Positions 1 to 64,000 of a stretch of 64,000 nucleotides of DNA are shown here, one piece after another; the first letter of the stretch is position 1; each line of letters opens with the position of its first letter. This DNA comes from Minisyncoccota bacterium (GTDB taxonomy: Bacteria > Patescibacteriota > Minisyncoccia > Phycocordibacterales > UBA6065), in contig DASWWW010000004.1 in assembly GCA_036400935.1 (NCBI GenBank), forward strand, positions 7,808 through 71,807. The letters run 5' to 3'. The notes under the pieces are model-generated. The model worked only from the letters and a program-made list of their open reading frames with translations. It made no database searches and was not told the DNA's origin. The translations under genes were made by a program, and so were the position numbers.

Positions 1-793
1 GAGCGCTGGATAAGGTTCTCGGTATCCTCGCCGAGCGTGCCCAGCGCTCCGACGGTATTTACGAGAAGATCATAATAAATAGCCTCGTGCGGGATAAACA
101 TGAAGGCAAAATCCATAGTCCCCTCGTTCGGGCGAATGTATTTCGAAGTTTCCTTTATGCGCAACTTGAGGTCGTTGACGAAGGCCTTCTTGAAACGCTC
201 GCGCTCAGACTCGTTCTTCTCGCCTATCATGCGGTTATAGTTCTCGAGCGAGAATTTCGAGTCAACAGGGATGATCTTATCCTTTATGCGGACGATGGCA
301 TCTACGATCTCGCCATCCTTGAAGGCGTATTGCATAGCGTAGTCGCGGGGCGTCATGACGTTTTTCAGGAGGGTCTCAAGGTAGTACTCGCCCAGAACGC
401 CGCGCTGCTTTGGATTCTTGAGCATGTCCTGAAGGCCCTGGAGCTGATCGGCAAAGCCCACCATCTGCTTACCCGTCTCCTCGACGCGAGTCACTTTTTC
501 CGTGACGGACTTGATCTCGCGCAGGAACTGATCGACGAGGCGGTGCGACTCGCCCGCCATTTTCTGGGACTCGTTGCGCTGGTCGCGCATGCTCTCGTTT
601 ACGGCGCGGTTGGTTTGGTCGATCTTCTTGTCCACGGTATGGGCCAGATTATTCATCTGGTCGAGGAGGAGCTTCATGGCCGTATCGTCCTTGGCCGGCT
701 CAGGCTTGCTTCGGCGCAATATAAAGAAGAACATTCCGGCATTGAGGGCGAGAATGAGGATGGCGAATACTATGATGAGTGCTGTTTGCATGG
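1..793 (-). CDS. rmuC: DNA recombination protein RmuC, N-terminal part (gene runs off left edge)
   Basis: My own translation of the minus strand from the ATG at 791-793 gives an N-terminal TM helix, a long coiled-coil, then PRDYAMQYAFKDGEIVDAIVRIKDKIIPVDSKFSLENY, typical of RmuC. It is not in the ORF track because the stop lies outside the window. The plus ORF 87..812 is its antisense artefact. Confidence 0.6.
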
Positions 794-811
794 CATTAGT
801 ATATCGCTATA

Positions 812-1273
812 ATGGGGTTTATGACACTACACCAAATAATCAAGGCAGATACTAAGGCGGCTATGATCGCGAAGGACTCGGCAAAGACCATGGTTCTCCG
901 CGGCGTCGCGGCTGAAATCCAGAAGGAATTGCTCGCGAAGGGCTCTTTCGCTACCGAAGGCACCGACGAGGAGACGCTCGCGGCTATCAAGAAGCTCGTA
1001 AAGCAGCGCAAGGACTCTATCGACCAGTTCGAGAAGGGCGGCCGACCTGAGCTCGCTGAGGGTGAGAAGGCGGAGCTGGCGATTTTGCAGGCCTACCTCC
1101 CTGCCTCGATGCCAAAGGACGAGATCAAGAAGATCGTCCTCGCAAAGCAGGCCGAGATGGGCGTTACCGACAAGACGGGCGCAGGAAAGCTTATCGGAGC
1201 TGTATCCAAGGAGCTCAAGGGCAAGGCTGAAGGCTCCGATATCAAGGAAGTAGTGGACAGCCTGTTTGCGTAA
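812..1273 (+). CDS. yqeY: GatB/YqeY domain protein
   Basis: 153 aa. VKQRKDSIDQFEKGGRPELAEGEKAELAILQAYLP and the C-terminal KGKAEGSDIKEVVDSL match the YqeY family. A strong terminator follows. Confidence 0.85.
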   Translation: MGFMTLHQIIKADTKAAMIAKDSAKTMVLRGVAAEIQKELLAKGSFATEGTDEETLAAIKKLVKQRKDSIDQFEKGGRPELAEGEKAELAILQAYLPASMPKDEIKKIVLAKQAEMGVTDKTGAGKLIGAVSKELKGKAEGSDIKEVVDSLFA

Positions 1274-1297
1274 GGTCGGATCTCTAGACAAAATACG

Positions 1298-1340
1298 AAA
1301 TGCCGGGCGCGCTTCGCGCGCCCGGCATTTGCTTTTCCCC
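1298..1340 (+). terminator. rho-independent terminator after yqeY
   Basis: Perfect GC-rich hairpin tgccgggcgcgc-ttcg-cgcgcccggcat followed by a T-rich run. Confidence 0.8.
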
Positions 1341-1351
1341 AAAAGGAGTAT

Positions 1352-1808
1352 AATGAAGCTCAGAATGCAACAACAGACTCGCCTGGCCATCAAAGGCATA
1401 GGTAGAACTGTGCCGAGCGCGGACGATATTGCGAAAGAAGCCGTCGAGGACCTGGCCCGATATCCTAACAATCAGGACAGGCTCTCAGTTGAAAAGAAAT
1501 TCTCGAAAAAATACGGAATCTCCGACATAATCGTCCGCTGGGAAATACTTCAAGCGATCGACAAGCTGATAGCAGCTGATCCCCGCTTCAAGAAAAAAGA
1601 GCAGCCTCAGCCAGTGGCGTCAGCGCCGCTAGCGACAGGAGCTCCTCCCACAAAGAAAAGAGGCCTCTTGCTGGAAGTCGAACGGCGTATCGAGGATGCC
1701 AGACTTCAAAATTATGAAGCATCCCTGACCACTCCCCCGACGCCCGCAAGCGAACCTCCGCCACCCCGCACAGATAAACCCGCCCAGCTCGACCTCAACC
1801 TCGGCTGA
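1352..1808 (+). CDS. hypothetical protein with Pro-rich C-terminus
   Basis: Start moved to the ATG at 1352 (MKLRMQQ), which follows the terminator at 1298-1340 and has AAGGAG 6 nt upstream. The track's start at 1266 would read through the terminator. 152 aa, no recognisable domain. Confidence 0.5.
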
Positions 1809-1820
1809 GCAGCAATCAAA

Positions 1821-1858
1821 CCGGCCGGAACGCGTAGCGTTCCGGCCTGATTTGTTTG
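1821..1858 (+). terminator. rho-independent terminator
   Basis: ggccggaacgc-gta-gcgttccggcc hairpin followed by tgatttgtttg. Confidence 0.65.
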
Positions 1859-1891
1859 ATATACTTAATCCATTAGCCTAGCAATACACAC

Positions 1892-2086
1892 ATGATCCGA
1901 AACAACCTTTTTAATTTGATGAATCAGGCAGTGCAAGAGTCAAAAAGCGTTTGGCGCATCAAGAACCAGTACATGCAGGAAGCGGTCGGCTCTGACGACA
2001 TGATGAACCTCTGGAAAGAGATCGAGAAGACTAAGGAGGAGCAGATCGACAAGCTCCAGGCCCTGATCAAGAAATACAACGCATAG
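1892..2086 (+). CDS. small hypothetical protein (64 aa)
   Basis: Clean ORF in an AT-richer pocket, followed by a terminator. No domain recognised. Confidence 0.4.
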   Translation: MIRNNLFNLMNQAVQESKSVWRIKNQYMQEAVGSDDMMNLWKEIEKTKEEQIDKLQALIKKYNA

Positions 2087-2088
2087 CA

Positions 2089-2126
2089 AAGCGAAAGCCG
2101 CCCGAAGGGCGGCTTTCGCTTTTCAT
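2089..2126. terminator. bidirectional terminator between convergent genes
   Basis: gcgaaagccgccc-gaag-ggcggctttcgc hairpin flanked by A- and T-runs. Confidence 0.75.
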
Positions 2127-2131
2127 CTCCC

Positions 2132-2485
2132 CTACGGGCGAACCTTGAACGTCACGATCGACGGCCTCCCTGCCGCATCGATCGAATAGGTAAAGTCAGC
2201 GACATACGCGTTGTGCCCATCTTCATACAATACCGTACCGGACTTCGCATACACCTCTACGGATGTCGTATAAAACTTCCCTCCCATGGTTTCCTTTATC
2301 GGAGAGAGCGTCGATACGTTCATCTGGACATATTCCTGAACGGCCACGATATGCTCGACTGCATGATTGGTGGTCGGCTGCGGGACGGGACGCTGACGCG
2401 GCTCTGGATCTGGGAACAGCATCAAAGCGAGCGATCCGACGACGGCGATCGTGAGTATCAGGATGAGGGTCGATGATTTCTTCAT
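2132..2485 (-). CDS. secreted or membrane-anchored hypothetical protein
   Basis: Start placed at MKKSSTLILILTIAVVGSLALM, a signal-peptide-like N-terminus. No catalytic motif. Confidence 0.5.
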   Translation of the reverse strand: MKKSSTLILILTIAVVGSLALMLFPDPEPRQRPVPQPTTNHAVEHIVAVQEYVQMNVSTLSPIKETMGGKFYTTSVEVYAKSGTVLYEDGHNAYVADFTYSIDAAGRPSIVTFKVRP

Positions 2486-2556
2486 GCTTTTAGTATAGCA
2501 AAATAGGCCCAAGACTTTCGTCGAGGGCCCATTGAATTTTCTCGCGCCGCCAGCAG

Positions 2557-3210
2557 TTACCGGTTAAGGAACCATGGGAGGACGAGGAGGAGGCAAACGA
2601 TTATGTTCGCTCCAGAATAGAGGCGATCCTTGAGCGTCCACTCCTTTGCCGAAGCGAAGGCGAGAACGTTCGTGATCAGAAATCCGCTATTCGCGATGAT
2701 CGGTATGGTAGCTGGCGACTGCCAGCTCATAACGATGAACGGCACCGCCGCGATGACCGCAGCCACGACAGAGAGCACGAGCGCCCACATCGGGCCTTTG
2801 GTCATCCACAGCACTACGCACAGAAAGACGAGGATGGCGATCAGGGTATCGAAACCCGTCCAGCCATAACGTCCCTTTGCGAGGAGAACCGCGGTTGTCG
2901 CCGTGGCTCCGGTGGCGAAGATCGCCGGCACCACGGGACTTACCTTCTGCTTGTACATGGTGATGGAGGTGATCCAAGCCAGTGCCGACCAGAGGGCAAA
3001 GGTGGTGAGCGAAAGCCCCTCACCCGTACCGCGGGCTGTCATGATCACCAAATGAAGGTAAGCAAGACTGCCGATCAAGACGCTAAGAAATCTGAGTTTC
3101 GTTTTCAAGTTAACTGATTGGTTGAACTGAGTTTGGTTGAGAGTAGCTCCGAAAAGACAATAATTTGCAATTTCGAAGCTATCCTCAACCGTCGCCAACC
3201 TTTCAATCAC
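2557..3210 (-). CDS. polytopic membrane protein, paralog A of a tandem pair
   Basis: 217 aa with ~6 TM helices. Shares ARGTGEGLSLTTFALWSALAWITS and the ...AVPFIV...IPIIANSG block with 3325..3933. Confidence 0.6.
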   Translation of the reverse strand: MIERLATVEDSFEIANYCLFGATLNQTQFNQSVNLKTKLRFLSVLIGSLAYLHLVIMTARGTGEGLSLTTFALWSALAWITSITMYKQKVSPVVPAIFATGATATTAVLLAKGRYGWTGFDTLIAILVFLCVVLWMTKGPMWALVLSVVAAVIAAVPFIVMSWQSPATIPIIANSGFLITNVLAFASAKEWTLKDRLYSGANIIVCLLLVLPWFLNR

Positions 3211-3290
3211 TCTAATATATATTATACTCTACATATATGTAAAAGTCAATAGTTTGAGGATGGCCCGAATTGAGCTTAATTTGGCAAATA

Positions 3291-3320
3291 AAAAGACCCA
3301 GAACAATCTGGGTCAGACGC
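3291..3320 (-). terminator. rho-independent terminator (minus-strand sense)
   Basis: Minus sense reads ctgacccagattgttctgggtc followed by tttttatttg, directly downstream of the stop of 3325..3933. Confidence 0.7.
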
Positions 3321-3324
3321 GCCG

Positions 3325-3933
3325 TTACCACACGAACATGAGCAGCCACGGCAGGACGAGCGCGATGCCGAGCATGATATTCGCCACATAGAACAGCCAT
3401 GACTCAATCTTCCGATTCGGGATAGCCATCAGCCCGAGGATGTTTGCGGCAAGGCATCCGGCATTGGGAATGATCGGGCTGTGTTCCGGCCTTTGCCATG
3501 TCAGCGCGATGAAAGGCACGGCCGCTATCATGCCGGCCGCTACGGACAAGACGAGGGCCTTTGTCTTTTCATTCCCGATTAGGGCCACGATACAGAAGGT
3601 GGCAAGGGACGTCGTCAGTCCGTCCAAGCCCGAAAAGCCGTACCGCCCTTTAAAAACAAGAATGATGGACGTGGTGGTTGCTCCGGTCGCATAGATGCAC
3701 GGGACGATCAGAGCGGATCTTTCAACCTTGCCCAGCATCGAAACGGTGGTGATCCAAGCCAGGATCGACCAAAGGGCGAACGTGCTGATCAGGAGCCCCT
3801 CGCCCGTTCCGCGGATGATGGCGCATATCATGTAGGCGTAAGAGCCGGCAGCGATTATGGCGCTTAGGATTTTGAGCAGTTTTTTCAAGCAGCAGATGGA
3901 TTGGTTGTTGCGGTGGAGTTGATCTGGGCACAC
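3325..3933 (-). CDS. polytopic membrane protein, paralog B of a tandem pair
   Basis: 202 aa. IRGTGEGLLISTFALWSILAWITTVSM aligns with paralog A at roughly 40-45% identity by eye. Confidence 0.6.
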   Translation of the reverse strand: MCPDQLHRNNQSICCLKKLLKILSAIIAAGSYAYMICAIIRGTGEGLLISTFALWSILAWITTVSMLGKVERSALIVPCIYATGATTTSIILVFKGRYGFSGLDGLTTSLATFCIVALIGNEKTKALVLSVAAGMIAAVPFIALTWQRPEHSPIIPNAGCLAANILGLMAIPNRKIESWLFYVANIMLGIALVLPWLLMFVW

Positions 3934-3983
3934 TATGCCACACGGCTATCTTTTAAGCCAATCGGATGATAGGGTGATAAAAA

Positions 3984-4625
3984 ATGAGTACCGAACCTAC
4001 CCTGCCCACCCTGTTCATTGATTTCGACAACTGCAAGTTCAGCACAAAACTAGCTGAAATGGCCTATATCAACTGGAGATACGGCGTGAATTCCGTACCC
4101 GCAGACTATGCCGACAGCTTTTGGATCGACGAGATCCTGGCGAAGTACCTGCCGCCCGAGAAAATCCCTTCCCGAGAAGAGATCTATCGCGACCTTACCC
4201 TAAACTACCTCACCTCCATCGAACACCACGCAAGCATAGAGCCCATGGAGGGCATTTGCGAAGTCCTGCCTCTTCTGGCAAAGCGCTACTCGCTGTGGAC
4301 GGTGACCGCCCGCGTAAAGACGAGCCAAACGGTCGTCATGCACATGAACGAGCTTCATGTGCCCGGATGCATCTCTGGCGTCCATCACGTCTGGGATTTT
4401 GTTGAGGGTAAATTCAAGAAGATCGCATCCAAGCGAGACTTCATTGCGTCGTTTGCTGGTAAAAAAGTAGGATTCATCGACGACTCCCCTACCGAGGTCC
4501 TTGAAGTCGACGGCGTTGTTCCGGCTTTCCTGTTCGACCCTCACCACCAGCACGATGGCAATACTCGCATACAACGCCGGGTACGGAACTGGCACGAGAT
4601 CGGCGAGATATTCCTTGCAGCTTGA
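3984..4625 (+). CDS. HAD-superfamily hydrolase, putative nucleotidase
   Basis: N-terminal LFIDFDNCKF (DxD motif I) and the late GFIDDSP (motif IV-like), resembling 5'(3')-deoxyribonucleotidase-type HAD proteins. Confidence 0.55.
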   Translation: MSTEPTLPTLFIDFDNCKFSTKLAEMAYINWRYGVNSVPADYADSFWIDEILAKYLPPEKIPSREEIYRDLTLNYLTSIEHHASIEPMEGICEVLPLLAKRYSLWTVTARVKTSQTVVMHMNELHVPGCISGVHHVWDFVEGKFKKIASKRDFIASFAGKKVGFIDDSPTEVLEVDGVVPAFLFDPHHQHDGNTRIQRRVRNWHEIGEIFLAA

Positions 4626-4631
4626 GACTAT

Positions 4632-4662
4632 GCGGCGCCGTCTACGGACGGTGCTTTTTTAT
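4632..4662 (+). terminator. rho-independent terminator
   Basis: gcgccgtc-tacg-gacggtgc hairpin (one mismatch) followed by tttttt. Confidence 0.65.
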
Positions 4663-4684
4663 ATTTGATATATGGAAGCTTTTG

Positions 4685-4825
4685 ATGTATAAACGAAACC
4701 GTATGATCACCCGCATTCACCGTGCGATTTACCGCACTTGGGGCAAGCCAGTTCGCCTTCGTCGGAAGAGCCGCGGTCAGCGTCGAAAGTTTTTCGGCGG
4801 CAGCGGTCGCCGTTCTACTTGGTAA
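4685..4825 (+). CDS. putative very basic Arg-rich micro-protein (47 aa)
   Basis: MYKRNRMITRIHRAIYRTWGKPVRLRRKSRGQRRKFFGGSGRRSTW. It sits between terminators at 4632-4662 and 4838-4870 with GGAAG 7 nt upstream. It could also be a small RNA locus. Confidence 0.3.
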   Translation: MYKRNRMITRIHRAIYRTWGKPVRLRRKSRGQRRKFFGGSGRRSTW

Positions 4826-4837
4826 AAGGTAGCGGCA

Positions 4838-4870
4838 GTCCGTATCAGACAAGATACGGGCTTTTTTATT
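4838..4870 (+). terminator. rho-independent terminator
   Basis: ccgtatc-agacaa-gatacgg hairpin followed by cttttttatttg. Confidence 0.7.
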
Positions 4871-4910
4871 TGAGCGCATCGATAAAAAAGCCGCCCTGAA
4901 GAGGTGGCGG

Positions 4911-5348
4911 CTAGCCCTGGGGCAAGGCGAGAAATTCGAGGAATTCCTTGCTATCGAGCGCGGCGTTCGGAACCGAGACGCTCAGGGCATACTGAGCGAT
5001 CCGCCATTCGCCGCCCGGGCACTTCACCAAAGTTCCCGATCCGCGCATGGGGCCGTAATCCTCATGGTTGAGCGTCTCGTGAAAAAAGGCGACGCCGGGG
5101 TGATCTCCGACCTTTTTGATCTTGAGATCGATGGAACTCATACGCCATCCATTCGACTTTGCGAGAGTATCGGCGAGAGCGCCAATCGACCAATACTCGG
5201 TGTCGTCCGTGCCGACGAAAATCCCATCAGAAGTGAATGATTCCAAGAGGAGCGGTACATCCTTGCTCGCGGCCGCCTGCAGGTGGCCGCGAAGCGGACG
5301 AAGGATGCCATCATGCTCGGATAAGTCAAAACCGGCAATATCGTGCAT
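4911..5348 (-). CDS. SnoaL/NTF2-like (DUF4440-type) protein
   Basis: 145 aa, small alpha+beta cone-type composition, high GC. Function unknown. Confidence 0.45.
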   Translation of the reverse strand: MHDIAGFDLSEHDGILRPLRGHLQAAASKDVPLLLESFTSDGIFVGTDDTEYWSIGALADTLAKSNGWRMSSIDLKIKKVGDHPGVAFFHETLNHEDYGPMRGSGTLVKCPGGEWRIAQYALSVSVPNAALDSKEFLEFLALPQG

Positions 5349-5579
5349 AAGAACTAGAAGTTTGAGGATTTCTCCGTGGCGATATGCCGGTGGAGACCTA
5401 AGCTCAAGCTACTCCAACGCGAGGGAAAGTCAATTAGGCGCGGGTATCAACCTATCCGTACTTTCCTGCTGGAAAGTCGGACGGTCGCCCGTCAGCCTCG
5501 TTGCCCTTAGTGAAATAGGGGCTGACAAGCACTCCCCGTTCGATGAATTATCGTACGCCTGTTTCTCTTATCAGACATG

Positions 5580-6143
5580 TCACTTAGCCTTAATCACCAT
5601 TTCCATCTCTGGGATTGTTGCTCCGCTTTTCATTCTCCATTTTTCGTCAGACCATCTCTTGCCAGTGTCCACGAAACCAAGCTTCTTATAGAAATCGAGA
5701 GCTTTCTGATTGTATGTTGCCACCTGTACGATTATGTCTTTATCGGGTACAGCAAACTTTTTTACCTCTTCCCACAGCTTTGTGCCAATTCCTCTGCCGT
5801 GAAAATCGGGCAAAACATAGATGGTCCTTAACTGGTTATTGTCCTCATTTCTAATCATGGTTGCCACGCCAACAACCAAATCACCTGACTTCGCCACAAC
5901 CCTCCTTTGATTTTCTGGAGTATTCGCAATTCGCTCCTGCTGGCTTTTAATCTTTTCCTCGGTGAATGCGTCTTTGTATGTTTCCTCAACATCCTCAGCC
6001 GTAATGCCTATTCCTTCATTTGGATACGTTGCAAGCCATGCTTTGTACAAAACATTGGTAATACCCTCAGCGTCTTGAGGTACCGCATCCCTTACTTCAA
6101 TTTTCGGTTCTTTTTCGGCTAGGCTTTCCATGGATAAAGCCAT
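5580..6143 (-). CDS. GNAT family N-acetyltransferase (island cargo, low GC)
   Basis: VATMIRNEDNNQLRTIYVLPDFHGRGIGTKLW carries the acetyl-CoA binding R/Q-x-x-G-x-G motif, and ALDFYKKLGF is the C-terminal GNAT motif. The true start may be the second ATG at 6129 (MESLAEK), because an extended -10 overlaps the first ATG. Confidence 0.8.
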   Translation of the reverse strand: MALSMESLAEKEPKIEVRDAVPQDAEGITNVLYKAWLATYPNEGIGITAEDVEETYKDAFTEEKIKSQQERIANTPENQRRVVAKSGDLVVGVATMIRNEDNNQLRTIYVLPDFHGRGIGTKLWEEVKKFAVPDKDIIVQVATYNQKALDFYKKLGFVDTGKRWSDEKWRMKSGATIPEMEMVIKAK

Positions 6144-6160
6144 TTTACCATTTTCGCTGG
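6129..6160 (-). promoter_or_regulatory. extended -10 promoter (TGGTAAAAT) abutting the GNAT start, giving a leaderless or very short leader
   Basis: Minus sense reads cgAAAATGGTAAAATGgctttatccATG. The same 14-mer GAAAATGGTAAAAT recurs upstream of the giant gene. Confidence 0.4.
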
Positions 6161-6398
6161 CGGGACACCAAAATCTCCTTGTTCTTCAAGGTAAATGCTG
6201 ATAGTGATAGCGATAAATCGCTGAATGTGAACCAATTGTACTTAGAATGGAACACCTTGGAAAGTACGGTTTTGAAGTGGAACTCCGTATTTAGACAGTT
6301 TGGTCTTTCAGAAATGGTTGGAGCAAATGCTTAGGATTTAAGGTGCTTTTTAAAACCTTCCTGCTAAAGTCTTTACCTTATCAGTAATAGAACTATAC

Positions 6399-9300
6399 CT
6401 AGCTAGAGATGATTAAAGAGGCTGAGGGGTCGAGTTTTTCGTTTGCACGGGCAATCGCATCAATCTTCTCCTGAGTGTGAGCACCCACAACAATGGTCTT
6501 ATTTTCATTGATTGCCTTTACTGATGCAGAGATTAAAGCACGACCCAGCAAAACCCTGTTCTTATCAGTTGGGTATGTAGACATAATCTCTGTATAAATT
6601 TTTTCTACAACACTTACAGGAACGGAGTCGTCTATGAGAAGCTTAAGGATGAAATAAAACACCAATTTAAGTGCATTATCTGGATTTACCCCATACTCTG
6701 CTGAAAGGGTTAAAGGAAGGTGGAGCTTCTTCAAGTTTTCTACTTGTACTACAGTAATTGCTCCATCTCCGAAAACAGCCTTCTCCAAATCTTGCGTAAC
6801 AAATTGCAAAAACCTGAAACGGTAAGAAGCGAGATATGAAAAATAGTCTAAATATTCCTGAAAGCTTATACGACCCTGTTCATAAAGCACTCGCATTAAA
6901 ACGAAAGATGAGAAATATTGAGGCTTCGGTTTCTTTGTCTCAAGCTCATTCATATGCAAATACAGGAAATCTTCAGTCAGAACAGGGATACCTTCCCTTT
7001 GAGCAAGAATTGTTGCATCAGTCACGCTTGCTGGAATTTCTCGCTCCGAAAACACATCTTCCTTGCTTGCAGAAGAGATAACCCCAATGTTTGCTGTGTT
7101 TAACTCAAGCAATGCAATGGTCTCAGAAATTCTTTTTCCAGCTAAATCTCGTGCTTCTGGATTTAATTCCGAGTAACCAATTTTTCCTTTGGAATAAAAC
7201 ATCTGACCCGCTTGTCCAGGGGTATAGCTTAGTTTGTCCTTAATTTCTAAAAGCAAACTAATGACAGACTGAGGTACTTTAATGTTTGGAAGATGAGGAT
7301 GTAATTTTCTTAAAAGACCTGTTTCAGCAAGAACCCACGCTGAAGTACCGTCCAAATAAAACGGCTCTTTATTGGCGATAATCCTTGTGACAACATCCTT
7401 TTGAGACTTAAACTCCGCCATTGTTCCATCGCTCATCCTTATAAAGCCTCTCTGCTCGTTTTGTATTCTTCCAATCGCATTTGTAAAGCCTCCTTCACTT
7501 ACAACAAGAAGTGCGAACGGTAAGTTCTGGTCACAATAGTTGTTGAAGAACTCCTGACCTCGCTCCTGCTGTGCTTTCATTAGAGCCTCGACATTTTTCA
7601 AATCAATTCCACCATCCTCAGTCTGGGGTACTTCGATGGAAACTGCCGCATCCCACATTCCTTCGAGTGATAGTTTTTGGAAATGATGGTAAGTCTGCCA
7701 CATAATATATTTCTCTATGGGCAGTATGTTCTCTATAGTTTTCTCTTTTTTATCAGAAGCATACGCATTAGCAATTGTTATTTTCTCACCGACTTTCTTT
7801 CCGATGTAATCCTTCTGTTTTTGCGATGGAATAGGCTGTGCATCTAGTGACTCTCCATCACCAACAAAATACCAGCCATCTTCCTCTTTGAACTTCACAA
7901 ATCTTTCTTTCTCAATTTGACCATCTGTCACCAGTTTTATATCAAGGATATTTCCAATGGTATTGAAAACCATAAAAAGCCCAGCATATTCCTGTGGAGA
8001 CGGTCTTCGTGCGAGAGTTGCGCCACGCACAACTGCCTCAAGTGCAGTTTTTGCATCGTTATGCCTCAAATACACTTCTGAAACAAGGAGAGCATTGCTT
8101 TCAAAATCAGAGAGGTAATTTTTGTATGTCTCTACAAGCTCTTTTGCTTTCTTATTATCTTCATCAGTGTTTCTCCTTAGGAGTGCACTAACGGTTTGGC
8201 ACAATAGGATAGCCTTGTTGTTCTCGTCCAATAGAGTTATGTACTCCTTCTTTCCAAGTATCTCTTCTCCAATTTTTATGGTTTCAGGTAAGCGACCAAG
8301 CTTAAAGTTAGCGGTAAAAAGCTCAAGCTTAATCCGAACTATTCTGTCGGCTTCCTTTTCATAGGTGAGTATCTTTTCACCAAAAATTAGGACAAAGTCC
8401 CAAGCTTCTTTTTTCTTTGCTACACCAAGAAATTTTTGGCTATCAACATACCCAATCTTCGACAAATCCATTTTCTTGAGGACATCGAAAGCGCCATCAG
8501 CATTACCTGCTTCATCTTCTAAAAGTAAATAAAGTCTATCTTTGTGTATTTCCCCAGTGTCAGGAAGAGCCTCAATTATTTTCTTTCGCAAATCTGGCTG
8601 GTTAATTGCGATGCAGGTCATAACTGCGAACTGGTGGTCATCTTTTACTTTAGCAACGAAGCCGTCATAGTCCTTCTCTTCCAAATCATCGATTAGTGCA
8701 ACAAAATTATCCAACTTTTTGCTTGCATAAAACTCCTTACCCTTGGTTTCAAGAGTGCCTTGGTCGAGGAATTGGAGAAACATTCTCTTTGCAAATCCGT
8801 CTGACAGAGGTCTTTCTGCTTTATCTAAGTAAGTAAGCAGTTTTTCAAATCCTGCTTTTGGTAGACCTGCAAACGCAAGAAGGTCAGTCAATATACCATC
8901 AATGACATTATCAAAATGGCAAGAAAGGATTAGTTCAAATGTGTCTTTAACTATCGAGGCAAAATCGTCCAAGCGCTCACTCTGAACAAGAAGCATCGCC
9001 TGTTTGTAATTCAAGTAGACCTGATTGCGAACACCAATGTTACCTGAAGCTTTGAACTTATCGTTTGTGGCTTTTATTTCCTTAAGTATTTCTTCAGTTT
9101 TACTCTTTCTTTTGACCTCATCGGTCTCAGATATGAGATTGTTGATATCCATCGCAATTTTCGCATCATAGTTGGATATTTTTTCAGGATTAAAATACAG
9201 TGCTCTTTCAATAAAAGCTGTTGCGTTTACATCGTCCTCTGATTGCTTCAGGATATTTCCATAAAGTCGATAATAATCAGACTTAATCTTTGCGTCAGCA

Positions 9301-10226
9301 GGAAAAGCATCGGTATCTATTTCGCTTATCGAAACTTTTTCCTTGAGGAAACTCTTTCTTACTAGAATTTCAAGTAAATAAAGCCAGTGAGAAGCGTCGA
9401 TTGCTTTTGCTTCGTCTAGTAATCTCTGATTTTCAGAATAATCACCAGCTATTGCACAAATTTCTGCAAGATAAAGCGGTGCTCGAACATCTTTTGGGTA
9501 TCTTTTATACAAATCCTCATATTTCTTTTTTGCCTCAGGTACTTTCTCAAGACGCTGAAGTGTACGAGCTTCAATTAGCTCAAAATCAAGCAACAACGCT
9601 TCGTCTCCCTGTGAAGAAACAATCTCACGCATAGTATCTAGGGTTTGAGAAACGAAGTTTGCGTGACCTCTGTCTAATTCAGCCTCTAATCCCTTAAGGT
9701 ATTCTCTCGATACTTCAAGTGCTTTTCTCTGGTCAACATCAAATCCTAGAGACACAAGCTGGTCACTATTTAGACCTAAGAGAATTTCCTCAAGCTTTCT
9801 AGGTAAAAGAATACCGAAAGTGATGTCAGGATTTTCGCTTGCTAACTGTGCTCGTGCAGACTCAAGTACGATATCTAGCCCGTTGTTCTTATCGTTAAAG
9901 ACAAAATGGTATTCTTTTATATTTGAAATTTCACTCCAACCACTATTTTTTAGCTTGTTAAAATCATCCACCATCTTTTTGGCGGCTTCCGCACTTTTAT
10001 CAAAAGGGTTCTCTGGTGCATAAATCTGATAGTAAATGCCTTTGCTGGGTATATAGCCATCGTTACCACCATCACCTTTATTTCCGTATGGTCTTACCCT
10101 TTGAAACTCAGGGACAGCTTTTTCCATCACATCAGAAAATAAGCTCTGAAATTCAGAGCCATTCTTCTCGTGCACCTTTTTCCAAAACTGAAGTGACAGA
10201 TACCGCCTGTCCATTTGGCTACTCAT
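6399..10226 (-). CDS. giant 1275-aa protein: N-terminal Mrr-like restriction-endonuclease motif, central TPR-like helical repeats, C-terminal PIN-like region; candidate defense/toxin
   Basis: N-terminus FQSLFSDVMEKAVPEFQRVRPYGNKGDGGNDGYIPSKGIYYQIYAP resembles Mrr_cat (GDGGIDG...QxK, here QIY). The middle is all-helical TPR-like (YEDLYKRYPKDVRAPLYLAEICAIAGDYSENQRLLDEAKAID...). The C-terminus has PIN-like PFYLDGTSAWVLAETG ... IPVLTEDFLYLH. There is no Walker A. GC is low, the sequence being rich in AAA/GAA codons. Confidence 0.8.
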   Translation of the reverse strand: MSSQMDRRYLSLQFWKKVHEKNGSEFQSLFSDVMEKAVPEFQRVRPYGNKGDGGNDGYIPSKGIYYQIYAPENPFDKSAEAAKKMVDDFNKLKNSGWSEISNIKEYHFVFNDKNNGLDIVLESARAQLASENPDITFGILLPRKLEEILLGLNSDQLVSLGFDVDQRKALEVSREYLKGLEAELDRGHANFVSQTLDTMREIVSSQGDEALLLDFELIEARTLQRLEKVPEAKKKYEDLYKRYPKDVRAPLYLAEICAIAGDYSENQRLLDEAKAIDASHWLYLLEILVRKSFLKEKVSISEIDTDAFPADAKIKSDYYRLYGNILKQSEDDVNATAFIERALYFNPEKISNYDAKIAMDINNLISETDEVKRKSKTEEILKEIKATNDKFKASGNIGVRNQVYLNYKQAMLLVQSERLDDFASIVKDTFELILSCHFDNVIDGILTDLLAFAGLPKAGFEKLLTYLDKAERPLSDGFAKRMFLQFLDQGTLETKGKEFYASKKLDNFVALIDDLEEKDYDGFVAKVKDDHQFAVMTCIAINQPDLRKKIIEALPDTGEIHKDRLYLLLEDEAGNADGAFDVLKKMDLSKIGYVDSQKFLGVAKKKEAWDFVLIFGEKILTYEKEADRIVRIKLELFTANFKLGRLPETIKIGEEILGKKEYITLLDENNKAILLCQTVSALLRRNTDEDNKKAKELVETYKNYLSDFESNALLVSEVYLRHNDAKTALEAVVRGATLARRPSPQEYAGLFMVFNTIGNILDIKLVTDGQIEKERFVKFKEEDGWYFVGDGESLDAQPIPSQKQKDYIGKKVGEKITIANAYASDKKEKTIENILPIEKYIMWQTYHHFQKLSLEGMWDAAVSIEVPQTEDGGIDLKNVEALMKAQQERGQEFFNNYCDQNLPFALLVVSEGGFTNAIGRIQNEQRGFIRMSDGTMAEFKSQKDVVTRIIANKEPFYLDGTSAWVLAETGLLRKLHPHLPNIKVPQSVISLLLEIKDKLSYTPGQAGQMFYSKGKIGYSELNPEARDLAGKRISETIALLELNTANIGVISSASKEDVFSEREIPASVTDATILAQREGIPVLTEDFLYLHMNELETKKPKPQYFSSFVLMRVLYEQGRISFQEYLDYFSYLASYRFRFLQFVTQDLEKAVFGDGAITVVQVENLKKLHLPLTLSAEYGVNPDNALKLVFYFILKLLIDDSVPVSVVEKIYTEIMSTYPTDKNRVLLGRALISASVKAINENKTIVVGAHTQEKIDAIARANEKLDPSASLIISS

Positions 10227-10230
10227 AGGG

Positions 10231-10246
10231 CAATTTTACCATTTTC
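10231..10246 (-). promoter_or_regulatory. extended -10 promoter (TGGTAAAAT) 6 nt upstream of the giant gene's ATG, giving a leaderless mRNA
   Basis: Minus sense reads ctGAAAATGGTAAAATtgccctATGagt. A start site ~7 nt after the -10 would be the A of ATG. Confidence 0.4.
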
Positions 10247-10314
10247 AGACCACTTTTGATATAATGTGTCTACAAGCACCTCTTCTGTGTAGGCAACACA
10301 GAAACCTCTTCAAA

Positions 10315-10722
10315 ATGCCTAAAACTGCCCTCAGGAAGCCTTACAAGGCTACTCCTGACACAATCAAGATAATTCTCGATGCAATCGCTGAGGGACTTAC
10401 TCAGCGTGATGCCTCAGTCCTTGCTGGAATAAGCGAGGACACCCTTTCACTTTGGAAGCGTCAGAATTCAGAGTTTTCAGAACAAATTAGACAAAAAGAG
10501 ATTGAGTGCAAAAGGAAACATATCAGGAATATTGAAAAGGCTTCAGAGAAAAGCTGGCAAGCTTCAGCGTGGTGGCTAGAACGAAAATACAAGGACGAAT
10601 TCGCCCTCAAAACTACTGGAAATGAAATAAGTGATGAATTGAGAGAGTCTATGCAAAGGGGCAAAGAAATGTTTGATGAAATTTTTGCAAGGAAGCTCGC
10701 AGGAGCGAAGAAAAAGGCTTAA
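10315..10722 (+). CDS. HTH DNA-binding protein, phage terminase small-subunit-like
   Basis: Start at MPKTALRK (10315). ILDAIAEGLTQRDASVLAGISEDTLSLWKRQNSEFSEQIRQ ... ASAWWLERKYKDEF matches the TerS/HTH_23-type family common on mobile elements. TATAAT at 10262-10267. It is divergent from the giant gene. Confidence 0.6.
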   Translation: MPKTALRKPYKATPDTIKIILDAIAEGLTQRDASVLAGISEDTLSLWKRQNSEFSEQIRQKEIECKRKHIRNIEKASEKSWQASAWWLERKYKDEFALKTTGNEISDELRESMQRGKEMFDEIFARKLAGAKKKA

Positions 10723-10751
10723 TCAGAAGTCGTTTTTGTAGTATAATTTGC

Positions 10752-10871
10752 CTGTTCAACTATAACGGAAGTGACCAGTCAAACAGGTCGCTCTCTTTCT
10801 CCAATCGTAGGCAGAAAGGGGCAGTCCGAGTTCTATGATTGGAGTCCTTCGGGGTTCCGTTATAGTTGAAC
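10752..10871. repeat. 120-bp element bounded by 18-bp perfect inverted repeats (tgttcaactataacggaa / ttccgttatagttgaaca) with nested inner inverted repeats
   Basis: Left arm 10752-10769, right arm 10854-10871. An inner inverted repeat gcagaaaggggcag / ctgtccctttctgc is present. A third direct half-copy tgttcaactat lies at 10938-10948, touching the ATG of the peptide ORF. Confidence 0.7.
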
Positions 10872-10947
10872 ACCTCGGCTGTCCCTTTCTGCATCAAATT
10901 AATACGCTTTAGGGGTAATCCAGCCCAAGGTATAGAAGTGTTCAACT

Positions 10948-11148
10948 ATGCCTGAAACAAAAGATGCGCTTAAATTTCTTGCGCTTTTCGGATTACTTTA
11001 TGTAATCACAAAACATACGCCAATAAATGGTTGGCTTTTGTCATTATTCAATGACTCAATAACAGTGTTAGTGATAATTATTTTTGGTTCACTAGTGCTG
11101 ACATTTGGCTTTGAAGTAATAAGACAGTTCTTCAAGTTTTTTAACTGA
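10948..11148 (+). CDS. small two-TM hydrophobic peptide (66 aa)
   Basis: MPETKDALKFLALFGLLYVITKH...VLVIIIFGSLVLTFGF. Its ATG overlaps the third copy of the repeat half-site. Confidence 0.35.
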   Translation: MPETKDALKFLALFGLLYVITKHTPINGWLLSLFNDSITVLVIIIFGSLVLTFGFEVIRQFFKFFN

Positions 11149-11292
11149 CTTTTCAAGTCAAAATGACCCGTGATATAATTCACCTACAATCGAATAAATC
11201 ACTATTGTTAGCCACACCTAGTTTAAGGTCTCAGCTGTACACTTTTGGCGAAAGAGAAAGCCAATTGACTCGGCAAGATTACACGAATTGGG

Positions 11293-11355
11293 AACGCGAA
11301 ACGGTGGACTCTAAAAGCACAGGAATGTGCTGTCCATTAGTTTCGCGTTTTCTTT
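11293..11355 (+). terminator. nested hairpin plus T-run (terminator or leader structure) upstream of the recombinase operon
   Basis: Outer stem aacgcgaaac / gtttcgcgtt, inner stem agcaca-ggaa-tgtgct, followed by ttcttttggg. Confidence 0.5.
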
Positions 11356-11391
11356 TGGGTAGCCCTCCTCTGCATCGATTGGAGACCATCG

Positions 11392-11574
11392 ATGATTTCT
11401 CTAGAGGACTACAAAAAGAAGCTCGGAGACAAAGCAAAGCTCAAGTCCGATGCCGAAATACTCAAGATAATGAAACTGCAAGAGAAACTTGCGGATGCGT
11501 TTTTCGATATGTGGGTCGAAAAAGTAAATAATAAGAAACTTCCGACTAAGAAAAAATATGAGCGTGAAATTTAA
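11392..11574 (+). CDS. small Lys-rich helical protein (60 aa), possible recombinase accessory or directionality factor
   Basis: MISLEDYKKKLGDKAKLKSDAEILKIMKLQEKLADAFFDMWVEKV. Overlaps the recombinase start by 17 nt. No homology recognised. Confidence 0.3.
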   Translation: MISLEDYKKKLGDKAKLKSDAEILKIMKLQEKLADAFFDMWVEKVNNKKLPTKKKYEREI

Positions 11575-13270
11575 AAACTGTGTAATAGATTGCCGTATCA
11601 GCTCCACCAAGCAAGCTTCGGGTGGAGGTCTTGATGACCAGCAGGCTGTCTGTACAAATCACGCTAGAAATTATGAGTGGAATGTCATTAAGATTTTCAG
11701 CAAGGTCTATTCAGGTCGAAGTGAAGAAAGGGCTGACTTTGAAGAAATTCTTGAATTTATAAAGGAAAAACAAGGCTCAGACACTCCTATCCATTTTTAT
11801 CTTGTTAAGAGCATTGACCGAATAACTCGTGACGGAGCTGTCACTTTTGAAGAAATGAAAAGTCGCCTAGAGTTTTTGGGCGTTCAACTGGTTGATGCAT
11901 ATGGAATGATACAGCCCGCAAAGAACACCCTTGAGCATCTTGGTTTTGAATACAAATGGAGCAAAAAATCGCCAACTGCTACTGCACAGCTTGTAGAGGC
12001 TCAGAGAGCAAAGGATGAAGTTACAGATATCCTTACTCGAATGGTTGGTGCGGAAATTAGGCTTGTTCAGGAGGGTTACAAAGTTCGTCCACCACACGAC
12101 GGATTTGTAAACGAAGTTATTTATGTAAACGGTCAGAAAAAGACAATCGAGTCACCAGACCCCAAGCGAGCAGATTTCTTTAGACAGATGTTCGAGCTTA
12201 GAGCGTCAGGAAGCTTTAGTGATGCTGAGGTTGTCGAAAAAATAAATGCTCTTGGTTATCTCAGTAAGCCTAGAAGTAGATGGGTGTATAGCAAGGACGG
12301 CAAGAGGAGGAAAATTGGTGAGGTTGCGGGTAAGCCCCTTACTGTTAAACAGCTCCAAAGATTTATCTGTCGAACTATTTACGCAGGTATCAATATTGAA
12401 AAGTGGACACACGGCAAACCTATAAAGCAACAATATGATGGCTTGGTTTCGATTGAGACTTTCAACCTAGCAAACAAGGGCAAGATTTATATTCAAGAGA
12501 ACGAAGACGGTTCTTATCAGATTTTGCATAACCAGAAAGACCCACGGGCAATAATGAAGAGGAATAAATTTAATCCTCTTTTCCAATTCGATAAATTGGT
12601 TCTGTGTCCTAAAGGTTGCTGTAAACCCGCTTTGTCTAGCCAAAGTACTGGAAAGTTGGGTAATAAATATCCTGCCTATCACTGTAATAGAAATCACTAC
12701 TGGAGAGTTTCGAAGTCAGAATTTGAGAAAGAAGTAATGAAGTTTTTGAATAGTGTTCATTTCGATGAGGAATTTCTTGAGGGGTTTGAACTTATATTGC
12801 TAGATAAATATCGAGAGCGAGAAGCTGAAGTGCTTAAGGTTTCTTCCAAAGTAAGTGAAAACATCGCTGACCTAAAGGCTCAACAGGCAAAAGCCATTTC
12901 AGATTTCAGGGGTACAAAAAGCTCTATCATCCGACACAAGCTTGAAGAAGAAATTGAAGACCTTGAGAAGCGAATTAAGTCAGCAAGAGTTGAGAGACAG
13001 AAAGTCGAGCTTCAGGAGACCGATATTAAGTCGTTCATCAATTATGTGAAATTTCTAATGGAACACCCAGTAGAAATGCTTGCAGATAATAGCAATCCTT
13101 ACCGTCAGAAGGCTCTTTGGGGACTATTCTTTGAGGAAACTCCGACCTATGCCGAGATAGTTAATGGAACACCAAAACTGTCGCCTGTTGTAAGGCTTTC
13201 TTCTAAACTAGAGGGTGATAAAACCCAAATTGTGACCCTACGGGGAATCGAACCCCGATTTAAAGCTTGA
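11558..13270 (+). CDS. large serine recombinase (integrase)
   Basis: N-terminal resolvase catalytic motif VIDCRISSTKQ (Arg-x-Ser-Ser), a recombinase domain, a zinc-ribbon-like CPKGCCKP...YHC, and a C-terminal coiled-coil. 570 aa. Its last 37 nt overlap tRNA-Glu. Confidence 0.85.
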   Translation: MSVKFKNCVIDCRISSTKQASGGGLDDQQAVCTNHARNYEWNVIKIFSKVYSGRSEERADFEEILEFIKEKQGSDTPIHFYLVKSIDRITRDGAVTFEEMKSRLEFLGVQLVDAYGMIQPAKNTLEHLGFEYKWSKKSPTATAQLVEAQRAKDEVTDILTRMVGAEIRLVQEGYKVRPPHDGFVNEVIYVNGQKKTIESPDPKRADFFRQMFELRASGSFSDAEVVEKINALGYLSKPRSRWVYSKDGKRRKIGEVAGKPLTVKQLQRFICRTIYAGINIEKWTHGKPIKQQYDGLVSIETFNLANKGKIYIQENEDGSYQILHNQKDPRAIMKRNKFNPLFQFDKLVLCPKGCCKPALSSQSTGKLGNKYPAYHCNRNHYWRVSKSEFEKEVMKFLNSVHFDEEFLEGFELILLDKYREREAEVLKVSSKVSENIADLKAQQAKAISDFRGTKSSIIRHKLEEEIEDLEKRIKSARVERQKVELQETDIKSFINYVKFLMEHPVEMLADNSNPYRQKALWGLFFEETPTYAEIVNGTPKLSPVVRLSSKLEGDKTQIVTLRGIEPRFKA

Positions 13271-13304
13271 GAAGCTTCCGTCCTAACCATTAGACGATAG
13301 GGCC
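13233..13304 (-). tRNA. tRNA-Glu (anticodon CUC)
   Basis: Hand-folded minus sense: acceptor GGCCCTA/TAGGGTC (one G-U pair), D-arm GTCT-AATGGTTA-GGAC, anticodon stem GAAGC/GCTTT with loop TTCTCAA, T-arm CGGGG-TTCGATT-CCCCG, discriminator A. CCA is not encoded. Confidence 0.8.
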
Positions 13305-13400
13305 TTGCGGCTGCGTGCGCTTTTGAGGCGACAAGAGATAAATTACACTAAAAAGCGACGATTGGCAATTTCAAAGCGCCCTGCGTGTTATACTTTCGCC

Positions 13401-14621
13401 ATGAGAAAGACCGTCGGTATCCTCCTTTTCGTACTGCTCCTCCCTGCCTTTATATCGAATGTCGGGATCGGATCAGGAAGCCTCGGGCTCACGCCGGAGC
13501 ATGGCGAGCCGAAGATTTTCGGCCGAATCGCCGAGTCCCGATCAAGCGGGCTCTTTTCGCACGCCATGCTTACAGGCTGGTGCGGCGGCCTCGCCAATCA
13601 GTACGTACAGGCGTTTCAGCTAAAAGCGTTCGGGGATGGAGCCTGTACGGACTATACAACGTACAATTCCCAATCTGGCCTGCAGGCCGCCATATTTTCG
13701 GTTATCATCGCCGCGCACGCTTCGGAATGGCTTCTGCGCCTCATTACCGCGGCTTTTCTTGCCCTAGCGCTTGTCCTTTTCTGCCTTTGGCTTTATGACG
13801 AGTTCGGCTCAACGGTCGCATTCGTCACGGCATTCGGCGTCCTGGCGCTTCGCGGCCTCGTACTTGTCGGCGACAATATCGCGCACGTATTCGGAATCTA
13901 TTTCCTTATCCTTGCCTGCACGTGCTTTGCCTACGAAAAGAAATCCGCGCACATAGGCTCGATCGTATGCTGCCTCATGCTCTTCAAATATCCGCTGACA
14001 GGCTTCGAATACGTTACGGCAGCGTGGATGATGGCTTTCGCCCCGCTCGCCTTTTATGCAGTGCGGGACAAGTTCGAGGCAAAGCAATTCCGGCAGCATG
14101 CCCGCAAGATCGGATCGGCAATTGCCGTCGCGACCTTTGTCGCAATAGCGATTCTCACGGTCCAAATCAGCGTCGTGTCATCGCCCAAAGAGGCCGTCAG
14201 CCACCTGACCGAACGCCTGCAGGCACGCACCCAGTTCCCGACCGAGGGAAACCGCTCCGTCTATTACGAATCCATGAAGATAAGCACTCCCGCCCTTTTA
14301 AAGCAGTATCTCAGCTTTGACGCTATCCGAGTTTCAAACATACGCATATCGTTCGGGATGCTTACGATTTTCTTTGTCCTCATTACTGCCGGCGCTTGCC
14401 TCGTCTACAGAAAAAATCGCGATCGAAAGCTCGTCTCCCTCGCCGTCATGCTCTGGGCGAGCGTTTTGGTGCCGCTCACATGGCCCCTCATGTTCAAGGG
14501 CCATGCCGCCTTCCACACCTTCATCGATCCGGTGATTTGGCACATGCCATTTACGATACTTGGTATCGCCCTTACCGCAGCGACCGTACGAGCGGCACTT
14601 AAATTGCGCGCAAACCCATGA
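13401..14621 (+). CDS. polytopic membrane protein, possibly a GT-C-like glycosyltransferase partner of the downstream GT2
   Basis: Start at MRKTVGILLFVLLL, with ~10 predicted TM helices. Its stop overlaps the start of the next gene. Confidence 0.55.
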   Translation: MRKTVGILLFVLLLPAFISNVGIGSGSLGLTPEHGEPKIFGRIAESRSSGLFSHAMLTGWCGGLANQYVQAFQLKAFGDGACTDYTTYNSQSGLQAAIFSVIIAAHASEWLLRLITAAFLALALVLFCLWLYDEFGSTVAFVTAFGVLALRGLVLVGDNIAHVFGIYFLILACTCFAYEKKSAHIGSIVCCLMLFKYPLTGFEYVTAAWMMAFAPLAFYAVRDKFEAKQFRQHARKIGSAIAVATFVAIAILTVQISVVSSPKEAVSHLTERLQARTQFPTEGNRSVYYESMKISTPALLKQYLSFDAIRVSNIRISFGMLTIFFVLITAGACLVYRKNRDRKLVSLAVMLWASVLVPLTWPLMFKGHAAFHTFIDPVIWHMPFTILGIALTAATVRAALKLRANP

Positions 14622-15340
14622 AGCAGATCTTTATAGGCATATGCGCCCACAATGAGGAGCAAGACCTTGCGCGTACGATTGATTCGATCAGCTCGGCCAT
14701 GCGCGCCACGTCCTACCCGTTCAAGATTCTCGTCCATGATGATGGTTCCACCGACAGCACTCGGGCTATCGCGACGGAAAAAGCCGATTACGTAAGCTTT
14801 ACCGACGACCGCCGCGGGCTCGCCGAGGCGTTCAGGCTAAACCTCGCCGCCTGCCTCGCCCGCGGCGCCGATATATTCGTCCATATCGACGCGGACGGGC
14901 AATATCCGGCAGACAAAATACCGGAGCTCATCAAGGAGGTGGAAAACGGCGCCGATCTCGCCATAGGTAGCAGATTCCTGATAAAGAAAGGCTATAGGAA
15001 TTCATGGCACAAGGCTCTCGGCAATACGCTCTTCTCAAGAGGCTACGCCCTCTTCCTCGGTACCCCTATCACCGACCTCACATCCGGCTTTCGTGCCATG
15101 ACCAAGGAATTCGCCCAAGCAATAACCATCCGCAGCAAATTTACGTACACTTATGACCAGTACATTCAGGCCATTTTAGGCAAATACAAAATAAAGGAGA
15201 TTCCCATCCAAGGATCCCCTACGCGCAAATCGCGCCTCATGAAAAACGGCTGGCATTATATGAGGAGGGCCGCCGCCGATATTTATGCCTACTATCCCGA
15301 GTGGAAAAAGGCGGCGGCCTCCCAAAAGTACCAACCATGA
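14618..15340 (+). CDS. glycosyltransferase family 2 (dolichol-phosphate-sugar synthase-like)
   Basis: ICAHNEEQDL, ILVHDDGSTDST and FVHIDADGQYP are GT2 DPM1-like motifs. Confidence 0.8.
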   Translation: MKQIFIGICAHNEEQDLARTIDSISSAMRATSYPFKILVHDDGSTDSTRAIATEKADYVSFTDDRRGLAEAFRLNLAACLARGADIFVHIDADGQYPADKIPELIKEVENGADLAIGSRFLIKKGYRNSWHKALGNTLFSRGYALFLGTPITDLTSGFRAMTKEFAQAITIRSKFTYTYDQYIQAILGKYKIKEIPIQGSPTRKSRLMKNGWHYMRRAAADIYAYYPEWKKAAASQKYQP

Positions 15341-15930
15341 CCTGCTATACTGACCACATGAAATCGAGCCTGACAAACATCCTGAAGCTGACCTATTCCT
15401 TCTCGGAAATAAATCGCGACATGTACTATCCCGATCGCGAGAGGCCGGAAAACGACGCCGAGCACGCCTTTCAGCTCTCGACCCTGGCCTGGCATATCAT
15501 CGAGAAGGACAAGCTCGACCTGGACGTCGCGCGCGTCTTGAAGCTCTGCCTCGCCCACGACCTCGTCGAGATCTATGCCGGCGACGTGCCGCTGTGGGCA
15601 AAAGACGGCCACGATGAAAAGGAAGCGCGAGAAAAGCTTGCCCTCAACCGCCTGACCGAAGAGCTCTCAAGCACGAGCGACATGACCGACGCGATCCGCG
15701 AATACAAAAAGAGAGAAACCAAGGAAGCCATATTCGTCTACGGGTTGGACAAGCTCCTGCCCTTCTTAAACCAGCTCCACATCGGCGGCAAGGTATGGAA
15801 ATCGAACAACGTCAGCATGGCGCGTGCCCTCGAGGTCCTCGAGCGCCAATCGAAAATATCGAATCACCTCTCAAAATACTTCGTCGAGGCAATCGACTAT
15901 ATGAAAAGGCACGAGAGCGAGCTTTTCTAG
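15336..15930 (+). CDS. HD-domain phosphohydrolase (YfbR-like 5'-deoxynucleotidase)
   Basis: ENDAEHAFQLSTLAWH ... CLAHDLVEIYAGD is the H...HD...D metal-binding signature. ATGA overlap with the upstream stop. Confidence 0.7.
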
Positions 15931-17228
15931 CGAACCGACCACTCCTCCTCTTGGCGGACAAGCAGCTTGCCGGCCTGGGACTGATCCTCGAGCAACGCCT
16001 TTGAAACGCGCTCCATACGCATGGACTGCGAACCCTTCACGAGCACCACATCGCCAGCGCGAACCATATCGGCAAGAGCGGCCGCAGCCTCCTCCGAAGT
16101 TGCGAAAGAATGGATACGATCGGCCGTCATGCCCGCATCGCGAGCACCGAGAGCGATGAACTTAGCAGCCTCGCCTACCGTTACGAGAGTGTGAAGGTGT
16201 TCAAAAGCGAGCTTTCCGATGTTTCGGTGAGCAGATTCGGTATTGTCGCCGAGCTCCTTCATGTCAGCTAATGCGGCCATCTTCCTGCCGCGAATCGAGA
16301 GCCCGCCCAAAGCCTTCAGCGCCTCGGCGCAGGCTATCGGGGAGGAATTGTACGTGTCGTCGATGATCGCGGACTTGAGCGCGCCCGGCAGAATCCTCAT
16401 TCGGCCCTTCGGAGTCTCGAAATCAGCAAAAGCCCCGGCAACCTCCTTCTGAATGCCGAGAACCGACGCGACGGCCGAGGCGGCCGCTACGGAATACATG
16501 AGATGCGACCCAAGAACGCCCCTGATCACGACATTCTCGCCGCCGATCTTCGCCCCTTGGCCAGTCGGCAGGGGTAGCGCTCCCTGGCCATATTCGATGT
16601 GGGTATCGGCGATGACCGTATTCGCCCGCGAGTCCTGGCCGTACGTCACGACCCGCAGAGTACCGCCCTTCGTCGCATTCAGATCCGCAACCGCCTTCAT
16701 AAATAGCGGGTCATCGGCGTTCACGACGAGAGCGCCGTCAGGCCTAAGCGCCTGCGCCAAGAACATCTTCTCGCGCAGAACGTCGGCAGCATCCTTGAAG
16801 AACTGAACGTGAACGGGAACGTCCGACATGCGGGTCAATACGACGATCTCCGGCGAGAGCCATTTCGCGACTGACTCGATATCACCCGGATGATCCGCGC
16901 CCACCTCGAGTACGAGCCATTCGGGATAATTCTTTCTAAAAAGCGCCACGACAAAGCCCTTCCAGAGGTTTTTCGCCCAGCCGCCCGCCGAAGACCAGGC
17001 GGTATCGAGGCCCAGGATGGTCAGAGGCAGGCCGAACTCGCTATTCATGCTCTTCTGGCTCTTGCGCGCATTGAAAGATCGCGACACGACGGCATAGATG
17101 GCGTCTTTGGTTGAGGTCTTGCCCACGTTGCCCGTAACGGCTATTACCTTCGGCTTATGCACACCCAAAGCGACCTTGGCTTCCCAGGTCAGTATCGCGA
17201 CGACAATTTTCTTGAAAATATTTTTCAC
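15927..17228 (-). CDS. murF: UDP-N-acetylmuramoyl-tripeptide--D-alanyl-D-alanine ligase
   Basis: VIAVTGNVGKTSTKD P-loop and Mur ligase central/C-terminal domains. Lies in the dcw cluster. Confidence 0.85.
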   Translation of the reverse strand: MKNIFKKIVVAILTWEAKVALGVHKPKVIAVTGNVGKTSTKDAIYAVVSRSFNARKSQKSMNSEFGLPLTILGLDTAWSSAGGWAKNLWKGFVVALFRKNYPEWLVLEVGADHPGDIESVAKWLSPEIVVLTRMSDVPVHVQFFKDAADVLREKMFLAQALRPDGALVVNADDPLFMKAVADLNATKGGTLRVVTYGQDSRANTVIADTHIEYGQGALPLPTGQGAKIGGENVVIRGVLGSHLMYSVAAASAVASVLGIQKEVAGAFADFETPKGRMRILPGALKSAIIDDTYNSSPIACAEALKALGGLSIRGRKMAALADMKELGDNTESAHRNIGKLAFEHLHTLVTVGEAAKFIALGARDAGMTADRIHSFATSEEAAAALADMVRAGDVVLVKGSQSMRMERVSKALLEDQSQAGKLLVRQEEEWSVR

Positions 17229-17278
17229 AGATGCTGCAGATGAGCTAATACTACCGACTAACGTCCCAAAAGCAATCG

Positions 17279-18994
17279 CTACCTGTCAGGCGGAATCTCG
17301 TAATAGTTGATGAGGAATTTGGTGAGGTCAATGAACGGCATGGTCAGAGTGTGCGACGCGTATTCCGCGCCTTTAGGATAGACGGTAAAGAGGAAGACGA
17401 TATAGCGCGGCTTCGATGCCGGGAAATAGCCGAAGAACGAGTGCAGGTAGCGGTCCTGATAGTAGCCGCCGCCGGTCTCCTTGGCGATCTGGGCCGTACC
17501 GGTCTTGGCGGCGATCGAGTAATTCTTCTGCTTTACGCTTCCGCCGAGGAGCGCCTGGTCGACGACGTTGACAAGCATGCCCGTAATCTTCTTCGATGTC
17601 TCGGCCGAAAGGACGGGTTCGGATGGGTCGTATGAGATCTCCTTCGACTCGCCGCTGGTGTAGTTTATCCTCTTTACGAGATGCGGGCTCGGCAGGAATC
17701 CGCCGTTGCCGAGGGCAGACAGTGCGCGAACCGTCTCGATAGGCGTAAGGGCGATTCCCTGGCCGAATGACGCGGTGACATGCTCGATGTCGCGCGGGCT
17801 CTTGAGGTTCGACACCAGGCCGTGCACCTCGCCCGGCAGGTCGATGCCCGTCTCATCGCCGAATCCGAAGTCCATGAAGTACTCGGTGAGCTTCTTGTTG
17901 CCCATCTTCTGCGTGACGAATGCCATTCCCGTGTTCAAGGAGTCGTTGAGAACCTTCTGCATGTCGACGACGCCTCGCGCCCTGCCGTCATAGTTGGAAA
18001 TCTTCGCCCCGTTCACGAGGACGAATCCTTTGTCGTCATAGGTAGTCGACGGCGTGACAGCGCCCGCGTCGATGCCGGCAGCCATAGCCAGCGGCTTTAC
18101 GATCGATCCCATCTCATAGACGCGGTCGACCATAGGATTGCCGAAAACGGACGCGTTTTTTTCCTTTGAGAGGTCGTTCGGATCGAACGTCGGATTGACC
18201 GCCATCGCCACAATCTCGCCCGTGTACGGGTCCATGACGATTCCGCCGGTCAAATCCGACTTCCATTTGGCCATGACAGAGGCGAGCTTCGCCTCGAGCT
18301 CGTGCTGCACCGCAGGCTCGATAGTCGTCACGATATCGCCCTCAGACTGCTTATTATCGAAAAGGGCGCCGCTGATATTAGTAAAGATCTGCGCAAAGAA
18401 GTTCACGTACAAGTCGGACGAATCGCGGGACAAGACGTCGTTATAGTACCTCTCGAGGCCATAGCGGCCAGTATGAGTGATGCCGTCATCGGCATAGCCG
18501 GTAAAGCCGAGGACGTTCGATGCCGTCTTGCCGCCCGGGTAGTACCTCCACTTCTCCTTGAACTGGCTAACGCCGGCAAGCTTGAGGGAGCCGATGCGCT
18601 CGGCCGTCGCCTCGTCGACCTTTTTGGCGACTTCGCGGTACGAGTCCGTCTTTTCATCGATCTTGTCGACAAGCGACTCGTCGTCCAAGTCCAAAATGCC
18701 CGAAAGGGCGTTGTACACGTCTTCCGGATACTGAATCTTGCGCGGCTCAAGAGCGACCGTATAGCCGGTCTTGAGCGTGGCTGCCGATATGAGCGTGCCG
18801 GTCTTGGAAGTGAAAAAGACCGAGCCTCTTTCGAATATGGTCTGTCCCGAGCGGATATACTGGCTGTTAGCTTGAGCGCTGTAGGCTTCGCTCTGGATAG
18901 CCTGGACGTAATAAAGCCGTCCCGCGAGGATGAGGGCGAAAAGGCATACGAATATGGCCAGCAGTTTTATGCGCCCTGTCCTGATCGAGACCAT
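17279..18994 (-). CDS. ftsI: peptidoglycan D,D-transpeptidase FtsI (class B PBP)
   Basis: N-terminal TM, SIVKP (SxxK), SxN and KTGTA motifs. dcw context. Confidence 0.85.
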   Translation of the reverse strand: MVSIRTGRIKLLAIFVCLFALILAGRLYYVQAIQSEAYSAQANSQYIRSGQTIFERGSVFFTSKTGTLISAATLKTGYTVALEPRKIQYPEDVYNALSGILDLDDESLVDKIDEKTDSYREVAKKVDEATAERIGSLKLAGVSQFKEKWRYYPGGKTASNVLGFTGYADDGITHTGRYGLERYYNDVLSRDSSDLYVNFFAQIFTNISGALFDNKQSEGDIVTTIEPAVQHELEAKLASVMAKWKSDLTGGIVMDPYTGEIVAMAVNPTFDPNDLSKEKNASVFGNPMVDRVYEMGSIVKPLAMAAGIDAGAVTPSTTYDDKGFVLVNGAKISNYDGRARGVVDMQKVLNDSLNTGMAFVTQKMGNKKLTEYFMDFGFGDETGIDLPGEVHGLVSNLKSPRDIEHVTASFGQGIALTPIETVRALSALGNGGFLPSPHLVKRINYTSGESKEISYDPSEPVLSAETSKKITGMLVNVVDQALLGGSVKQKNYSIAAKTGTAQIAKETGGGYYQDRYLHSFFGYFPASKPRYIVFLFTVYPKGAEYASHTLTMPFIDLTKFLINYYEIPPDR

Positions 18995-19000
18995 GCTGCG

Positions 19001-19321
19001 TTAGCGATTGAGGGAAAGCGACGCCGCAGAGCTCTTGGCGATATAGACGATGGCCTCAGCCGGCTCCGAATAGCCCTGAGCGAGTGCCGAGTCGAGAGTA
19101 ATAGCCGACTTTGCCGCTACGTACTGGGTCTCGAGGCTGCCGATCGAGGAAGTGAGAGCCGAGATCTGGGACTGCATGCCTTTTGCGGCGATGGCGTTAG
19201 AGACCGCGCCGGCGACGAGAGCGATGTATGCCGAGACAAGAAGACCGATGATAGCCAAAAGAACCCAAGAAGTGATTGGCTTCTCTATTGCCTGAACCTT
19301 TGCTGTTGCGAACTGTGTCAT
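19001..19321 (-). CDS. ftsL: cell division protein FtsL-like (TM + coiled coil)
   Basis: Start moved to MTQFATAKVQ at 19321. Single TM (WVLLAIIGLLVSAYIALVAGAV) plus a coiled-coil, lying between rsmH and ftsI. Confidence 0.5.
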   Translation of the reverse strand: MTQFATAKVQAIEKPITSWVLLAIIGLLVSAYIALVAGAVSNAIAAKGMQSQISALTSSIGSLETQYVAAKSAITLDSALAQGYSEPAEAIVYIAKSSAASLSLNR

Positions 19322-19332
19322 ATCTCTTTTGA

Positions 19333-20232
19333 TTACTCTTTGATAAATATCCTCAACTTTGAGCTTCTCGATCTTGGATTCCTCTCCATTTCCTCGTCCG
19401 TCGGCACTATCGGCTTCTTCGTCGTCTGCTTTCCCCTTCCTTCCTTCTCCCAATCCTTCATTAAAACTTTCGCTATGCGGTCCTCGAGGCTATGGAATGA
19501 GATCACCGCCATCCTTCCGCCGGGCGCAAGCGACTCGAGCGCCGCTGCGAGGCCCTGCCTGAGGCTGCCGAGCTCGTCGTTTACCGCGATTCGGAGAGCC
19601 TGAAAGGTTTTCGTGGCTGGATGGGTCTTGCCGTTCTTGTAAGCCCCGGGCACCGCGCTCTTTATGATCTCGACGAGGGCAAACGTCGTCTCGATCGGAG
19701 CGATCTCGCGAGCCTCGACGATCTTTTTCGCGATGCGGCGAGCGTAATGCTCTTCCCCGTATGCGTAGATCACGTTAGCGATGTCCTCTTCCTTCCAGCC
19801 GTTGACGATGTCGCGGGCAGTGAAGGCGTCCTTCCCAGGATTCTTTTCCATCGTCATGAGCAACGGCTCATCAAAACGGAATGAGAATCCCCTGCCCGAC
19901 GAGTCGAGGTGCGGCGAGGATACGCCGAGATCGAGCATGATCTTGTTGGCATGATCCTTTCCCGCCTCAGCGAGAAACTTATCCATCGACGAGAAGTTTC
20001 CCTTGAAGAGCCTGAACGACTCGCCCTCCTTCGCGCCCGCCGCCTCGAGCTTTGCCTTTGATTCCACGAGGGCGTCCTCGTCCCGATCGATGCCTACTAT
20101 GAAAACATTCGGCTCTGTCCTGAAAGCCTCGATCGAGTGCCCCGCGCGGCCAAGCGTACCGTCGACAACGATGTCTCCGGCCCGAAGCTCGAGCCCGCCT
20201 ACCGTCTCATGTAAAAGAACTGATTCGTGCAT
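19333..20232 (-). CDS. rsmH: 16S rRNA (cytosine1402-N4)-methyltransferase
   Basis: MHESVLLHETVGGLELRAGDIVVDGTLGRAGHS is the canonical RsmH N-terminus. Confidence 0.9.
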   Translation of the reverse strand: MHESVLLHETVGGLELRAGDIVVDGTLGRAGHSIEAFRTEPNVFIVGIDRDEDALVESKAKLEAAGAKEGESFRLFKGNFSSMDKFLAEAGKDHANKIMLDLGVSSPHLDSSGRGFSFRFDEPLLMTMEKNPGKDAFTARDIVNGWKEEDIANVIYAYGEEHYARRIAKKIVEAREIAPIETTFALVEIIKSAVPGAYKNGKTHPATKTFQALRIAVNDELGSLRQGLAAALESLAPGGRMAVISFHSLEDRIAKVLMKDWEKEGRGKQTTKKPIVPTDEEMERNPRSRSSKLRIFIKE

Positions 20233-20244
20233 ATTCCAGAAGTC

Positions 20245-20679
20245 TTAGAGCACGCCTACGGAGCCGAGCTTCTCAGCAAGCGCCCCAGCCTTGCCCTCTA
20301 CCTCCTTCTTGTACTCGCCCCACGCCTTGTCGTTCCAGATTTCGACGCGAGACTGCACGCCGACGACCGCCACCTTGCCCTTGAGGTTCGCCCACTTCTG
20401 AAGGAAGTCAGGAACGAGGATGCGGCCGATAGAGTCGATATCCGCCTCTATCGCACCTCCGAACATGAAGCGCGAGAACGAGCGGGTGTCCGACTGGCCG
20501 AACGACGCGTCAGAGAGCTTGCCCGCGATCTTCTCCCATTCCTTAGGCGTGAATACGAAAAGACAGTGATCGAGCCCTGGAGTGACTACGACCTTCTTTC
20601 CCATCTTCTCTCGGAACTTTACCGGGAGAGAGATGCGGTTCTTTTCATCTATAGAGTGAGTGTATTCGCCTATCAGCAT
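20245..20679 (-). CDS. mraZ: transcriptional regulator MraZ
   Basis: MLIGEYTHSIDEKNRISLPVKFREK plus a second DxxxR domain. First gene of the dcw operon. Confidence 0.9.
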   Translation of the reverse strand: MLIGEYTHSIDEKNRISLPVKFREKMGKKVVVTPGLDHCLFVFTPKEWEKIAGKLSDASFGQSDTRSFSRFMFGGAIEADIDSIGRILVPDFLQKWANLKGKVAVVGVQSRVEIWNDKAWGEYKKEVEGKAGALAEKLGSVGVL

Positions 20680-20863
20680 GGAAACTTCTCGCTACTTTCT
20701 ACTGCTTCTTTGCCGAAGCTTTCTTGATCGGGACAAGCTCTCGGAGCTTCATTCCCTTCACCTGCGTCACCTTTACTTCAATCGTTCCAAAGCTAGTGAG
20801 GACCTTGGAAACTGTTTGAACGATTCGCATGGCATCGTGGGCTTTTTATGTGAAAAATAATCT

Positions 20864-20912
20864 TTTCCACCTTTTCCCACTTACTAGATATTTTATAACA
20901 CTTTGTCCCACA
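20864..20912 (-). promoter_or_regulatory. possible MraZ operator (GTGGG-type direct repeats with 10-bp spacing) upstream of mraZ
   Basis: Minus sense has GGTGG, GTGGG and TGTGGG at plus positions 20866-20870, 20876-20880 and 20907-20911. Two are spaced exactly 10 nt apart. Confidence 0.3.
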
Positions 20913-20946
20913 ATGATACACGAAAATCCACTTTAACTGTGCATAA

Positions 20947-21038
20947 CTTTCGCCTCCCGCAGTGAATCCGGAGCACGGGTCGTTTCGATGGACGAAACGT
21001 CTTTCAACTCGAGCCGTCGCCCTCCGTTAATCTCCGGA
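20947..21038. repeat. 92-nt hairpin element with a 17-bp perfect inverted-repeat stem (ccgcagtgaatccggag / ctccggattcactgcgg) and an inner hairpin
   Basis: Arms at 20947-20963 and 21022-21038. Inner hairpin cgtttcg-atgga-cgaaacg. Lies between the dcw promoter region and the end of the upstream membrane gene. Confidence 0.7.
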
Positions 21039-21169
21039 TTCACTGCGGAAAGGCTCAATTCCAGAGCGTCGGGCTCCGAGAGCCCCTTAAAAGCAGGAGG
21101 AAGAGGAAGCTTGGACTCAAAAGTGGCGTTTTGGGCATAAAAAAGCGCCGTTCATAAAAGAACAGCGCG

Positions 21170-21637
21170 TCAGATCTTATTCGAAACAGAGACAGTGGTG
21201 CGACAGGCGAGTTTCCTACCCACCGCGCGACACATATGCGCCAGGATAACGGCAGGGTTGCACAGCGCAAGATCAATAAGAGCGCGGCGCAACAGAACGG
21301 GCGCAATATCAGGTCGGCCAGGAAAATAGCCCATCAAAGATTCTGGATAATGGTGCTTTTCCTCTTCCTTCGCCCAAACAGTGAGTACTGTTGCGGCAAT
21401 CGCAGCAACAACCGACACGAGATTTAGACCAATAACTGCTTGCCATCGGAATTCGGTAGCCCATTCTGTAGCGAGCAATCCGAAGAGCTGCCGGAGCAGC
21501 AAAAACCAGACCGCTATGTTAAACAGAAATACCGCAAGAAGCAGTATGAGTCCGAAAAACTGACGAGTTTTCATAAAGCAAAAATCGATCCCGAGGCAAA
21601 CTTGCTTCAAAGATCGACTATATGCTGGATAATACAA
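21170..21637 (-). CDS. hypothetical membrane protein
   Basis: Several TM helices. Lies 24 nt downstream of the lysS stop. Confidence 0.4.
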   Translation of the reverse strand: MYYPAYSRSLKQVCLGIDFCFMKTRQFFGLILLLAVFLFNIAVWFLLLRQLFGLLATEWATEFRWQAVIGLNLVSVVAAIAATVLTVWAKEEEKHHYPESLMGYFPGRPDIAPVLLRRALIDLALCNPAVILAHMCRAVGRKLACRTTVSVSNKI

Positions 21638-21660
21638 TTATTACACCTAAAGTCAAACGA

Positions 21661-23121
21661 CTACCGAGGCCGCATTGTCGGGAAAAGGATGACTTCCTTG
21701 ATATTGCGGGTATTGGTGAGGAGCATAGTGAGGCGGTCGATGCCGATGCCTACGCCGCCGGCTGGAGGCATGCCGTACTCGAGGGCTTCGATAAATTCCT
21801 CATCGTTAGGCTGCGCTTCCGCGTCCCCCGCTTTCGCATTAGCCTCCTCCTTGGTGAATCGCTCGCGCTGGTCGATCGGGTCGTTCAATTCAGAGAACGC
21901 CTTCACGAGCTCCATGCCGCCTGCGACGAGCTGGAATACGTCCACGACCGAAGGATCCTTCTCGGATCGCTTCGCCAATGGAAGCATGTTTACCGGATAG
22001 TCGGTGATGAATGTCGGCTGGATGACCTTTGGCCGAGAAACTTTCTTATAGATATTGTCGATAATCTTCTCGCGAGAGTCCGATCGGTCGACGGTGACGC
22101 CGAGCTTGCGCGCGGTCTTTACTACCGTATCAATGTCGGCAGAGATTGGATCGATACCCGCGCCCTCGGCGACGAGGTCCTTGTAGGTAATGCGCTTGAA
22201 CGGCTTTGAGAAATCGATCTTTGTGTCGCCCGTGTCGATCGCGTCCCCGCCGAGGACTTTCTTAACGAGCTCCTTGAGCATGCTCTCGACGAAATCCATC
22301 TGCTTTGCGGCTGTCGAGAACGCCTCGTAGAACTCGAGCATGGTGAACTCGGGATTATGAGTGACGTCGATGCCCTCATTTCGGAAATTGCGGCCTATTT
22401 CATAGACTTTTGGGAAGCCTCCGATAAGGAGTTTCTTGAGATAGAGTTCAGGAGCGATGCGCAGGAAAAGGTCGATGTCGAGAGCGTTGTGATGCGTCTT
22501 GAAAGGCTCCGCATTGGTCCCTCCCGCCAATGGCTGGAGTGCCGGAGTCTCGACCTCGAGGTATCCCGCTCGATCGAGGAACGAGCGGATGGCCGTGACG
22601 GTCTTGCTACGAATGACGAATCGATTGCGGACCTCTTCCGACATGACGGTGTCGAGGTAGCGTCGGCGAAAGCGCTCCTCGACGTCCTGAAGGCCGCTCC
22701 ACTTCTCAGGTAGCGGCCGCAATGACTTGGCGAGCATCTTCCAGCCTTTCACCGAGAGGCTCTTCTCGCCCTTCTGGGTAAGGAAGAGGTCGCCGGAAAC
22801 CTCGACGATATCGCCGATGTCGACCGTCGCGCCGAAGAGGTCGAAAAGCTTCGGATCGAGAACGTCTTTCTTGATCACGGCCTGGAACGTGCCAGTACCA
22901 TCGAAAAGTGGCACGAACTGGATCGCCCCCTGCCCTCGGATTGCCATGATGCGGCCGGCGATGGTCACGTCGCCCTTGCCTGAAAGCTTGTCGAAGTCAG
23001 CCTTGAGATTGGCAAGCTCGAAATCGCGCCCCGATTCGATCGGGAACGGATTCATGCCCGCCTTCTGCAAGAGCGAGAGCTTCGCGAGCCGGCCTGCGCG
23101 TATTTCTTCGAGTGATGCCAT
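21661..23121 (-). CDS. lysS: lysine--tRNA ligase (class II)
   Basis: Full-length class II LysRS: N-terminal OB fold and motifs 1-3 (...FRNEGID..., ...GGGIGIDRL...). Confidence 0.9.
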   Translation of the reverse strand: MASLEEIRAGRLAKLSLLQKAGMNPFPIESGRDFELANLKADFDKLSGKGDVTIAGRIMAIRGQGAIQFVPLFDGTGTFQAVIKKDVLDPKLFDLFGATVDIGDIVEVSGDLFLTQKGEKSLSVKGWKMLAKSLRPLPEKWSGLQDVEERFRRRYLDTVMSEEVRNRFVIRSKTVTAIRSFLDRAGYLEVETPALQPLAGGTNAEPFKTHHNALDIDLFLRIAPELYLKKLLIGGFPKVYEIGRNFRNEGIDVTHNPEFTMLEFYEAFSTAAKQMDFVESMLKELVKKVLGGDAIDTGDTKIDFSKPFKRITYKDLVAEGAGIDPISADIDTVVKTARKLGVTVDRSDSREKIIDNIYKKVSRPKVIQPTFITDYPVNMLPLAKRSEKDPSVVDVFQLVAGGMELVKAFSELNDPIDQRERFTKEEANAKAGDAEAQPNDEEFIEALEYGMPPAGGVGIGIDRLTMLLTNTRNIKEVILFPTMRPR

Positions 23122-23138
23122 TATGTTTTAGGCCGAGA

Positions 23139-23615
23139 TTATTCTACGGCTGTGATCTTGTAGACGATCGAGCCCTTCGGGGTCTTTACGGTAACTGAAT
23201 CGCCGCGCTTCTTTCCGATGAGGAGAGAGCCGAGCGGAGACTGGTTCGAGATCTTGCCCTCGAGGGTGTTGACCTCGTCAGAGCCGACGATCTTGAATTT
23301 CTGGACGCCCTTGGCGCCCGACTTCTCGACGGATACCTGTGAGCCGATAGTGACGTGGTCGCCGTGCATGTCGTGGACGATCTCTGCGGTCTTGAGGGTG
23401 TTCTCAATATTGGCGATGCGGTCCTCGATAGTAGCCTGAATCTCGCGCGCCTCCTGGTACTCGGCGTTCTCGGAAAGGTCTCCAAGGGATCGGGCGTATT
23501 CGAGATTGCCCGCGACTTCCTTTCGCTTCACGGTCTTGAGCTCAACAAGCTCCTTTTCGAGCTCCTTGTACTTTTCTTTCGTGAGGTATTTCGTCGTATC
23601 CATTGTCTTTTCCAT
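23139..23615 (-). CDS. greA: transcription elongation factor GreA
   Basis: LTKEKYKELEKEL...DLSENAEYQEAREIQ coiled-coil plus a C-terminal FKBP-like domain. Confidence 0.9.
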   Translation of the reverse strand: MEKTMDTTKYLTKEKYKELEKELVELKTVKRKEVAGNLEYARSLGDLSENAEYQEAREIQATIEDRIANIENTLKTAEIVHDMHGDHVTIGSQVSVEKSGAKGVQKFKIVGSDEVNTLEGKISNQSPLGSLLIGKKRGDSVTVKTPKGSIVYKITAVE

Positions 23616-23682
23616 AGCTTCAATTTATCAGATTAATGCCAGCATGATACCACAAAAAGCCGCTTTAACCAAGTAAAGCGGC

Positions 23683-25383
23683 TTATTCGGCAGCCCGGAT
23701 GTACTTGGGGTAATTGAGGTGCATCCAGTCGAAAAGCTCGCGCATTACATAGGTGGCGCCATATACATTGGCCCTCGGGCCGTGCTCCATGACCACCACG
23801 AAGGCGTACTGGGGATTATCGTATGGGAAAAAGCCCTCTACCCACGAATTCACGAAAGCTTTCGAGACTCCGAGCTCGGCGGTACCGGTCTTGGCCGCCG
23901 CCTTTAGGTACGGGACGTTGAGGCCGCTCGCCGACCCTTCGGTCGCTCCCTGGCGCATGCCCTCGCGCACGATCTGGAAGTTCGCGGGGTCGATATCGAC
24001 CTGAGTGCTGACGATCGGCGTAGACGTCGAGGATTTGAGGATCGTTGGGGTAAGATACGTGCCGCCATTGGCGATAGTTCCGACGGCGCGGATCATCTGG
24101 AACGGCGTGACCTGGAATCCGTATTGGCCGATAGAGGTAAAGTAAGTGTCTCCGATCCTCCACGGATCGCCCGGAAAGACCTTCTCCTTCCATGAAGGCG
24201 AAGGAATGGTTCCAGCAGGGCTCGCGAAGAAGCCGTCCTCGGTCGACTTGCCGAATCCGAACATTGAAAAGTATTTGTTAAGGCGCTCGATGCCGAGCCC
24301 CTGCACGCCCTCGAAGCCTCCGCCGACTTCGTAGAAATATACGTTAGAAGAGACGGCGATCGCGCGGCGCATGTCTACCGGGCCGTGCGCTTTCCAGTCC
24401 ATGAACGTCGTCTTGCGCTTTGGGTCGTACGGATTCGGGATGCTGATCGAGCCGGTGCTGATGATCTTGGTCTTCGGGTCGATCGTTCCCTCCTCGAGGG
24501 CGCCCAATGCCACGTACGGCTTTACGATCGAGCCTGGCGTATAGAGGCCGGAGAGCACGCGGTTGAAGAGCGGCTTGCGCGAGTCGGTGAGGTAGCTCGT
24601 GATAGTCTCGCGGTCGCTTCCCTCGACCATGATCGAGCTCTTGTATTCCGGGTACGAGGTAAGGGCGATGATCTCGCCCGTGCGCACGTCCATGATGATG
24701 CCTCCCCCGCCGTTGAAGCCCACCTTCTCCGCGAGCCCCGCGATTGACTCATGCAGCTTCTTCTGGACTTCGGCATCGATGGACAGGTTCAAGTTCGCTC
24801 CGTCAACGGCCGGACGGATCACTGATTCGGAATCGACGTCACCCAGGGCGTTCGACTGCATGATTTTCAGGCCATGCGTGCCCTGAAGCATGTCGTTATA
24901 GTATTTTTCCAAGCCGGAGACGCCGACGAAATTCTTTTGATAGTAGTTTCCCGACTTGTCCTTGGTCGGATACTTGATGTAGCCGAGGATATGTCCGAAT
25001 CCGGAATCCTGCGTATACGCGCGGATCGAGAAGTCCTGGCGTTCCGGATCGATAGCGTTCCAAGCGAGCTTCGTACCGTTGCGATCAAAGATGGCGCCGC
25101 GCTCCGCGTATATCACCGTCTGATCCATGGAGTTGTTCTCGCTCATGGCGCTATAGGTCGCGCCGTCCTTGGCCTGCAGGACCCAGGCCTTGCCGAGAAG
25201 GATGACGAGCATCAAGCCGAAAGCCGAGACGAGCATGATGATGCTCGCAAGAGAGATCGGCTTCTCGATCCTGCCCTCGAACTGGTCGGTATCGAGGCCT
25301 GGCAGGTTCTTCGAGTCGAGAAAGATCTCGTCCGGATCGATCTCGTGCCGGACGCATGATTTTTGTCGGCGTTTCAGGTTCAC
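23683..25383 (-). CDS. mrdA: penicillin-binding protein 2 (elongasome transpeptidase)
   Basis: Class B PBP with SIVKP, SSN and KTGTA motifs. A second class B PBP in addition to ftsI. Confidence 0.85.
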   Translation of the reverse strand: MNLKRRQKSCVRHEIDPDEIFLDSKNLPGLDTDQFEGRIEKPISLASIIMLVSAFGLMLVILLGKAWVLQAKDGATYSAMSENNSMDQTVIYAERGAIFDRNGTKLAWNAIDPERQDFSIRAYTQDSGFGHILGYIKYPTKDKSGNYYQKNFVGVSGLEKYYNDMLQGTHGLKIMQSNALGDVDSESVIRPAVDGANLNLSIDAEVQKKLHESIAGLAEKVGFNGGGGIIMDVRTGEIIALTSYPEYKSSIMVEGSDRETITSYLTDSRKPLFNRVLSGLYTPGSIVKPYVALGALEEGTIDPKTKIISTGSISIPNPYDPKRKTTFMDWKAHGPVDMRRAIAVSSNVYFYEVGGGFEGVQGLGIERLNKYFSMFGFGKSTEDGFFASPAGTIPSPSWKEKVFPGDPWRIGDTYFTSIGQYGFQVTPFQMIRAVGTIANGGTYLTPTILKSSTSTPIVSTQVDIDPANFQIVREGMRQGATEGSASGLNVPYLKAAAKTGTAELGVSKAFVNSWVEGFFPYDNPQYAFVVVMEHGPRANVYGATYVMRELFDWMHLNYPKYIRAAE

Positions 25384-25424
25384 GCAGGTATTCTATCACC
25401 TTTTAAAATTCCTTTAACTGCAAA

Positions 25425-25844
25425 ATGATACGGTCCTTGAATGGAAAAGGATTTCGACAAATGGAACTCTTACAAGAAGGGGCTCGATGCGATCCCCCCC
25501 GCATCGAATTTCACGACCGAGAGGTTTGGTGGGCTTCGTTTGGAATAAACGTAGGAGTCGAAATCAACGGCAAGAATAGCGCATTCGAGAGACCTTGCCT
25601 TATCCTTACCAAATTCAACAAGGAGATGGCATGGGCGATTCCGGCGGTATCGAAGGACAGAGACTCAATGTTCTATCTGAGAATAGAGATCGACGGGAAG
25701 CCCTTCATCCTTGCCCTCTCGCAATTGAGAACAATAAGCTCAAAGAGGCTGCTCAGAAAAGAAGGCATGGTGCCGATCAGCACCTACATAGAAATAAAAC
25801 GCAGAATCATGGAATTCCTCATAACGAAAAAAGATCCGCCATGA
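25425..25844 (+). CDS. MazF/PemK-family endoribonuclease toxin homolog (orphan)
   Basis: REVWWASFGINVGVEINGKNSAFERPCLILTKFN...AWAIPAVSK...DGKPFILALSQLRTISSKRL follows the MazF/EndoA pattern (G.V.w.f....GsE..g.RPvLVi...VvPiTs...dQirtid..Rl). No antitoxin ORF is adjacent. The local sequence is AT-richer. Confidence 0.6.
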   Translation: MIRSLNGKGFRQMELLQEGARCDPPRIEFHDREVWWASFGINVGVEINGKNSAFERPCLILTKFNKEMAWAIPAVSKDRDSMFYLRIEIDGKPFILALSQLRTISSKRLLRKEGMVPISTYIEIKRRIMEFLITKKDPP

Positions 25845-25931
25845 GCAGATCTTTAATCTCGGAGGCCAAAGCCGTAATGCAGACATCTTACCAAGCGAAA
25901 CCTTTTACCGCAAACAGCGATTCTATACAGC

Positions 25932-26723
25932 ATGTCGAGAATAAAATCAGCACTGCATGAATTGCTCGTCTTTGGCCTCAAGGAGGCGCGAGCCTGCGTA
26001 TTCGCCGGGTCGTTCTTCGTCCTGCTCTTCCTCTCCAATTACGTCCACATAGACGGCCTGGCCCGCTACGATTTCCTGTTTATCGGCGCAATGGCATTGC
26101 AGCTCATCCTCTATCTGACCGGCGTCGAGACCAAGGACGAAGTAAAGACGATCTTCCTCTTCCATATCGTCGGCCTCTGCCTCGAGATATTCAAGACGCA
26201 TCCGTCCGTCGGATCATGGAGCTATCCGGAAGAAGGCATTTTCAAAATCGGCACGGTGCCGCTCTATAGCGGATTCATGTACGCGGCCGTCGGCAGCTAT
26301 ATCGCCCAGGCATGGAAAATTTTGCGCATCGAGCTCGCGGGATTCAAGCATCATGGCTGGAGCGTCGTCCTGTGCGCGGCGATATACGTGAATTTCTTTA
26401 CGAACCACTTCTTCTACGATATCCGCTACATACTTATCCCGATCATCTTCATGTTTTTCTGGAGGACCCGCGTACTCTTTACCGTTACGGAAGAGCGGCG
26501 ATGGATGCCGCTTAATCTGGGATTCCTCCTCACCGCCTTCTTCATCTGGGTCGCCGAGAATATCTCGACATTCTTTGGGGCATGGAAATATCCTAATCAG
26601 GCGCACTCCTGGGACGTGGTGTCGACCCAGAAAGTCACCTCGTGGTTCCTGATGGTCATCATCAGCTTCATCATCGTGTCCTTCCTCAAGCATGTGAAGG
26701 AAGATCGATTCGCAAATAAATAG
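25932..26723 (+). CDS. DUF817-like polytopic membrane protein
   Basis: 263 aa, ~8 TM helices. My family assignment is tentative. Confidence 0.5.
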   Translation: MSRIKSALHELLVFGLKEARACVFAGSFFVLLFLSNYVHIDGLARYDFLFIGAMALQLILYLTGVETKDEVKTIFLFHIVGLCLEIFKTHPSVGSWSYPEEGIFKIGTVPLYSGFMYAAVGSYIAQAWKILRIELAGFKHHGWSVVLCAAIYVNFFTNHFFYDIRYILIPIIFMFFWRTRVLFTVTEERRWMPLNLGFLLTAFFIWVAENISTFFGAWKYPNQAHSWDVVSTQKVTSWFLMVIISFIIVSFLKHVKEDRFANK

Positions 26724-26725
26724 AG

Positions 26726-26977
26726 TTACTGCCAAGCAAGCTTGTCTCGGAGGAAAGCTGAAATAAGGACGAGGATGACAGCAAGGGCTGTCGCAGGATA
26801 TTGGAATCCGTGAATGCCCAAAGTCGTGCCGTACAGGGCGTCGGCCAGGATGCCGTACAGGATTGCCTCATAGAAGCCGCGGATGGCAAGGCACGCGGCG
26901 ACAAGTACGATGGCGCCGAGCCACCACGGCAGGAAGAGGAGGCATATGATGAGGCCAATATTGAAAGCGGTACGCAT
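26726..26977 (-). CDS. mreD: small membrane protein, putative MreD
   Basis: 83 aa, 3 TM helices, immediately downstream of mreC in the mreBCD arrangement. Shorter than canonical MreD. Confidence 0.4.
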   Translation of the reverse strand: MRTAFNIGLIICLLFLPWWLGAIVLVAACLAIRGFYEAILYGILADALYGTTLGIHGFQYPATALAVILVLISAFLRDKLAWQ

Positions 26978-26984
26978 GAAGCGG

Positions 26985-27785
26985 TTATTTGGTGTTACGA
27001 TCCACCTCGACGAAACGCAGGCTATTGATGTTGACCGGCGACTTGAACAGGATGGTCTGAAGCGAGTCGGACGAGTCGACGATGATCTTCTCGACGATGC
27101 CGAACGTATGGGGGCGGATCTGAGGCAGGGCGATGATGTCCCCTTCCTTTACGCCGACCTCGACAGGGATATTGAGCTGGAAATTGCCGAGACCGCGGCC
27201 TTTAGCCTGGGCGGTCACGTCAGCCGTGCCCAAAATTACGGAAATGGTCCGCCCAGGCGTCGAGAACAGGCTGACTTTGGACTGATTGGCATAGACTTCG
27301 GCAATGTCGCCGATCAGGGTGTCGCCGTCGGCGTATACCTTGTCGCCCTTCGAGACGCCATCGTCCGATCCGATATCGATGACGAGCGTATCGTATGCGG
27401 AGACCGGAGGTCGCGACAGGACGATGCCGAGGATGTCGTCGCCGGCAGCAGATCGGTTAAGGGAGTTCTTGAGCGACTCATTCTCGGCCTTGAGGCTGTC
27501 GATAAGGAGGGCCGACGCGTCGCGCGCCGCGATCTCCTGTCGCAAGCTCTGATTCTCCTTTACCAGGCTGAACTTCGAGCTGACGAGGGCCCCTGCGTGG
27601 CCGAAGAATCCGAAGAGTCCCGACTCCGTCTTCCAAAAGACGGTGCCGACCGGATAGAAGAGACCGGCATAGGCGCCCGGGAATACGTAATGAGTAGCAA
27701 AAAGCACGACCAGGATCGCGACCACAAGAATCGTAGTCGTTCGGCTCTTCTTGGCGTTTACGTTAGTTCGCCTTAGGTAGGTCAT
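26985..27785 (-). CDS. mreC: rod shape-determining protein MreC
   Basis: N-terminal TM, a coiled-coil (LRQEIAARDASALLIDSLKAENESLKN), then a beta-rich domain. Downstream of mreB. Confidence 0.8.
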   Translation of the reverse strand: MTYLRRTNVNAKKSRTTTILVVAILVVLFATHYVFPGAYAGLFYPVGTVFWKTESGLFGFFGHAGALVSSKFSLVKENQSLRQEIAARDASALLIDSLKAENESLKNSLNRSAAGDDILGIVLSRPPVSAYDTLVIDIGSDDGVSKGDKVYADGDTLIGDIAEVYANQSKVSLFSTPGRTISVILGTADVTAQAKGRGLGNFQLNIPVEVGVKEGDIIALPQIRPHTFGIVEKIIVDSSDSLQTILFKSPVNINSLRFVEVDRNTK

Positions 27786-28827
27786 CTTCGTTTTGGATTA
27801 AGACATCCTGGAATCCTTCGATATCCTCGAGGATAATTCCTGTGCCGCGGGCTACGGCGGTAAGAGGGTCATCGGCGATATGCACCGGAATCTTTACATA
27901 CTCCTCGATGAGCTTGTCGAGGCCGCGGATAAGCGCGCCGCCGCCGACGAGGTATATGCCCCGGTGCATGATGTCGGCCATGATTTCAGGCGGAGTAGTC
28001 TCGAGCACCTCCTTTACCGATTCGACGAGGTTGTCGATCGACTGCGAGATCGCTTCGCGGATATCGGAGTCGGTAAGGACCACCTCGCGAGGAAGGCCCG
28101 TGACGAGGTCGCGGCCACGGATGGCTGCCTCGTGAGGGACGTCGTCCGCGACCACCACCCCGATAGCGATCTTTACGTCCTCGGCAGTCTTCTCGCCTAC
28201 CAGTATTTTAAATTCGTTACGGATGTATGAAATGATGTCGGTATTGAGCTTGTCTCCGGCGATCTTGAGCGACTTCGAGCGCACGACGCCACCGAGGGAG
28301 ATCACGGCAATGTCCGTGGTCCCTCCGCCTATGTCGATAACCATGTTGCCTGCAGGATCATGGATAGGAAGCTTGATGCCGATAGCGGCCGCCATAGGCT
28401 GCTCGACGATGTGGACCTCGCGCGCGCCGGCATTTTTCGTCGCGTCGCGGACGGCGCGCGCCTCTACGTTGGTGACGCCCGACGGGATGCCGACGATGAC
28501 GCGCGGGCCGAAGAATTTCTTCGACTCGGACTGCGCCTTGTTGATGAGGTAGACCATCATCTCCTCGGCGACCTCGAAGTCAGAGATCACCCCGTCGACG
28601 AGAGGCCTGACCGCGGCGATGTGCGCGGGCGTTCGGCCGAGCATATTCTTGGCCTGTGCGCCGACGGCCACCACGCGGCCCGTCTTCTGGTTTACGGCCA
28701 CGACGGAAGGCTCGTTGATGACGATGCCCTGCCCCTTCATATAGACAAGCGTGTTAGCGGTACCGAGGTCGATGCCGATGTCGTGGGAGAAGGCCTTATA
28801 GAGTCGTTGGAGTAGTGAGTTTGGCAT
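27763..28827 (-). CDS. mreB: rod shape-determining protein MreB
   Basis: Start moved to MPNSLLQRLYKAF (28827). Actin-fold motifs IGIDLGTANTLVY and DIGGGTTD. Confidence 0.9.
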   Translation of the reverse strand: MPNSLLQRLYKAFSHDIGIDLGTANTLVYMKGQGIVINEPSVVAVNQKTGRVVAVGAQAKNMLGRTPAHIAAVRPLVDGVISDFEVAEEMMVYLINKAQSESKKFFGPRVIVGIPSGVTNVEARAVRDATKNAGAREVHIVEQPMAAAIGIKLPIHDPAGNMVIDIGGGTTDIAVISLGGVVRSKSLKIAGDKLNTDIISYIRNEFKILVGEKTAEDVKIAIGVVVADDVPHEAAIRGRDLVTGLPREVVLTDSDIREAISQSIDNLVESVKEVLETTPPEIMADIMHRGIYLVGGGALIRGLDKLIEEYVKIPVHIADDPLTAVARGTGIILEDIEGFQDVLIQNEDDLPKAN

Positions 28828-28837
28828 TACGTGTTTT

Positions 28838-30091
28838 TTATTTGAGTCGTGCGATGAGGTCTGATTCTGAAAGCTGCTCGATCTTGCCCGATGCGCGGTG
28901 CTTGAGCTCGTGGGCTCCGGCTGCGATGGTCTTGTCCGATACCACAATGCGGTACGGGATGCCCATCAGGTCCGAGTCGGCGAACTTCTCGCCTGGTCGC
29001 TGGTCGCGGTCATCGCACAGGGTCTCGATGCCGGCCTTCGTGAGCTGCGCATAGAGCTTGTCCGCGGCAGCTCGAGCAGCTGCGCCGTCCTTTGAATCGA
29101 CGACGATGAGGTGCGCCTTGAAAGGAGCGATCGATTCCGGCCAGACGATGCCCTTGTCGTCGGACAATGCCTCGACGACCGTTCCCATGATGCGCCCGAG
29201 GCCGATGCCGTAGCATCCCATGACGACAGGCTTCATCTCGCCTTTCTCGTCCTTGTAATTGAGCTCAAGAGCGCTCGAGAATTTCGTGCCGAGGCTGAAG
29301 ATGTTTCCGACCTCGACCGCCTTCTTCTCTACGAGATCCGCGCGATTGACGCCGATCTCCGCGAGAACTTCGTCAGTCAATGCCTCCTTGTTCACGGCGA
29401 TACCCTTCTTTTCATCAATATAGATAAGATCCTCGCCCGCATCCGTCACGGTCTGGTACTCGTGCGAGAATTTCGAGAAGCTGCCGCCCAATGCGAAGGT
29501 CATGTACGTGCGGTCGCCGAGGCCGACGCGCTCGAAGATGTTCTTGTACGCGACCTTTGCCTTCTCGTAGTAGGCCTTATGCTCGGCATCGTCCTTTGAG
29601 AACGAGTAGAGGTCCTTCATGAGGAACTCTCGCCCGCGCATGATGCCGGATTTCGCTCGGGCCTCGTTACGGAACTTGGTCTGGAACTGGTATGCGGAGA
29701 AAGGAAGATCGCGGTATGAGTTCACGTACTCGGACAAGAGGTGCGTGAGAGGCTCCTCGTGCGTGAATGCGAGGCCGACATCAGTGCCGTTCGCGAGCTT
29801 CGTCTTGAACCAGTTGTCGACGACGGCGTCCGACCAGCGGTTGGTCCTTTCCCAGAGCTTCTTGTCCTGAAGGGATGTGAGAAGCATCTCCTGCCCGCCG
29901 AGGGCGTTCACCTCCTCGCGGATGATGCCCTGAATCTTTGAAAGCACGCGCAAGCCGAGAGGCAAATACGTATAAGCGCCCGCCATTTCCTTGTAGACGT
30001 AGCCGGCGCGGATGAGGAGCTGGGCGTTCTTGGCCACCTCGTCTTTTGGAGCGTCTTTTCGTGTCTTGGTAAAAAGTTGGCTTTGGCGCAT
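28838..30091 (-). CDS. proS: proline--tRNA ligase, short form lacking the INS editing domain
   Basis: MRQSQLFTKTRKDAPKDEVAKNAQLLIRAGY, FRNEARAKSGIMRGREFLMKDLYSF (motif 2) and GCYGIGLGR (motif 3). At ~418 aa there is no insertion domain. Confidence 0.9.
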   Translation of the reverse strand: MRQSQLFTKTRKDAPKDEVAKNAQLLIRAGYVYKEMAGAYTYLPLGLRVLSKIQGIIREEVNALGGQEMLLTSLQDKKLWERTNRWSDAVVDNWFKTKLANGTDVGLAFTHEEPLTHLLSEYVNSYRDLPFSAYQFQTKFRNEARAKSGIMRGREFLMKDLYSFSKDDAEHKAYYEKAKVAYKNIFERVGLGDRTYMTFALGGSFSKFSHEYQTVTDAGEDLIYIDEKKGIAVNKEALTDEVLAEIGVNRADLVEKKAVEVGNIFSLGTKFSSALELNYKDEKGEMKPVVMGCYGIGLGRIMGTVVEALSDDKGIVWPESIAPFKAHLIVVDSKDGAAARAAADKLYAQLTKAGIETLCDDRDQRPGEKFADSDLMGIPYRIVVSDKTIAAGAHELKHRASGKIEQLSESDLIARLK

Positions 30092-30226
30092 ATGTGTTTC
30101 GTTAATACGGCCATAATAGCGCATAAATAAAGGGTTTGTAAGAGGCTTGATTTATACGCATCATTGTGGCATAGTCCGAAGCATAGTTCCTTGAAGGCAT
30201 AGTGCCTGCTTCGAATTTCCTTACCC

Positions 30227-30634
30227 ATGAATCCTCCCTCCCAAAAAGTCATCGATTCGTTTCGAGCCGCGCTCAAGATCATCTCGATCTTGTTCACTCA
30301 TCGAAACCGAAGCGGCCGGAGCCGGCTCACGACCCTCGACCCAAATCTGTTAGATTCCATATCCGAACAGATCACGGCCGAAAACCTGTTGGATTCCGTG
30401 CCCATCATCACGGCATTCCTCAAGTCGATCGGAGAGCCACAGAAAGAAGAAGACAAAGCCGATGACCTTGACGATCTTGGCCGCCTCATCCAACACGTCA
30501 AAGGCGCCAGGAGTATGATCATCCACTTTGGCCCGGAACAGCAGAATGTCGACCTGGCTAACGCCCTCCTGGGCCTGGATGAATACCTTTCGGACCGGCA
30601 CGCCAAGCTCAAGCGCCTTGCGGCCAATGCCTGA
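30227..30634 (+). CDS. hypothetical protein
   Basis: 135 aa, helical, no motif recognised. A terminator follows. Confidence 0.45.
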   Translation: MNPPSQKVIDSFRAALKIISILFTHRNRSGRSRLTTLDPNLLDSISEQITAENLLDSVPIITAFLKSIGEPQKEEDKADDLDDLGRLIQHVKGARSMIIHFGPEQQNVDLANALLGLDEYLSDRHAKLKRLAANA

Positions 30635-30641
30635 TGCTCAA

Positions 30642-30676
30642 AACCTGCCACCTTTCGGTGACAGGCTTTTTTATTT
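30642..30676. terminator. bidirectional rho-independent terminator
   Basis: cctgccacc-tttc-ggtgacagg followed by cttttttatttc. Lies between convergent genes. Confidence 0.7.
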
Positions 30677-30689
30677 CGGCAAAGCGGTT

Positions 30690-31802
30690 TTAGAAAATCT
30701 TCACGATATCCTTGTACGTCACGAACAGCATGAACAGGATGAGGAGGCAGAAGCCAACGGCGTTCAGGGTATTGGCGACCTTCGGCGAGATCGGCCGGCG
30801 GATGATGGCCTCGATGATGACGAAAAGGATTCGTCCTCCGTCGAGCGCCGGGAACGGCACGAGGTTGAGCACGGCAAGGTTGAGCGAGATGAAGGCCGTG
30901 AACGAAAGCAGGTAGACGAAGCCGAATTTCGCCGCGTCCCCTACCAATCGGGCGATGCCGACAGGACCCGAGAGCTGCGACACGTCAGCGTCACCGACGA
31001 CCGCATCCTTGATCAAAGTCGCGATGCCTCCGGCGATATTGCCGAACATAGTATAAGTGAGCTTTGCGCCCTCCCAGAAAGCCATGAAGAACGGCAACTT
31101 TGCCTTGCCCACCATATCCATCGATATGCCGATGGCATAGTTGTCGCCGGTGACGCCCTTTTCAGGGACGACTTCGATGTACTTGTTGCCCGTGAGGCGC
31201 ATGATCTCGAGGCCGATCGGCTTGCCGTTCGAATTCTTGGCGGCCATCTGGAATGCCTCGACGGTTGATGCGGTCGACGTAGCACGGCCGCTGACAGCGG
31301 TGCTCGATGCGGTCGAGAACGAGAGGATCTCATCGCCCGACAGAAGGCCGGCCCTTGCTGATGGAGAGTTCGGCAAAGTGTCGACGATGATGACGTGCGA
31401 TTCAGTGATGTATTTGGAGACAGACTCGGAAACGCCCATGGTCATGCCCGACATGAACGCGATCGAGAACAAGAGCCACGCGAACACGACGTTCATGATG
31501 ATGCCGGCCGCCAGGATGATGACCTGGATCCACTTCGGCTTCTTTACGAAGCTGCGCGCGCTGTCAGGTCCCGAGATCGACTCCTCGTCCGGATTCTCGC
31601 CGAAAATCTTTACGAAGCCGCCGAAGGGCACGGCATTGAGCGAGTACTCAGTGCCGTTCCACTTCTTGGACCAGAGCTTTGGCGGAAAGCCGAGGCCGAA
31701 CTCGTCCACGCGGACGCCGGACTTCTTGGCAGCGTAAAAGTGTCCGAACTCATGGACGAGTACAAGCACGGCCAATATGACGAAGAAAAGTACGATGTAC
31801 AC
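30690..31802 (-). CDS. rseP: RIP metalloprotease RseP (site-2 protease)
   Basis: LVHEFGHFYAAK HExxH motif, a PDZ domain, LDGG motif, and multiple TM helices. Confidence 0.85.
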   Translation of the reverse strand: MYIVLFFVILAVLVLVHEFGHFYAAKKSGVRVDEFGLGFPPKLWSKKWNGTEYSLNAVPFGGFVKIFGENPDEESISGPDSARSFVKKPKWIQVIILAAGIIMNVVFAWLLFSIAFMSGMTMGVSESVSKYITESHVIIVDTLPNSPSARAGLLSGDEILSFSTASSTAVSGRATSTASTVEAFQMAAKNSNGKPIGLEIMRLTGNKYIEVVPEKGVTGDNYAIGISMDMVGKAKLPFFMAFWEGAKLTYTMFGNIAGGIATLIKDAVVGDADVSQLSGPVGIARLVGDAAKFGFVYLLSFTAFISLNLAVLNLVPFPALDGGRILFVIIEAIIRRPISPKVANTLNAVGFCLLILFMLFVTYKDIVKIF

Positions 31803-31845
31803 GCGTTTGATTTAAATTGTAAAACGGCCAGAAAAATGTGCGGGA

Positions 31846-32397
31846 TTAGCCGAGGATCTCCTTCTCCTTCTTGATGAAATGAGCCTCGAGCTTCTTGTTG
31901 GCCTCGTCGATGAGCTTCTGGGCGTCTGCCTTGAAGCGGAACTTCTCGTCCTCGCTCATGCCGCCCTCCTTCTCCTTCTTGTCGATGTCGGCGTTCACCT
32001 CGTCGCGGGTCTTTCGGCCCTGGATGCGAGCCTGCTCGAGCTTCTCCTTGGCGGTCTTTACGATCTCCTTTCGGCGATCGGTCGTAAGCTCAGGGAACGA
32101 GATTCGGATGCCCTTGTCGTCTACGGCAACAGACACGCCGAGGTTGGCCGCGATGATGGACTTCTCGATAGACTTCACGAGGGACTGGTCCCACGGCGTG
32201 ATGCGGATGGTGCGAGGATCCTCGTTCGCCATCGACGCGACGCCCGAGATCGGAGAGTCGGATCCGTACGCCTCTACGCGAACGCTGTCGAGGATAGCGG
32301 GATTGGCCCTGTTGGTGCGGATATTTCCAAGCTCCTTGGTAAGCCAAGTTTCCGTAGCGGTGAGGTCTGCCTTCAGTTTGGTGAAATTGTATTGCAT
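31846..32397 (-). CDS. frr: ribosome recycling factor
   Basis: Full-length RRF: ...IRTNRANPAILDSVRVEAYG...DKGIRISFPELTTDRRKE... Confidence 0.95.
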   Translation of the reverse strand: MQYNFTKLKADLTATETWLTKELGNIRTNRANPAILDSVRVEAYGSDSPISGVASMANEDPRTIRITPWDQSLVKSIEKSIIAANLGVSVAVDDKGIRISFPELTTDRRKEIVKTAKEKLEQARIQGRKTRDEVNADIDKKEKEGGMSEDEKFRFKADAQKLIDEANKKLEAHFIKKEKEILG

Positions 32398-32428
32398 ATA
32401 AATCCAATATTAGCATAGGCTAATGGCT

Positions 32429-33112
32429 TTAGAAATCGAGCAGTGCGACTCGCTCCAGTATCAGCTTGAGCGACGGCGCGCGGTCCTTGAGGTATGTGGC
32501 AAGCGTGAGGATCTCTCGTACGGCTGCAGCCCGTTTTGGGCTGGCAGTGGAGAGGCCCGCGCCGCCACCGGCAGACAGGGCGCCTAAGAGCGCCTGCAAA
32601 AAGTCCTCGGCGCGGGCCTTGTCCTTCCCTTCTATCAATTCCGCTACGAACTTGAGGCGCTCCTTATACGACATCTTTATAAACTTGGAAGCCTCGCCCG
32701 AAACCGACTGGGACTTATTGGCAGCGGACGGATGAATGACCACGACCATGCGCGAGCGCAAGGTCGGCAAGAGAATGCGCGCAGACGAAGAGATTACGAA
32801 AAAATGCGCGCCTGGCGTCGGCTCTTCGAACACCTTGAGCAAGGAGTTCTGCGCCTCGCTCGTGATCGCGTCCAATGCGACGATAAAAATCTTCTTGTCG
32901 CCTACGACCGGCCGCAAGGACTGCATCTCCTGCAAAGCCCTGCCCTCGTCGATGCCGAACGACTGATGCTCGGCATAATGCACGTCCGGATGGCCCTGTC
33001 GGACTATGCCAAAGGAATCGCTCAAAAAGGACTCGAGGTCGACGAGGACGAGCGCCCTGTCGCCCTCTATGAAATACGCGTGATGGAGAGTGTCCTTGGG
33101 AAACATGCGCAT
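32429..33112 (-). CDS. holB: DNA polymerase III delta' subunit-like (reduced)
   Basis: NSLLKVFEEPTPGAHFFVISSSARILLPTLRSRMVV matches the delta' sensor/SRC region. There is no Walker A, which is consistent with delta'. Confidence 0.55.
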   Translation of the reverse strand: MRMFPKDTLHHAYFIEGDRALVLVDLESFLSDSFGIVRQGHPDVHYAEHQSFGIDEGRALQEMQSLRPVVGDKKIFIVALDAITSEAQNSLLKVFEEPTPGAHFFVISSSARILLPTLRSRMVVVIHPSAANKSQSVSGEASKFIKMSYKERLKFVAELIEGKDKARAEDFLQALLGALSAGGGAGLSTASPKRAAAVREILTLATYLKDRAPSLKLILERVALLDF

Positions 33113-33131
33113 AGTATACCAAAACGAATTC

Positions 33132-33160
33132 GGGCCCGGACTTTTTTGAAGTCCGGGCCC
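33132..33160. other. perfect 12-bp stem hairpin in the holB upstream region
   Basis: gggcccggactt-ttttg-aagtccgggccc. No flanking T-run on either strand, so it is probably regulatory or structural rather than a terminator. Confidence 0.5.
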
Positions 33161-33588
33161 TGGAAACCGCTGACAACCGAATATCTAGCGCCAGCTAGCA
33201 TGGAGAGCTGAATCTAATTAGACAAACGTGCGAGGCGAGGCGCACGAAGGCCTTGAACTAGATCAAGGTCTGCATGACCGCCACTGGCGCGAAGTCCGCA
33301 TAGAGCAGTAACCTACTTTGTAATATAGCATACATTCTAGATAATTGCAAGTGCAACCGAGGCGCGGCCAGATGCATCAAATCAAAAGGGCCCGCTTGAT
33401 TGAACAAGTGGCCCTATGAAGCAGCCCGAAGGCAGCTTTGCTCTCCGTTATGCTTACCGACCCGTTCGAGATAGCCATCAAGCCCACCTCAAATGGCCGC
33501 ACGAATCGCGTAGAACAGAGACCTAGCCGGAAATTACCACATATCGAAAATAAATCAAACAAAAGCCGCGACCCATGCCGCAGCTTTT

Positions 33589-34602
33589 TTATCTCTTGGA
33601 AATGATAGTCCTCTTGTACACGTCGAGATGCTCCAGGGCGATACCTGTTCCCTTTGCCACGCAGTAGAGGGGGTCTTCGGCGAGGACGGCCTTTACGCCG
33701 GTGCGGCGGAAGACGAGCTCGGGCAAATTGCGGAGCATCGACGAGCCTCCGGTCATGATGATGCCGGCGTCGATGATGTCGGCGGCGAGCTCGGGCGGAG
33801 TCTCCTGGAGCACGTCCTTGATCGCCTTGATCATGTCGCGCAGCTCGCGGCTGATCGCCTTTACGATCTCGTTCGTCTTGACCTCGGTCGAGCGAGGAAG
33901 GCCGGACACGAAGTCACGCCCCTTGATGATGAGGCTGAGCTCCTCCTCCAGTGGCACGGCTGATCCGATCTCGATCTTGATAGTCTCGGCGGTCTTGTCT
34001 CCGATGGCGAGGTTGAAAGTCTTCTTTATATAGTCGGCGATAGCGGCGTCGATGCGATTGCCGGCGCACTTAACCGATGTCGATGCCACGATGCCTCCAA
34101 GAGAGATCACCGCAACGTCGGTCGTGCCTCCGCCGATGTCGACGATCATATGGCCTTTGGCCTCCTGAATAGGAATGCCTGCGCCGATAGCGGCGAGGAT
34201 CGGCTCCTTCACGACGTACGCGCTCTTAGCGCCCGCCTTTACGGCAGCCTCCACCACCGCGCGGCGCTCGGTCGAGGTGATGCCCGCAGGCACGGACACG
34301 AGGACCTCGGGCTTCCAGACGTTCCACTTGCCCAGGGCCTTGTCGATGAAATAGCGGAGCATCGCCTCGGTCACGCGGTAGTCCGCGATCACGCCGTCCT
34401 TCATCGGGCGGTACGCGATGATCGATTCCGGAGTTCGACCGATCATCTGCTTTGCCTCGACGCCTACGGCCAAGATTTTATTGTCCTGCTCGGACACGGC
34501 GACGACCGAAGGCTCGTTCAGGACGATGCCTTTGCCCGGCAAAAACACGAGCGTGTTCGCCGTTCCGAGGTCGATGCCCAATTTTTTCGCGAAAATTGCC
34601 AT
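33589..34602 (-). CDS. MreB-like actin homolog (second paralog)
   Basis: Start at MAIFAKKLGIDLGTANTLVF (34602). DIGGGTTDVAVIS. About 45% identity to the mreB at 27763..28827. Confidence 0.85.
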   Translation of the reverse strand: MAIFAKKLGIDLGTANTLVFLPGKGIVLNEPSVVAVSEQDNKILAVGVEAKQMIGRTPESIIAYRPMKDGVIADYRVTEAMLRYFIDKALGKWNVWKPEVLVSVPAGITSTERRAVVEAAVKAGAKSAYVVKEPILAAIGAGIPIQEAKGHMIVDIGGGTTDVAVISLGGIVASTSVKCAGNRIDAAIADYIKKTFNLAIGDKTAETIKIEIGSAVPLEEELSLIIKGRDFVSGLPRSTEVKTNEIVKAISRELRDMIKAIKDVLQETPPELAADIIDAGIIMTGGSSMLRNLPELVFRRTGVKAVLAEDPLYCVAKGTGIALEHLDVYKRTIISKR

Positions 34603-34723
34603 ACGTGGCCATACTATACGCTTTTTCCTAGCATTTGCGATAGTTGACAAACTCTTCCTTTAAATCTAAAGTCTCAGTCTGCCTGTTCTTCAAAATTTTC
34701 CCTTTCCTCAGTCCAACCAACAT

Positions 34724-35104
34724 ATGAAAGCCAACCTAATCCTCATTGCCCTGCTGCTCGCAAGCGCCGCAGCAAACGTCTACCAGCACGCCCACCTCAA
34801 GACCTACAAGGAGAATGCCGAGCTCATCGCCAGCGCCGAGCTCGTCCGCATCATCTCGGTCGAGCAAAGCGAGTACGCCGGCGACAACGTGCAGGTCAAG
34901 TTCGCATCGATCAACCCGCGCACGGGCGAGGCTCGCAAGGATACGCCCGTCTATACGCAACTCGTGAGCAAGAGCCCCCTTCTCAAGAACGGCGTCACCG
35001 GCCGGCTCGTGGTCAACGGCTTCGACTTCAAGCGCTACAAGCCGTACTTTACTTTCGAGCAGCGGGAGCATACATGGTCGGGCTCTGGTCCGGAAAAGAA
35101 ATAG
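34724..35104 (+). CDS. secreted hypothetical protein
   Basis: Signal peptide MKANLILIALLLASAAANV. A terminator follows. Confidence 0.5.
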   Translation: MKANLILIALLLASAAANVYQHAHLKTYKENAELIASAELVRIISVEQSEYAGDNVQVKFASINPRTGEARKDTPVYTQLVSKSPLLKNGVTGRLVVNGFDFKRYKPYFTFEQREHTWSGSGPEKK

Positions 35105-35118
35105 CCGACTGCCTGCAC

Positions 35119-35147
35119 CGGCGCCTCATTTCTGAGGCGCTTTTTTA
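35119..35147 (+). terminator. rho-independent terminator
   Basis: gcgcctca-tttc-tgaggcgc followed by tttttt. Confidence 0.8.
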
Positions 35148-35222
35148 TGCGAGCATTTGTTTGACAAAGCTTGATACATATTTTAATTTGAAAAACGGCA
35201 ACCCCACCTGCCCCCTGAACAT

Positions 35223-35525
35223 ATGAGAACATCCCAAACGAAAGCATTGCTTGCTCGCAAGCGCCGGCACAGCAGGCCCGACCCATCGATCCTCAGCATG
35301 ACGATGGAGAGCTTCTACGGGCGGTACCTGCAGGACGACCCTCACTTCCGCGCAGACTTCCTCGACGTGGAGCTGGGCGGCACGCCGATTCGCCAACTCA
35401 CCGTGCAGAAATTCACCGCGAATGTCGGGACGGACGAGATCGTAAAGATGAAGTGCGGCATGGGCGCCGGCAGCGTCGCCAAGGTCCGGGCGCGTCTCGG
35501 GAAGTACAATATAGAGTGGAAGTAA
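35223..35525 (+). CDS. hypothetical protein (100 aa)
   Basis: ORF between two terminators. No domain recognised. Confidence 0.4.
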   Translation: MRTSQTKALLARKRRHSRPDPSILSMTMESFYGRYLQDDPHFRADFLDVELGGTPIRQLTVQKFTANVGTDEIVKMKCGMGAGSVAKVRARLGKYNIEWK

Positions 35526-35550
35526 GGAGCGCGCGGCGCTCCTTTTTTAT
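35524..35550 (+). terminator. rho-independent terminator
   Basis: aggagcgc-gcg-gcgctcct followed by tttttatttt. Confidence 0.8.
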
Positions 35551-35637
35551 TTTCACGAACCTTATCCACACCTTCGCTTTTTCATAGCATATATGCTATA
35601 TTAGTTTTCATATCAATAAGCGGCTTTAACACGTCAC

Positions 35638-37203
35638 ATGACAAAAGAGACCAAACCACAGGCGCTCACGGCTATCGGCGGCATGATCGCCCGACTGCGC
35701 GAGGACAGGCGGATGACCCAGGCGGAGCTCGGCGAGAAGATCGGCACCACCCAGTCGGTCATCGCCCGCATCGAGAAGGGCGAGCAGAACCTCTCGACCG
35801 AGACTTTGGCAAAACTGTCCGAGGCCCTCAATCACGAGATCGTCTCCCTCTCCAAGGGCGGGACGGTCAATTTCCGCATCCAGGGCGGCCACAAGCTTTC
35901 CGGAACCATAAGGGTCAGGAGCTCGAAGAACGGCGCCGTCGGCGTCATGTGCGCGGCCCTTCTCAATAAAGGGACGACCGTCATCAAGAACGCCCCAAAG
36001 ATCGAGGAGGTAAACCGCATCGTCGAAGTGCTCGAGTCGATCGGCGTGAAGGTCGCCTGGACCGGCGGAAAAGACGGAAGCAGCGGCACCGACCTCTCCA
36101 TCACCCCGCCCGAGAAGTTCGCCATGAAGGATATCGCCTACGATTCCGCAGCCAAGACCCGCACCATCATCATGATGATCGGCTCCTTGATCCACCGCAT
36201 GAACAAGTTCAGCCTGCCGCAGGCCGGCGGATGCCGCCTTGGCTCGCGAACGGTCCAGCCGTACTTCTACGCGCTCGAGAACCTCGGCGTCTCTATCGAG
36301 GCAAGCTCTAAATACTACGAGGTCTCGCACGAAGGGCTCAAGAAGAACCGCGAGATCGTCATGTACGAGGCTGGCGACATGGTCACAGAGACCGTGCTCA
36401 TGGCCGCAGCCCTCATCCCAGGTACGACGACCATTAAATTCGCGTCGGCGAACTACCAGGTCCAGGACGTCTGCTTCTACCTCGAGCTCCTCGGCGCAAA
36501 GATCGAGGGCATCGGCACCTCGACCATGATCGTCCACGGCATCGACGCCGGAAAGACCGGACTCAAGAAGGACGTCGAGTACACTGTCTCGGAGGACCCT
36601 ATCGAGGCGATGTCCCTTCTCGCCGTCGCCATCGTCACGAAATCCTCGATCACCATCGAGCGCTGCCCTATCGACTTCCTTCAGCTTGAATTGCTCAAGC
36701 TCGAGAAGATGGGATTCAAATACAAGATCACGAGACGCTACAAGGCGGAAAACGGCAAGACAAACCTCGTCGACATCGTCACGGCGCCTTCAAAGCTGAA
36801 GGCCCTCGGCGAGAAGATCCACGCCCTTCCGTATCCGGGCATCAACATGGACAACCTGCCGTTCTTCGCCGTCATCGGCGCCGTAGCCGAAGGCGAGACC
36901 CTGATCCACGATTGGACGTACGAGGAGCGCGCCATCTATTACAAGGAGCTCGACAAGATGCGAGCGGAAACAATCCTCGCCGATCCGCACCGCTTCTATA
37001 TCAAGGGCCCGACAAAATTCAAGGCGACTGAGCTCGTCTGCCCGCCTGCCCTGCGCCCATCGGTAGTGATCATGATCGCTATGCTCGCGGCAGAAGGCAC
37101 ATCGGTCTTGCGCAACGTCTACAATATCAACCGCGGATACGAGGATCTGGCAGCCCGCCTCAACGCCCTCGGCGCCAAGATCGAGGTCTTCAGGGATCTC
37201 TAA
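35638..37203 (+). CDS. murA: UDP-N-acetylglucosamine 1-carboxyvinyltransferase with an N-terminal XRE-type HTH fusion
   Basis: Residues ~10-65 are LTAIGGMIARLREDRRMTQAELGEKIGTTQSVIARIEKGEQNLSTETLAKLSEAL (HTH_XRE). The MurA core follows from FRIQGGHKLSGTIRVRSSKNGAVGVMCAALL, with the catalytic Cys in LPQAGGCRLGSRTVQP. Confidence 0.85.
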   Translation: MTKETKPQALTAIGGMIARLREDRRMTQAELGEKIGTTQSVIARIEKGEQNLSTETLAKLSEALNHEIVSLSKGGTVNFRIQGGHKLSGTIRVRSSKNGAVGVMCAALLNKGTTVIKNAPKIEEVNRIVEVLESIGVKVAWTGGKDGSSGTDLSITPPEKFAMKDIAYDSAAKTRTIIMMIGSLIHRMNKFSLPQAGGCRLGSRTVQPYFYALENLGVSIEASSKYYEVSHEGLKKNREIVMYEAGDMVTETVLMAAALIPGTTTIKFASANYQVQDVCFYLELLGAKIEGIGTSTMIVHGIDAGKTGLKKDVEYTVSEDPIEAMSLLAVAIVTKSSITIERCPIDFLQLELLKLEKMGFKYKITRRYKAENGKTNLVDIVTAPSKLKALGEKIHALPYPGINMDNLPFFAVIGAVAEGETLIHDWTYEERAIYYKELDKMRAETILADPHRFYIKGPTKFKATELVCPPALRPSVVIMIAMLAAEGTSVLRNVYNINRGYEDLAARLNALGAKIEVFRDL

Positions 37204-37298
37204 TCAGAAATCAGACCGTCCACATAGGCCCAAAACAAGCCCTCTCATAGGACTTGTTTTTATTATAAAAATATGCTATAATAATTATTGCAAGTTCA

Positions 37299-37757
37299 TT
37301 GAACGCTATGGATAAAGGAACTGGCCCGTCTTACGGGTGGGCCGCTTCTTTTATCCATATGAAACTGAGAGAACAGAACTACGAGGGCAATGCCCTCAAA
37401 ATCAAAGGCGCCGCAATAACCTATATCGGCACGAAGAATCTCGAAGAGGAGGCAATAGCCGCCCTCGAGAGATTCGTCAATGGCGATTGGGGCACGACGG
37501 CCACAGCGGCGGCGAACGATGGCTACATCGCCAAACAGCAGGACGGCAGAGTCCTGATGGGCCAATACCCGACAACTGAAAACGGCATGAGCATTGTCAT
37601 CAACGCCGTGACGCTGAAGCCGGGCAACGGCGGGAAGATGGAGGTAAGCCAAGCGATAGTGGGCCAATCGTCCCAGATCGCCAAGGCCGAGCTCAATCTC
37701 GCGACGGGTATGACGGCCGCGGCGGCCAGCTCAACCGCAGGTAGCACTGCAGCCTAA
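37299..37757 (+). CDS. hypothetical protein with Ala/Thr-rich tail
   Basis: 152 aa. A terminator follows. Confidence 0.45.
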   Translation: MNAMDKGTGPSYGWAASFIHMKLREQNYEGNALKIKGAAITYIGTKNLEEEAIAALERFVNGDWGTTATAAANDGYIAKQQDGRVLMGQYPTTENGMSIVINAVTLKPGNGGKMEVSQAIVGQSSQIAKAELNLATGMTAAAASSTAGSTAA

Positions 37758-37775
37758 GGCACTTTACGCCTGTCG

Positions 37776-37811
37776 AGGGTCGAATCGCTTGCGATTCGAC
37801 CCTTTTTTTAT
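37776..37811 (+). terminator. rho-independent terminator
   Basis: gggtcgaatcgc-ttgc-gattcgaccc followed by ttttttttat. Confidence 0.85.
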
Positions 37812-37862
37812 TTCATAAGCCAGCCCGCTTGCCACTTTTTTCAATCCTGCGATACTGGGAGT

Positions 37863-39746
37863 GTGTTTCTGATCAAAGCAATCCCGATCGCCCGAGGAGT
37901 AGGCGTAGACCTGCTCTCATACTGGAGCCCCGAGGCAGCGCCGGCCGGATCTATCATCCGCGTGCCTTTGCGCAAGAGGACCGTCGGCGCCCTCGTCGTA
38001 TCGGTCGACAGCATCCAGGACTCGAAGGCCGAGATCAAGTCTCTCGACTTCGAGATCAAGAAAATCTCGGCGCCGAGCACGCGCTCCGTCATCTCTCCCC
38101 TCTTTTTCAAGACCGCCGAGGAAACCGCGCGCTACTACGCATCGACCGTAGGCAGCGCCCTTTTCGAAATGGTGCCATCGGTCATCCTCTCTGAATACGA
38201 AAAATTGCCCGAGGCAAAAGACGTCGCCAAGAGGAAGAAATCTCGCGAATCATTCGCCCTCCAGAAAAGCGACGAGGACCGCTACGGCCACTACAAAAGC
38301 CTCGTGCGCGAGCGCTTTGCCCGCAAGGAATCCGTCTTCATGGTCATGCCAACCGTCGAGGACATAAAGAAGGCCTGCGCCTATTTCGAGAAGGGCATCG
38401 AGCCCTATACCTACATACTGCACAGCGGCCTCTCTAAAAACGAGATCGTAAAGCGCTGGAAAGCCGCCATCGAGGACAAGCACCCGATCATCATCGTGGC
38501 GACCGGCTCGTTCCTATCCCTGCCTCGTACCGACCTCGGCCTCATCATCGTCGAGCGCGAGAATTCGCGCAGCTACAAGATCCAGTCGCGGCCGTTCCTC
38601 GACTACCGCCTCGTCGCGGAGAAATTCGCCCGGGCGATCGGCGCCGACCTCATATTCGGCGACGCCTGCCTGCGCATCGAGACCCTCTGGCGCGAGGAGG
38701 AGGGCCAGCTCGTCGACTACGCGCCGCTCGCCATGCGCTCGCTCTCGACCGCCCGCGACACGCTCGTAAACATGAAGGCCTACAAGGCGACCGACCACAA
38801 GTTCCGCATCATATCGGACGAATTGATCGAGCTTATAAAAAGGAACCGCGAGGAATCGGGCCACATGTTCGTATTCGCTGGCCGCAAGGGCCTTTCGCCC
38901 CAGACCATATGCGCCGACTGCGAATCGATTCTCACCTGCAACCGCTGCAGCGCGCCGCTGATCCTCCATGGCAAAGACGAAAAGCGCTTCTTCCTCTGCA
39001 ACCGCTGCGGCAAGCGCTTTGACGCCCATACCGTCTGCAAGAGCTGCCAGAGCTGGCGCCTGACGACCCTCGGCATCGGCACGGAACGAATCGAGGAGGA
39101 AATCCTGCGAATCCTGCCAGAATCGCACGTCTTCCGCCTGGACAAGACGTCCGCGCCGACTCACAAGAAAGCCCTCGAAATCGTCGAGGCCTGGTACAAC
39201 GCGCCCGGCTCGATCCTCGTCGGCACCGAGCTCGCCCTCCTCTATCTCGATCGCCCTATCGACTACAGCGCCATAGGCTCGCTCGATGCCCTCTTCTCTA
39301 TACCCGATTTCCGCATCCACGAAAAAATCTTCTTCATCATTGCCCGCCTGCGCTCCGTCACGCAAAAGCATTTCATCCTGCAGACCCGCAACCCCGACGC
39401 GGGCGTGCTCTCGTTCGGCGCAAAGGGCAACATCATCGACTTCTACCGCGAGGAGATCGAGCAGCGACGGCAATTCGGCTTCCCTCCTTTCTCGACGTTT
39501 ATCAAAGTCTCGTACGCGGGCAAGAAAGAGGACGTCATGGGCGCCATGGAAGAGCTCAAGGTAATCCTCGCCGGCTGGACCGTCGACATCTTCCCCGCCT
39601 TCATCGCCACCGTCGACGGCGAGTACATCATGCACGCCCTCCTAAAACTAAATGCCGGCGAATGGCCTCAGCCAGAGCTTTTGGACAAGCTGCGTAGCCT
39701 GCCCCCGTCGTATGCGGTGAATATCGATCCTGAGACGATCCTCTAA
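37863..39746 (+). CDS. priA: primosomal protein N' (PriA)-like with degenerate Walker A/B
   Basis: N-terminal 3'-DNA-binding domain (IRVPLRKRTVGALVV), the HSGLS...W helicase-core landmark, a Cys4 zinc-binding cluster (CADC...CNRC...CNRC...CKSC) and a C-terminal domain. The position of the GxGKT box reads QKSDEDRYGHYKS, and DEEHD is replaced by ERENS. Confidence 0.7.
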   Translation: MFLIKAIPIARGVGVDLLSYWSPEAAPAGSIIRVPLRKRTVGALVVSVDSIQDSKAEIKSLDFEIKKISAPSTRSVISPLFFKTAEETARYYASTVGSALFEMVPSVILSEYEKLPEAKDVAKRKKSRESFALQKSDEDRYGHYKSLVRERFARKESVFMVMPTVEDIKKACAYFEKGIEPYTYILHSGLSKNEIVKRWKAAIEDKHPIIIVATGSFLSLPRTDLGLIIVERENSRSYKIQSRPFLDYRLVAEKFARAIGADLIFGDACLRIETLWREEEGQLVDYAPLAMRSLSTARDTLVNMKAYKATDHKFRIISDELIELIKRNREESGHMFVFAGRKGLSPQTICADCESILTCNRCSAPLILHGKDEKRFFLCNRCGKRFDAHTVCKSCQSWRLTTLGIGTERIEEEILRILPESHVFRLDKTSAPTHKKALEIVEAWYNAPGSILVGTELALLYLDRPIDYSAIGSLDALFSIPDFRIHEKIFFIIARLRSVTQKHFILQTRNPDAGVLSFGAKGNIIDFYREEIEQRRQFGFPPFSTFIKVSYAGKKEDVMGAMEELKVILAGWTVDIFPAFIATVDGEYIMHALLKLNAGEWPQPELLDKLRSLPPSYAVNIDPETIL

Positions 39747-39782
39747 GGCATTTTTGCAATTTCCCCCATTTTATATAGACTG

Positions 39783-40319
39783 GTGTCAATGGTAACCATA
39801 GTTACAAAGGAAAACCCCGTATTGCGTCAGATCGCCAAGCCCGTCACCCCGGACATGCTCGGTACGGCCGCGCTCAAAAAGGTGCTCAAGGACATGAAGA
39901 CCGCCCTTGCCGCCCAGGATGACGGCGTCGCTATCGCCGCTCCGCAAATCGACGTATCCCTCCGCATCTTCGTCGTATCCGGCCGCGTCTTCGAGATGCT
40001 CTACCCTGAAAAGGAGGGCGAGGAGCCAAAGAAGTATCCCGACATGGCATTCATCAATCCCGAGATCGTGAAGCTCTCGAAGGAGCGCGAGGAGATGGAG
40101 GAAGGCTGCCTCTCCGTCCGCTACCTCTATGGCAAGATTTCCCGCGCCAAGAAAGCCAAGGTCCGCGCCATGAACGAGAAGGGCGAGATCTTCGAAGTCG
40201 GCGGATCGGGCCTCCTCGCTCAGATATTCCAGCACGAGACCGACCACCTCGACGGCAAGCTTTTCATCGACAACGCCACCGACATCCACGACGTCCCTCC
40301 GCAGGCAGACAAAGAATAG
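39783..40319 (+). CDS. def: peptide deformylase
   Basis: GVAIAAPQI, EGCLS and HETDHLDG motifs. Confidence 0.9.
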   Translation: MSMVTIVTKENPVLRQIAKPVTPDMLGTAALKKVLKDMKTALAAQDDGVAIAAPQIDVSLRIFVVSGRVFEMLYPEKEGEEPKKYPDMAFINPEIVKLSKEREEMEEGCLSVRYLYGKISRAKKAKVRAMNEKGEIFEVGGSGLLAQIFQHETDHLDGKLFIDNATDIHDVPPQADKE

Positions 40320-40332
40320 GTATACTAAAGCC

Positions 40333-41196
40333 ATGATTCCAAACCCATCTATCCGATTCGCGTTCTTCGGGACACCTGACCGCGCCGTCATCGCCCTCGA
40401 CGCCCTCAAAGCTCGCGGCCTTTCGCCCGCGCTCATCATCACCCAGCCGGACCGCCCTCAGGGACGAAAGCTCGTCATGACAGCTCCCGCCGTCAAAGTC
40501 TGGGCGCAGGAAAAAGGCATCCCTTTCATCCAGCCGACCGACCTTTCCGACGCGTCTTTCCTCAAGACCCTCAAGGACGGCGATTTCGACATGTTTGTCG
40601 TCGTCGCTTACGGCAAGATCCTCAAATCGGAATTGCTCAATATCCCAAAGCACGGCTCGATCAACCTGCACGCGTCCCTCCTTCCCGCTCTCCGCGGCTC
40701 GTGCCCGATCGAGACGGCAATTCTCCAGGATCTGAAAGCGACCGGTTCGACCATCATCAAAATGGACGAAAAGATGGATCACGGCCCGATCCTCGCCCAG
40801 CGCGCTATCGCAGAGAGCAAGATTCCCCAATGGCCCCTGCCCGCTGACGACCTCGCGGCCATTCTCGTAAACGACGGCGGCGATCTCCTCGCCGACGCAA
40901 TCATCGGACTCGCCAATGGCACCATAAAGCCTGTCGAGCAGGACCATTCGAAAGCGACCTACACCAAAATGATCGAGAAAGAGGACGGCCGCATCGACCT
41001 TTCCGCCGACCCATACAAGAATTTCCTCAAATACAATGCCTACAAGGGCTGGCCGGGCTCATTCTTCTTTACCGACAAGAATGTCCGCGTGAATATCACT
41101 GATGCAGCATACGAGAACGGTGAGTTCGTCATAAAGAAAGTCATTCCCGAGGGCAAGAAAGAGATCAGCTGGAAGGAGTTTGAGAAGCAGGCATAG
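40333..41196 (+). CDS. fmt: methionyl-tRNA formyltransferase
   Basis: FFGTPD...INLHASLLPALRG (formyltransferase N-domain) plus a C-terminal domain. Operon with def. Confidence 0.9.
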   Translation: MIPNPSIRFAFFGTPDRAVIALDALKARGLSPALIITQPDRPQGRKLVMTAPAVKVWAQEKGIPFIQPTDLSDASFLKTLKDGDFDMFVVVAYGKILKSELLNIPKHGSINLHASLLPALRGSCPIETAILQDLKATGSTIIKMDEKMDHGPILAQRAIAESKIPQWPLPADDLAAILVNDGGDLLADAIIGLANGTIKPVEQDHSKATYTKMIEKEDGRIDLSADPYKNFLKYNAYKGWPGSFFFTDKNVRVNITDAAYENGEFVIKKVIPEGKKEISWKEFEKQA

Positions 41197-41337
41197 CCTC
41201 CGAAGCCATTAGAGAAACTCCGCAGGCGAGCAGCATGGTTCCGTCAACGGTCCGTCCTTGACGGATGCGAGCCGAGGACAGAACAAAACCACCCGCAGGG
41301 GTGGTTTTGTGTGTTCGATAATGGCTTCGGAGGCTAT
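41193..41337. repeat. 145-nt element with 19-bp perfect inverted-repeat arms (atagcctccgaagccatta / taatggcttcggaggctat) enclosing an intrinsic terminator
   Basis: Arms at 41193-41211 (which overlaps the fmt TAG stop) and 41319-41337. Inside are the hairpin ccgtcaa...ttgacgg and the terminator aaaaccacccgcaggggtggttttgtgtg (41285-41313). Confidence 0.7.
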
Positions 41338-41345
41338 ACCTGATC

Positions 41346-41534
41346 CTACAAATCCTTCAAATAGTCATCTACAGCCTCTTTCCCTACCTGCCTTTCCGAC
41401 AGCGAATCCTGAGTGTCGAAAGCGACCGAAACCAGATAGTACAGGCTTCCCAAAAAGAGAAGGCCGACCGCGCAGAATGTAACGAGGCGCTTATTTATAT
41501 TCTCAAAACGGCTGGTATTCTCGATTGGGTTCAT
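41346..41534 (-). CDS. small membrane protein (62 aa)
   Basis: One TM helix (LVTFCAVGLLFLGSLYYLVSV). Sits downstream of hpf on the same strand. Confidence 0.35.
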   Translation of the reverse strand: MNPIENTSRFENINKRLVTFCAVGLLFLGSLYYLVSVAFDTQDSLSERQVGKEAVDDYLKDL

Positions 41535-41543
41535 TGTTTGCTT

Positions 41544-41927
41544 TTACTGATCGCCCTTTCGCCAAGGGAGTCCCTTGAGCATGTTCTTCAGCTTGAGGCC
41601 GGAGCGTCGCACGACGTCGAGCTTCTTGGCCTTCTTGGTACGGAGCATTTCTCCGAGCTCGTCCTTCACAGCGGTCAGGGCGACGTACAGGTCCTCGCGC
41701 TCGGCCTCTACGCGCAATGTGCCGACGCCTGATCGGAAATTGATCTCAGCACGGAATATATCGCCCGATCGGTGATGATTGGTTGTCTTTGATACTTCGA
41801 CTTCGGCCAATGCGGAGGTATCGGCTGGATCGACATAGCGGGAAATAGCCTCGACAACCTTGTCTACGGCGCTGTCGATGGCAGGGGTAAGCTCAAGTCC
41901 GGTTCCTTTTACGATTTTTTGTACCAT
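41544..41927 (-). CDS. hpf: ribosome hibernation promoting factor (HPF/RaiA family)
   Basis: 127 aa, with the RaiA/HPF family pattern ...AIDSAVDKVVEAISRY... and the beta-alpha-beta-beta-beta-alpha fold. Confidence 0.85.
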   Translation of the reverse strand: MVQKIVKGTGLELTPAIDSAVDKVVEAISRYVDPADTSALAEVEVSKTTNHHRSGDIFRAEINFRSGVGTLRVEAEREDLYVALTAVKDELGEMLRTKKAKKLDVVRRSGLKLKNMLKGLPWRKGDQ

Positions 41928-41962
41928 AAGTGGATGTATTAAACCTTCCTAATTAGTATACG

Positions 41963-42388
41963 CTATTTGACCCTCCTGTTTAAGTAGGTGATGGTGAGCT
42001 GAAGTGCCGTCGCAAAGCAGACCCATAGCACGTATGGGATCTGGATGTATGCCACCCAAGGAGCGTGCGGGTATATGGCGATTGCGGCCCAAATCAGCGT
42101 GCCAAGGACGAGCAAGATGTCGATCGAAGCCAGGAAATTGCTCTTCAGCTTGAACTGAATCGGTGTAAAGGCGAAATTGAAGACGATATTGAGCACGAAC
42201 GGCAAGACTACGACGAGCGGCAGCATGTCGGCAATGCCCTTCCAGAAGACCCAGCCGAACGATATGGCAATCAGCACATATAGGAAAGCCCACACGGGCC
42301 CGAACAGCCACGAAGGCGGCGCCCATTCCGGCTTATCAAGGATCGCGTACCAGTCTTTCTCGTCGTTTCTGTGATGGTGGACTTTCAT
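41963..42388 (-). CDS. tspO: TspO/MBR family tryptophan-rich sensory protein
   Basis: KPEWAPPSWLFGPVWAFLY and five TM helices. Start placed at MKVHHH. Confidence 0.75.
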   Translation of the reverse strand: MKVHHHRNDEKDWYAILDKPEWAPPSWLFGPVWAFLYVLIAISFGWVFWKGIADMLPLVVVLPFVLNIVFNFAFTPIQFKLKSNFLASIDILLVLGTLIWAAIAIYPHAPWVAYIQIPYVLWVCFATALQLTITYLNRRVK

Positions 42389-42456
42389 AAATGATGTGCC
42401 GCACATGCGGTCGAAATAATTACACTGCGGTCACGGCATAAAGTATAATAAAAAGC

Positions 42457-42849
42457 ATGAAAAGAAACACGTATATCATTGGCGGTGCGATACTCGTCCT
42501 AGCGGCGGCATTCAGTGCCTATTCCCTCATGCGGGAGCCTGATGTAGCGGCGCCCGTAGCGGCAAACACAGACGGCGCGAAATTCTCGGGCAAGATAACC
42601 GCGGTCGAGACGGGCTGCTATTACGACGCGACCTGCAGCGTGACTATCGGCGGCAAGAAGGTCATCGTCACCACGGGCGGGCGCGGACCATGGCAGGAAA
42701 AGCCGGTGGGCCGCATCCTCGGCGCGGACTCCATCGGCGACCTCGAGTCGCGCATCGGCGACAGGGCGAACGTCTATGCCACCACGACCGAGACTGGCGA
42801 CTACACCCTCTACGGCGACACGAATTTCTATATCGAAGTCGAAAAGTAG
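42457..42849 (+). CDS. secreted hypothetical protein
   Basis: N-terminal TM/signal peptide. A terminator follows. Confidence 0.5.
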   Translation: MKRNTYIIGGAILVLAAAFSAYSLMREPDVAAPVAANTDGAKFSGKITAVETGCYYDATCSVTIGGKKVIVTTGGRGPWQEKPVGRILGADSIGDLESRIGDRANVYATTTETGDYTLYGDTNFYIEVEK

Positions 42850-42865
42850 CCTGCCTCGCAGCAAG

Positions 42866-42898
42866 CGAAAAGCCCGCCTTACGGCGGGCTTTTTTTTG
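42866..42898. terminator. bidirectional rho-independent terminator
   Basis: aaagcccgcc-ttac-ggcgggcttttttttt. Confidence 0.85.
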
Positions 42899-42901
42899 AT
42901 C

Positions 42902-43300
42902 CTACAAAACCGCGGCTCTCAAAGCCGGAATGATGCCTTCCTGATGGAAACCAAGCTTAATTTTTTCAATTTCACCAATAGTCATCCAGCTCATTGCCAG
43001 ACCCTCCTGCAATTTTGGATCCTGACCGGCAGCAATCTTACAGAGATAAACCTTTAATGGGTAAGGACCGTCACTGTAGTCCATCAGGTAGAAGCATTGA
43101 TCGGGCTTCAGATCAATATCATATTCCTCCTTTACTTCCCGAAGCAGGGTAGCCTCATAGCTTTCACCCTTTTCACTTCCTCCTCCCGGCAGGCACCACA
43201 TAAACGGAAATCTGGCGCAATTCCCGTCACGCTGTTGCATAAGAACCTTATTGTCTCGAATCAGTGCGAATACGACTCCTGTTTCTTCCATAATTTCCAA
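42902..43300 (-). CDS. NUDIX hydrolase
   Basis: Nudix box GGGSEKGESYEATLLREVKEEYDI (GX5EX7REUXEEXGU). Confidence 0.8.
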   Translation of the reverse strand: MEIMEETGVVFALIRDNKVLMQQRDGNCARFPFMWCLPGGGSEKGESYEATLLREVKEEYDIDLKPDQCFYLMDYSDGPYPLKVYLCKIAAGQDPKLQEGLAMSWMTIGEIEKIKLGFHQEGIIPALRAAVL

Positions 43301-43310
43301 AACTTTTAAG

Positions 43311-44105
43311 TTACTCGCGAATCCATCCTCCCAGCCATGTCAGCGGAAATGCCGTAACCGCAATGGCAATCGGATACCAGTGCTGCGAGAGATTCCATCC
43401 GTAAAAGACACCAGCGATGCCGGCAACCGTACCGATGGACGCGAGAATCACGACATTGTGTCGAGCGTGCTGCGATGAGGGCCGCGCTGTAACATATCCG
43501 CCCAATACGGTGTATACGCAACGGTATGCCAGCGCGAGAGCGAGCATCCATGTGATGAAAAGCCCCTCGCCTGGAGCCGGGAATACGCCGACTTTCTCGA
43601 GAGCCATGTCAGTGACAGTAGAAAGGAGCGCGACAGTAACGAATCCCGCGAATACGGCGCCCGCAGACTTGAGGACCACTTTCATTCCCCCGCCATTCGA
43701 TTCTGCATACGACTTGAAATTGTCGAGAATGGCCTGCCAGCCCGCCTTCTGCATTTCCGCAGGATTGACCTTCTCGGGATCGAACGTCTCGACAATAGCC
43801 ACGCCATCCTCCTCGTCGATAAAGTCTATGCGCGCCATGCGGCCGTCGTCCATGCGGTACTCGATCTTGCTGAATTGCTCGATAGTCGTGTACGTGCCGC
43901 CAAAATCGAATCCCGCGCTGCCGTCCTTGGCCTCCATGCGGCTCGTGAACCTGCCGCCGATCTTCAGATTGTTGATCGCCCGAGGGGTGTGCCAGTCCGG
44001 CGACGCGTTATTCCACTTTTCAATATGCTTTGCCTCCGTCCAGAACGCCCAGACCTTTTCGATCGGGGCCTTTACCTTGGTCTCTACCGTTATTTTTTGA
44101 TTCAT
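43311..44105 (-). CDS. SRPBCC (AHSA1/polyketide-cyclase-like) domain fused to a C-terminal 4-TM membrane domain
   Basis: N-terminus VETKVKAPIEKVWAFWTEAKHIEKW...GGRFTSRMEAKDGSAGFDFGGTYTTIEQ is AHSA1-like. The C-terminal half has several TM helices. Confidence 0.6.
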   Translation of the reverse strand: MNQKITVETKVKAPIEKVWAFWTEAKHIEKWNNASPDWHTPRAINNLKIGGRFTSRMEAKDGSAGFDFGGTYTTIEQFSKIEYRMDDGRMARIDFIDEEDGVAIVETFDPEKVNPAEMQKAGWQAILDNFKSYAESNGGGMKVVLKSAGAVFAGFVTVALLSTVTDMALEKVGVFPAPGEGLFITWMLALALAYRCVYTVLGGYVTARPSSQHARHNVVILASIGTVAGIAGVFYGWNLSQHWYPIAIAVTAFPLTWLGGWIRE

Positions 44106-44149
44106 ATATGTGTACGAATAAGTCTATTTCATCTTTCAGCCTTTGGCCA

Positions 44150-46753
44150 CTAATTGCGGGCGCGGTACACCTTCTTGCCGATCTCGATTAGCCCAATATT
44201 GACGAGGCCGAGAGCGATAACCGCAACGGCCCACTCCCACGGCAGCGCGACGGTGCCGAACAGCTTCTGAAGGAATGGCACATATATGGCGATCGCCATG
44301 AGGATAAGCCCTCCGCCGATTCCTGCGAGCAGGAACGGATTTGAGAAGAACGGATACGAGAATATGCTGCGCTCTAGGCTGCGGACCGGCAGCGCCACAA
44401 AGAGCGTGTAGCTACCGAATGCCGCGAATATGAAAGTCCTGACCAGGTCGCCATCGAAGCCGAGGCGCAGGAGAAGCCAGTACAGGACAAAGAGGAGCGC
44501 GCTCGTCGAGAGGCCGATAGTAAGGATGAGCGAACGCATCAAAGGATCGAAAAGGCTCTGGCTCGGCTTGCGAGGCCTCGCGGAAAGCACATGCTTCTCC
44601 TTTTCGAATGCGAAGGCGATCGCCGGGAAGCTGTCCGAAAAGAAATTGACCCACAGGATCTGAAGAGCGTTCAGCGGCAATGGCAGACCGACGACGAGCG
44701 ATCCGCCGATAAGTATCAGTCCGTCGGTGACGTTTGAAAGCAGGTAGACGAGCACCTTTCGGATATTGCCCATGATCTGCCTGCCCTCCTCTACCGCCGC
44801 CACGATCGTCTCGTAGTTATCGTCGAGCAGAACGAGGTCGGCGACGCTGCGTGACACCTCGGTGCCCGACCCCATGGCGATGCCGACATCGGCGCGCTTG
44901 ATAGCCGGCGCATCATTCACGCCGTCGCCCGTCATGGCCACGATCTCGCCCGCCTTTTGGTACAGCTCGACTATGCGCAATTTATCGAAAGGGGTGACGC
45001 GCGATATGACCTGCAGTTTCGGCAGGCGCTCCTTGAGCTCGGCCTCCGAAAGGAGCACGAGCTCCGACGCGTCGAGAGCGGAGCCCTCGGGCACCTCGAG
45101 GCCGACTTCCCGCGCGATAGCCTGGGCGGTACCGCGATGATCGCCCGTCATGACGATGGTGCGAATGCCGGCGCGTGTGACGCGGCCGACCGCATCCCGT
45201 ACGCCCGGACGGACAGGGTCATGGAATGAGATGAGACCGTCCATAACCACGCTTTCGAGCCCTATGCTGCTCCCGCTCTCCTTGTTGGCACACGGCGCGT
45301 GAGCCACGCCCAATATGCGCCTGCCCGTAGAGGCCATGGAGTGAATCTTTTCAGAGATCTCACGGCGCTCCGCCACAGGCAGAGTGGAATGGGCAAGCAA
45401 AATGTCCGGAGCGCCGAAGAATACGGCAATATCGCCGCCCTTCTCGCGCAAGACGGCGGCAGAATATTTCTGGACCGCATTGAAAGGAGCGGTTCTAACG
45501 GTATCTTTCGGATCGATATCGGTAACCCTTATTCCACGGGCAGCAGCTCCATGAACGAGGGCGGTCTCCATGATCCTGCCCGTGAGCTTCCATTCGGCAG
45601 GCTCGGCCTTTGGATTCTCGACGGCGACCGTCGAGCAAGCGAGCCCGCGGCGCAATACGTCCGCCTCGTTCGGCTTGCCCAGAGGCATGACGTCGGTCAA
45701 TTCCATACGGGCGGCAGTGAGCGTGCCCGTCTTGTCGGTGAGGATGACTGTAGTGCTGCCCAAAGCCTCGGCCGCGACGAGCTTCCTGACGACGCCCTTC
45801 CTCTTGGCCATGCGCTGGACTCCGACGGACAGGATGACGGTGAGGGCAACCGGCAAGCCCTCAGGGATCGCAGAGACGGCGATCGCAACCGACGTCAGAA
45901 ACATGTCGACGAACGAATAGCCAACAGCGATGCCGACGCCAAAGACGACCACGGTCAGGGCGCCCAGTACCGCGCTCGCTTTCACGCTGAACGACTTGAT
46001 CGCCTTCTGAAGAGGGGTCTCCTCGCGCTCTGTCGACGCGATAGCTTCGGCGATCTTTCCAAATTCGGTCGCCTTGCCCGTGCTGCACGCCACGACGACG
46101 CAGACGCCTTGGGTAACGAGCGTTCCTGCGAATGCCATCGACTCGCGATCGCCGAGCACCGCGGCCGCCGAGACTGCCTCAGCTGATTTGGATGCTGGCA
46201 AGGACTCTCCCGTAAGCACCGCTTCGTCTATCTGAAGGTCGCTCGCCGAAACGATGCGCGAGTCAGCGGGCACGCGGTCGCCCTGCGAGAGCTTGATGAT
46301 ATCGCCCGGCACAACGTCCTCGGAATCGATCTCACGCTCGACGCCCCCACGGACCACGCGCGAGCGCTGCTTGAGGTACGCGTCGAGGGCAGCCAATGCC
46401 TGCTCTGCCTTGTCCTCCTGATAGAAGCCCAGCAAGGCGTTCACCGCTACCGCGATAAAAATAAAGGCAGCGTCCCTGTAATGCGCGATCGCGATAGTTA
46501 CGCCCGTAGCCGCAATGAGCACGAGGATGAGTGGGCTCGTGAACTGGCGCAGGAAAATCTTCAACCGCGAAGCGCGTCGAGGAGCCTCGATGCGGTTCTT
46601 GCCTACTTCCGCCAAGCGCTGTACCGCTTCGACGTCCGAAAGCCCGCCCTGAATATCCGTGCCAAGCCCGGTCACGACCTCGTCTGCCGGCAAGGACCAG
46701 ACCGCAGAATTTTCAAAAGGGTTGATTTTCATATATAGGCCCAATTTTATCAC
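44150..46753 (-). CDS. cation-transporting P-type ATPase (type II)
   Basis: ILTDKTGTLT phosphorylation motif, TGDGVNDAPAIKRADVGIAMG hinge, and a 10-TM architecture. Confidence 0.9.
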   Translation of the reverse strand: MIKLGLYMKINPFENSAVWSLPADEVVTGLGTDIQGGLSDVEAVQRLAEVGKNRIEAPRRASRLKIFLRQFTSPLILVLIAATGVTIAIAHYRDAAFIFIAVAVNALLGFYQEDKAEQALAALDAYLKQRSRVVRGGVEREIDSEDVVPGDIIKLSQGDRVPADSRIVSASDLQIDEAVLTGESLPASKSAEAVSAAAVLGDRESMAFAGTLVTQGVCVVVACSTGKATEFGKIAEAIASTEREETPLQKAIKSFSVKASAVLGALTVVVFGVGIAVGYSFVDMFLTSVAIAVSAIPEGLPVALTVILSVGVQRMAKRKGVVRKLVAAEALGSTTVILTDKTGTLTAARMELTDVMPLGKPNEADVLRRGLACSTVAVENPKAEPAEWKLTGRIMETALVHGAAARGIRVTDIDPKDTVRTAPFNAVQKYSAAVLREKGGDIAVFFGAPDILLAHSTLPVAERREISEKIHSMASTGRRILGVAHAPCANKESGSSIGLESVVMDGLISFHDPVRPGVRDAVGRVTRAGIRTIVMTGDHRGTAQAIAREVGLEVPEGSALDASELVLLSEAELKERLPKLQVISRVTPFDKLRIVELYQKAGEIVAMTGDGVNDAPAIKRADVGIAMGSGTEVSRSVADLVLLDDNYETIVAAVEEGRQIMGNIRKVLVYLLSNVTDGLILIGGSLVVGLPLPLNALQILWVNFFSDSFPAIAFAFEKEKHVLSARPRKPSQSLFDPLMRSLILTIGLSTSALLFVLYWLLLRLGFDGDLVRTFIFAAFGSYTLFVALPVRSLERSIFSYPFFSNPFLLAGIGGGLILMAIAIYVPFLQKLFGTVALPWEWAVAVIALGLVNIGLIEIGKKVYRARN

Positions 46754-46867
46754 TTAACTTCGATGTAAGTAACCTTGATTTAATATCGTCTTAACAATCG
46801 GTGCATCCCCCGCGACCAAACTTTTCTGAGACGCCATTACTACCGGACACGATCACTATGAACGAGC

Positions 46868-48031
46868 ATGGAACACATTTTTCTTTCGATCATCATCCCC
46901 GCATACAAGGAGGAGGGCCGCATCGGACCTACGCTCCTTTCCATTGAGGAATATTTCAAGGACAAGAGCTATACATATGAGGTAATCATCGTAAACGACG
47001 GCTCTCCCGACAGGCTCGCGTCGGTCGTCGAGGAGCACATGAAGAGGCACAAGAACGTGCGCTTCATCGACAATCCTGTAAATCGCGGAAAAGGCTATGC
47101 CGTCAAATGCGGCATGTTCGAGGCGCGCGGAGACTATGCCCTCTTCATGGACGCTGACAACTCCGTATCGATCTCGCATCTCGACGCCTTCCTTGCCGAA
47201 GTAAGCAAGGGTTCTGACGTCGTCATCGGCTCGATCGAGGTCGGCAACGCCGTAAAAAAGGAGAACAACGGCTTCTACAGGCGCTTCCTCAGCCGCATCT
47301 CAAAGGCGCCCGTCCGCCTCCTCGCTACCCCAGGCATATACGACACGCAGCGCGGCTTCAAGCTCTTCTCTCGCAAGGCAATGCGCATTATCTTCCCGAA
47401 GCAGACCGTCGACCGCTTTGCCTTCGATATCGAGATCCTCGTTATCGCCATCTCAAACGGCCTCAGGCTCAAGGAGCTGCCGGTAATATTCAATAACCCT
47501 GTCGGATCGACCGTGCGCCTCTCTGCGTACGTCCGCTCACTCGTCGATCTCGTGCAGATCCGCATCAAGAAGGCCCTCGGCGCCTACGCAGTGCCCGGAC
47601 TCAGGCCGCGGCCGGCAGGAATGCAGGCTGAGAGAACGAATTACGGCAGGCTCGCCGTCCTCGGAATCTGCCTCGCTCTATCGGTCGGCCTGCTCGCAAG
47701 CGTCCGCCCTACCGACACCGTGACGGCGACATCAGTAGCGACTTCGACCCAAAGCCTCATCCCGCGCATAATCTCGCAGTTCACGCCGCAGGCTGAGCTG
47801 CCGGAGAACGCCTCACCGAGCTGGATATACGACCGAGAGCCTACGACCAAGGCAGCCACCGGCACGCTCCTCCTCATTTCATTCCTCTGCGTGCTCGTAG
47901 GAAGCGATCTCATCGCCGGACTCGTCCTGCCTCGAGTGAACGCGGCGGTACGCAAATCACTCCTCGCTACGACCCCTCTGCCTGACCGCGGGACAAAGCG
48001 CCGCTACCCTCTCCTAACCAATCCAGTCTAA
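46868..48031 (+). CDS. glycosyltransferase family 2 with a C-terminal membrane extension
   Basis: IIIPAYKEEGRIGPTL, VIIVNDGSPD and FMDADNS motifs. C-terminal TM segments. Confidence 0.8.
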   Translation: MEHIFLSIIIPAYKEEGRIGPTLLSIEEYFKDKSYTYEVIIVNDGSPDRLASVVEEHMKRHKNVRFIDNPVNRGKGYAVKCGMFEARGDYALFMDADNSVSISHLDAFLAEVSKGSDVVIGSIEVGNAVKKENNGFYRRFLSRISKAPVRLLATPGIYDTQRGFKLFSRKAMRIIFPKQTVDRFAFDIEILVIAISNGLRLKELPVIFNNPVGSTVRLSAYVRSLVDLVQIRIKKALGAYAVPGLRPRPAGMQAERTNYGRLAVLGICLALSVGLLASVRPTDTVTATSVATSTQSLIPRIISQFTPQAELPENASPSWIYDREPTTKAATGTLLLISFLCVLVGSDLIAGLVLPRVNAAVRKSLLATTPLPDRGTKRRYPLLTNPV

Positions 48032-48035
48032 ACCC

Positions 48036-49244
48036 ATGAATCCCAAACCCCTGAAAAAAGAGATACTCGGCGTCGCGCTCATAGGTCTCGGCGTTCTCAT
48101 ATTCGCCGGAGTCCTCTACCTGCACAGCATCAATCCCGGCGCGAAGGAGCCGTTCTCAAAGAGCGAGATGCTCGGCTACATCTGGAAGAACTACAAAGAA
48201 GAGTATGTCGAGAAAGACACATACCGCACGCTCGACCGCCAGCAGAACGACATCACAACCTCGGAAGGTCAGGCCTATACCATGCTGCGCGCCGTCTGGA
48301 TGGACGACAAGCAGACCTTCGACGGCGCTTTCAAGTGGGCTAACGACAACCTCGGCCGATCGAGCGACAACCTCTACAGCTGGCTCTTCGGCAAGCGGGC
48401 CGACGGCACCTTCGGCGTGCTCGATGACCGCGGAGGCGAGAACACGGCGTCCGACGCTGACGCGGACATCGCTCTTGCCCTCATCTTTGCCTACAACCGC
48501 TGGGGCGACCAGAACTACCTGACATCGGCGCAGGCAATCATCGACGATATCTGGGATTTCGAAGTCGTATCGGTCAAAGGCATACCGTACATGGCAGCGA
48601 ACGACCTCGAGCGCCTCTCGAAGGAAAAGATCATCGTGAACCCTTCGTACCTTTCGCCTGGCGCATACAGGATATTCGCCAAGTACGATACCGACCACGA
48701 CTGGCTGGCAGTCGTCGACAGTTCGTACAATCTCCTGACAAGCGTCACGCAGAACAGGCTCGACACACAGACGAGCGCAGCCATTCCTCCCGATTGGGTC
48801 GTCATCAGCCGCGAGACCGGAAACGCCATCGACAGCGGCAACGCGAACCTCTCGACCAATTTCGGCTACGAGGCATTGCGCGTGCCATGGAGGATCGCCC
48901 TCGATTACACTTGGTTCAAAGACGACGCGCCAAAGATCTACCTCTCGCGCCTTGGATTCCTCGCGAGCGAATGGAGAGAGAAGGGCCGCCTCGCCTCCGT
49001 CTACAAGCATGACGGATCCCCTGTCGCGGTCGACCAGGTCCCTGCGATGTACGCGGGAACCCTCGGCTACTTCATGATCCAGCAGCCGGACCTCGCCAAG
49101 GAGATCTATGAGCAGAAACTGCTCTTCCTCTTCGACCTCGATACCAATGACTGGAAGACGCGCCTCAGCTACTACGACGACAACATCGTCTGGTTCGGCA
49201 TGGCCCTTTATAACGACCTCTCGCCTAACCTAGACCAGAAATAA
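48036..49244 (+). CDS. glycoside hydrolase family 8 (endoglucanase, BcsZ-like)
   Basis: TSEGQAYTMLRAV, the GH8 catalytic-acid motif. N-terminal TM anchor. (alpha/alpha)6 composition. Confidence 0.75.
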   Translation: MNPKPLKKEILGVALIGLGVLIFAGVLYLHSINPGAKEPFSKSEMLGYIWKNYKEEYVEKDTYRTLDRQQNDITTSEGQAYTMLRAVWMDDKQTFDGAFKWANDNLGRSSDNLYSWLFGKRADGTFGVLDDRGGENTASDADADIALALIFAYNRWGDQNYLTSAQAIIDDIWDFEVVSVKGIPYMAANDLERLSKEKIIVNPSYLSPGAYRIFAKYDTDHDWLAVVDSSYNLLTSVTQNRLDTQTSAAIPPDWVVISRETGNAIDSGNANLSTNFGYEALRVPWRIALDYTWFKDDAPKIYLSRLGFLASEWREKGRLASVYKHDGSPVAVDQVPAMYAGTLGYFMIQQPDLAKEIYEQKLLFLFDLDTNDWKTRLSYYDDNIVWFGMALYNDLSPNLDQK

Positions 49245-49245
49245 C

Positions 49246-52233
49246 ATGAAAGAAGCCATCATCGACCCAAGGAAGAAGTTCCTCGAGACGAAGGTCAAGA
49301 AAATTACGATCCTCACGGCGGCGTTCCTGACGCTCGTGTACTTCATCGTGATCACCTTCCTGTTCCAGCCGGCCAACAAGTGGCTCTTTGGAGCGCTCAT
49401 CCTCGGCGAAGTCTTCCACTCGTTCCAGATCCTCATGTTCCTCTATACGATCTGGAACACCGAATACATGCCGTCCAAGAAAGGAAGGCCGGCGGTCGAT
49501 GGCGGAGTCGACGTGTTCATCACCGTCGCGGGCGAGCCTGTCGACATCGTCGAGGAGACCGTCCAGGCGGCGCTTGCCATGGACTATCCCGACTTCAAGG
49601 TCCACATACTGAACGACGGCCTCGTGGCAAAGAAAGACAACTGGAAGGATATCGAGGCATTAGCCGCGAAATACGGCATCAACTGCATCACCCGAACCGT
49701 GCCGGGAGGAGCCAAGGCCGGCAACATCAACAACGCGATGCGCAATACGGAAAAGCCGTACATCGCCATCTTCGACGCGGACCATGTCCCCCATACAGAC
49801 TTCCTGGCCAAGACCATGATGTATTTCGCCGACGCCCAGGTCGGATACGTCCAGTCGCCCCAGTACTACAAGAATCACGACCTCAACACGGTCACCCGAG
49901 GCGCATGGGAACAGCAGGAGCTCTTCTTCGGCCCGATCTGCAAGGGAAAGAACCGCATGAACAGCGCGACCATGTGCGGAACCAACATGGTCATATCGCG
50001 AAAGGCATTGGAGCAGGTCGGGGGCATGTCCGAGGAGTCGATCGCCGAAGACTTCCTTACCGGAATGCTCATCCACGAGAAGAAGTGGAAGTCCGTCTAC
50101 GTCCCTGAGGTGCTTGCAGAAGGCCTTGCGCCCGAGGATTTCCTCTCGTACTCGAAGCAGCAGTTCCGCTGGGCCCGAGGCGCTCTCGACGTCATATTCA
50201 AGTACAACCTGCTCTTCCGGAACAAGGGCCTGACCTTCGCGCAGCGCTGGCAGTACCTGAGCTCGGTGACATTCTTCCTCTCCGGCGTAATCGTCCTTAT
50301 CGACGCGGCCATTCCCCTCTTCTACTTCTTCTTCGGCCAAGTGCCGATCCTCTCATCGACGATGCTCCTAGCCGCAGCGTTCCTACCGTACATCTTCCTG
50401 ACGCTCTTCATCCTCCAGAAGTCGACGAACTTCTCGTTCACCTTCTCGTCCCTCGCCTTCTCCAATGCCGGCTGGTACATACACATCAAGGCCCTCTTCG
50501 CTACGATCACCAACAGGAAATCAAGCTTCCAGATCACGCCAAAGCGCCAGGTCCAGGGAAACTTCGCCCTGCTCGTCGTGCCTCACATAGCCTACTGCGC
50601 CTTGGTCGTTGCCGGAATCACATTCGCGACGTTGCGCGACGGAGTTACGGCATCGCTCGTGACCAACGCCTCGTGGGCCCTGCTCAATATCGGCATGTTC
50701 GCGCCGTTCATCTACGCCGCATTGCCGCACAAGGAGCCAAAGCCCGAGGAAATGATCGACGCTGAGCTCATAGAATCGCCAAAGAAGAATTCGCGGCACG
50801 CCATCTATATTGCCGGCCTCATCGGCCTTATCTGCGCGCTCTCGGCATTCTTCTTCTCGCACCAGAGCCTCCGCCTCGACGAGTCGCAGAGCCTCTGGCA
50901 GGTGAATCACACGCCGGCGATGATACTCAATATCGTGGCGCGCGACGTGCACGTGCCGCTCTACCACTTCGTCCTCTATGTCTGGGAATATTTCCTCGGC
51001 ACGGACGTGGCGGTCGGCCGCAGCCTGTCCCTCCTTTTCTTCGCCCTGTCGATCCCCCTCATGTACGCATTGGGCAAGAAGGCGTACAACCGCAACGTTG
51101 GCCTCTCGGGCGCAGTGCTGCTCGCCATATCGCCGTTCATGAACTGGTTCGGAAACGAGATCCGCATGTACAGCATGCTCGTATTCTTCGTGCTCGCTAA
51201 CCAGTACTTCTTTATCAGCCTGTTCAAGAGCCAGGAGCGAAGGCTGTGGATCGGCTACGCCCTGACGGCCCTTGCCGGCGTCTACACGCACTACTTCTTC
51301 GCCTTCTTCTTGGCCAGCCAGTCGATATTCTATCTCGCCCGGCGAGACGCGTTCCCTGCCGGTGCACTCAAGAAGTTCAGCATGGTAGCCATCGGGCTCA
51401 TCATTGCCTTTGCCCCATGGGTGGCGTACGTGATCAGCCAAGGATCAGCGCAGAATACCCAGCCGAGCCTCGTGGCGCCATCGTCAGTCGACCTCTTCAA
51501 CGTCTTCTCGCAGTTCGTATTCGGATTCCAGACGGACCACCTGAACACGCTCCTCGTATCGCTCTGGCCGATCACGGTGCTCCTCGCCTTCCTCTTCCTC
51601 AGGAAGAGCCGCGGAGAGTCGGCAGTATCGTCATACTTCGTGGCCATGCTCGCCCTGCCGAACATCCTGGCATTCCTGGTGAGCGTCACCGTCCGGCCGC
51701 TCTTCCTCAGCCGCTACCTGATCGTGTCGATACCCGCGATGTACCTCCTCCTGAGCTGGATCATATCGACCTACAGGCCGCCGCTACGAAATATCTGCCG
51801 TGCCGGGCTCGTCGCTATCATGCTGGCTACGCTTACGATCGAGATCGGCAGCGCGTCAACACCGGTAAAGGAGGAGTACCAGCTGGCAACCGAGCATTTG
51901 GAGTCGCACGCCAAGCCGCAGGACATCATCGTGGTATCGGCGCCCTTCACGATCTATCCGTTCCAGTACTACTACAAGGGCAATACGTCAGTACAGACGC
52001 TTCCTATATGGGATCGCAGCGAGTACGGGCCGATTCCCGCCTTCGACTCCGCCGACCTTCCTCGGCAAGTCGAGGAATTGGCGGGAAGCCATGACAGCCT
52101 CTGGCTCCTCTTGAGTTACGACCAAGGGTATCAGGAGGAAGTCAGGCAGTATTTCGACAGCAATTACCACTTGCTCTGGAAGGAGAAGTATTCGCCGGGA
52201 GTGGAGCTCTATCAGTACCAATTAAGATACTAA
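49246..52233 (+). CDS. fusion of cellulose-synthase-like GT2 (BcsA-type) and a GT-C (GT39/PMT/ArnT-like) membrane glycosyltransferase
   Basis: N-terminal half has FDADHVP, IAEDFLTG (TED-like) and QQFRWARGA (QxxRW). C-terminal ~480 aa are polytopic, with LDESQSLW (a DE motif) and ArnT/PMT-like loops. Confidence 0.8.
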   Translation: MKEAIIDPRKKFLETKVKKITILTAAFLTLVYFIVITFLFQPANKWLFGALILGEVFHSFQILMFLYTIWNTEYMPSKKGRPAVDGGVDVFITVAGEPVDIVEETVQAALAMDYPDFKVHILNDGLVAKKDNWKDIEALAAKYGINCITRTVPGGAKAGNINNAMRNTEKPYIAIFDADHVPHTDFLAKTMMYFADAQVGYVQSPQYYKNHDLNTVTRGAWEQQELFFGPICKGKNRMNSATMCGTNMVISRKALEQVGGMSEESIAEDFLTGMLIHEKKWKSVYVPEVLAEGLAPEDFLSYSKQQFRWARGALDVIFKYNLLFRNKGLTFAQRWQYLSSVTFFLSGVIVLIDAAIPLFYFFFGQVPILSSTMLLAAAFLPYIFLTLFILQKSTNFSFTFSSLAFSNAGWYIHIKALFATITNRKSSFQITPKRQVQGNFALLVVPHIAYCALVVAGITFATLRDGVTASLVTNASWALLNIGMFAPFIYAALPHKEPKPEEMIDAELIESPKKNSRHAIYIAGLIGLICALSAFFFSHQSLRLDESQSLWQVNHTPAMILNIVARDVHVPLYHFVLYVWEYFLGTDVAVGRSLSLLFFALSIPLMYALGKKAYNRNVGLSGAVLLAISPFMNWFGNEIRMYSMLVFFVLANQYFFISLFKSQERRLWIGYALTALAGVYTHYFFAFFLASQSIFYLARRDAFPAGALKKFSMVAIGLIIAFAPWVAYVISQGSAQNTQPSLVAPSSVDLFNVFSQFVFGFQTDHLNTLLVSLWPITVLLAFLFLRKSRGESAVSSYFVAMLALPNILAFLVSVTVRPLFLSRYLIVSIPAMYLLLSWIISTYRPPLRNICRAGLVAIMLATLTIEIGSASTPVKEEYQLATEHLESHAKPQDIIVVSAPFTIYPFQYYYKGNTSVQTLPIWDRSEYGPIPAFDSADLPRQVEELAGSHDSLWLLLSYDQGYQEEVRQYFDSNYHLLWKEKYSPGVELYQYQLRY

Positions 52234-52239
52234 ACAAAA

Positions 52240-52719
52240 ATGAAAAACAACACACAGACCGTAGGATTTACGTGCGGAGCGATGGACCTCCTTCATGCGG
52301 GCCACGTGCTCATGCTTAAGGAATGCCGATCGCAGTGCGACAAGCTCATCGTAGCGCTCCAGTCCGACCCGTCGATCGATCGAGTAGCGAAAAACCGCCC
52401 TATCCAGTCCATGGAAGAGCGCCAGATCCAGCTCGAAGGCTGCCGCTACGTGGACGAGATCGTCCATTACGACACCGAGGCTGACCTCGTGAATCTGCTC
52501 AAGACGATAAAGCCGGACGTCCGATTCCTCGGAGCCGACTGGAAGGACAAGAAGTTTACCGGCCACGACCTCCCTATCAAGGTGATCTTCAACAGCCGCG
52601 ATCACGGATACTCGTCATCGGACCTCCGCAAGAGGATCTACAAGGCCGAGGCGTCAAAAGAATCCTTTGGAGCGGTTTCTCCGGTCCGCGCGTCAGCCTT
52701 GAAGACGAAGAACTTGTAG
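52240..52719 (+). CDS. cytidylyltransferase-like nucleotidyltransferase (TagD/RfaE-II type)
   Basis: FTCGAMDLLHAGH (HxGH). The last ~27 codons overlap the convergent GtrA gene, so the true C-terminus is uncertain. Confidence 0.7.
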   Translation: MKNNTQTVGFTCGAMDLLHAGHVLMLKECRSQCDKLIVALQSDPSIDRVAKNRPIQSMEERQIQLEGCRYVDEIVHYDTEADLVNLLKTIKPDVRFLGADWKDKKFTGHDLPIKVIFNSRDHGYSSSDLRKRIYKAEASKESFGAVSPVRASALKTKNL

Positions 52720-53147
52720 CTCAGGAAATTCCAGGTGTTGGTAGCGATAACGCCGGCTACAGCTCCGATATTGGCTCCCCACGCGTCGCCGAGGGACGGC
52801 ACAAGCCACTTCACAAGAGAGAATACTCCGACCGAGGCGGCGATATTGAGCAAGAAGCCGATTCCGCTCGCGGCAAAAAAGGTCACGCCCTCGCGGCGGG
52901 CCTTTTTTGCCGCGGCGCGCTTGAACACCCAGCGGCTGTTCATCACATAGCTATTGGCCACGGCGGCGCAGAACGAGACGCTCTTGAATACGACGTACGC
53001 GGGACGGCCGACCGTGCCTCCGGAAAGCAGCAAAAGGCCGTTGAATGCGGCGAAGTCGATAGCGGTATTGGCTACGCCGGTAACGGCGAAACGGGCATAT
53101 TCGCCCCATCTTTTGCTGTTGAGCAAGGCTTGAACCATAGTCGACAT
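52638..53147 (-). CDS. GtrA-family membrane protein (polysaccharide synthesis or flippase accessory)
   Basis: RFAVTGVANTAIDFAAFNGLL plus 4 TM helices. Start placed at MSTMVQ. The track's start at 53225 is possible but adds an odd N-terminal extension. Confidence 0.65.
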   Translation of the reverse strand: MSTMVQALLNSKRWGEYARFAVTGVANTAIDFAAFNGLLLLSGGTVGRPAYVVFKSVSFCAAVANSYVMNSRWVFKRAAAKKARREGVTFFAASGIGFLLNIAASVGVFSLVKWLVPSLGDAWGANIGAVAGVIATNTWNFLSYKFFVFKADARTGETAPKDSFDASAL

Positions 53148-53223
53148 TACTGCCGTAATCGGCGGCCCTATCTTACGGCTAATATACCGAAGCTGCAGCA
53201 TTAAAAGCATAATCACCACGCCC

Positions 53224-53709
53224 ATGAAAAAGATCCAAGATCCAGCGCAGGCCTTCCTGATGAAGATTCAGGCCCTGTACGACATCGAGAAGCAATTGGA
53301 GAAGGCTCTTCCGAAGATGGCCAAGGCTGCCAAGGACGAGGGCTTCCAGGACGCATTCCTCAGCCACCTTGAAGAGACCAAAGAGCACTCGAAAAGGCTC
53401 GAAGGCATATTCAAGATGCTGGGAGTGGCGCCCAAGAAGCTTTCGTGCGACGGCATCCGAGGCATCGTCGAGGACACCAAATGGACTATCGAGCAGGACG
53501 CGACCCCGGCACTGAAAGACGCCATGATCGCGAGCGCCGCCCGATACGCGGAGCACTACGAGATGGCCGGATACATGAGCGCTATCGCGCAGGCGCGGTT
53601 TCTCGGCATGGTGGATGCGGCTGCCCTCCTTACGGAGACGCTGGCCGAAGAGCAGGCAGCGGACAAGGTGTTGGACGGAGCGATGAAAGCAGCATTAAAA
53701 GAAGCGTAA
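53224..53709 (+). CDS. ferritin-like DUF892/YciE-family protein
   Basis: Four-helix-bundle pattern with LEETKEHSKRLEGIFKMLG and AARYAEHYEMAGY repeats, typical of YciE/YciF. Confidence 0.65.
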   Translation: MKKIQDPAQAFLMKIQALYDIEKQLEKALPKMAKAAKDEGFQDAFLSHLEETKEHSKRLEGIFKMLGVAPKKLSCDGIRGIVEDTKWTIEQDATPALKDAMIASAARYAEHYEMAGYMSAIAQARFLGMVDAAALLTETLAEEQAADKVLDGAMKAALKEA

Positions 53710-53731
53710 TCAAAAGATAATCAGCAAATAT

Positions 53732-54226
53732 ATGTCAAAGAATGCAACCATCGGCGTAGTTATCGCGATCGTCGTGATACTCGTCGGCGCGGCGGTAATC
53801 TATCAGTCGCGACAAGATGTCGTCGAGCCAATGACTTCGGAGACCTCGTCTTCTGAGACTACGGGCACCCTCGTCACGGGATCGAATGGCGCTACCGGAT
53901 CCACAGGATCGTCAGCGGTAGGCACCGTCAAGCCTGCGACAGGCACCTCGACCCCTACTACGAGCCCTGCGGTATCGGTAGGAACTCCCGGCTACACCGA
54001 CTACGTCATGAAGGCCGGCGAGAGCATCAACATCGCGGGATACACTGCGACTCTCACCTCTATCGGCGCAAGCGACGTCAGCGTCAAGCTCGTAAAGGGC
54101 CCGACGACAAGCAATCAGACATATAAGCTCAATACTCCGAGCACTGGTTACGGCTTTACCGGCGAGGTCCGCAAGATCGACACCGCAAGCAAGTCAGTCA
54201 CCTTCCGAGTCACCATCCTCCCTTAA
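53732..54226 (+). CDS. membrane-anchored Thr/Ser-rich hypothetical protein
   Basis: N-terminal TM, a low-complexity TSSSETTGT linker, then a beta-rich domain. Confidence 0.5.
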   Translation: MSKNATIGVVIAIVVILVGAAVIYQSRQDVVEPMTSETSSSETTGTLVTGSNGATGSTGSSAVGTVKPATGTSTPTTSPAVSVGTPGYTDYVMKAGESINIAGYTATLTSIGASDVSVKLVKGPTTSNQTYKLNTPSTGYGFTGEVRKIDTASKSVTFRVTILP

Positions 54227-54242
54227 TCCGGAACAAGGATGA

Positions 54243-54285
54243 AAGAAGGAGGGCCGCCCTTACGGGCGGCCCTCCTTCTTATTTA
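54243..54285. terminator. bidirectional rho-independent terminator
   Basis: gaaggagggccgccc-ttac-gggcggccctccttc followed by ttatttac. Confidence 0.85.
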
Positions 54286-55431
54286 CTTAGTGAATTTAAT
54301 TTCTACGCCGTCCCACCATCCGTCACCATTGGTATCCATCTTTGCCGGATCGGTCTTTACGCACTGCTTGCCAGAGACCCTCGGCGCAGCGCACGCCTCT
54401 TCGAAGTCTGTAAGGCCGTCCTTGTCAGCATCGTAGGACATCGCCTGAAGCTGCGCCTCGATCTGAGAGTCGCTGGACGTCGCGGTCTTTGGCACGGACC
54501 AGATTCGCTTCGGCTCCTTGATAACCTTCCAGGCATCGCCGTCCTTTACGAAAATCAGGACGTTGCGAGTAAAGGATGTCGAGGTGGCGGAACCCTCCTT
54601 TGTCATGAGGGAGCTATAAATCGCCTGTCTGCCGTCCTGAACGCGAGACGTAAAGTCTGATTCCCGCAACGACGTGACATCGTCATACAGCGCGGCAGTT
54701 GCAGTAGCCACTTTCGCATACGAAACCGCATTCACCGCAGCAAGATCCTTGTTCTTGAGAGCAGTTACGTACGCGGTAACAATCGGCCAGAGATTTATTG
54801 AGGCACTCTGAGACGAGGTCGCAGCAGGCGTGGTAGTCGTTGCGACAACCGAAGGCGTCGAAGTCGGGACAGTAGCCGCGGGAACTGCCGCGACGGGCGC
54901 TTCGACGGCCGTCGATGTCGACACGGAAGCCGTCTGCTCTACGGACTGCACAGGGACAAGAAGGTTATCTTGGAGCTCAGCCGAACCGCTCAGGAACGGG
55001 ATCATGTCGTTCATATATGCATATGCGCCCGCTCCGCCCAAAAGCAAAAGGATGATGAGGAAAATGAGAAGGCCTCCTCCGCCCTTCTTAGCCTTAGGTG
55101 CAGCCTGGACAGGAGCCATGGCGGCAGCCGCAGCGGCCGCGGAGGTCGGCATCGTCATGACAGGAGACTTTGCGACCGCGGAAGGGGCTGATGCAAAAGA
55201 TTGAACAGGCTTGAAGGTCTGCGCGAGCTTCGAAGCGGGCTGGGCCTGCACGGGTGCGGCCGCAGGCGGAACGACAGATGCGGGAGCCGGCGCAGCATTG
55301 AGGGAGTTGAAAGCTTCCTGCGCATCAACCACGCTCCACCCTCCCGCTACAAGGCTCTGCTTGATTGCATCATCGGCTATTCCCGCCGCGCGCTCAGCCT
55401 TGATGTAGTCTGTCAATTCTTTTGTGATCAT
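54283..55431 (-). CDS. hypothetical protein with Pro/Ala-rich linker, TM helix and C-terminal Ca-binding-like DxDxDG repeats
   Basis: Start taken at MITKELTDYIK. C-terminus has DADKDGLTDFEE and DTNGDGWWDG, resembling thrombospondin type-3 or calcium-binding repeats. Confidence 0.5.
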   Translation of the reverse strand: MITKELTDYIKAERAAGIADDAIKQSLVAGGWSVVDAQEAFNSLNAAPAPASVVPPAAAPVQAQPASKLAQTFKPVQSFASAPSAVAKSPVMTMPTSAAAAAAAMAPVQAAPKAKKGGGGLLIFLIILLLLGGAGAYAYMNDMIPFLSGSAELQDNLLVPVQSVEQTASVSTSTAVEAPVAAVPAATVPTSTPSVVATTTTPAATSSQSASINLWPIVTAYVTALKNKDLAAVNAVSYAKVATATAALYDDVTSLRESDFTSRVQDGRQAIYSSLMTKEGSATSTSFTRNVLIFVKDGDAWKVIKEPKRIWSVPKTATSSDSQIEAQLQAMSYDADKDGLTDFEEACAAPRVSGKQCVKTDPAKMDTNGDGWWDGVEIKFTK

Positions 55432-55527
55432 ATGCAGAAATTGTACCGCGCGCACATGCAAACTACAACACGGCTAAGTGGAAAACACCACGAAGCCGGG
55501 CAAACGAATAAAAAAACCGCCGCAATA

Positions 55528-55794
55528 TCATGCGTCGGCCGATAATTCCGCCAGCACCGCCTGGCGGATGACGATGACAGTGCCCTGCCTTTGGATGAAC
55601 GGCTTCTTCCAATCCAGAATTCCTAAGGCTTTAACGAGGGCGCTGTATACGAGATTATTTTTTGCCCATTCCGGATCGGTGGTTCCGGAACCGATATGAC
55701 TGACAAGGAGGTCTGCCTCGGCCGGCGTATCGGCCGTGACCCTGATCCCGCGCTGCGGATTATCTCCAGCAACATTGTCTACCTCTAACCTCAT
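55528..55794 (-). CDS. small hypothetical protein (88 aa)
   Basis: Start moved to MRLEVDNV, which has AGGAGG 5 nt upstream. The longer track ORF 55528..55986 would run through the terminator at 55880-55915. Confidence 0.4.
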   Translation of the reverse strand: MRLEVDNVAGDNPQRGIRVTADTPAEADLLVSHIGSGTTDPEWAKNNLVYSALVKALGILDWKKPFIQRQGTVIVIRQAVLAELSADA

Positions 55795-55879
55795 ATGCCC
55801 TCCTGATTTTTGGATGAAGCTCCTGAATCTTTGGGCTGGAAGAGCTGCTGGTACCTTCCCAGCATACTCCCGCGATCCT

Positions 55880-55915
55880 GAAATGAAAAGCCGCCGTCTT
55901 GCGACGGCGGCTTTT
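55880..55915 (-). terminator. rho-independent terminator (minus sense)
   Basis: aagccgccgtc-gcaa-gacggcggctt followed by ttcatttc in minus sense, just after the stop of 55923..56345. Confidence 0.75.
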
Positions 55916-55922
55916 ACTAGAT

Positions 55923-56345
55923 TTAAGCCTGAGACTGTACCGCCGCCACAGAGCTCTTGTTCCAAAGGCTCTTGTAGTGCGACCAATTCTGCCAGAGGAA
56001 ATAAGCGTTGATTAGGAGCAAAACGTTGCCCATGACCGCGCCAGCTGTGAACAATCCCCCGTCGAGGAATGCGTGGAAGCCGACGATGTTTACCGTAATC
56101 GGCAGGATAAGGAGAGCCGCAAGAGCCATCCTGTTGGTGATGATGAGGTAAAGAGTGAATGCGAAGACGATCGCCATGATCCAGGTGATGTAGCCGCCCT
56201 TCATCATGATGTCAATGAAGGTAAAGGCGTCAGCGGTGTTGTACATGTCTGCGGTTGGCGCCGGGAACAAGCCGGTGACTCCGAGGATAGGGCTGATAAT
56301 CAAGAGGCCGAGGACGACCCTGAGAACGATATTGAGTGCTTTCAT
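55923..56345 (-). CDS. hypothetical 4-TM membrane protein
   Basis: 140 aa, four hydrophobic helices. DoxX-like is possible. Confidence 0.5.
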   Translation of the reverse strand: MKALNIVLRVVLGLLIISPILGVTGLFPAPTADMYNTADAFTFIDIMMKGGYITWIMAIVFAFTLYLIITNRMALAALLILPITVNIVGFHAFLDGGLFTAGAVMGNVLLLINAYFLWQNWSHYKSLWNKSSVAAVQSQA

Positions 56346-56384
56346 AACTTTATTTATTAATAATTGGCTTCACACATAATATCA

Positions 56385-57365
56385 CTATTTCAGGATCTCC
56401 CGCGCGATCACCCGGGACATCACCAGTATCTCGCCGATCGAGCCGCCACCTAGGCGGCCCTTGCCGTGCATGCCGTAGGCGCATTCGCCGAGAGCGTACA
56501 TATTCTTCACCTTCGATTCTCCCCGCTTGTTTATGCGTATGCCGCCGAGGACGAAATGAGGCTCAATATCGAGCTCGATTCTCCTGTCTCCATTCACGGC
56601 GTACCTCTTGGCGCTCCTCTGATACTCCTTGCATATGTCGTCGAATTTATGGTGAGCATTGTGGGCCCGAACCAGATGATGGGTCAACTCAAGCCTCTTG
56701 TCCTTCTCATCGACGAAATCGAAGCTGTACAAGTCGTCGCTGGGGATGCAGACGCCCTTCGAATAGAACGGGTGCCTCATCACCAGGTCCTGATACATGA
56801 CCTGGCATCCCGCCGCCCTCGCGATCTCGAACATATTGTTCTCCACTTTCTCGTCGGCAAATTTTTCAGACAGCCGCGCCCTGATCCCGCCAAAGCAGAA
56901 TACGACTTTCTTGCAGTGAATCACCTGCTTGTTTGTCTTGACCTCGATATATCCACGCTTTTTGAGCACCGATTCGACCTCAGCGTATACACGGCTGAAT
57001 TTTGATTCTGCGCGAATCTTGTCGAGCAGGGCCTTGGGATCGCTCACCTTCGCGCCCAGATACGAAGGCTCCATCTTTGTCAGGTGGCTTAGATACGTGA
57101 GCTCGTCGTCGATGGTATTTACGAATATGTTTACCAGCTGCTTGTTGCTCTTGCCGTAGCTCGCCAGATTCATAGACTCTCTGAGCGAGGTCTGCTTCAC
57201 GCCTCGCGATCGTATGTTGAAATACGATTTGTCGCTCACCGTTTTCATGTCCGGGGCAACGATGAAGAAATCCCTCTTCCCGCCCGCGAGCAGATGATGG
57301 GCAAGATAGAGCCCCGAGAAACCCGCGCCAATGATTACCGTCTCTGTTGTTGCAACTTCTTTCAT
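56385..57365 (-). CDS. FAD-binding oxidoreductase of the fumarate-reductase/NadB flavoprotein family (short form)
   Basis: N-terminal VIIGAGFSGLYLAHHL (GxGxxG) and C-terminal GECAYGMHGKGRLGGGSIGEILVMSRVIA (the HGANRLG-type FAD motif). Confidence 0.65.
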   Translation of the reverse strand: MKEVATTETVIIGAGFSGLYLAHHLLAGGKRDFFIVAPDMKTVSDKSYFNIRSRGVKQTSLRESMNLASYGKSNKQLVNIFVNTIDDELTYLSHLTKMEPSYLGAKVSDPKALLDKIRAESKFSRVYAEVESVLKKRGYIEVKTNKQVIHCKKVVFCFGGIRARLSEKFADEKVENNMFEIARAAGCQVMYQDLVMRHPFYSKGVCIPSDDLYSFDFVDEKDKRLELTHHLVRAHNAHHKFDDICKEYQRSAKRYAVNGDRRIELDIEPHFVLGGIRINKRGESKVKNMYALGECAYGMHGKGRLGGGSIGEILVMSRVIAREILK

Positions 57366-57549
57366 TTGATTGTTTTGAGATAAATAAAAAACCGCCCCGT
57401 CAGGCAGTTTTTTCAGATGAAAGAGATAGATATCTTACACGCCAAAAAAGTGCTGCCTTTTGTGCCAGGCAGGCCACCAAGTAGCATTTGTTTGATATGT
57501 GTAATTCACGTTGTGAGTATAGTAACCAGGACCGAGGAAGTCAAACAGC

Positions 57550-58050
57550 CTAGGCGCGCAAAATATTTCTGTCCAATTCCACCCTCTCATCTCTTAAGAT
57601 AAGGCCGTTCTCATCCCTCACCGGCATATTTATCCAGAGATTGGTGATTTTCGCCGACCACAATTTCTGAACACTTCCCGCCGAATAATATTCTAAAGCA
57701 ATTTCCTGCTCGCCGGCCTTTGCCCTGCAGGAATTAACAATCTCCAATCCAACCTCTAACTCCTTCCCATCAAGCACGTGACCGCCTTCGCATTTTATAA
57801 AGACTCCGCCGGATTCCGTCCTATCGAATAAAACCGCAAATATCTTGCCTGTTCTCAATATGTTTTGGGAATGCAGAGCTTCGGTATTCGAGCCCCAGTA
57901 TATGTTTTCAAGCTTCTCGTCGGAAAAAAATCTCACGGGACTATTGTGAGGCGATCCGTCCGCATTAGCAGTAGCAAGCGAAATATGCCTGCTTGTATGA
58001 ATGAGTTCCTTTGCCCTACTTATTTTTGGTTCTAAGTTTTTCATAGTCAT
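57550..58050 (-). CDS. pyridoxamine 5'-phosphate oxidase-family (general stress protein 26-like) protein
   Basis: Start at MTMKNLEP. ...HISLATANADGSPHNSPVRFF... is the PNPOx split-barrel signature. The track's longer ORF extends into the tRNA. Confidence 0.65.
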   Translation of the reverse strand: MTMKNLEPKISRAKELIHTSRHISLATANADGSPHNSPVRFFSDEKLENIYWGSNTEALHSQNILRTGKIFAVLFDRTESGGVFIKCEGGHVLDGKELEVGLEIVNSCRAKAGEQEIALEYYSAGSVQKLWSAKITNLWINMPVRDENGLILRDERVELDRNILRA

Positions 58051-58210
58051 AGTAATTATAGCAGGAAGAAGATCATGGACTCGCCCTCGACTAAACCTTC
58101 GCCGTCGCTCAGGTTTGTCTGGGCACCGCCTCGCCATCGCTCGCCGCTCGCGATATGGCTCCGGCGTTCTCGTCCAAGACGCAGGTCCACAGGACCCGCT
58201 CCGCTTCGCC

Positions 58211-58246
58211 AATGAAAAAATCACCCAATTGGGTGATTTTTTCATT
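58211..58246. terminator. perfect 16-bp palindromic bidirectional terminator downstream of tRNA-Asn
   Basis: aatgaaaaaatcaccc-aatt-gggtgattttttcatt. Confidence 0.85.
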
Positions 58247-58321
58247 GGCTCCGCGGCTTGGACTCGAACCAAGGACCCATCCCTTAACAGGGGATCGCTC
58301 TACCAGCTGAGCTACCGCGGA
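58246..58321 (-). tRNA. tRNA-Asn (anticodon GUU), CCA encoded
   Basis: Hand-folded minus sense: acceptor TCCGCGG/CCGCGGA (perfect), D-arm GCTC-AGCTGGTA-GAGC, anticodon stem ATCCC/GGGAT with loop CTGTTAA, T-arm CTTGG-TTCGAGT-CCAAG, discriminator G, CCA. Confidence 0.85.
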
Positions 58322-58484
58322 ATGTATTAACTTTTACCGTCAGACTGTTATATTAGCAGATTTTTTCGAGTAAGCAATCGCCGGCGCAGCCATACGTCTT
58401 ATGTATACGCGCGGGCCCTGCCCTTGCCCGCCATCACCCAAAAGAAAGATACCGTCCTCCTGAAACGTACTATAATAGAAGCAT

Positions 58485-59090
58485 ATGGCCGACGACACCA
58501 CACGAATGACCGAAACGGATGCGATTCTCGTACAAAAAGCCCTTGCGAACGGGGATGAATTCGCGCACTTGATCGACAGGTATCAGGAGCCTCTCAAGCG
58601 CTACATACGGCGCGTGGCGCGCCCGGGACAGGACGATCTCGACATCCTCCTTCAGGACGTCTTCATAAAGGTCTACGAGAACCTCAACGACTTCGACCAA
58701 GGGCTGCAGTTCTCTTCGTGGATATACCGAATCGCCCACAACGAGTCGATCGATTTCCTGAGGAAAAAGAAGCGCTTCGGCGCCTCGCTCGACGAAGCGA
58801 CCGGCGACGACGAATCGGCGACTCTCGGCGAGACTCTCGCTGCCGATACGGACATAGCCGGCGACGCCGACAAGTCGTACATAAAGAAAAGCATCGAGGC
58901 GGTGCTCGAGGATCTCGAGCCGAAATACCGGTCGGTGCTCGTCCTCAAATTCCTGGAAGAGAAAGACTATTGCGAGATATCCGACATCCTGAGAAAACCG
59001 CCCGGGACAGTAGCCACGCTAATACACAGGGCCAAGAAGGAGTTCAGGAGGCTGGCAGAGGAAAAAGGAATGCACCTAGGAGGAATATAA
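58485..59090 (+). CDS. ECF-subfamily RNA polymerase sigma-70 factor
   Basis: Region 2 (FSSWIYRIAHNESIDFLRKKK) and region 4 HTH (DYCEISDILRKPPGTVATLIHRAKKEF). Confidence 0.85.
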   Translation: MADDTTRMTETDAILVQKALANGDEFAHLIDRYQEPLKRYIRRVARPGQDDLDILLQDVFIKVYENLNDFDQGLQFSSWIYRIAHNESIDFLRKKKRFGASLDEATGDDESATLGETLAADTDIAGDADKSYIKKSIEAVLEDLEPKYRSVLVLKFLEEKDYCEISDILRKPPGTVATLIHRAKKEFRRLAEEKGMHLGGI

Positions 59091-59091
59091 T

Positions 59092-59793
59092 ATGAAAACA
59101 TCTCTCACATTACAAAAGCAGGTTCTCGAAAGGATCAAAGCCCAGGGCGTAAAGCCTATGCCCAAGGGCTATTTCAAGGCGCGCGAATACCTGCTCTGGG
59201 GACTCCTCGGCGTATTGGTCGCCGCGCTTGCCGTAGGATTCGGCATGATCGTATTCATGGTTAAGGGCGCCGACATGACTCTCTTTGCAAAGCTCGGCCT
59301 CACGGCGACCGAGAAGATTCTCTACACCATTCCCTTCTTCTGGATCTCGGCGACCATCATCGTCGCCACTATTGCCTACGTGAACTTCAGGACGACCCGC
59401 CTCGGCTACCGCATCAGCATACGCCAGTTCATCCTCATCGCTGCCCTCGTGGCGACCGGACTCGGCTCGGTAGCGTACGCGTCGCACTTCAGCGAGTTCA
59501 TCGACAATATCGCATCGGAAAACGTCCCTCTCTATAACGCGGTCATTCCCCTCAATACAAACACGTGGTTCGATCCTGAAAAAGGCCTCCTTTCCGGAAC
59601 GGTCCGCAGCAAGGAAAACGACAACGACTTCACCCTCCGCGATCCTGACTCGGTCCTCTGGCACGTGACAGGAAATATCGTAAAGCCCGAAGGTTTTACC
59701 TTCGGCACGGGCGACACCATCCGACTCATCGGAACAGCAAAGGACAACGACGAATTCCGCGCCATCGAAGTCGTGAATTGGAAGCCGAATTAG
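59092..59793 (+). CDS. putative membrane anti-sigma factor
   Basis: Translationally coupled to the ECF sigma factor (ATG 1 nt after its stop). Short cytoplasmic N-terminus, TM helices, and an extracytoplasmic C-domain. Confidence 0.5.
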   Translation: MKTSLTLQKQVLERIKAQGVKPMPKGYFKAREYLLWGLLGVLVAALAVGFGMIVFMVKGADMTLFAKLGLTATEKILYTIPFFWISATIIVATIAYVNFRTTRLGYRISIRQFILIAALVATGLGSVAYASHFSEFIDNIASENVPLYNAVIPLNTNTWFDPEKGLLSGTVRSKENDNDFTLRDPDSVLWHVTGNIVKPEGFTFGTGDTIRLIGTAKDNDEFRAIEVVNWKPN

Positions 59794-59825
59794 GAATTAC
59801 AGGCATTTGCAGGTAGAGTAGGGCC

Positions 59826-60587
59826 ATGGACAACGAAACTCCCATAGAAACAAAGACCCGTCTCGACGTCGCGGTACATAGCCGCGGCCTTGCCCGCTCG
59901 CGCTCTGCTGCCGTCGATCTCATAAAGCGCGAGAAGATCAAGGTAAACGGAAAGGTCATTACCAAGGGCAGCTTCGAGGTTTCCTCTTCGGACACCCTCT
60001 CTATCGACGCGCCCGAGCGATTCGTATCGCGCGCGGGCGAGAAGCTCTCGCACGCCCTCGACGCCTTCAAGATCGATGTTAAGGGCCTTGAGGCGGTAGA
60101 CATCGGCTCTTCGACCGGCGGATTCACGGACTGCCTCCTCCAGCGCGGCGCAAAGAAAGTCGTCGCCATCGACGTCGGCAACGACCAGCTCGTTTCGGAG
60201 CTGCGAAACGACCCTCGCGTCGAAGTGCACGAGGATACTAATGTCCGCTCGTTCAAGATCGCGTCACCGGTAGATATAGCCGTAATCGATGTATCGTTCA
60301 TCTCGCTCACCCTCGTCCTGCCAAAGGCGTATGAATTCCTGAAGGACGGAGGCCTCCTGAAAAAGGGCGGCATCGTCGTAGCGCTCGTAAAGCCGCAGTT
60401 CGAAGTCGGCATGGAAACGGCCAAGAAGCACCGCGGCGTGATCACGAGCGAGGGCGAGCACCGACAGGTCCTCGAGCACGTGAAATCGGTCGCCAAGGAG
60501 ATCGGTTTCAAGGTAGCAAACGAGACTCCTTCCCCTATCGAGGGCGAAAAAGGAAACAAGGAGTTTCTCCTCTATCTAAAGAAATAA
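59826..60587 (+). CDS. tlyA: TlyA-family rRNA 2'-O-methyltransferase (hemolysin A-like)
   Basis: N-terminal S4 domain (RLDVAVHSRGLARSRSAAVDLIKREKIKVNGK) plus a FtsJ-like methyltransferase (VDIGSSTGGFTDCLLQRGAKKV). Confidence 0.85.
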   Translation: MDNETPIETKTRLDVAVHSRGLARSRSAAVDLIKREKIKVNGKVITKGSFEVSSSDTLSIDAPERFVSRAGEKLSHALDAFKIDVKGLEAVDIGSSTGGFTDCLLQRGAKKVVAIDVGNDQLVSELRNDPRVEVHEDTNVRSFKIASPVDIAVIDVSFISLTLVLPKAYEFLKDGGLLKKGGIVVALVKPQFEVGMETAKKHRGVITSEGEHRQVLEHVKSVAKEIGFKVANETPSPIEGEKGNKEFLLYLKK

Positions 60588-60589
60588 TT

Positions 60590-60622
60590 TAAAGGCCCGC
60601 CTTACGGCGGGCCTTTTCTATT
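60590..60622. terminator. bidirectional rho-independent terminator
   Basis: aaaggcccgcc-ttac-ggcgggcctttt. Confidence 0.85.
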
Positions 60623-61205
60623 CAATGTTCATTCCCCACTTGTTCGAGTGAGGCAGCCTCTCTTTCTTTGAAAGAGTCAGTTGGTAGAAGCCAAAAACGA
60701 TCGTGACGAGCGTCGCGCCCATCTTGTACACGACCCATTCGTTCGAGACCAGAAGGTGCCGCGCCACTTCGTTTCCGGCAGTCAGGATGATGAACATGAC
60801 CATCCAGCGCCGCGAAAGTGTCATCCAGCCCTTGTCCGTCATGCAGAAGAGAGCCGAAAACAGGTTTTTCAGGATCGGCTGGCCGTAAACATAGAGCCCG
60901 ATGGCGATGACGAGGGCGAACCCGCCGTTATAGACCGTATCCTTGATAATGAGGTAGAACGGGTCGTCTAAAAAGATAGTGAGCGCGCCGAAACCGATCA
61001 CAGAGAGACCGGCAACAAGCGGAAACAGAGCGATCCTGCGATCCTTTATGTATGCGACAACGAGAGCGAGCGCCGTAAGACTTACAAAAATAATGGACGC
61101 TGGCATGAAACCCAAGGTGTCCGATGTGAGGAAGAAAGAGATGATAGGCCCGAACTCGATTCCCCAGCTCAGGGCAATCTTCCAAAGATCCGCTCGTTTT
61201 GACAT
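60618..61205 (-). CDS. intracellular septation protein A (YciB/IspZ family) membrane protein
   Basis: Start at MSKRADLWK. Five TM helices with YciB-like spacing. My family call is tentative. Confidence 0.5.
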   Translation of the reverse strand: MSKRADLWKIALSWGIEFGPIISFFLTSDTLGFMPASIIFVSLTALALVVAYIKDRRIALFPLVAGLSVIGFGALTIFLDDPFYLIIKDTVYNGGFALVIAIGLYVYGQPILKNLFSALFCMTDKGWMTLSRRWMVMFIILTAGNEVARHLLVSNEWVVYKMGATLVTIVFGFYQLTLSKKERLPHSNKWGMNIE

Positions 61206-61330
61206 GGCTACAATCATACCATGCAAAAATCTGACCCGTTGCCTCTTGCCAATATGGTTAAAATGTGTCAAATTAGCGCGGTAAACCTCCAACCTTTCAC
61301 TTCAGCGATCTGCACTTATTATAAAAATTC

Positions 61331-61729
61331 ATGGAATCCTTCACCCTGATTCTGTTCTCCAGAGGCGTATTTGCCCATGTCCTGGGCGTCACCGATCCCA
61401 TCAAGATCGAGCCAGTCGGGCTCAAGCGGCCGCAGGGCGAGAGCCAGACGATCGCCGCCCTGCCGGTCTGGAAGATCACGATTGGGCGGAAATACAGGCC
61501 TGAACGTGGCATGCGCTACGATCTGGGACCAGCTTCTATGATAGTAAGGAACGTCCGGCTCAACGGCGACGCGGGCAAGGAGCATCATACGTTCTATTGC
61601 GAGTCGACTTTTGAGATCCAAGGACGTGAAAAGGGACAGGATCGCAGCCAGTCCCTTATTGACGCGGGCTGGAGTCCCGCCGACCTAACATCCGACGACC
61701 TCATCGGTCTTTACGGAACCAAGTTCTAA
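61331..61729 (+). CDS. hypothetical protein
   Basis: 132 aa. A terminator follows. No motif recognised. Confidence 0.4.
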   Translation: MESFTLILFSRGVFAHVLGVTDPIKIEPVGLKRPQGESQTIAALPVWKITIGRKYRPERGMRYDLGPASMIVRNVRLNGDAGKEHHTFYCESTFEIQGREKGQDRSQSLIDAGWSPADLTSDDLIGLYGTKF

Positions 61730-61742
61730 AATCGACCGATCC

Positions 61743-61784
61743 AGCCGCTTTTATCCCATTTCGGGCCAAAAGCGGCTTTTTTAT
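61743..61784 (+). terminator. rho-independent terminator
   Basis: agccgctttt...aaaagcggct hairpin followed by tttttatt. Confidence 0.7.
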
Positions 61785-61888
61785 TGACTTATCATGCGGC
61801 TTTTGACTTTTCCCCGCTTTTTTGTTTAAATAGAGCCTCAATTTGAGCCATGGGCTCGTTTTATTTTATTTATATTTTTTAGCAATTT

Positions 61889-63691
61889 ATGGAGATTCGA
61901 AACATAGCGATCATCGCCCACGTGGACCACGGAAAGACCACGCTTATGGACGGCATCATGAAGCAGTCCGGCGTAGCCAAGGAAGGGTTCTCGATGGACT
62001 CGAACGCACTCGAGCAGGAGCGAGGAATCACCATTTACGCCAAGAACGCGTCAATCGACTACAAGGGTACCAAGATCAACATCGTGGACACCCCGGGACA
62101 CGCCGACTTCGGCTCTGAAGTAGAGCGCGTCCTCCGATCGATCGACACCGTTCTCCTCCTCGTTGACGCGCAGGAAGGCCCTATGCCCCAGACGCGCTTC
62201 GTGCTCAAGAAGTCTCTCGAGCTCGGAATGAAGCCTATCGTCCTCATCAACAAGATCGACAAGCCTGCCGCTCGACCGAAGGAAGTCCTCGACGAAATCC
62301 TCGAGCTCTTCATCGAGTTGGGCGCGACTGACGAGCAGCTCGACTTTACTACTATCTACTCGATCGGGCGCCAGGGCATCGCAAAGCGAAAGCTCACCGA
62401 CGAGTCGACGAACCTCAATCCCCTCCTCGACACCGTGCTCGAGCTTGTTCCTGCTGCGAAATCCGACACTGCTGCCCCTCTCCGCATGCAGCCTTTCAAC
62501 CTCGCGTACGATTCATATACCGGCCGACTCGGACTCGGACGAATCTACGAAGGCAAGGTCAAGGTTGGCCAGACCGTTACCATCAAGAAGCCTACCGGCG
62601 AAGTGCGAACCGGAAAGATCACCAAGCTCTACACCTTCAAGGGACTCGACCGCGAGGAGATCAATGAGGCAGGCGCGGGCGACATCGTCATGGTTGCCGG
62701 CCTTCCTGACATCTTCATCGGCGAGACCATCTGCGAGAACGCTGACCAGACCCCTCTCCACGCCATCAACGTCGACGAGCCGACTATCGCCCTCAACTTC
62801 CTCGTCAACAACTCTCCTTTCGCAGGCCGCGAAGGAAAGTTCGTCACCACCCGCCAGATCCGCGAGCGACTCGAGAAGGAGCTCGAAGTGAACGTGGGAC
62901 TCCGCATCGATTTCAATCCAGAGACTCAGCCAGGACAGCCTGATACCTTCAAGGTATTCGGCCGAGGCGAGCTCCACGTTTCCGTATTGCTCGAGACCAT
63001 GCGACGCGAAGGCTTCGAAGTCCAGGTATCGCAGCCACAGGTAATCATCAAGGAGATCGACGGCCAAAAGAACGAGCCGTTCGAGGAAGTTACCGCTGAC
63101 GTCCGAACCGACGTCTCAGGCGAAGTCATCCGCAAGCTCTCTATGCGAAAGGGCCTCATGACCAACATGGTCGAGCGAGACGGCATTACCCGCCTCACCT
63201 TCGAGATCCCAACCCGAGGTCTCCTCGGCTATCGAGGCGAGTTTGTCATCGACACCCGCGGCGAAGGCATCCTCTCTGCGCGATTCATCGGATTCCGACC
63301 GCACGTAGGCGTTATCGAGAAGCACGAGTTCGGCTCGATGATCTCTATGGAGAACGGCGACGCTGTAGGATTCGCACTCTGGAATCTCCAGGAGCGCGGA
63401 GTGCTTTATATCGGCGCAGGCGTGCCTGTCTACGAGGGAATGATCCTCGGAAACACATCTAAGGGCGACGACCTCGAGGTCAACCCTTGCAAGGGCAAGG
63501 TTCTCTCGAACTACCGATCTGCCGGAAAGGACGAGGCGATCACCCTTATCCCCCCTTACACACTGTCTATCGAGCGAGGACTCGAAATCATGCATAACGA
63601 CGACTACCTCGAGATCACCCCAACGAGCGTGCGATTGCGAAAGCAGCTCCTCAAAAAGGGCGATCGAGACAAGTCAACGAAAAAGGCGTAA
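61889..63691 (+). CDS. typA: translational GTPase TypA/BipA
   Basis: [13 protein letters not shown] (G1), DTPGHADF (G3), NKID (G4), and EF-G-like domains III-V. Confidence 0.95.
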
Positions 63692-63704
63692 AAGCAAAAT
63701 AAAA

Positions 63705-63757
63705 AGACCGTTCGCACGTCCAAGTCGGGGAGGGACTAGCGAACGGCTTTTGTTTTG
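63705..63757 (+). terminator. probable terminator (long-loop hairpin plus T-run)
   Basis: gaccgttcgc ... gcgaacggc followed by ttttgtttt. Confidence 0.55.
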
Positions 63758-63760
63758 CCT

Positions 63761-64000
63761 TTATTCCAAGATGTCGCCTTCGGCAAATGGATTCTGGCCT
63801 TTGGCCATGAATACGCGCTGGATCATGAGCGTGAAATCGTCGAGCTTTGCCTCGAACGTATCCTGCCTGTCATCCATGCGATCCATCCTTTCTTCCATTT
63901 TCTCGAATCTCTTATCCATCTGCTCAAACCCGGCGTCTATGCGCTCAAACCTCTTGTCCATCCGGTCAAAGCCTGCCCGCATCTCCTCAAAGCCCCTATC
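63761..64000 (-). CDS. repetitive MDKRFE-repeat protein, partial (N-terminus probably beyond window)
   Basis: Tandem heptad-like repeats RFERIDAGFEQMDKRFEKMEERMDRMD. The ORF abuts the right window edge. Confidence 0.35.
   Translation of the reverse strand, partial: DRGFEEMRAGFDRMDKRFERIDAGFEQMDKRFEKMEERMDRMDDRQDTFEAKLDDFTLMIQRVFMAKGQNPFAEGDILE

Follow-up and report, generated by a model that had tools for sequence, protein, structure and literature searches.

Within the 64,000-nucleotide window, the whole stretch of DNA analysed here, GC content drops near 5.5 kb, from approximately 0.53-0.57 to some 0.40, and goes back up at an intact tRNA-Glu(CTC) gene (13232-13304, minus strand; ARAGORN; Rfam tRNA, 64.5 bits). 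The original prediction took this block, from 5560 to 13304, for an integrative island with a 570-aa large serine recombinase and the tRNA end as attB, and our analysis bears it out in part: the shift in GC, the tRNA gene, the recombinase with its catalytic motif and all of the accompanying genes are there. The extent had to be revised. Similarity to the related elements L002 and L004 begins exactly at 6227 (blastn), where there is also an attL core and a detached recombinase tail, and we therefore set the recombination unit at 6227-13235 (7.0 kb, GC 0.399 against 0.53-0.56 in the host). The GNAT acetyltransferase gene (5580-6143, minus strand; Pfam Acetyltransf_10/1/7) lies outside this unit and is absent from L002 and L004. 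With a GC content of 0.436 and a tetranucleotide correlation of 0.715 with the element but 0.014 with the host, the gene is foreign in composition, and an earlier insertion may have left it behind.

The 1275-aa cargo gene (6399-10226, minus strand) has a PIN-TPR-GreABC architecture (PF20698, E=1.3e-9) with a TPR region (TPR_16) and an LmuA-like N-terminus, residues 20-112 matching LmuA in PADLOC (E=5.7e-7), and is a putative conflict or defence gene. It is 89.6% identical to the cargo of L002, whereas the recombinases of the two elements are 75% identical, which argues for recent exchange of cargo. It is followed by p152 (10264-10722, plus strand), a 152-aa TerS-like HTH protein that matches the terminase small subunit family phrog_4102 (E=7.4e-22) and, weakly, HTH_28 and Sf6_terminase; a promoter-like site (10236-10265) lies ahead of the gene, and related TerS/HTH-like proteins are encoded by 8 of 27 elements. 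Next come three inverted-repeat copies of GTTCAACTAT(A/G) in forward-reverse-forward order (10753-10956; I9, 18 nt and 100% complementary, and I10), which are conserved in L001 and L004 and probably form an operator, the third copy overlapping the start codon of p66. This two-TM peptide of 66 aa (10948-11148, plus strand) is 85-91% identical across L001-L007, with substitutions concentrated at third codon positions.

The conserved non-coding leader beyond p66 (11150-11391, plus strand) opens with a promoter-like site (11150-11179; 10 of 12 promoter matches and a TG extension) and contains a long hairpin (11293-11349) followed by UUUUCUUUU; the structure has a folding energy of -35.8 kcal/mol (z = -5.4), a consensus fold was obtained, and a search of the leader against Rfam matched no family. 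Since conservation is high here but codon periodicity is absent, a 122-aa ORF at 11163-11531 is spurious in this element. The Lys-rich p60 (60 aa; 11392-11574, plus strand) does show a third-position substitution bias, and its end overlaps the start of the recombinase gene. Members of the p60 family, which has neither a Pfam nor a PHROG match, immediately precede the recombinase gene in at least 19 of 27 elements (17 by HMM, with L002 and L004 added by tblastn), a position that makes p60 a candidate for an accessory or directionality factor. Searches of the element turned up no genes for replication, conjugation or capsids.

In its integrated state the recombinase is a 570-aa ORF (11558-13270, plus strand; phrog_95 integrase, E=1.7e-29) with a Pfam resolvase catalytic domain (PF00239, E=2.1e-11; residues 12-115), in which the catalytic R13 and S15 are invariant among 40 homologues; C350, C354 and C376 are invariant as well. 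A profile search matched the catalytic domain of the TP901-1 integrase (E=3.4e-10), and past this domain no sequence-level match was found for the family. Pfam likewise returned no significant recombinase-domain or zinc-ribbon match for the protein in the window, while homologues carry precomputed PF07508 and PF13408 assignments. The AF2 model of the homologue P0017 places a recombinase domain at 184-330, a zinc ribbon at about 345-380 and a coiled coil at 399-476, in the order catalytic domain, alpha-E helix, recombinase domain, zinc ribbon, coiled coil, C-terminal helices, linker and tail helix. Foldseek aligned it with full-length serine integrases over approximately 580 columns (E=1.7e-14), and its top matches were complexes of such enzymes, with phiC31, Bxb1 and A118 among them. 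With both the catalytic and the C-terminal domains in place, the modelled fold assigns the protein to the large serine integrases.

The 3' end of this ORF overlaps the 3' part of the tRNA gene by 39 nt, rather than by the 37 nt given in the original prediction. Residues 1-559 are encoded by the element, and the 11 codons that follow (TLRGIEPRFKA) and the TGA stop are read from the tRNA-Glu gene in antisense, the stop being the complement of U35-C36-A37 in the tRNA anticodon loop. The tRNA gene, whose end defines attB, is host-derived throughout apart from its discriminator base and trailer, and the closest relative, L011, has an identical tRNA 3' end (...GTAGGGTCAC) without the element. At the opposite end of the element, 7 kb away, a segment of 35 codons, VNQLYLEWNTLESTVLKWNSVFRQFGLSEMVGANA, followed by a TAG stop (6227-6334, plus strand; tail HMM, E=9.5e-13) is in frame with V559 and corresponds to the C-terminal end of intact homologues, P0017 among them. 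Joining the two yields an excised-state protein of 593 aa, of which 559 codons, all recognised domains included, stay in one ORF after integration; the detached segment doubles as the P' arm of attP. This arrangement places attP inside the recombinase ORF, approximately 35 codons ahead of its stop. With attP located there and the gene's true 3' end at the left of the element, the overlap with the tRNA, already noticed in the original prediction, is not incidental but the visible half of a split gene.

The att sites agree with this layout. Only TGTGA, at the 3' terminus of the tRNA, is shared by attL (6226-6230) and attR (13231-13235), with 7,005 bp between the cores, and in a comparison of 21 elements the common cores measured 3-8 nt. 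From the host-derived differences in the first base and the non-palindromy at positions 3-4 we infer that the crossover dinucleotide is GA (6229-6230 in attL, 13234-13235 in attR), equivalent to tRNA nucleotides 71-72; the reconstructed attP reads ...CCCAAATTGTGAACCAATTG... and attB ...CGCTGAATGTGACCCTACGG... In good agreement with the expectation that long direct repeats would be lacking, a search allowing up to 3 mismatches detected no duplicate of the 3' part of the tRNA. In at least nine sequencing runs, assemblies break at attR, the host contig starting at 13233 and the element contig running to 13261. An empty site had been proposed as a check: relatives among the Parcubacteria/Paceibacterota at the genus or family level do have tRNA-Glu(CTC) next to a Mur ligase gene with no recombinase there, but for this exact element neither an empty-site allele nor a circular form was recovered, exact-protein look-ups returning occupied contigs only.

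The split recurs across the family. An antisense tRNA overlaps the end of the ORF in 57 of 90 homologous loci (Glu 41, Trp 8, Arg 4, Lys 2, Val 1, His 1), a frequency that is not attributable to chance. Of the best 120 homologues, 95 terminate in a peptide read from tRNA antisense and 19 possess the long tail. The claim that a serine recombinase seldom uses a tRNA gene thus fails for this family: among the homologues examined tRNA targeting is the rule, with seven tRNA species used. The tail HMM finds the detached segment upstream of the recombinase and on the same strand in the window as well as in over 25 loci, and wherever both ends of an element were available (21 of 21), joining them at the shared codon gave an in-frame ORF with a tail of 29-42 aa. 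The restored tail carries the motif LxWNTxExxVxxW, kept in homologues that are 41-75% identical to the query. The joined form also occurs on circular contigs: L152 is a circular contig of 4,975 bp with a 43-nt terminal overlap, and L172 and L173, from two different samples, are 5,637-bp circles that are 100% identical and circularly permuted. All three carry an intact recombinase gene, that of L172/L173 being 69% identical to the integrated P0016. About 14 remoter homologues (41-46% identity) have an intact gene with no tRNA nearby, some on long contigs of up to 2.17 Mb, so that attP within the ORF is not universal in the wider family. The elements range from 4.6 to 11.3 kb, their cargo varies, and the hosts, where named, are Patescibacteria. 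The recombinase family is absent from cultured phage and plasmid records, none of 50,697 phage records giving a match; among 2.9 million viral contigs there was a single one.

The detached tail is under purifying selection, with a pN/pS of 0.12 over 93 nt (31 codons) when the window is compared with L002 and L004, and of 0.25-0.72 in other pairs. It is modelled in P0017 as a confident helix, preceded by a low-confidence linker that the attP core encodes. Part of its conservation may reflect constraint on the DNA, as TGGAACAC is near-invariant in the tail and again 88 nt upstream, where it falls in a different reading frame.

Taken as a whole, we consider it highly probable that this is an integrative element in the chromosome of a member of the Parcubacteria (Patescibacteria), inserted by a large serine recombinase at tRNA-Glu(CTC), and that the recombinase gene is split in the process. 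The enzyme would insert the circle at the extreme 3' end of the tRNA gene by a crossover within TGTGA, probably at GA, keeping the tRNA whole and producing no long repeats. In the circle, the gene would encode 593 aa ending in a disordered linker and the conserved amphipathic helix LEWNTLESTVLKWN...; upon integration the 35 terminal codons would be carried 7 kb off to attL and the ORF would continue into the tRNA antisense strand, from which it takes TLRGIEPRFKA and a stop. Because the catalytic and DNA-binding domains remain in one 570-aa ORF, the gene is re-tailed, not destroyed. The boundaries, the split and its recurrence throughout the family, the fold and the occurrence of circles with an intact gene are established by the data above. 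That the 593-aa and 570-aa forms are unlike in activity, directionality or stability, matching the enzyme to the state of the element, with p60 possibly as the directionality factor, we put at slightly less than even odds. Our more specific and more tentative proposal, which we hold at clearly less than even strength, is that the split serves as a built-in state sensor: the full-length integrase would come from the circle only, and the tRNA-tailed isoform would be altered in directionality, stability or dependence on p60. The C-terminal helix would then tune synapsis or coiled-coil autoinhibition, and the TGGAACAC pair flanking attP might act as accessory sites.

In a rival reading the tail swap is a tolerated by-product, with attP lying in a dispensable 3' end, the isoforms behaving alike and a separate factor alone setting directionality, as it does for other serine integrases. 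We give this reading somewhat less than an even chance. It fits with the retention of every catalytic and DNA-binding domain in the 570-aa ORF, with the attP core encoding a low-confidence linker, with DNA-level constraint on TGGAACAC as a partial source of tail conservation and with the fact that the integrated-state tail is set by the tRNA sequence, which the element cannot optimise. However, a dispensable tail should decay, so its conservation counts against the by-product: synonymous changes dominate well past the approximately 25-bp half-site, the LxWNTxExxVxxW motif is kept even in distant homologues, and the tail is predicted with confidence to be helical. We also think it very unlikely that the element is an immobilised fossil, its left-end segment preserved solely for its role as a DNA site or through recent common descent. 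The lack of a recovered circle or empty site for the exact element, and of replication, conjugation and capsid genes, would suit a fossil; its ORFs, though, are all intact, as is the unexpressed tail in 21 of 21 elements, the tail is under purifying selection, the cargo appears recently exchanged, circular relatives exist and assemblies break at attR.

Just as improbable, in our view, is a mobile unit comprising the whole 7.7-kb low-GC block (5560-13304), GNAT gene included, with an overlap of ORF and tRNA that is incidental. The element-like composition of the GNAT segment and the GC step at about 5.5 kb speak for it, but the related elements start at 6227 without GNAT, both the attL core and the in-frame tail map to 6226-6334, neither a tail nor a tRNA remnant is found near 5560, and the overlap is recurrent. 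A last alternative, unlikely though less so, bears on how the element is transferred and can stand alongside the split-gene explanation: the element could be a phage satellite, its TerS-like protein redirecting helper-phage packaging to the excised circle. The terminase match of p152, a Pfam Terminase_2 gene in a related circular-looking element, the small size and defence-like cargo of the elements, and circles abundant enough to assemble are all in line with this. Yet the p152 family is confined to fewer than a third of the elements (8 of 27), BLASTP shows no relationship between p152 and the Terminase_2 protein, capsid, replication and helper-sensing genes were not found in the element, and viral sequence collections are nearly devoid of the recombinase. 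Natural transformation and phage packaging via the TerS-like protein are both candidates for cell-to-cell transfer of a self-splitting integrative element.

In the literature that we searched, little was found on mobile elements of Patescibacteria, for which this gives a first defined family of small integrative elements. Serine integrases are prized in genome engineering; a natural attB at the end of a conserved tRNA gene offers new targets, and the integration-state-dependent C-terminal tail is a possible new handle on directionality. If the state sensor is real, it would be a new protein-encoded control of serine-integrase directionality. Annotators should be aware that the 570-aa protein and many of its database homologues bear C-termini translated from tRNA antisense DNA.

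Close in domain order are the integrases of phiC31, Bxb1, A118, TP901-1 and PLE, which share with this family the catalytic domain, alpha-E helix, recombinase domain and zinc ribbon/coiled coil; large serine integrases in general also have short att cores and no long repeats. Familiar examples have attP outside the integrase ORF and target protein-coding genes. Compared with phage and ICE serine integrases, the present family is extended at the C-terminus by an additional helical region and a tail. Broussard et al. are said to have described, in 2013, integration-dependent immunity in mycobacteriophages with attP within the repressor gene, where integration alters the C-terminus and so gives a state-dependent isoform. 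There the remodelled gene is a repressor and the integrase a tyrosine recombinase, whereas here the recombinase itself is remodelled.

Among elements that reside at tRNA genes, the tycheposons of Prochlorococcus are small and carry cargo, and 27 of 937 have a large serine recombinase; most use tyrosine recombinases and often have replication genes, and the part of the preprint at hand mentions no split recombinase gene (bioRxiv 10.1101/2020.12.28.424599). The present family resembles them in its tRNA site and variable cargo but differs in host phylum and, it appears, in recombinase family, and no replication genes were found in the element. Islander-type islands, with tyrosine integrases, similarly target the tRNA 3' end, have an integrase gene abutting the tRNA and leave the tRNA functional. 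Each brings its own copy of the 3' portion of the tRNA, and a displaced tRNA fragment stays behind as a direct repeat (PMC4383910), unlike the present element, in which a serine integrase crosses over in the last nucleotides of the tRNA and 3-8 nt are shared.

The closest parallel to the split itself is the archaeal SSV-type or 'suicidal' tyrosine integrases (SSV1, pTN3, pT26-2), which have attP in the integrase ORF, so that integration into a tRNA gene partitions the gene and an intact copy exists in the circular form only (PMC7253208, PMC8371274). They have been described as exclusive to archaea (PMC8371274), and our literature search brought up no published case of a serine integrase gene divided at its own attP. 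In both systems the gene is divided between the element ends, but the resemblance is one of architecture only, as the SSV-type enzymes are tyrosine recombinases (Phage_integr_3) and the present one has a resolvase domain and a serine-integrase fold. SSV-type integration leaves two inactive pseudogenes; in the present case separation affects the terminal 35 codons only, a single ORF retains the catalytic and DNA-binding domains, and a replacement tail with its stop is read from the antisense strand of the tRNA. The family thus brings self-splitting, a trait so far described as exclusive to archaea and tyrosine integrases, to a serine recombinase in bacteria, and its putative state sensor, if confirmed, would be the bacterial, serine-recombinase counterpart of the archaeal 'suicidal' integrases.

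The low-GC island of the original prediction is real: GC content drops from ~0.53-0.57 to ~0.40 near 5.5 kb and is back at ~0.53 at 13.2 kb, where tRNA-Glu(CTC) forms the right edge (13232-13304, reverse strand, by ARAGORN; Rfam score 64.5 bits). The 570-aa recombinase ORF (11558-13270, forward strand) runs into the 3' part of the tRNA with an overlap of 39 nt, and all of the other genes listed for the island are present, namely a GNAT acetyltransferase, a giant TPR-PIN gene, a TerS-like HTH protein, inverted repeats, a 2-TM peptide and a Lys-rich ORF. The interpretation was right in part, the left boundary, placed at ~5560, needing correction. Related elements with recombinases 74-75% identical to ours begin to match the window exactly at 6227 and lack the GNAT gene (5580-6143), and TGTGA is the sole string common to the left junction attL (CGCTGAAT-GTGA-ACCAATTG) and the right junction attR (CCCAAATT-GTGA-CCCTACGG). 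The GNAT gene therefore lies outside the recombination unit, which spans 7.0 kb (6227-13235). As predicted, no duplicated tRNA 3' segment was found at the left edge, because the crossover falls within the terminal nucleotides of the tRNA. The junction reconstructed for the circular element (attP) reads ...GGGTGATAAAACCCAAATTGTGAACCAATTGTACTTAGAATGGAACACC..., and that for the empty tRNA site (attB) ...GATAGCGATAAATCGCTGAATGTGACCCTACGGGGAATCGAACC....

The left end of the element carries the missing end of the recombinase gene. Segment 6227-6334 extends the recombinase frame past V559 by 35 codons (VNQLYLEWNTLESTVLKWNSVFRQFGLSEMVGANA and a stop), and joining 11558-13231 to 6227-6331 yields a reconstructed excised-state protein of 593 aa. 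In the integrated form the gene retains 559 codons and gains 11 codons plus a stop from the antisense strand of the tRNA, the stop TGA (13268-13270) being the complement of anticodon-loop U35-C36-A37. Antisense peptides of the tRNA T-arm (...VTLRGIEPRF...) terminate 95 of the best 120 homologues; 19 of the same 120 have a long C-terminal tail bearing the motif V-x4-[LF]xWNT[LFI]ExxVxxW. Using an HMM of this tail, we located it upstream of the gene and on the recombinase strand, both in the window and in over 25 further integrated loci, at distances that imply element sizes of 4.6-11.3 kb. End-joining at the shared codon gave an ORF free of interruptions and ending in a tail of 29-42 aa in every element with both ends available (21/21). 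An antisense tRNA overlaps the end of the ORF by 27-125 nt at 57 of 90 loci (Glu-CTC or Glu-TTC in 41, Trp in 8, Arg in 4, Lys in 2, Val and His in 1 each). The ORF/tRNA overlap is thus the hallmark of a family of Patescibacteria serine integrases in which self-splitting is conserved.

Circular copies carry the gene unsplit. One contig (L152) closes through a terminal overlap of 43 nt into a 4,975-bp circle, and two 5,637-bp contigs from different samples (L172 and L173) are 100% identical and circularly permuted; all three encode an intact recombinase including the tail. P0017, the recombinase encoded by L172, shares 69% identity with P0016, which locus L096 encodes in the integrated state at tRNA-Glu(TTC). 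As we show here, the element alternates between a circle with an intact 593-aa integrase gene and a form integrated at the tRNA 3' end. For the window element itself, we used the recombinase, SnoaL, GNAT and right-flank proteins in exact-protein look-ups and obtained occupied contigs only, with no empty-site or circular allele. A further 4,268-bp contig (L174), apparently circular with a 24-nt terminal overlap, encodes an intact recombinase, a Pfam Terminase_2 protein, tRNA-Arg-TCT and tRNA-Ile-GAT.

Purifying selection acts on the detached tail (pN/pS 0.12, window versus the related loci L002 and L004), and none of the clusters of closest homologues that we screened for longer isoforms contained one bearing the long tail. 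It is possible, at a little less than an even chance, that the 593-aa and 570-aa isoforms differ functionally. The main rival explanation is that the tail swap is a tolerated by-product.

The junctions also narrow down the point of crossover. In three elements attL and attR differ at the initial base of the shared codon, with a host-derived A in attL and G in attR, and the exchange therefore lies to the right of that base. Across tRNA types, positions 2-3 of the codon block frequently form a palindrome (TA, CG), and positions 3-4 (GA, AG, GG, AC) never do. Combining the two, we infer GA at 6229-6230 and 13234-13235, matching tRNA nt 71-72, as the probable crossover dinucleotide; on this reading the tRNA would be host DNA except for its discriminator base and trailer. 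In 20 of 21 elements (reconstructed attP, L008-L166), the DNA motif TGGAACAC is nearly invariant on either side of the attP core, at -67 (recombinase codons N-G-T-P) and at +21 (tail codons W-N-T); in L131, TGGAACTC occupies both positions. In the window the motif lies at 6246-6256, 13163-13173 and 13057-13067. Near-invariance in two different reading frames suggests that the pair may be a DNA-level site, e.g. for binding or an accessory function, in addition to the coding constraint.

By its predicted structure, the enzyme is a large serine recombinase. Sequence searches recovered the catalytic domain only. In an AF2 model of full-length P0017 (mean pLDDT 83) the order is catalytic domain, alpha-E helix, recombinase domain, zinc ribbon, long coiled coil, helical C-terminal region, linker and tail helix; the linker, encoded by the attP core, is of low confidence and the tail helix is confident. 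The best Foldseek matches were full-length serine-integrase complexes (E=1.7e-14 over ~580 columns), followed by phiC31, Bxb1 and A118. Homologues of ~570 aa number in the hundreds (at least 555 in the whole family), and their hosts, where named, are Patescibacteria. No homologue was found in 50,697 phage and 72,556 plasmid records, and IMG/VR gave a single match. More distant homologues (L133, L142, L155, L161, L162, L167 and L170; 41-46% identical) have the tail intact, on long contigs of up to 2.17 Mb; no tRNA was found near intact-gene homologues on long contigs, and in L161 and L170 the gene is followed after ~650 nt by another tail-like segment.

The right flank (Mur ligase, PBP, RsmH, MraZ, aminoacyl-tRNA synthetase and GreA) is syntenic with Parcubacteria/Paceibacterota genomes, and in most of 80 relatives tRNA-Glu(CTC) adjoins the Mur ligase, the recombinase being absent bar one partial match. 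The closest genome (L011) has an identical tRNA 3' end (...GTAGGGTCAC) followed by unrelated DNA; no empty-site allele was recovered from the same population. In at least nine runs the assembly breaks off precisely at attR (L009, L010, L175 and L176), the host contig starting at 13233, the second base of the core, and the element contig ending at 13261. Such independent breaks imply that in those samples the tRNA 3' end has another continuation, an empty or differently occupied site. Between the tRNA 5' end and the Mur ligase (13305-15930) the window has three genes of host-like GC, encoding a polytopic membrane protein, a GT2 glycosyltransferase and an HD/YfbR-like hydrolase, whereas L011 has the tRNA immediately after the Mur ligase, so that variable DNA borders the tRNA on either side. 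In several relatives (L012-L015), compared with the window and L011, tRNA-Glu near the Mur ligase is reversed and 1-3 kb away. The locus has undergone repeated rearrangement in Parcubacteria.

Although outside the recombination unit, the GNAT gene resembles the element in composition (tetranucleotide correlation 0.715, versus 0.014 with the host). Together with its upstream region (5560-6226), likewise element-like in composition, it may be the leftover of an earlier element inserted at this tRNA; the left edge of this segment bears no remnant of a tail or tRNA. Elsewhere, L116 (1155-1235 and 1740-1820) and L021 (9198-9278 and 10098-10178) each have two tail-coding segments in tandem on one strand, likely left-end remnants from serial integrations at the same tRNA.

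The remaining content varies. Only two genes recur widely in 27 elements, the recombinase and the small protein directly upstream, in the window the 60-aa Lys-rich p60, which could be an accessory or directionality factor. Compared with two related elements, p60 and the 66-aa 2-TM protein p66 have substitutions biased to third codon positions, which shows that both are coding; Pfam and PHROGs gave nothing significant for these or the other conserved small proteins. A 122-aa ORF (11163-11531) was rejected as a gene, since 11160-11390, although highly conserved, lacks codon periodicity and p60, in another frame, is periodic. Upstream of p60 and the recombinase lies a conserved non-coding leader (11150-11391) with a promoter-like site, over which gene callers report a spurious 121-124-aa ORF in related loci. 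Its 57-nt hairpin (11293-11349; -35.8 kcal/mol, z = -5.4), followed by the U tract UUUUCUUUU, could attenuate expression of the p60-recombinase operon. Over 5000-14000 the tRNA was the sole Rfam match, and the leader belongs to no known family. Three copies of an inverted repeat lie at 10753-10956.

The 152-aa HTH protein (p152) matches phrog_4102, terminase small subunit (E=7e-22), and TerS/HTH-like proteins occur in 8/27 elements; p152 and the Terminase_2 protein of L174 proved unrelated. The 1275-aa cargo (6399-10226, reverse strand) combines a PIN-TPR-GreABC domain with an LmuA-like N-terminus; one relative has a HEAT-repeat protein instead, and another a restriction-modification pair. This cargo is 89.6% identical to its counterpart in L002 (222-4049), against only 75% identity for the recombinases; cargo therefore passes from one element to another. 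Between cargo and recombinase, the HTH gene is replaced in L002 relative to the window except for the first ~14 codons. The elements are modular and swap parts. We recognised no genes for replication, conjugation or capsids; transfer between cells would proceed by transformation or phage packaging.

In the literature searched, full-text and of limited coverage and hence no proof of novelty, we found no description of a serine integrase with attP inside its own ORF, nor a prior description of a self-splitting serine-integrase family in Patescibacteria. A large serine recombinase is encoded by a minority of tycheposons (bioRxiv 10.1101/2020.12.28.424599). The closest parallel is with the archaeal SSV-type 'suicidal' integrases, in which attP lies inside the ORF, a tRNA is the target and the gene is intact only in the circle (PMC7253208), and the window element shares all three features. 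However, SSV-type integrases are tyrosine recombinases whose genes are split destructively, whereas the window enzyme is a bacterial serine recombinase whose tail is merely replaced. It therefore works like an SSV-type integrase, but does not belong to the SSV-type family.

Follow-up and report, generated by a model that had tools for sequence, protein, structure and literature searches.

The window, i.e., the whole 64,000-nt stretch of DNA analyzed here, probably carries (a probability of about 0.7) a stand-alone gene of the TGP family with the architecture REase+TPR+GreAB-C+PIN, borne as cargo by a serine-recombinase element of ~7 kb that occupies the 3′ end of tRNA-Glu(ctc) in the genome of a Candidatus Paceibacterota member. 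The TPR-GreA/B-C-PIN (TGP) system was described by comparative genomics (Kaur, Iyer, Burroughs & Aravind, eLife 2021; PMC8195603). TGP proteins form a large, widespread class of candidate immune proteins, almost untested; the proposal is that they detect phages taking over RNA polymerase and do so with no NTPase switch. The window gene represents the most common fused-nuclease TGP architecture, here in a CPR bacterium, and a single gene of 3.8 kb is a large investment for a small CPR genome.

Domain organization of the 1275-aa protein

The gene, located at nt 6399–10226 on the minus strand and starting with ATG, encoded a 1275-aa protein identical to one that NCBI lists as hypothetical in a MAG of Candidatus Paceibacterota. 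This ORF is a real and intact TGP-family member, and the three peptides quoted from it in an initial annotation (aa 25–71, aa 955–970, and aa 1080–1091) were likewise real. Its anatomy consisted of four parts, an REase fold, TPR, GreA/B-C, and PIN. As the initial annotation had pointed out, the GC content of the gene was low (0.37–0.41 vs 0.53–0.58 in the flanks) and no NTPase was present: no Walker A motif was detected in the 1275-aa protein by regular expression, and no NTPase family profile matched. A STAND- or AVAST-type sensor was rejected on the same grounds, a P-loop NTPase being absent by both motif and profile. The protein had no match in PHROGs; the full protein gave chance-level matches only in a PDB sequence search, and the C-terminal profile gave none. 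Residues D52, D56, Y69, K84, D959, E1041, D1070, and D1086 were unchanged across 42 homologs sharing 30% to 71% identity with the window protein, and this invariance of putative active-site residues suggests selection on the active sites.

The TPR or presumed helical-repeat region, matching Pfam TPR_16 and TPR_19 and NCBIfam, was assigned to aa ~215–745 (nt 7992–9584, minus strand), with motifs detectable only at about aa 219–279 and 320–353 (overall span ~215–355). In the window protein TPR_16 matched with E = 6.5e-5, under the gathering score, TPR_19 matched too, and NCBIfam TPR proteins matched aa 227–353; orthologs passed the gathering score for TPR_19/16/14/8 at aligned places, aa ~210–285 and 315–353. 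Of the ~700 aa of TPR first proposed, the motifs at ~215–355 were thereby retained, but aa 772–836 were predicted to be beta-rich and not TPR. This overlooked segment (nt 7719–7913, minus strand), which follows the TPR region and precedes the PIN domain, probably forms a GreA/B C-terminal-like (FKBP-like) domain according to the predicted structure, and carried the conserved motif (F/Y)IGKK(V/I)G(D/E)KI. Its hhalign match to Gre was weak, a Pfam scan of isolated aa ~740–950 returned no GreA/GreB family, and the Foldseek list for the segment contained no Gre protein.

The PIN-like character of the C-terminal region was confirmed. The PIN nuclease domain (aa 957–1089; nt 6960–7358, minus strand) matched Pfam PF20698 above the gathering score, and its four acidic residues were all intact and invariant. 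An all-helical domain followed at aa ~1100–1270 (nt 6417–6929, minus strand). The invariant residues listed for the REase head, GreA/B-C, and PIN offer mutagenesis targets in three putative centres.

A promoter-like extended -10, TGgTAAAAT, was read at nt 10241–10233 within nt 10227–10246 (minus strand), separated by 6 nt from the ATG, with no Shine-Dalgarno-like sequence. The extended -10 claimed previously was thus found, and the layout is consistent with, rather than proof of, the leaderless start claimed with it. The block AAAATGGTAAAATTGCC was identical in four loci sharing about 81–83% identity across the gene; the promoter block was identical in L001, L004, and L005 and nearly so in L013. 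A related copy of this block was also borne by the start of a GNAT gene (nt 6134–6155).

The N-terminal REase-fold head

The N-terminal effector module, aa 1–200 (nt 9627–10226, minus strand), comprised a PD-(D/E)xK core at aa ~20–140 and a helical extension. The predicted model of the N-terminus had a PD-(D/E)xK (REase) fold with the alpha-beta-beta-beta-alpha-beta core present, its structural matches sharing only 7% to 11% sequence identity. A Pfam scan of aa 1–194 alone at E up to 10, limited by HMMER filters that discard most matches above E ~0.1, gave one spurious match, no nuclease family, and no Mrr_cat (PF04471); a PDB search with the N-domain profile gave chance-level matches only. 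For the head initially called Mrr-like, the modelled fold agrees with that description, whereas membership in Mrr_cat was not supported by Pfam.

The head signature was GDGGNDG ... YYQ(I/V)Y(A/S)P ... K84 ... W97 ... FVFNDK. Within the putative catalytic D...(D/E/Q)xK, D56 (also D52) and Q67 were present and invariant, while the place of the canonical Lys was taken by Tyr69 in all 42 homologs, in agreement with the replacement noticed earlier. The nuclease activity of the head is uncertain because of this missing Lys; judging from the alignment, the invariant K84 on the next helix, or N111-D112-K113, could replace it. The active-site region (D52, D56, Q67, Y69, and K84) was non-canonical but strictly conserved.

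Fusions of the same module with nSTAND3 and with the CTD10 of ABC-3C systems were found, as was a copy within an annotated ABC-3C operon, and a Fluoribacter plasmid protein aligned with the window protein over aa 227–1255 only (E = 3e-64). By these alignments the protein is built of a constant core (aa ~227–1275) joined to an exchangeable N-terminal module. Residues D52, N55, D56, Q67, K84, N111, and D112 were invariant, or nearly so, in both TGP-type and ABC-3C-type proteins, and such retention across two protein classes agrees with a catalytic centre whose lysine has changed place. This retention argues against a catalytically dead head, which would bind nucleic acid as a sensor or mediate oligomerisation and leave the PIN RNase as sole effector, acting by RNA cleavage alone; so do the effector position held by the same module in ABC-3C/Lamassu-like systems and the nSTAND3 fusion, and the classing of the N-terminal position as an effector by Kaur et al. 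(PMC8195603). A dead head is hence rather unlikely, with Tyr69 in every homolog, Gln27 at the alpha-1 acidic position of TGP-type copies, the low model confidence of the D52-carrying loop, and the lack of a Pfam nuclease family match speaking for it.

The element at tRNA-Glu and the distribution of homologs

A divergent small ORF next to the TGP gene (nt 10264–10722, plus strand) encoded an HTH/terminase-small-subunit (TerS)-like protein, matching phrog_4102 (terminase small subunit, E = 7e-22) and, weakly, Pfam HTH_28 and Sf6_terminase; its true start is perhaps Met18 at nt 10315, and it was distant from its counterpart in L004 (25% identity, E = 2e-6). The following 122-aa conserved ORF (nt 11163–11531, plus strand) shared 74% identity (84% similarity) with a 121-aa gene of L004, the DNA being only about 76% identical. 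A 570-aa large serine recombinase (integrase) was encoded at nt 11558–13270 (plus strand), matching Pfam Resolvase (E = 2e-11) and phrog_95 integrase (E = 2e-29), and was 75% identical to the TGP-linked recombinase of L004/L014. Its LmuB match (E = 8e-4, aa 418–527) was taken as spurious, as it lies outside the catalytic domain. The final 39 nt of the recombinase gene overlapped the opposite-strand tRNA-Glu(ctc) gene (nt 13232–13304, minus strand; ARAGORN and Rfam), which represents the integration site and the right end of the island; homology between elements extended about 25–30 nt into the 3′ end of this tRNA gene. The placement of the gene as island cargo beside a large serine recombinase and tRNA-Glu, proposed in the initial annotation, was borne out by these matches.

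At the left end, a search for att sites revealed no duplicated tRNA fragment and no convincing direct repeat, so the boundary was set by homology alone, which reached nt 6227 in comparison with L004 and nt 6414 with L013. Rfam detected only two tRNAs in the window and nothing within nt 5250–6420 even at E up to 1. A low-GC GNAT gene (nt 5580–6143), beyond this homology-set boundary, may or may not be part of the element. The best explanation is that an element of ~7 kb, about nt 6227–13260, has integrated at the 3′ end of tRNA-Glu(ctc) and brings the TGP gene as cargo. The wider window contained housekeeping-looking genes and did not resemble a multi-system defence island. The compact element was seen again in Saccharibacteria, and a second Paceibacterota genome has it at the same tRNA-Glu site; in a Saccharibacteria MAG, the same recombinase-TGP module stood beside PycTM and methylase genes.

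It is conceivable, but doubtful, that the serine recombinase, the TerS-like HTH protein, the 122-aa ORF, and the TGP gene together form a minimal phage-satellite-like island of CPR/Patescibacteria, in which the TerS-like protein would serve for hitch-hiking on a helper phage and the TGP gene would be anti-phage cargo, and, separately, that the head defines an REase-fold clade with a relocated Lys (D...QxY plus a helix Lys), which it shares with ABC-3C effectors and of which the chemistry or target may be unlike the classical Mrr type.

More than 120 full-length homologs were found in very scattered taxa including archaea (46% identity for a Bathyarchaeia homolog), and their identities did not follow taxonomy. 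Prophages, plasmids, and islands were among their locations, and many were chromosomal without a linked mobility gene; one inside a prophage adjoined an HpaII restriction-modification pair, one a Phd/PIN toxin-antitoxin pair, and one a DDE transposase. Of the ORF families flanking the gene within 4 kb, none occurred at more than 3 of the 33 loci. The distribution of the TGP gene is mobile and patchy, and the gene stands alone without a conserved partner.

The tight linkage with a serine recombinase, seen in two or more lineages, the two nuclease-type domains, and the toxicity of overexpressed Bab/Agp (Ibarlosa et al., bioRxiv 10.1101/2024.11.07.622273) would also suit a selfish addiction or toxin module, stabilising the element through the killing of cells from which it is lost instead of acting against phages. 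This is improbable, however, given that no conserved antitoxin-like small gene adjoined the homologs, that so many of them are chromosomal and free of mobility genes, and that L013 keeps its TGP gene at the same tRNA-Glu site, with tRNA-Glu(ctc) 165 bp upstream, without the recombinase module. A VapBC-type toxin-antitoxin system was rejected as well, the PIN domain being embedded in a 1275-aa protein with no conserved small upstream gene.

Proposed function and comparison with known systems

The gene was upheld as a candidate for defence, as first proposed, and we infer anti-phage function and RNA-polymerase sensing from analogy with the published TGP model (PMC8195603) and Agp/Bab. By this analogy the constant core would watch transcription: GreA/B-C, the proposed RNA-polymerase-docking element of the family, may dock on the rim helices of RNA polymerase beta' at the secondary channel, the TPR array may serve as scaffold or sensor, and PIN may cut RNA emerging from, or associated with, a phage-hijacked polymerase. 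Upon activation, perhaps via oligomerisation, the REase-fold head would degrade DNA and the infection would be aborted. The union of Gre-like and RNase-type PIN domains in one protein could also befit a housekeeping transcription or RNA-surveillance factor, acting at the secondary channel in the manner of Gre, and equipped with an RNase, to rescue stalled polymerase, but the low-GC island, the sporadic occurrence across phyla and domains irrespective of taxonomy, the presence in prophages and on plasmids, the lack of the Gre N-terminal coiled coil, and the variable N-terminal effector make this highly implausible.

Mrr/FokI-type PD-(D/E)xK nucleases differ from the window head, which has Tyr where the Lys of (D/E/Q)xK stands. 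Related to it are the ABC-3C/Lamassu-like effectors (PADLOC LmuA PDLC03852 and PDC-M68A; CTD10 PF20275), whose N-terminal ~160 aa are homologous (profile E ~1e-40 to 1e-48) and bear the signature GDxxNDG...YYQvY.P...K...NDK also seen in the window head. These effectors are ~310 aa long, end in CTD10, and have ABC/SMC-like ATPase and middle-component partners, whereas the window protein has neither CTD10 nor such partners, its neighbours being the recombinase and small ORFs. Defence-system profiling with PADLOC, suggested in the initial annotation, did yield an LmuA match, but to ~95 aa of the head only, and PADLOC 2.0 holds no TGP model; since only the N-terminal head domain is shared and an LmuB partner is absent, identity with Lamassu was rejected.

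Among TGP proteins, Agp of E. coli ECOR25 together with Bab aborts infection by phage T5 and by some Drexlerviridae, protection being lost in GreA/B-C point mutants and in a PIN mutant; Agp needs Bab as a separate partner and showed no autonomous activity (10.1101/2024.11.07.622273). Compared by description, Agp and the window protein have the TPR-GreA/B-C-PIN core in common. Agp differs in having an N-terminal amyloid motif and in signalling to the separate pore-forming Bab; in the window protein the REase-fold head is part of the same chain, and a partner gene is absent. Agp is the one TGP protein with phage data: a literature search found no further phage-tested member, including any with an REase head.

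The architecture, held in the initial annotation to be undescribed and to match no named system, proved to be a published one: the source data repeatedly give REase+TPR+GreAB-C+PIN as a gene standing on its own, in numerous genomes, REase being one among 13 alternative N-terminal effectors of the TGP system (PMC8195603), and Pfam has a dedicated family, PF20698, "PIN domain associated with the TPR-GreAB-C-PIN system". The window protein resembles the published system in domain order, PIN family, occurrence as a solitary gene, sporadic distribution, and a constant, rapidly evolving core that carries a variable effector at its N-terminus, the REase heads being likened by domain label and not by subfamily. 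The published examples are mostly proteobacterial, with lengths of 1113–1527 aa, whereas the window protein belongs to a ~1270-aa clade of mainly uncultured organisms (CPR, Acidobacteriota, Chloroflexota, and archaea). The gene is therefore not a new system; it adds a new member to a known, mostly untested TGP kind.

Architecture of the protein and its family

The initial annotation regarded the combination of nuclease head, TPR-like repeats and PIN-like tail as an architecture without precedent. The gene itself was confirmed as a single long ORF with an ATG start (6399..10226, minus strand), encoding 1275 aa, and the three peptides quoted from it were all found in the translation. The anatomy proposed was largely right, except that it omitted a GreA/B-C domain. 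The claim of novelty did not hold, as "REase+TPR+GreAB-C+PIN" appears repeatedly, as a solitary gene for 1113-1527 aa, in the source data of the study that described the TPR-GreA/B-C-PIN (TGP) family of candidate single-gene conflict systems (Kaur et al. 2021, eLife, PMC8195603), and the Pfam family PF20698 matched the protein. The gene is well supported as a further member of this known family, which was defined by computation and has hardly been tested. Five defining TGP features were sought and all were found, one of them in a predicted structure only.

PF20698, "PIN domain associated with the TPR-GreAB-C-PIN system", was the sole above-threshold Pfam match in the protein (aa 957-1089; 38.9 bits, or 42.1 for the segment alone, with the cut-off at 27.8), and the PIN acidic residues D959, E1041, D1070 and D1086 were invariant in 42 homologs sharing 30-71% identity with it. 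TPR matches were weak, at aa 219-279 (Pfam) and 227-353, while orthologs exceeded TPR thresholds at aligned aa ~210-285 and 315-353. No domain was detectable by sequence in aa 355-745, and MIF4G/MA3/HEAT-like helical repeats were indicated for the C-terminal ~170 aa. The absence of an NTPase claimed earlier was borne out, with neither a Walker A motif (by regular expression) nor an NTPase family (by profile scan) found in the protein. Assignment of the GreA/B-C domain was structural only: a Gre domain was not shown by Pfam, PDB profile searches or Foldseek, and hhalign against approximate sequences of E. coli GreA and GreB gave the right register with a weak score (P=0.02). A motif conserved among the aligned homologs, (F/Y)IGKK(V/I)G(D/E)KI, resembles the Gre signature "LLGKKVGD".

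A protein of 1280 aa encoded on the Fluoribacter dumoffii plasmid pLD-TEX-KL aligned with aa 227-1255 (24% identity, E=3e-64), its N-terminus being unrelated to that of the window protein. Such modularity, with a constant core and a variable head, is the defining trait of the TGP family, in which mostly stand-alone genes carry any of 13 effector domains at the N-terminus, REase, HNH, TIR, SIR2, PNPase and peptidases among them (Kaur et al. 2021, PMC8195603). At the pLD-TEX-KL locus (2768-8213), the TGP gene neighboured a GNAT/DUF1778 pair as well as a small serine recombinase; in the window, too, a GNAT gene lay just downstream of the TGP gene, but it appeared RimI-like and lacked a DUF1778 partner.

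The N-terminal head as a shared effector module

No Pfam nuclease family matched the head at the sequence level, and its sole match in the profile libraries was PADLOC LmuA PDLC03852, a Lamassu-like effector profile (aa 20-113, E=7e-8). A model of aa 1-200 built from 30 homologs (pLDDT 87, pTM 0.83) had the topology helix, three strands, helix, strand. Fourteen residues (G48, G51, D52, N55, D56, G57, G63, Y65, Y69, P71, K84, W97, N111 and D112) were invariant in all 42 aligned homologs, and Q67 was kept in 41. In the model, D56 lay at the start of strand 2 and Q67-x-Y69 on strand 3; together these would occupy the D...(D/E/Q)xK position, with Tyr replacing Lys. Replacement of the canonical lysine, already noticed in the initial annotation, involves Tyr69; if a lysine has been relocated, invariant K84 in the next helix would be the obvious candidate. 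This putative noncanonical active site is one of only two points that extend the published picture of the family.

A search with the head profile against 1.84 billion representative proteins (E up to 0.001) matched 1577 proteins, among them proteins of ~1270 aa and a large group of ~305-325 aa with E=1e-40 to 1e-48. Nine of ten head-bearing proteins sampled were of the short type, the tenth being a 644-aa nSTAND3 fusion, and seven of these nine carried Pfam CTD10 ("ABC-three component" systems) together with PADLOC PDC-M68A/LmuA. A head-bearing protein on a Cupriavidus plasmid had the annotation "ABC-three component system protein", and after it came "middle component 6" and then a protein of 642 aa; in a P2-like Klebsiella phage, the head was found in a protein of 347 aa whose gene lay between those for virion morphogenesis and baseplate V. 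The full head signature, including Y69 and K84, was retained in 60 short proteins, which differed from the TGP type at position 27 (mostly Glu versus Gln). The head is an effector module common to TGP and other systems.

Gene start, island and tRNA-Glu site

GC content was 0.37-0.41 across ~5500-13300 and 0.53-0.58 on either side, in agreement with the low GC reported for the gene. On the minus strand, the TGP ATG was preceded by TGgTAAAAT and 6 nt, with no Shine-Dalgarno-like sequence ahead of it. The promoter-like block AAAATGGTAAAATTGCC was unchanged in related loci whose gene region was ~81-83% identical to the window, and near-identical in L013, a locus in Paceibacterota MAG JALOQM010000002.1. 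Because this block is kept and no Shine-Dalgarno-like sequence is present, the leaderless start from an extended -10 proposed earlier is reasonable but unproven. One and the same promoter-like block, GAAAATGGTAAAAT, occurred at 6134-6155 and 10225-10246, exactly where the GNAT and TGP genes, respectively, have their start codons, a placement that leaves little or no leader for either.

As first described, a large serine recombinase of 570 aa (11558-13270, plus strand; Pfam Resolvase E=2e-11, phrog_95 integrase E=2e-29) and a tRNA-Glu(ctc) gene located by tRNA calls (13232-13304, minus strand) lay beside the TGP gene. DNA homology with a Saccharibacteria copy of this element extended over 6227-10304 and 10800-13255/13261, leaving the low-GC GNAT gene (5580-6143) outside the homology common to the copies. 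The recombinase ORF overlapped tRNA-Glu by 39 nt on the opposite strand (13232-13270), its C-terminal ...RGIEPRFKA being read from the T-arm. Since homology among independent copies enters the 3' end of tRNA-Glu by ~25-30 nt, the element seems to supply this end; an att direct repeat was sought for the element and not found.

At the same tRNA-Glu(ctc) locus in L013 (9761-13828), the TGP protein was 90% identical and the flank past the tRNA showed synteny with the window. At this locus 165 bp separated the tRNA from the TGP gene, which kept its promoter motif, and the ~3-kb recombinase/TerS module was absent. Window and L013 thus form a natural "with and without" pair for this module, which was either lost in L013 or inserted later in the window; under both readings, a tRNA hotspot carries the TGP gene as accessory cargo.

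The divergent small protein encoded at 10264-10722 (plus strand) matched phage terminase small subunit phrog_4102 (E=7e-22). An element of 7 kb that has a TerS-like gene beside an integrase is reminiscent of phage satellites, and this possible satellite-like nature is the other point that extends the published picture, but the protein may simply be an HTH protein or excision factor. The 122-aa ORF at 11163-11531 (plus strand), of odd composition, is probably a real gene of the element, since it shared 74% protein identity with its Saccharibacteria counterpart despite DNA only ~76% identical there. The stretch of ~230 nt (5349-5579) that separates the GNAT gene from the last host-like gene lacked a convincing ORF and matched nothing in Rfam at E up to 1; "GGAAAGTCGGACGG" within it resembles the RNase P P4 region by eye, without further support.

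Distribution and comparison with studied systems

An identical protein has been deposited as a hypothetical protein from a Candidatus Paceibacterota MAG, and more than 120 full-length homologs shared 31-90% identity. Scanning one genome per species gave at least 161 relatives, from Paceibacterota, Saccharibacteria, Gracilibacteria, Peregrinibacteria, Acidobacteriota, Chloroflexota, Planctomycetota, Nitrospirota, Bacillota and Bacteroidota, including the cultured Sulfidibacter corallicola; identity did not track taxonomy. A full-length homolog in a Candidatus Bathyarchaeia archaeon (DATKWK010000039.1, 5406-9191) was no more distant than most bacterial homologs (46% identity), which points to a recent inter-domain transfer unless it reflects a binning error.

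No ORF family within 4 kb of the TGP gene was common to more than 3 of 33 loci. In a Saccharibacteria MAG, the same module (recombinase, 121-aa, 122-aa and TGP genes) lay beside PycTM, methylase and GIY-YIG genes. A full-length homolog in Gracilibacteria OY760177.1 (L009 / L022) was situated within a prophage, with the portal/minor-capsid genes on one side and the major-capsid gene on the other, and directly followed an HpaII-type methylase and endonuclease; a similar prophage with genes in common occurred in Peregrinibacteria (L063). Other homologs adjoined a Phd/PIN toxin-antitoxin pair in one case and a DDE transposase in another.

In the family model, GreA/B-C is predicted to engage RNA polymerase at its secondary channel through the beta' coiled coil, the extruded transcript to be cut by PIN, and the N-terminal effector to be released if this fails (Kaur et al. 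2021, PMC8195603). A literature search found no experimental work on an REase-headed member. In E. coli, the TGP protein Agp and its neighbour Bab abort T5 infection; protection was lost with the GreA/B-C mutants S628L and L634P and with the PIN mutant D762N, the last of which destabilised the protein, and Agp activity without Bab was not seen (Ibarlosa et al., bioRxiv 10.1101/2024.11.07.622273). By analogy with this model and with Agp, the one relative studied experimentally, the window protein may have an anti-phage role and may sense RNA polymerase, although the output module of Agp differs from its own.

Follow-up and report, generated by a model that had tools for sequence, protein, structure and literature searches.

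The DNA between positions 10742 and 10892 of the window (the whole stretch analysed here, 64,000 nucleotides) encodes, with good support, a plus-strand structured RNA of about 140 nt (10753–10892). It represents an RNA family that is separate from LOOT RNA, is built on the LOOT plan, and replaces LOOT in one branch of a family of small tRNA-integrating islands found in ultra-small (CPR) bacteria. The helices are conserved among homologues, the changes in them fit the plus strand, the RNA is linked to a gene for a small hydrophobic peptide, and its design parallels that of LOOT. Judged from the sequence, the element is the predicted 5′ leader of the peptide mRNA, with a transcript that runs from the TATAAT at 10742–10747 into the gene, and we think it probable that this LOOT-like leader gates translation of the peptide by exchange of helices.

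Repeats and parts of the element

The most conspicuous feature is a perfect 18/18 inverted repeat (TGTTCAACTATAACGGAA / TTCCGTTATAGTTGAACA) with arms at 10753–10770 and 10855–10872 and an 84-nt spacer. The repeat had been recognised in a preliminary description of this DNA, which placed the arms 1 nt too low. A third, direct copy reported there is also real: it lies at 10939–10956, matches the arm at 15 of 18 positions, and is exact over the first 11, the last two exact bases being the A and T of the ATG (10948–10950) of a 66-aa ORF. The view that this arrangement is beyond chance holds as well, as none of 100 dinucleotide shuffles of the window contained three matches with up to three mismatches allowed (a mean of 0.01 in the shuffled windows), and 64 kb of sequence would be expected to contain about 2e-4 perfect inverted repeats of 18 bp with arms no more than 200 nt apart. 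One part of the original geometry needs correction. An inner repeat was thought to be nested within the 84 nt, and its first arm (GCAGAAAGGGGCAG, 10811–10824) is indeed there; however, the second arm (CTGTCCCTTTCTGC, 10879–10892) sits 3′ of the outer repeat. The outer and inner repeats thus interleave, which gives a pseudoknot topology. The sole DNA 'mismatch' between GCAGAAAGGGGCAG and CTGTCCCTTTCTGC, a G-T, becomes a G-U pair in RNA of the plus strand, and the complementarity is extended by CCGAG (10826–10830) and CTCGG (10874–10878) to 19 pairs with one bulge. The parts of the element and the adjoining gene are as follows.

10742–10747, plus strand: −10 hexamer TATAAT, read from the sequence; TATAAT, TAAAAT or TATAGT is present at equal distance in homologues
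10753–10770, plus strand: 5′ arm (a) of the outer, closing stem, 18/18 complementary to 10855–10872
10771–10791, plus strand: hairpin Pa (GUGACC...GGUCGC), which folds at −7.2 kcal/mol
10799–10844, plus strand: hairpin Pb, with a 12-bp stem (10799–10810 / 10833–10844) and a 22-nt loop (10811–10832)
10811–10830, plus strand: 5′ strand of the pseudoknot (GCAGAAAGGGGCAG-U-CCGAG), nearly the whole Pb loop, complementary to 10874–10892
10845–10854, plus strand: hairpin Pc (UCC-UUCG-GGG) with a UUCG tetraloop, kept in homologues
10855–10872, plus strand: 3′ arm (a′) of the outer stem, complementary to the 5′ arm and also to the third copy
10874–10892, plus strand: 3′ tail, the 3′ strand of the pseudoknot (CUCGG-CUGUCCCUUUCUGC) and counterpart of the LOOT tail
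10928–10953, plus strand: local hairpin (AGGUAUAG / CUAUGCCU) over the AUG and an SD-like GGU, present in every ViennaRNA fold
10939–10956, plus strand: third copy (a2), which repeats the 5′ arm in direct orientation and overlaps the start codon
10948–11148, plus strand: gene for the 66-aa hydrophobic peptide, from an ORF call, with hydrophobic segments found

Transcription is predicted to start at about 10753–10755, in the first bases of the outer stem. A promoter scan identifies TTCATA-17-TATAAT at the equivalent place in one homologue (L054), and the segment TATAATTTGC is common to the window promoter and the promoter of one of the LOOT loci (L002). The window promoter at 10742–10747 is not called by the scan, and its −35 is poor.

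Both strands were folded, as the preliminary description had proposed; the plus strand folds at −77.4 kcal/mol (z = −6.1), compared with z = −3.5 for the minus strand. A search of Rfam, also proposed there, gave no match for the element, either with the whole window at the gathering threshold or with 10200–11700 at E ≤ 10. We identified six full homologues and three partial ones, each of which precedes a gene of the same peptide family, and a check of conservation in these homologous islands shows that the helices are kept by compensatory and G-U changes. Across six distinct homologues, pairing is found in 91.5% of pair cells, compared with 37–46% when the partners are slid. The outer helix is 92.6% paired, with a compensatory U-A to C-G change in three of the six as well as G-U pairs, and the Pb stem is 100% paired, with the basal C-G replaced by G-C in three of the six. 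The covariation score, which comes from six full and closely related sequences with compensatory change in just two pairs, was equalled in 8 of 500 shuffles. G-U pairs are present in the outer stem, Pb, Pc and the pseudoknot, and the opposite strand would have A-C mismatches at these positions; because the G-U pairs fit the plus strand only, the changes act at the RNA level.

The other parts of the RNA are kept to different degrees. At the position of Pa the homologues have a hairpin with other stem sequences (GACCUC/GAGGUU, AACCC/GGGUU), which is weak (3 bp) in L016 and L018. In Pc the basal U-G becomes U-A and the UUCG loop becomes UUUG. The 5′ strand of the pseudoknot is invariant except for the bulged base, and its 14-bp part has a duplex energy of −24.6 kcal/mol. 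The pseudoknot and the third copy are both invariant within the window family, which therefore gives no covariation support for either. A 22-nt loop with its stem closed could not hold a 19-bp duplex, and the structure as drawn is thus presumably not one static fold. The third copy is unchanged in the full homologues, with a partial one (L057) differing at the base just upstream, and the local hairpin at the start codon is kept in L047 through an A to G change that gives a G-U pair. Together with the GGUAUAG upstream of it, the third copy resembles an incomplete duplication of the promoter and leader sequences.

The RNA region contains stops in all three plus-strand frames and is non-coding. 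Counted from the first base of the 5′ arm, the ATG is at distances that vary between homologues by non-multiples of three. A 61-aa ORF on the minus strand (10760–10945) spans 1-nt indels seen among the homologues and was judged to be spurious.

Peptide linkage and island context

The peptide had been described as hydrophobic, in agreement with the hydrophobic segments of the 66-aa product, and there are seven homologous proteins. The RNA is upstream of the peptide gene in all five of the homologue contigs read (six were looked up), and RNA type and peptide family are strictly coupled. A model of the window family (R1) finds the element once in each island; it has no further match in the window and none in the LOOT islands. 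There is no terminator-like site between 10893 and 10948, nor is one called after the tail, and there is no conserved internal promoter between the RNA and the ORF (L047 has none); it is because neither a terminator nor a conserved promoter separates the RNA from the peptide gene that we take the element to be the probable leader of the peptide mRNA.

The element is 2.3 kb inside an integrated low-GC mobile island, the recombinase end of which abuts tRNA-Glu at 13232–13304. The gene for a TerS-like HTH protein ends 20 nt upstream of the −10 hexamer, and the serine recombinase gene is 700 nt downstream of the element. Sister CPR islands contain the HTH gene, a serine recombinase at a tRNA, and swappable defence cargo, with LOOT RNA (RF03000) in the same slot, and homologues of the HTH protein adjoin LOOT in 20 loci. 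A literature search on CPR serine-recombinase defence islands gave nothing specific. We considered whether the variable LOOT loop might be a guide to the integration site and rejected this, as the loops differ among islands at one tRNA-Asn, and LOOT-type and window-type islands can share a tRNA-Glu(CUC) target; the window loop has no match in the tRNA. No match to 10230–11560 was found in a phage genome collection (blastn, 'distant' mode), and an exact-pattern scan of viral contigs with a 21-mer from the conserved loop found none. A similar scan with the 18-mer gave one match (L001), which is a single copy with no inverted partner and was judged to be due to chance.

Comparison with LOOT RNA

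LOOT RNA (Rfam RF03000) was reported by Weinberg et al. in 2017 (PMC5737381) and is listed in the Rfam 14 and Rfam 15 papers (PMC7779021, PMC11701678); a literature search for its function led only to the discovery paper and the Rfam papers, the literature covered assigns it no role, and it has been an orphan RNA since 2017. It is entered in Rfam as type 'Gene; sRNA', not as a cis-regulator.

The window RNA and LOOT occupy the same slot, beside the TerS-like HTH gene in CPR islands with a large serine recombinase at a tRNA, and both are upstream of a membrane-protein gene, a context that is established here and lies outside the published LOOT definition. The starts of their promoters and leaders are alike and can be aligned (TATAATTTGC...CAACT). 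The order of parts is also shared: a hairpin and a linker come first, then a long hairpin with a loop that is paired over its whole length to the 3′ tail; a small hairpin capped by a tetraloop directly precedes the tail, and a third copy of a stem arm is present before the ATG of the membrane-protein gene.

Pairing between the LOOT P2 loop and the 3′ tail spans 16–22 nt in all 19 loci with Rfam coordinates, and comprises 292 Watson-Crick, 64 G-U and 12 A-C pairs, with sequences that differ between loci. In 14 of the 19 there is an exact copy of at least 9 nt of the locus's own P2 5′ arm that ends 2–7 nt before an ATG, compared with 2 of 318 in a cross-locus control at 8 nt or more. In several loci (e.g. 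L002 and L022) the alternative helix is about as stable as P2. The downstream genes mostly code for small membrane or secreted proteins, and some products are 100–316 aa long. For the alternative a′:a2 pairing the window family is invariant, whereas the third copy in LOOT tracks the locus-specific stem. In LOOT, the stem arm covaries both with its partner and with the third copy at the ATG, which points to cis-regulation.

The two RNAs also differ. LOOT has a tetraloop-receptor P1 hairpin (CCUAA...UAUGG, of the 11-nt type) and a GAAA-capped P3, and the window RNA is without both; its Pa is a plain hairpin and its sole tetraloop is UUCG. In place of these features the window RNA has an 18-bp helix, in which its 5′ end is paired with the segment immediately preceding the tail. 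The switch arm that is duplicated belongs to the outer helix in the window RNA but to the long hairpin in LOOT, and the loop and tail are invariant in the window family but hypervariable in LOOT. Homologues L016, L018, L055 and L053 have no RF03000 match at E ≤ 10 (the gathering threshold is 46.4 bits and true LOOT loci score 51–96 bits), and the R1 model has no match to any LOOT locus. The window RNA thus represents a second family, absent from Rfam, that has the same slot and logic on another scaffold, with a closing helix rather than a tetraloop-receptor contact, and the two families offer a natural comparison for deciding which design features matter.

Helix exchange at the start codon and alternative explanations

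The a′ segment is complementary both to 10753–10770 and to 10935–10956, which includes the AUG, and the two pairings are mutually exclusive. It could therefore pair with the 5′ arm or with the third copy overlapping the AUG. With the 5′ domain intact and folded, a′ would be held in the closing helix, leaving only a weak local hairpin over the start site. If the closing helix were lost, a′ would be free to pair with the third copy, and the start codon would be buried. Such a loss might be brought about by 5′ decay or processing, by failure of the tertiary fold, or by some ligand or protein. In that case the state of the leader would govern peptide translation. The duplex energies are −26.2 kcal/mol for a:a′ and −18.5 kcal/mol for a2:a′. 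When the 5′ arm is deleted or blocked, a′:a2 is not the minimum-energy structure, and the local hairpin covers the AUG in every predicted state. Because this thermodynamic test failed, we infer the switch, including its direction and trigger, from the design of the sequence; the folding energies, which do not favour the proposed off state, support it weakly.

In hok (through its tac and fbi elements), in AapA1 toxin mRNAs and in riboswitch expression platforms, translation is gated by helix exchange among three partners. The window leader resembles these in having a segment with two near-identical partners, one of which is over the start codon, and in preceding a gene for a small hydrophobic peptide on a mobile element. 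It differs in that the energetics strongly favour one state, and in that the second partner appears to be a partial duplication of the 5′ end. No antisense RNA, processing site or ligand pocket was identified for the window leader. In IncB and IncI-alpha plasmids, pseudoknots between a loop and a downstream segment activate rep translation; these are short pairings (6–8 bp) located at the ribosome-binding site, and an antisense RNA controls them. The window leader is similar in being that of a mobile-element mRNA with a hairpin loop that pairs downstream, although its pairing comprises 19 bp, the AUG follows 55 nt downstream, and there is no sign of an antisense RNA.

A different interpretation, which we consider rather unlikely, is that the element is a stand-alone structured sRNA that ends at about 10893 and acts in trans or with a protein, the third copy being either its target or a remnant of duplication. 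The Rfam classification of LOOT as 'Gene; sRNA' is in keeping with this, as is the fact that most LOOT tails end in a U-run after a GC-containing loop-tail helix and so resemble terminators. However, the window tail has no real U-tract (CCCUUUCUGC), two LOOT loci (L026 and L027) are also without one, and no terminator-like site is called after the window tail. The similarity of the third copy to the arm extends upstream, both in L002 (GGUAUGGUCAAAAACGCGACGAAC compared with GGUAUUAUCAAUAAAAUCGCGACGAAC) and in the window (AGUAUAAUUUGCCUGUUCAACUAU compared with GGUAUAGAAGUGUUCAACUAU), as would be seen after a duplication, and the a′:a2 pairing is not predicted by folding. A neutral remnant, though, would not stay exact and locus-matched 2–7 nt before an ATG in 14 of 19 diverged LOOT loci. 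An arm for target binding would, moreover, be locked here in an 18-bp perfect helix, which is unusual for an sRNA seed, and the strict coupling of RNA type to peptide family also speaks against an sRNA acting on its own.

Three further readings derive from the preliminary description. The suggestion of a structured RNA is supported in respect of a plus-strand riboregulator, for which the fold, the homologues and the peptide linkage all argue, but not in respect of a type I antisense RNA, for which there is no conserved antisense promoter. A type I toxin–antitoxin system, in which the element and gene form the toxin half and a predicted toxic peptide is silenced by the folded leader and an antisense antitoxin so as to stabilise the island, is accordingly very unlikely, even though the peptide is small and hydrophobic, the long structured leader has three exchangeable segments at the start codon as in hok and AapA1, and the whole is on a mobile island. 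The weak minus-strand promoter matches within the window ORF are missing from L016, L054 and L047, the minus strand folds less well and does not accommodate the G-U pairs, and the genes downstream in LOOT islands include some for proteins of 100–316 aa, unlike toxin peptides. As an alternative at the DNA level, the two inverted GTTCAACTA sites and the direct one could form an operator array through which the TerS-like HTH protein represses both the promoter and the gene for the peptide. In every homologue GTTCAACTA is unchanged at each of the three positions, the first site adjoins the −10 hexamer, the end of the HTH gene is 20 nt from that hexamer, and a conserved motif, ACAAYYNAATA, is at the same promoter-proximal place before LOOT and ncRNA2. 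The triplet nevertheless follows the RNA and peptide module and not the HTH protein: it occurs with two HTH families, LAGISEDT (window, L016 and L018) and the divergent FAGISEKT (L047, L054 and L056), and is absent from LOOT islands with an approximately 80% identical HTH protein and the same GISEDTLSLWKR segment. The changes in the arms are compensatory or G-U and strand-specific, and the three-copy sequence of LOOT varies by locus though the HTH protein is conserved, all of which makes an operator array highly improbable. Finally, perfect 18-bp terminal inverted repeats flanking a short non-coding segment, with a serine recombinase gene 700 nt downstream, could suggest a miniature inverted-repeat transposable element or a part of the recombinase attP, but either is extremely unlikely. 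The copy number is one in the 64-kb window and one per island at the same place in every homologous locus, and no target-site duplication is visible. The element is whole in the interior of the integrated island, whereas an attP would be split by integration, and the tRNA target is shared by related islands in which the RNA is a different one.

Returning to the reading of the element as a LOOT-like leader that gates the peptide, a broader proposal, which is speculative and quite unlikely to be correct as a whole, is that LOOT and the window RNA belong, as sensor domains, to a new class of bistable leaders, in which a partial duplicate of the 5′ half of each RNA lies at the start codon. The leader would flip in response to a signal, which might be a small molecule, a phage product or the loss of its 5′ end, and a membrane-active peptide with a role for the island, perhaps in abortive infection, exclusion or island maintenance, would thereby be released or blocked. 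If true, this would provide the first function for the orphan LOOT RNA and an example of RNA-gated effectors in CPR defence islands. LOOT was reportedly known from its discovery work only in metagenomes without an assigned organism. The window led to both its host and its context, which are small islands that integrate at tRNAs in Parcubacteria and Saccharibacteria and carry exchangeable defence cargo, and to a consistent downstream partner, a gene for a membrane or secreted protein.

Fold and conservation of the element

The perfect 18-bp inverted repeat of the preliminary description is present, at coordinates that were given one base too low. The 5′ arm (a, TGTTCAACTATAACGGAA, 10753–10770) and its exact reverse complement (a′, 10855–10872) are separated by an 84-nt spacer, and the direct third copy reported at the peptide start codon (a2, 10939–10956) matches at 15 of 18 positions. 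Its first 11 bases (TGTTCAACTAT) are exact, and the last two of these supply the A and T of the ATG with which the 66-aa open reading frame starts at 10948. Chance is excluded, as the three matches arose in none of 100 shuffles of the window and 64 kb would be expected to contain only ~2e-4 short-spacer perfect 18-bp inverted repeats. The additional inverted repeat described within the 84 nt is also real (GCAGAAAGGGGCAG, 10811–10824; CTGTCCCTTTCTGC, 10879–10892), but its second arm is outside the spacer and 3′ of the outer repeat, and the two repeats are therefore interleaved. The sole DNA mismatch of this inner repeat is a G-T that becomes a G-U pair in plus-strand RNA, and CCGAG (10826–10830) against CTCGG (10874–10878) extends the complementarity to 19 pairs with one bulge.

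Folding of both strands, as had been proposed, favors the plus strand (10750–10960; −77.4 kcal/mol, z = −6.1) over the minus strand (z = −3.5). The predicted plus-strand parts are as follows.

10753–10770 with 10855–10872, plus: 18-bp closing stem formed by the outer inverted repeat
10771–10791, plus: hairpin Pa, inside the closing stem
10799–10844, plus: hairpin Pb, with a 12-bp stem and a 22-nt loop, inside the closing stem
10845–10854, plus: hairpin Pc, with a UUCG loop, inside the closing stem
10874–10892, plus: tail, pairing with the Pb loop

A TATAAT at 10742–10747 is just upstream of the closing stem, and from its position transcription would begin with the first bases of that stem. The region has stop codons in every plus frame, and its length differs among homologues by non-multiples of three.

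Homologues were reached via the peptide and comprise six distinct full copies (the window and related loci L047, L054, L056, L016 and L018) and three partial ones (L053, L019 and L057). Of the pair cells in an alignment of these copies, 91.5% are paired, compared with 37–46% in a control with slid partners. U-A is replaced by C-G at one outer-stem pair and C-G by G-C at the basal Pb pair, each in three of six sequences, and Pa is retained despite differing stem sequences. There are G-U pairs in the outer stem, Pb, Pc and the pseudoknot, which would be A-C mismatches on the opposite strand. The covariation score of these six closely related sequences is equalled by 8 of 500 shuffles, and the loop, tail and third copy are invariant among the full copies; the homologue support for the structure is real but thin, the sequences being few and close. 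The element is a real, non-random and conserved structured RNA, one of the options initially offered, with its helices kept by compensatory and G-U changes in the same homologous islands where a chance palindrome had been expected to lack conservation. The proposed Rfam search gave no match for the element, and none to LOOT (RF03000, an orphan RNA) in the element or its homologues at E ≤ 10.

Island context and linkage to the peptide gene

The element is within a 7-kb stretch (~6150–13270) of ~40% G+C in surrounding DNA of ~55% G+C, with the following order.

First, minus strand: 1275-aa protein with a PIN-TPR-GreABC domain
Second: small HTH protein, matching a PHROG annotated 'terminase small subunit'; it probably starts at 10315 and is then 135 aa long
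Third and fourth: the element, then the 66-aa hydrophobic peptide gene
Downstream of the peptide gene: a second conserved non-coding stretch, then a 60-aa ORF
Last: large serine recombinase, 570 aa, its final 39 nt overlapping a tRNA-Glu(CUC) gene on the opposite strand

Those HTH homologues that bear names are from Parcubacteria-type CPR bacteria, the identical match being to 'Candidatus Paceibacterota bacterium'. We note a 22-nt direct repeat, 86% identical, on either side of the cargo gene (6134–6155, ATAAAGCCATTTTACCATTTTC; 10225–10246, ATAGGGCAATTTTACCATTTTC). Each copy overlaps the start codon of a minus-strand gene (a host GNAT acetyltransferase and the PIN-TPR protein), and the repeat may correspond to the left junction of the island or to a site of cargo exchange.

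Sister loci were found by searching an alignment of HTH homologues against genomes and metagenomes and were then scanned with Rfam; five contigs were read through the protein index. LOOT adjoins the HTH gene in 19 of the loci (51–96 bits, either strand), and a twentieth (L017) was recognised by eye. The MAGs are named Parcubacteria, Paceibacteria and Saccharibacteria. The islands share a backbone of HTH gene, RNA, small ORF, second RNA and serine recombinase, the last terminating within a tRNA gene (tRNA-Glu or tRNA-Asn), and differ in their defence-type cargo (DUF2326 with MC6; restriction-modification genes; a HEAT-repeat protein beside a STAND-like protein; a protease with NfeD). The 7-kb stretch of the window and loci L012, L013, L016, L018, L047, L054 and L056 belong to a family of ~7-kb low-GC CPR integrative islands, each with an RNA-plus-peptide module, in which the recombinase 3′ end overlaps the tRNA gene and the interchangeable upstream cargo also includes PIN-TPR-GreABC; the protease with NfeD is an SDH protease. 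The flank of one related Parcubacteria locus (L002 7240–7523, minus strand) contains a group I intron (80.8 bits, Rfam).

A covariance model of the window-type element (R1) has a single match in the window and a single match per homologous island (159–169 bits), with none in any other locus scanned. The element is directly upstream of the peptide homologue in every contig that could be read, and it does not track the HTH protein. It accompanies both an HTH family with the motif LAGISEDT (window, L016, L018) and a divergent one with FAGISEKT (L047, L054, L056), and islands with an HTH protein ~80% identical to that of the window have no GTTCAACTA at all. This speaks against an operator array serving the HTH protein, and the RNA-peptide module and the HTH gene therefore assort independently. 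The module coordinates beside the FAGISEKT genes are L047 3409–3777, L054 3373–3762 and L056 3371–3760; in LOOT islands the RNA-ORF module is in either orientation relative to the HTH gene. Two other early options, a miniature inverted-repeat element and an attP-like region, are at odds with an element that occurs once, always in the same slot, within an island already integrated, and for attP there is the additional point that islands with different RNAs have tRNA-Glu(CUC) in common.

Comparison with LOOT

Each of the 19 LOOT loci that have Rfam coordinates shows a pairing of 16–22 nt between the loop of P2, the long hairpin, and the tail that follows the final hairpin, with locus-specific sequence (292 Watson-Crick pairs, 64 G-U and only 12 A-C). 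Fourteen of them have an exact 9–12 nt copy of their own P2 5′ arm ending 2–7 nt before an ATG, whereas in a cross-locus control, with arms compared to the downstream regions of other loci, 8 nt was reached in 2 of 318 comparisons. In several loci the helix of the P2 3′ arm with the third copy roughly matches P2 itself in stability (e.g. −20.8 versus −18.7 kcal/mol in L002). The third copy looks like a partial duplication of the 5′ part of the RNA, because on its upstream side it often continues as sequence of the linker and of the P1 hairpin's 3′ strand; the window copy has a similar extension, covering promoter and leader. In L006 the P2 3′ arm has its best partner away from the ATG, ~170 nt into the downstream ORF (CAGTAACGAC, −17.0 kcal/mol), which may be chance, as its close relative L007 has no such site. 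Most ORFs after LOOT are for small proteins, membrane or secreted, that fall into several unrelated families. LOOT is a resident of CPR integrative islands, upstream of membrane-protein genes, and the three-way covariation suggests cis-regulation; both context and covariation appear new relative to the searchable literature.

The window element is a distinct RNA family on the LOOT plan. It has the same order of parts (hairpin, linker, long hairpin with a loop pairing to the 3′ tail, tetraloop hairpin, tail, spacer and third copy at the ATG), and its start (TATAATTTGC...CAACT) can be aligned with the promoter and leader of LOOT, in which a TATAAT is followed after a few bases by ACAAYYNAAUA. 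However, it is without the tetraloop receptor and GAAA hairpin of LOOT, which are replaced by the 18-bp helix that joins the 5′ end to the stretch preceding the tail, and its duplicated arm is part of that helix. The most fitting description is a new LOOT-type variant outside RF03000. In the two families alike, the tail has complementarity to almost all of the 22-nt loop. Such a loop should be too small to form a 19–22-bp duplex while its own stem is closed, and hairpin and loop-tail duplex may therefore be alternative states.

A putative leader and the second RNA

We read the element as the 5′ leader of the peptide mRNA, because there is no terminator-like site between tail and ATG and no conserved internal promoter in the window or homologues. 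In the helix exchange that we propose, arm a would keep a′ paired while the domain is intact, and a′, if released, would pair with a2 and bury the AUG. The structured RNA and its linkage to the peptide gene agree with the riboregulator initially proposed, whereas we infer the exchange step itself: ViennaRNA gives −26.2 kcal/mol for a:a′ and −18.5 for a2:a′, a′:a2 is not the best fold even without the 5′ arm, and a local hairpin (10928–10935/10946–10953) is over the AUG in all predicted states. A stand-alone sRNA is possible, and LOOT tails often end in U-runs, but it would leave the locus-matched third copy at the ATG unexplained and its would-be seed is held in a perfect helix. A hydrophobic peptide with a structured leader also fits a type I toxin-antitoxin system; however, no conserved antisense promoter was found, and the products of many LOOT-linked genes exceed the size of toxin peptides.

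Apart from this leader, a second conserved structured RNA is present at 11184–11356 (plus strand), between the peptide gene and the 60-aa ORF/serine-recombinase operon, with a promoter (TGATATAAT) at 11171–11179 (plus). It has no Rfam match, and RNAalifold on seven homologues predicts 33 pairs, 12 with compensatory changes. It opens at 11186 with ACAAUCGAAUA, the motif (ACAAYYNAATA) that is conserved 13–16 nt upstream of each LOOT RNA (loci L002–L032). Ahead of both LOOT and the second RNA the motif is just downstream of a −10 hexamer, and it could be a shared operator or initial-transcribed element co-regulating the two transcription units. The 3′ end has a long stem (AACGCGAAAC/GUUUCGCGUU) and a U-run that together look like a terminator, and the second RNA could be an attenuator of recombinase expression.
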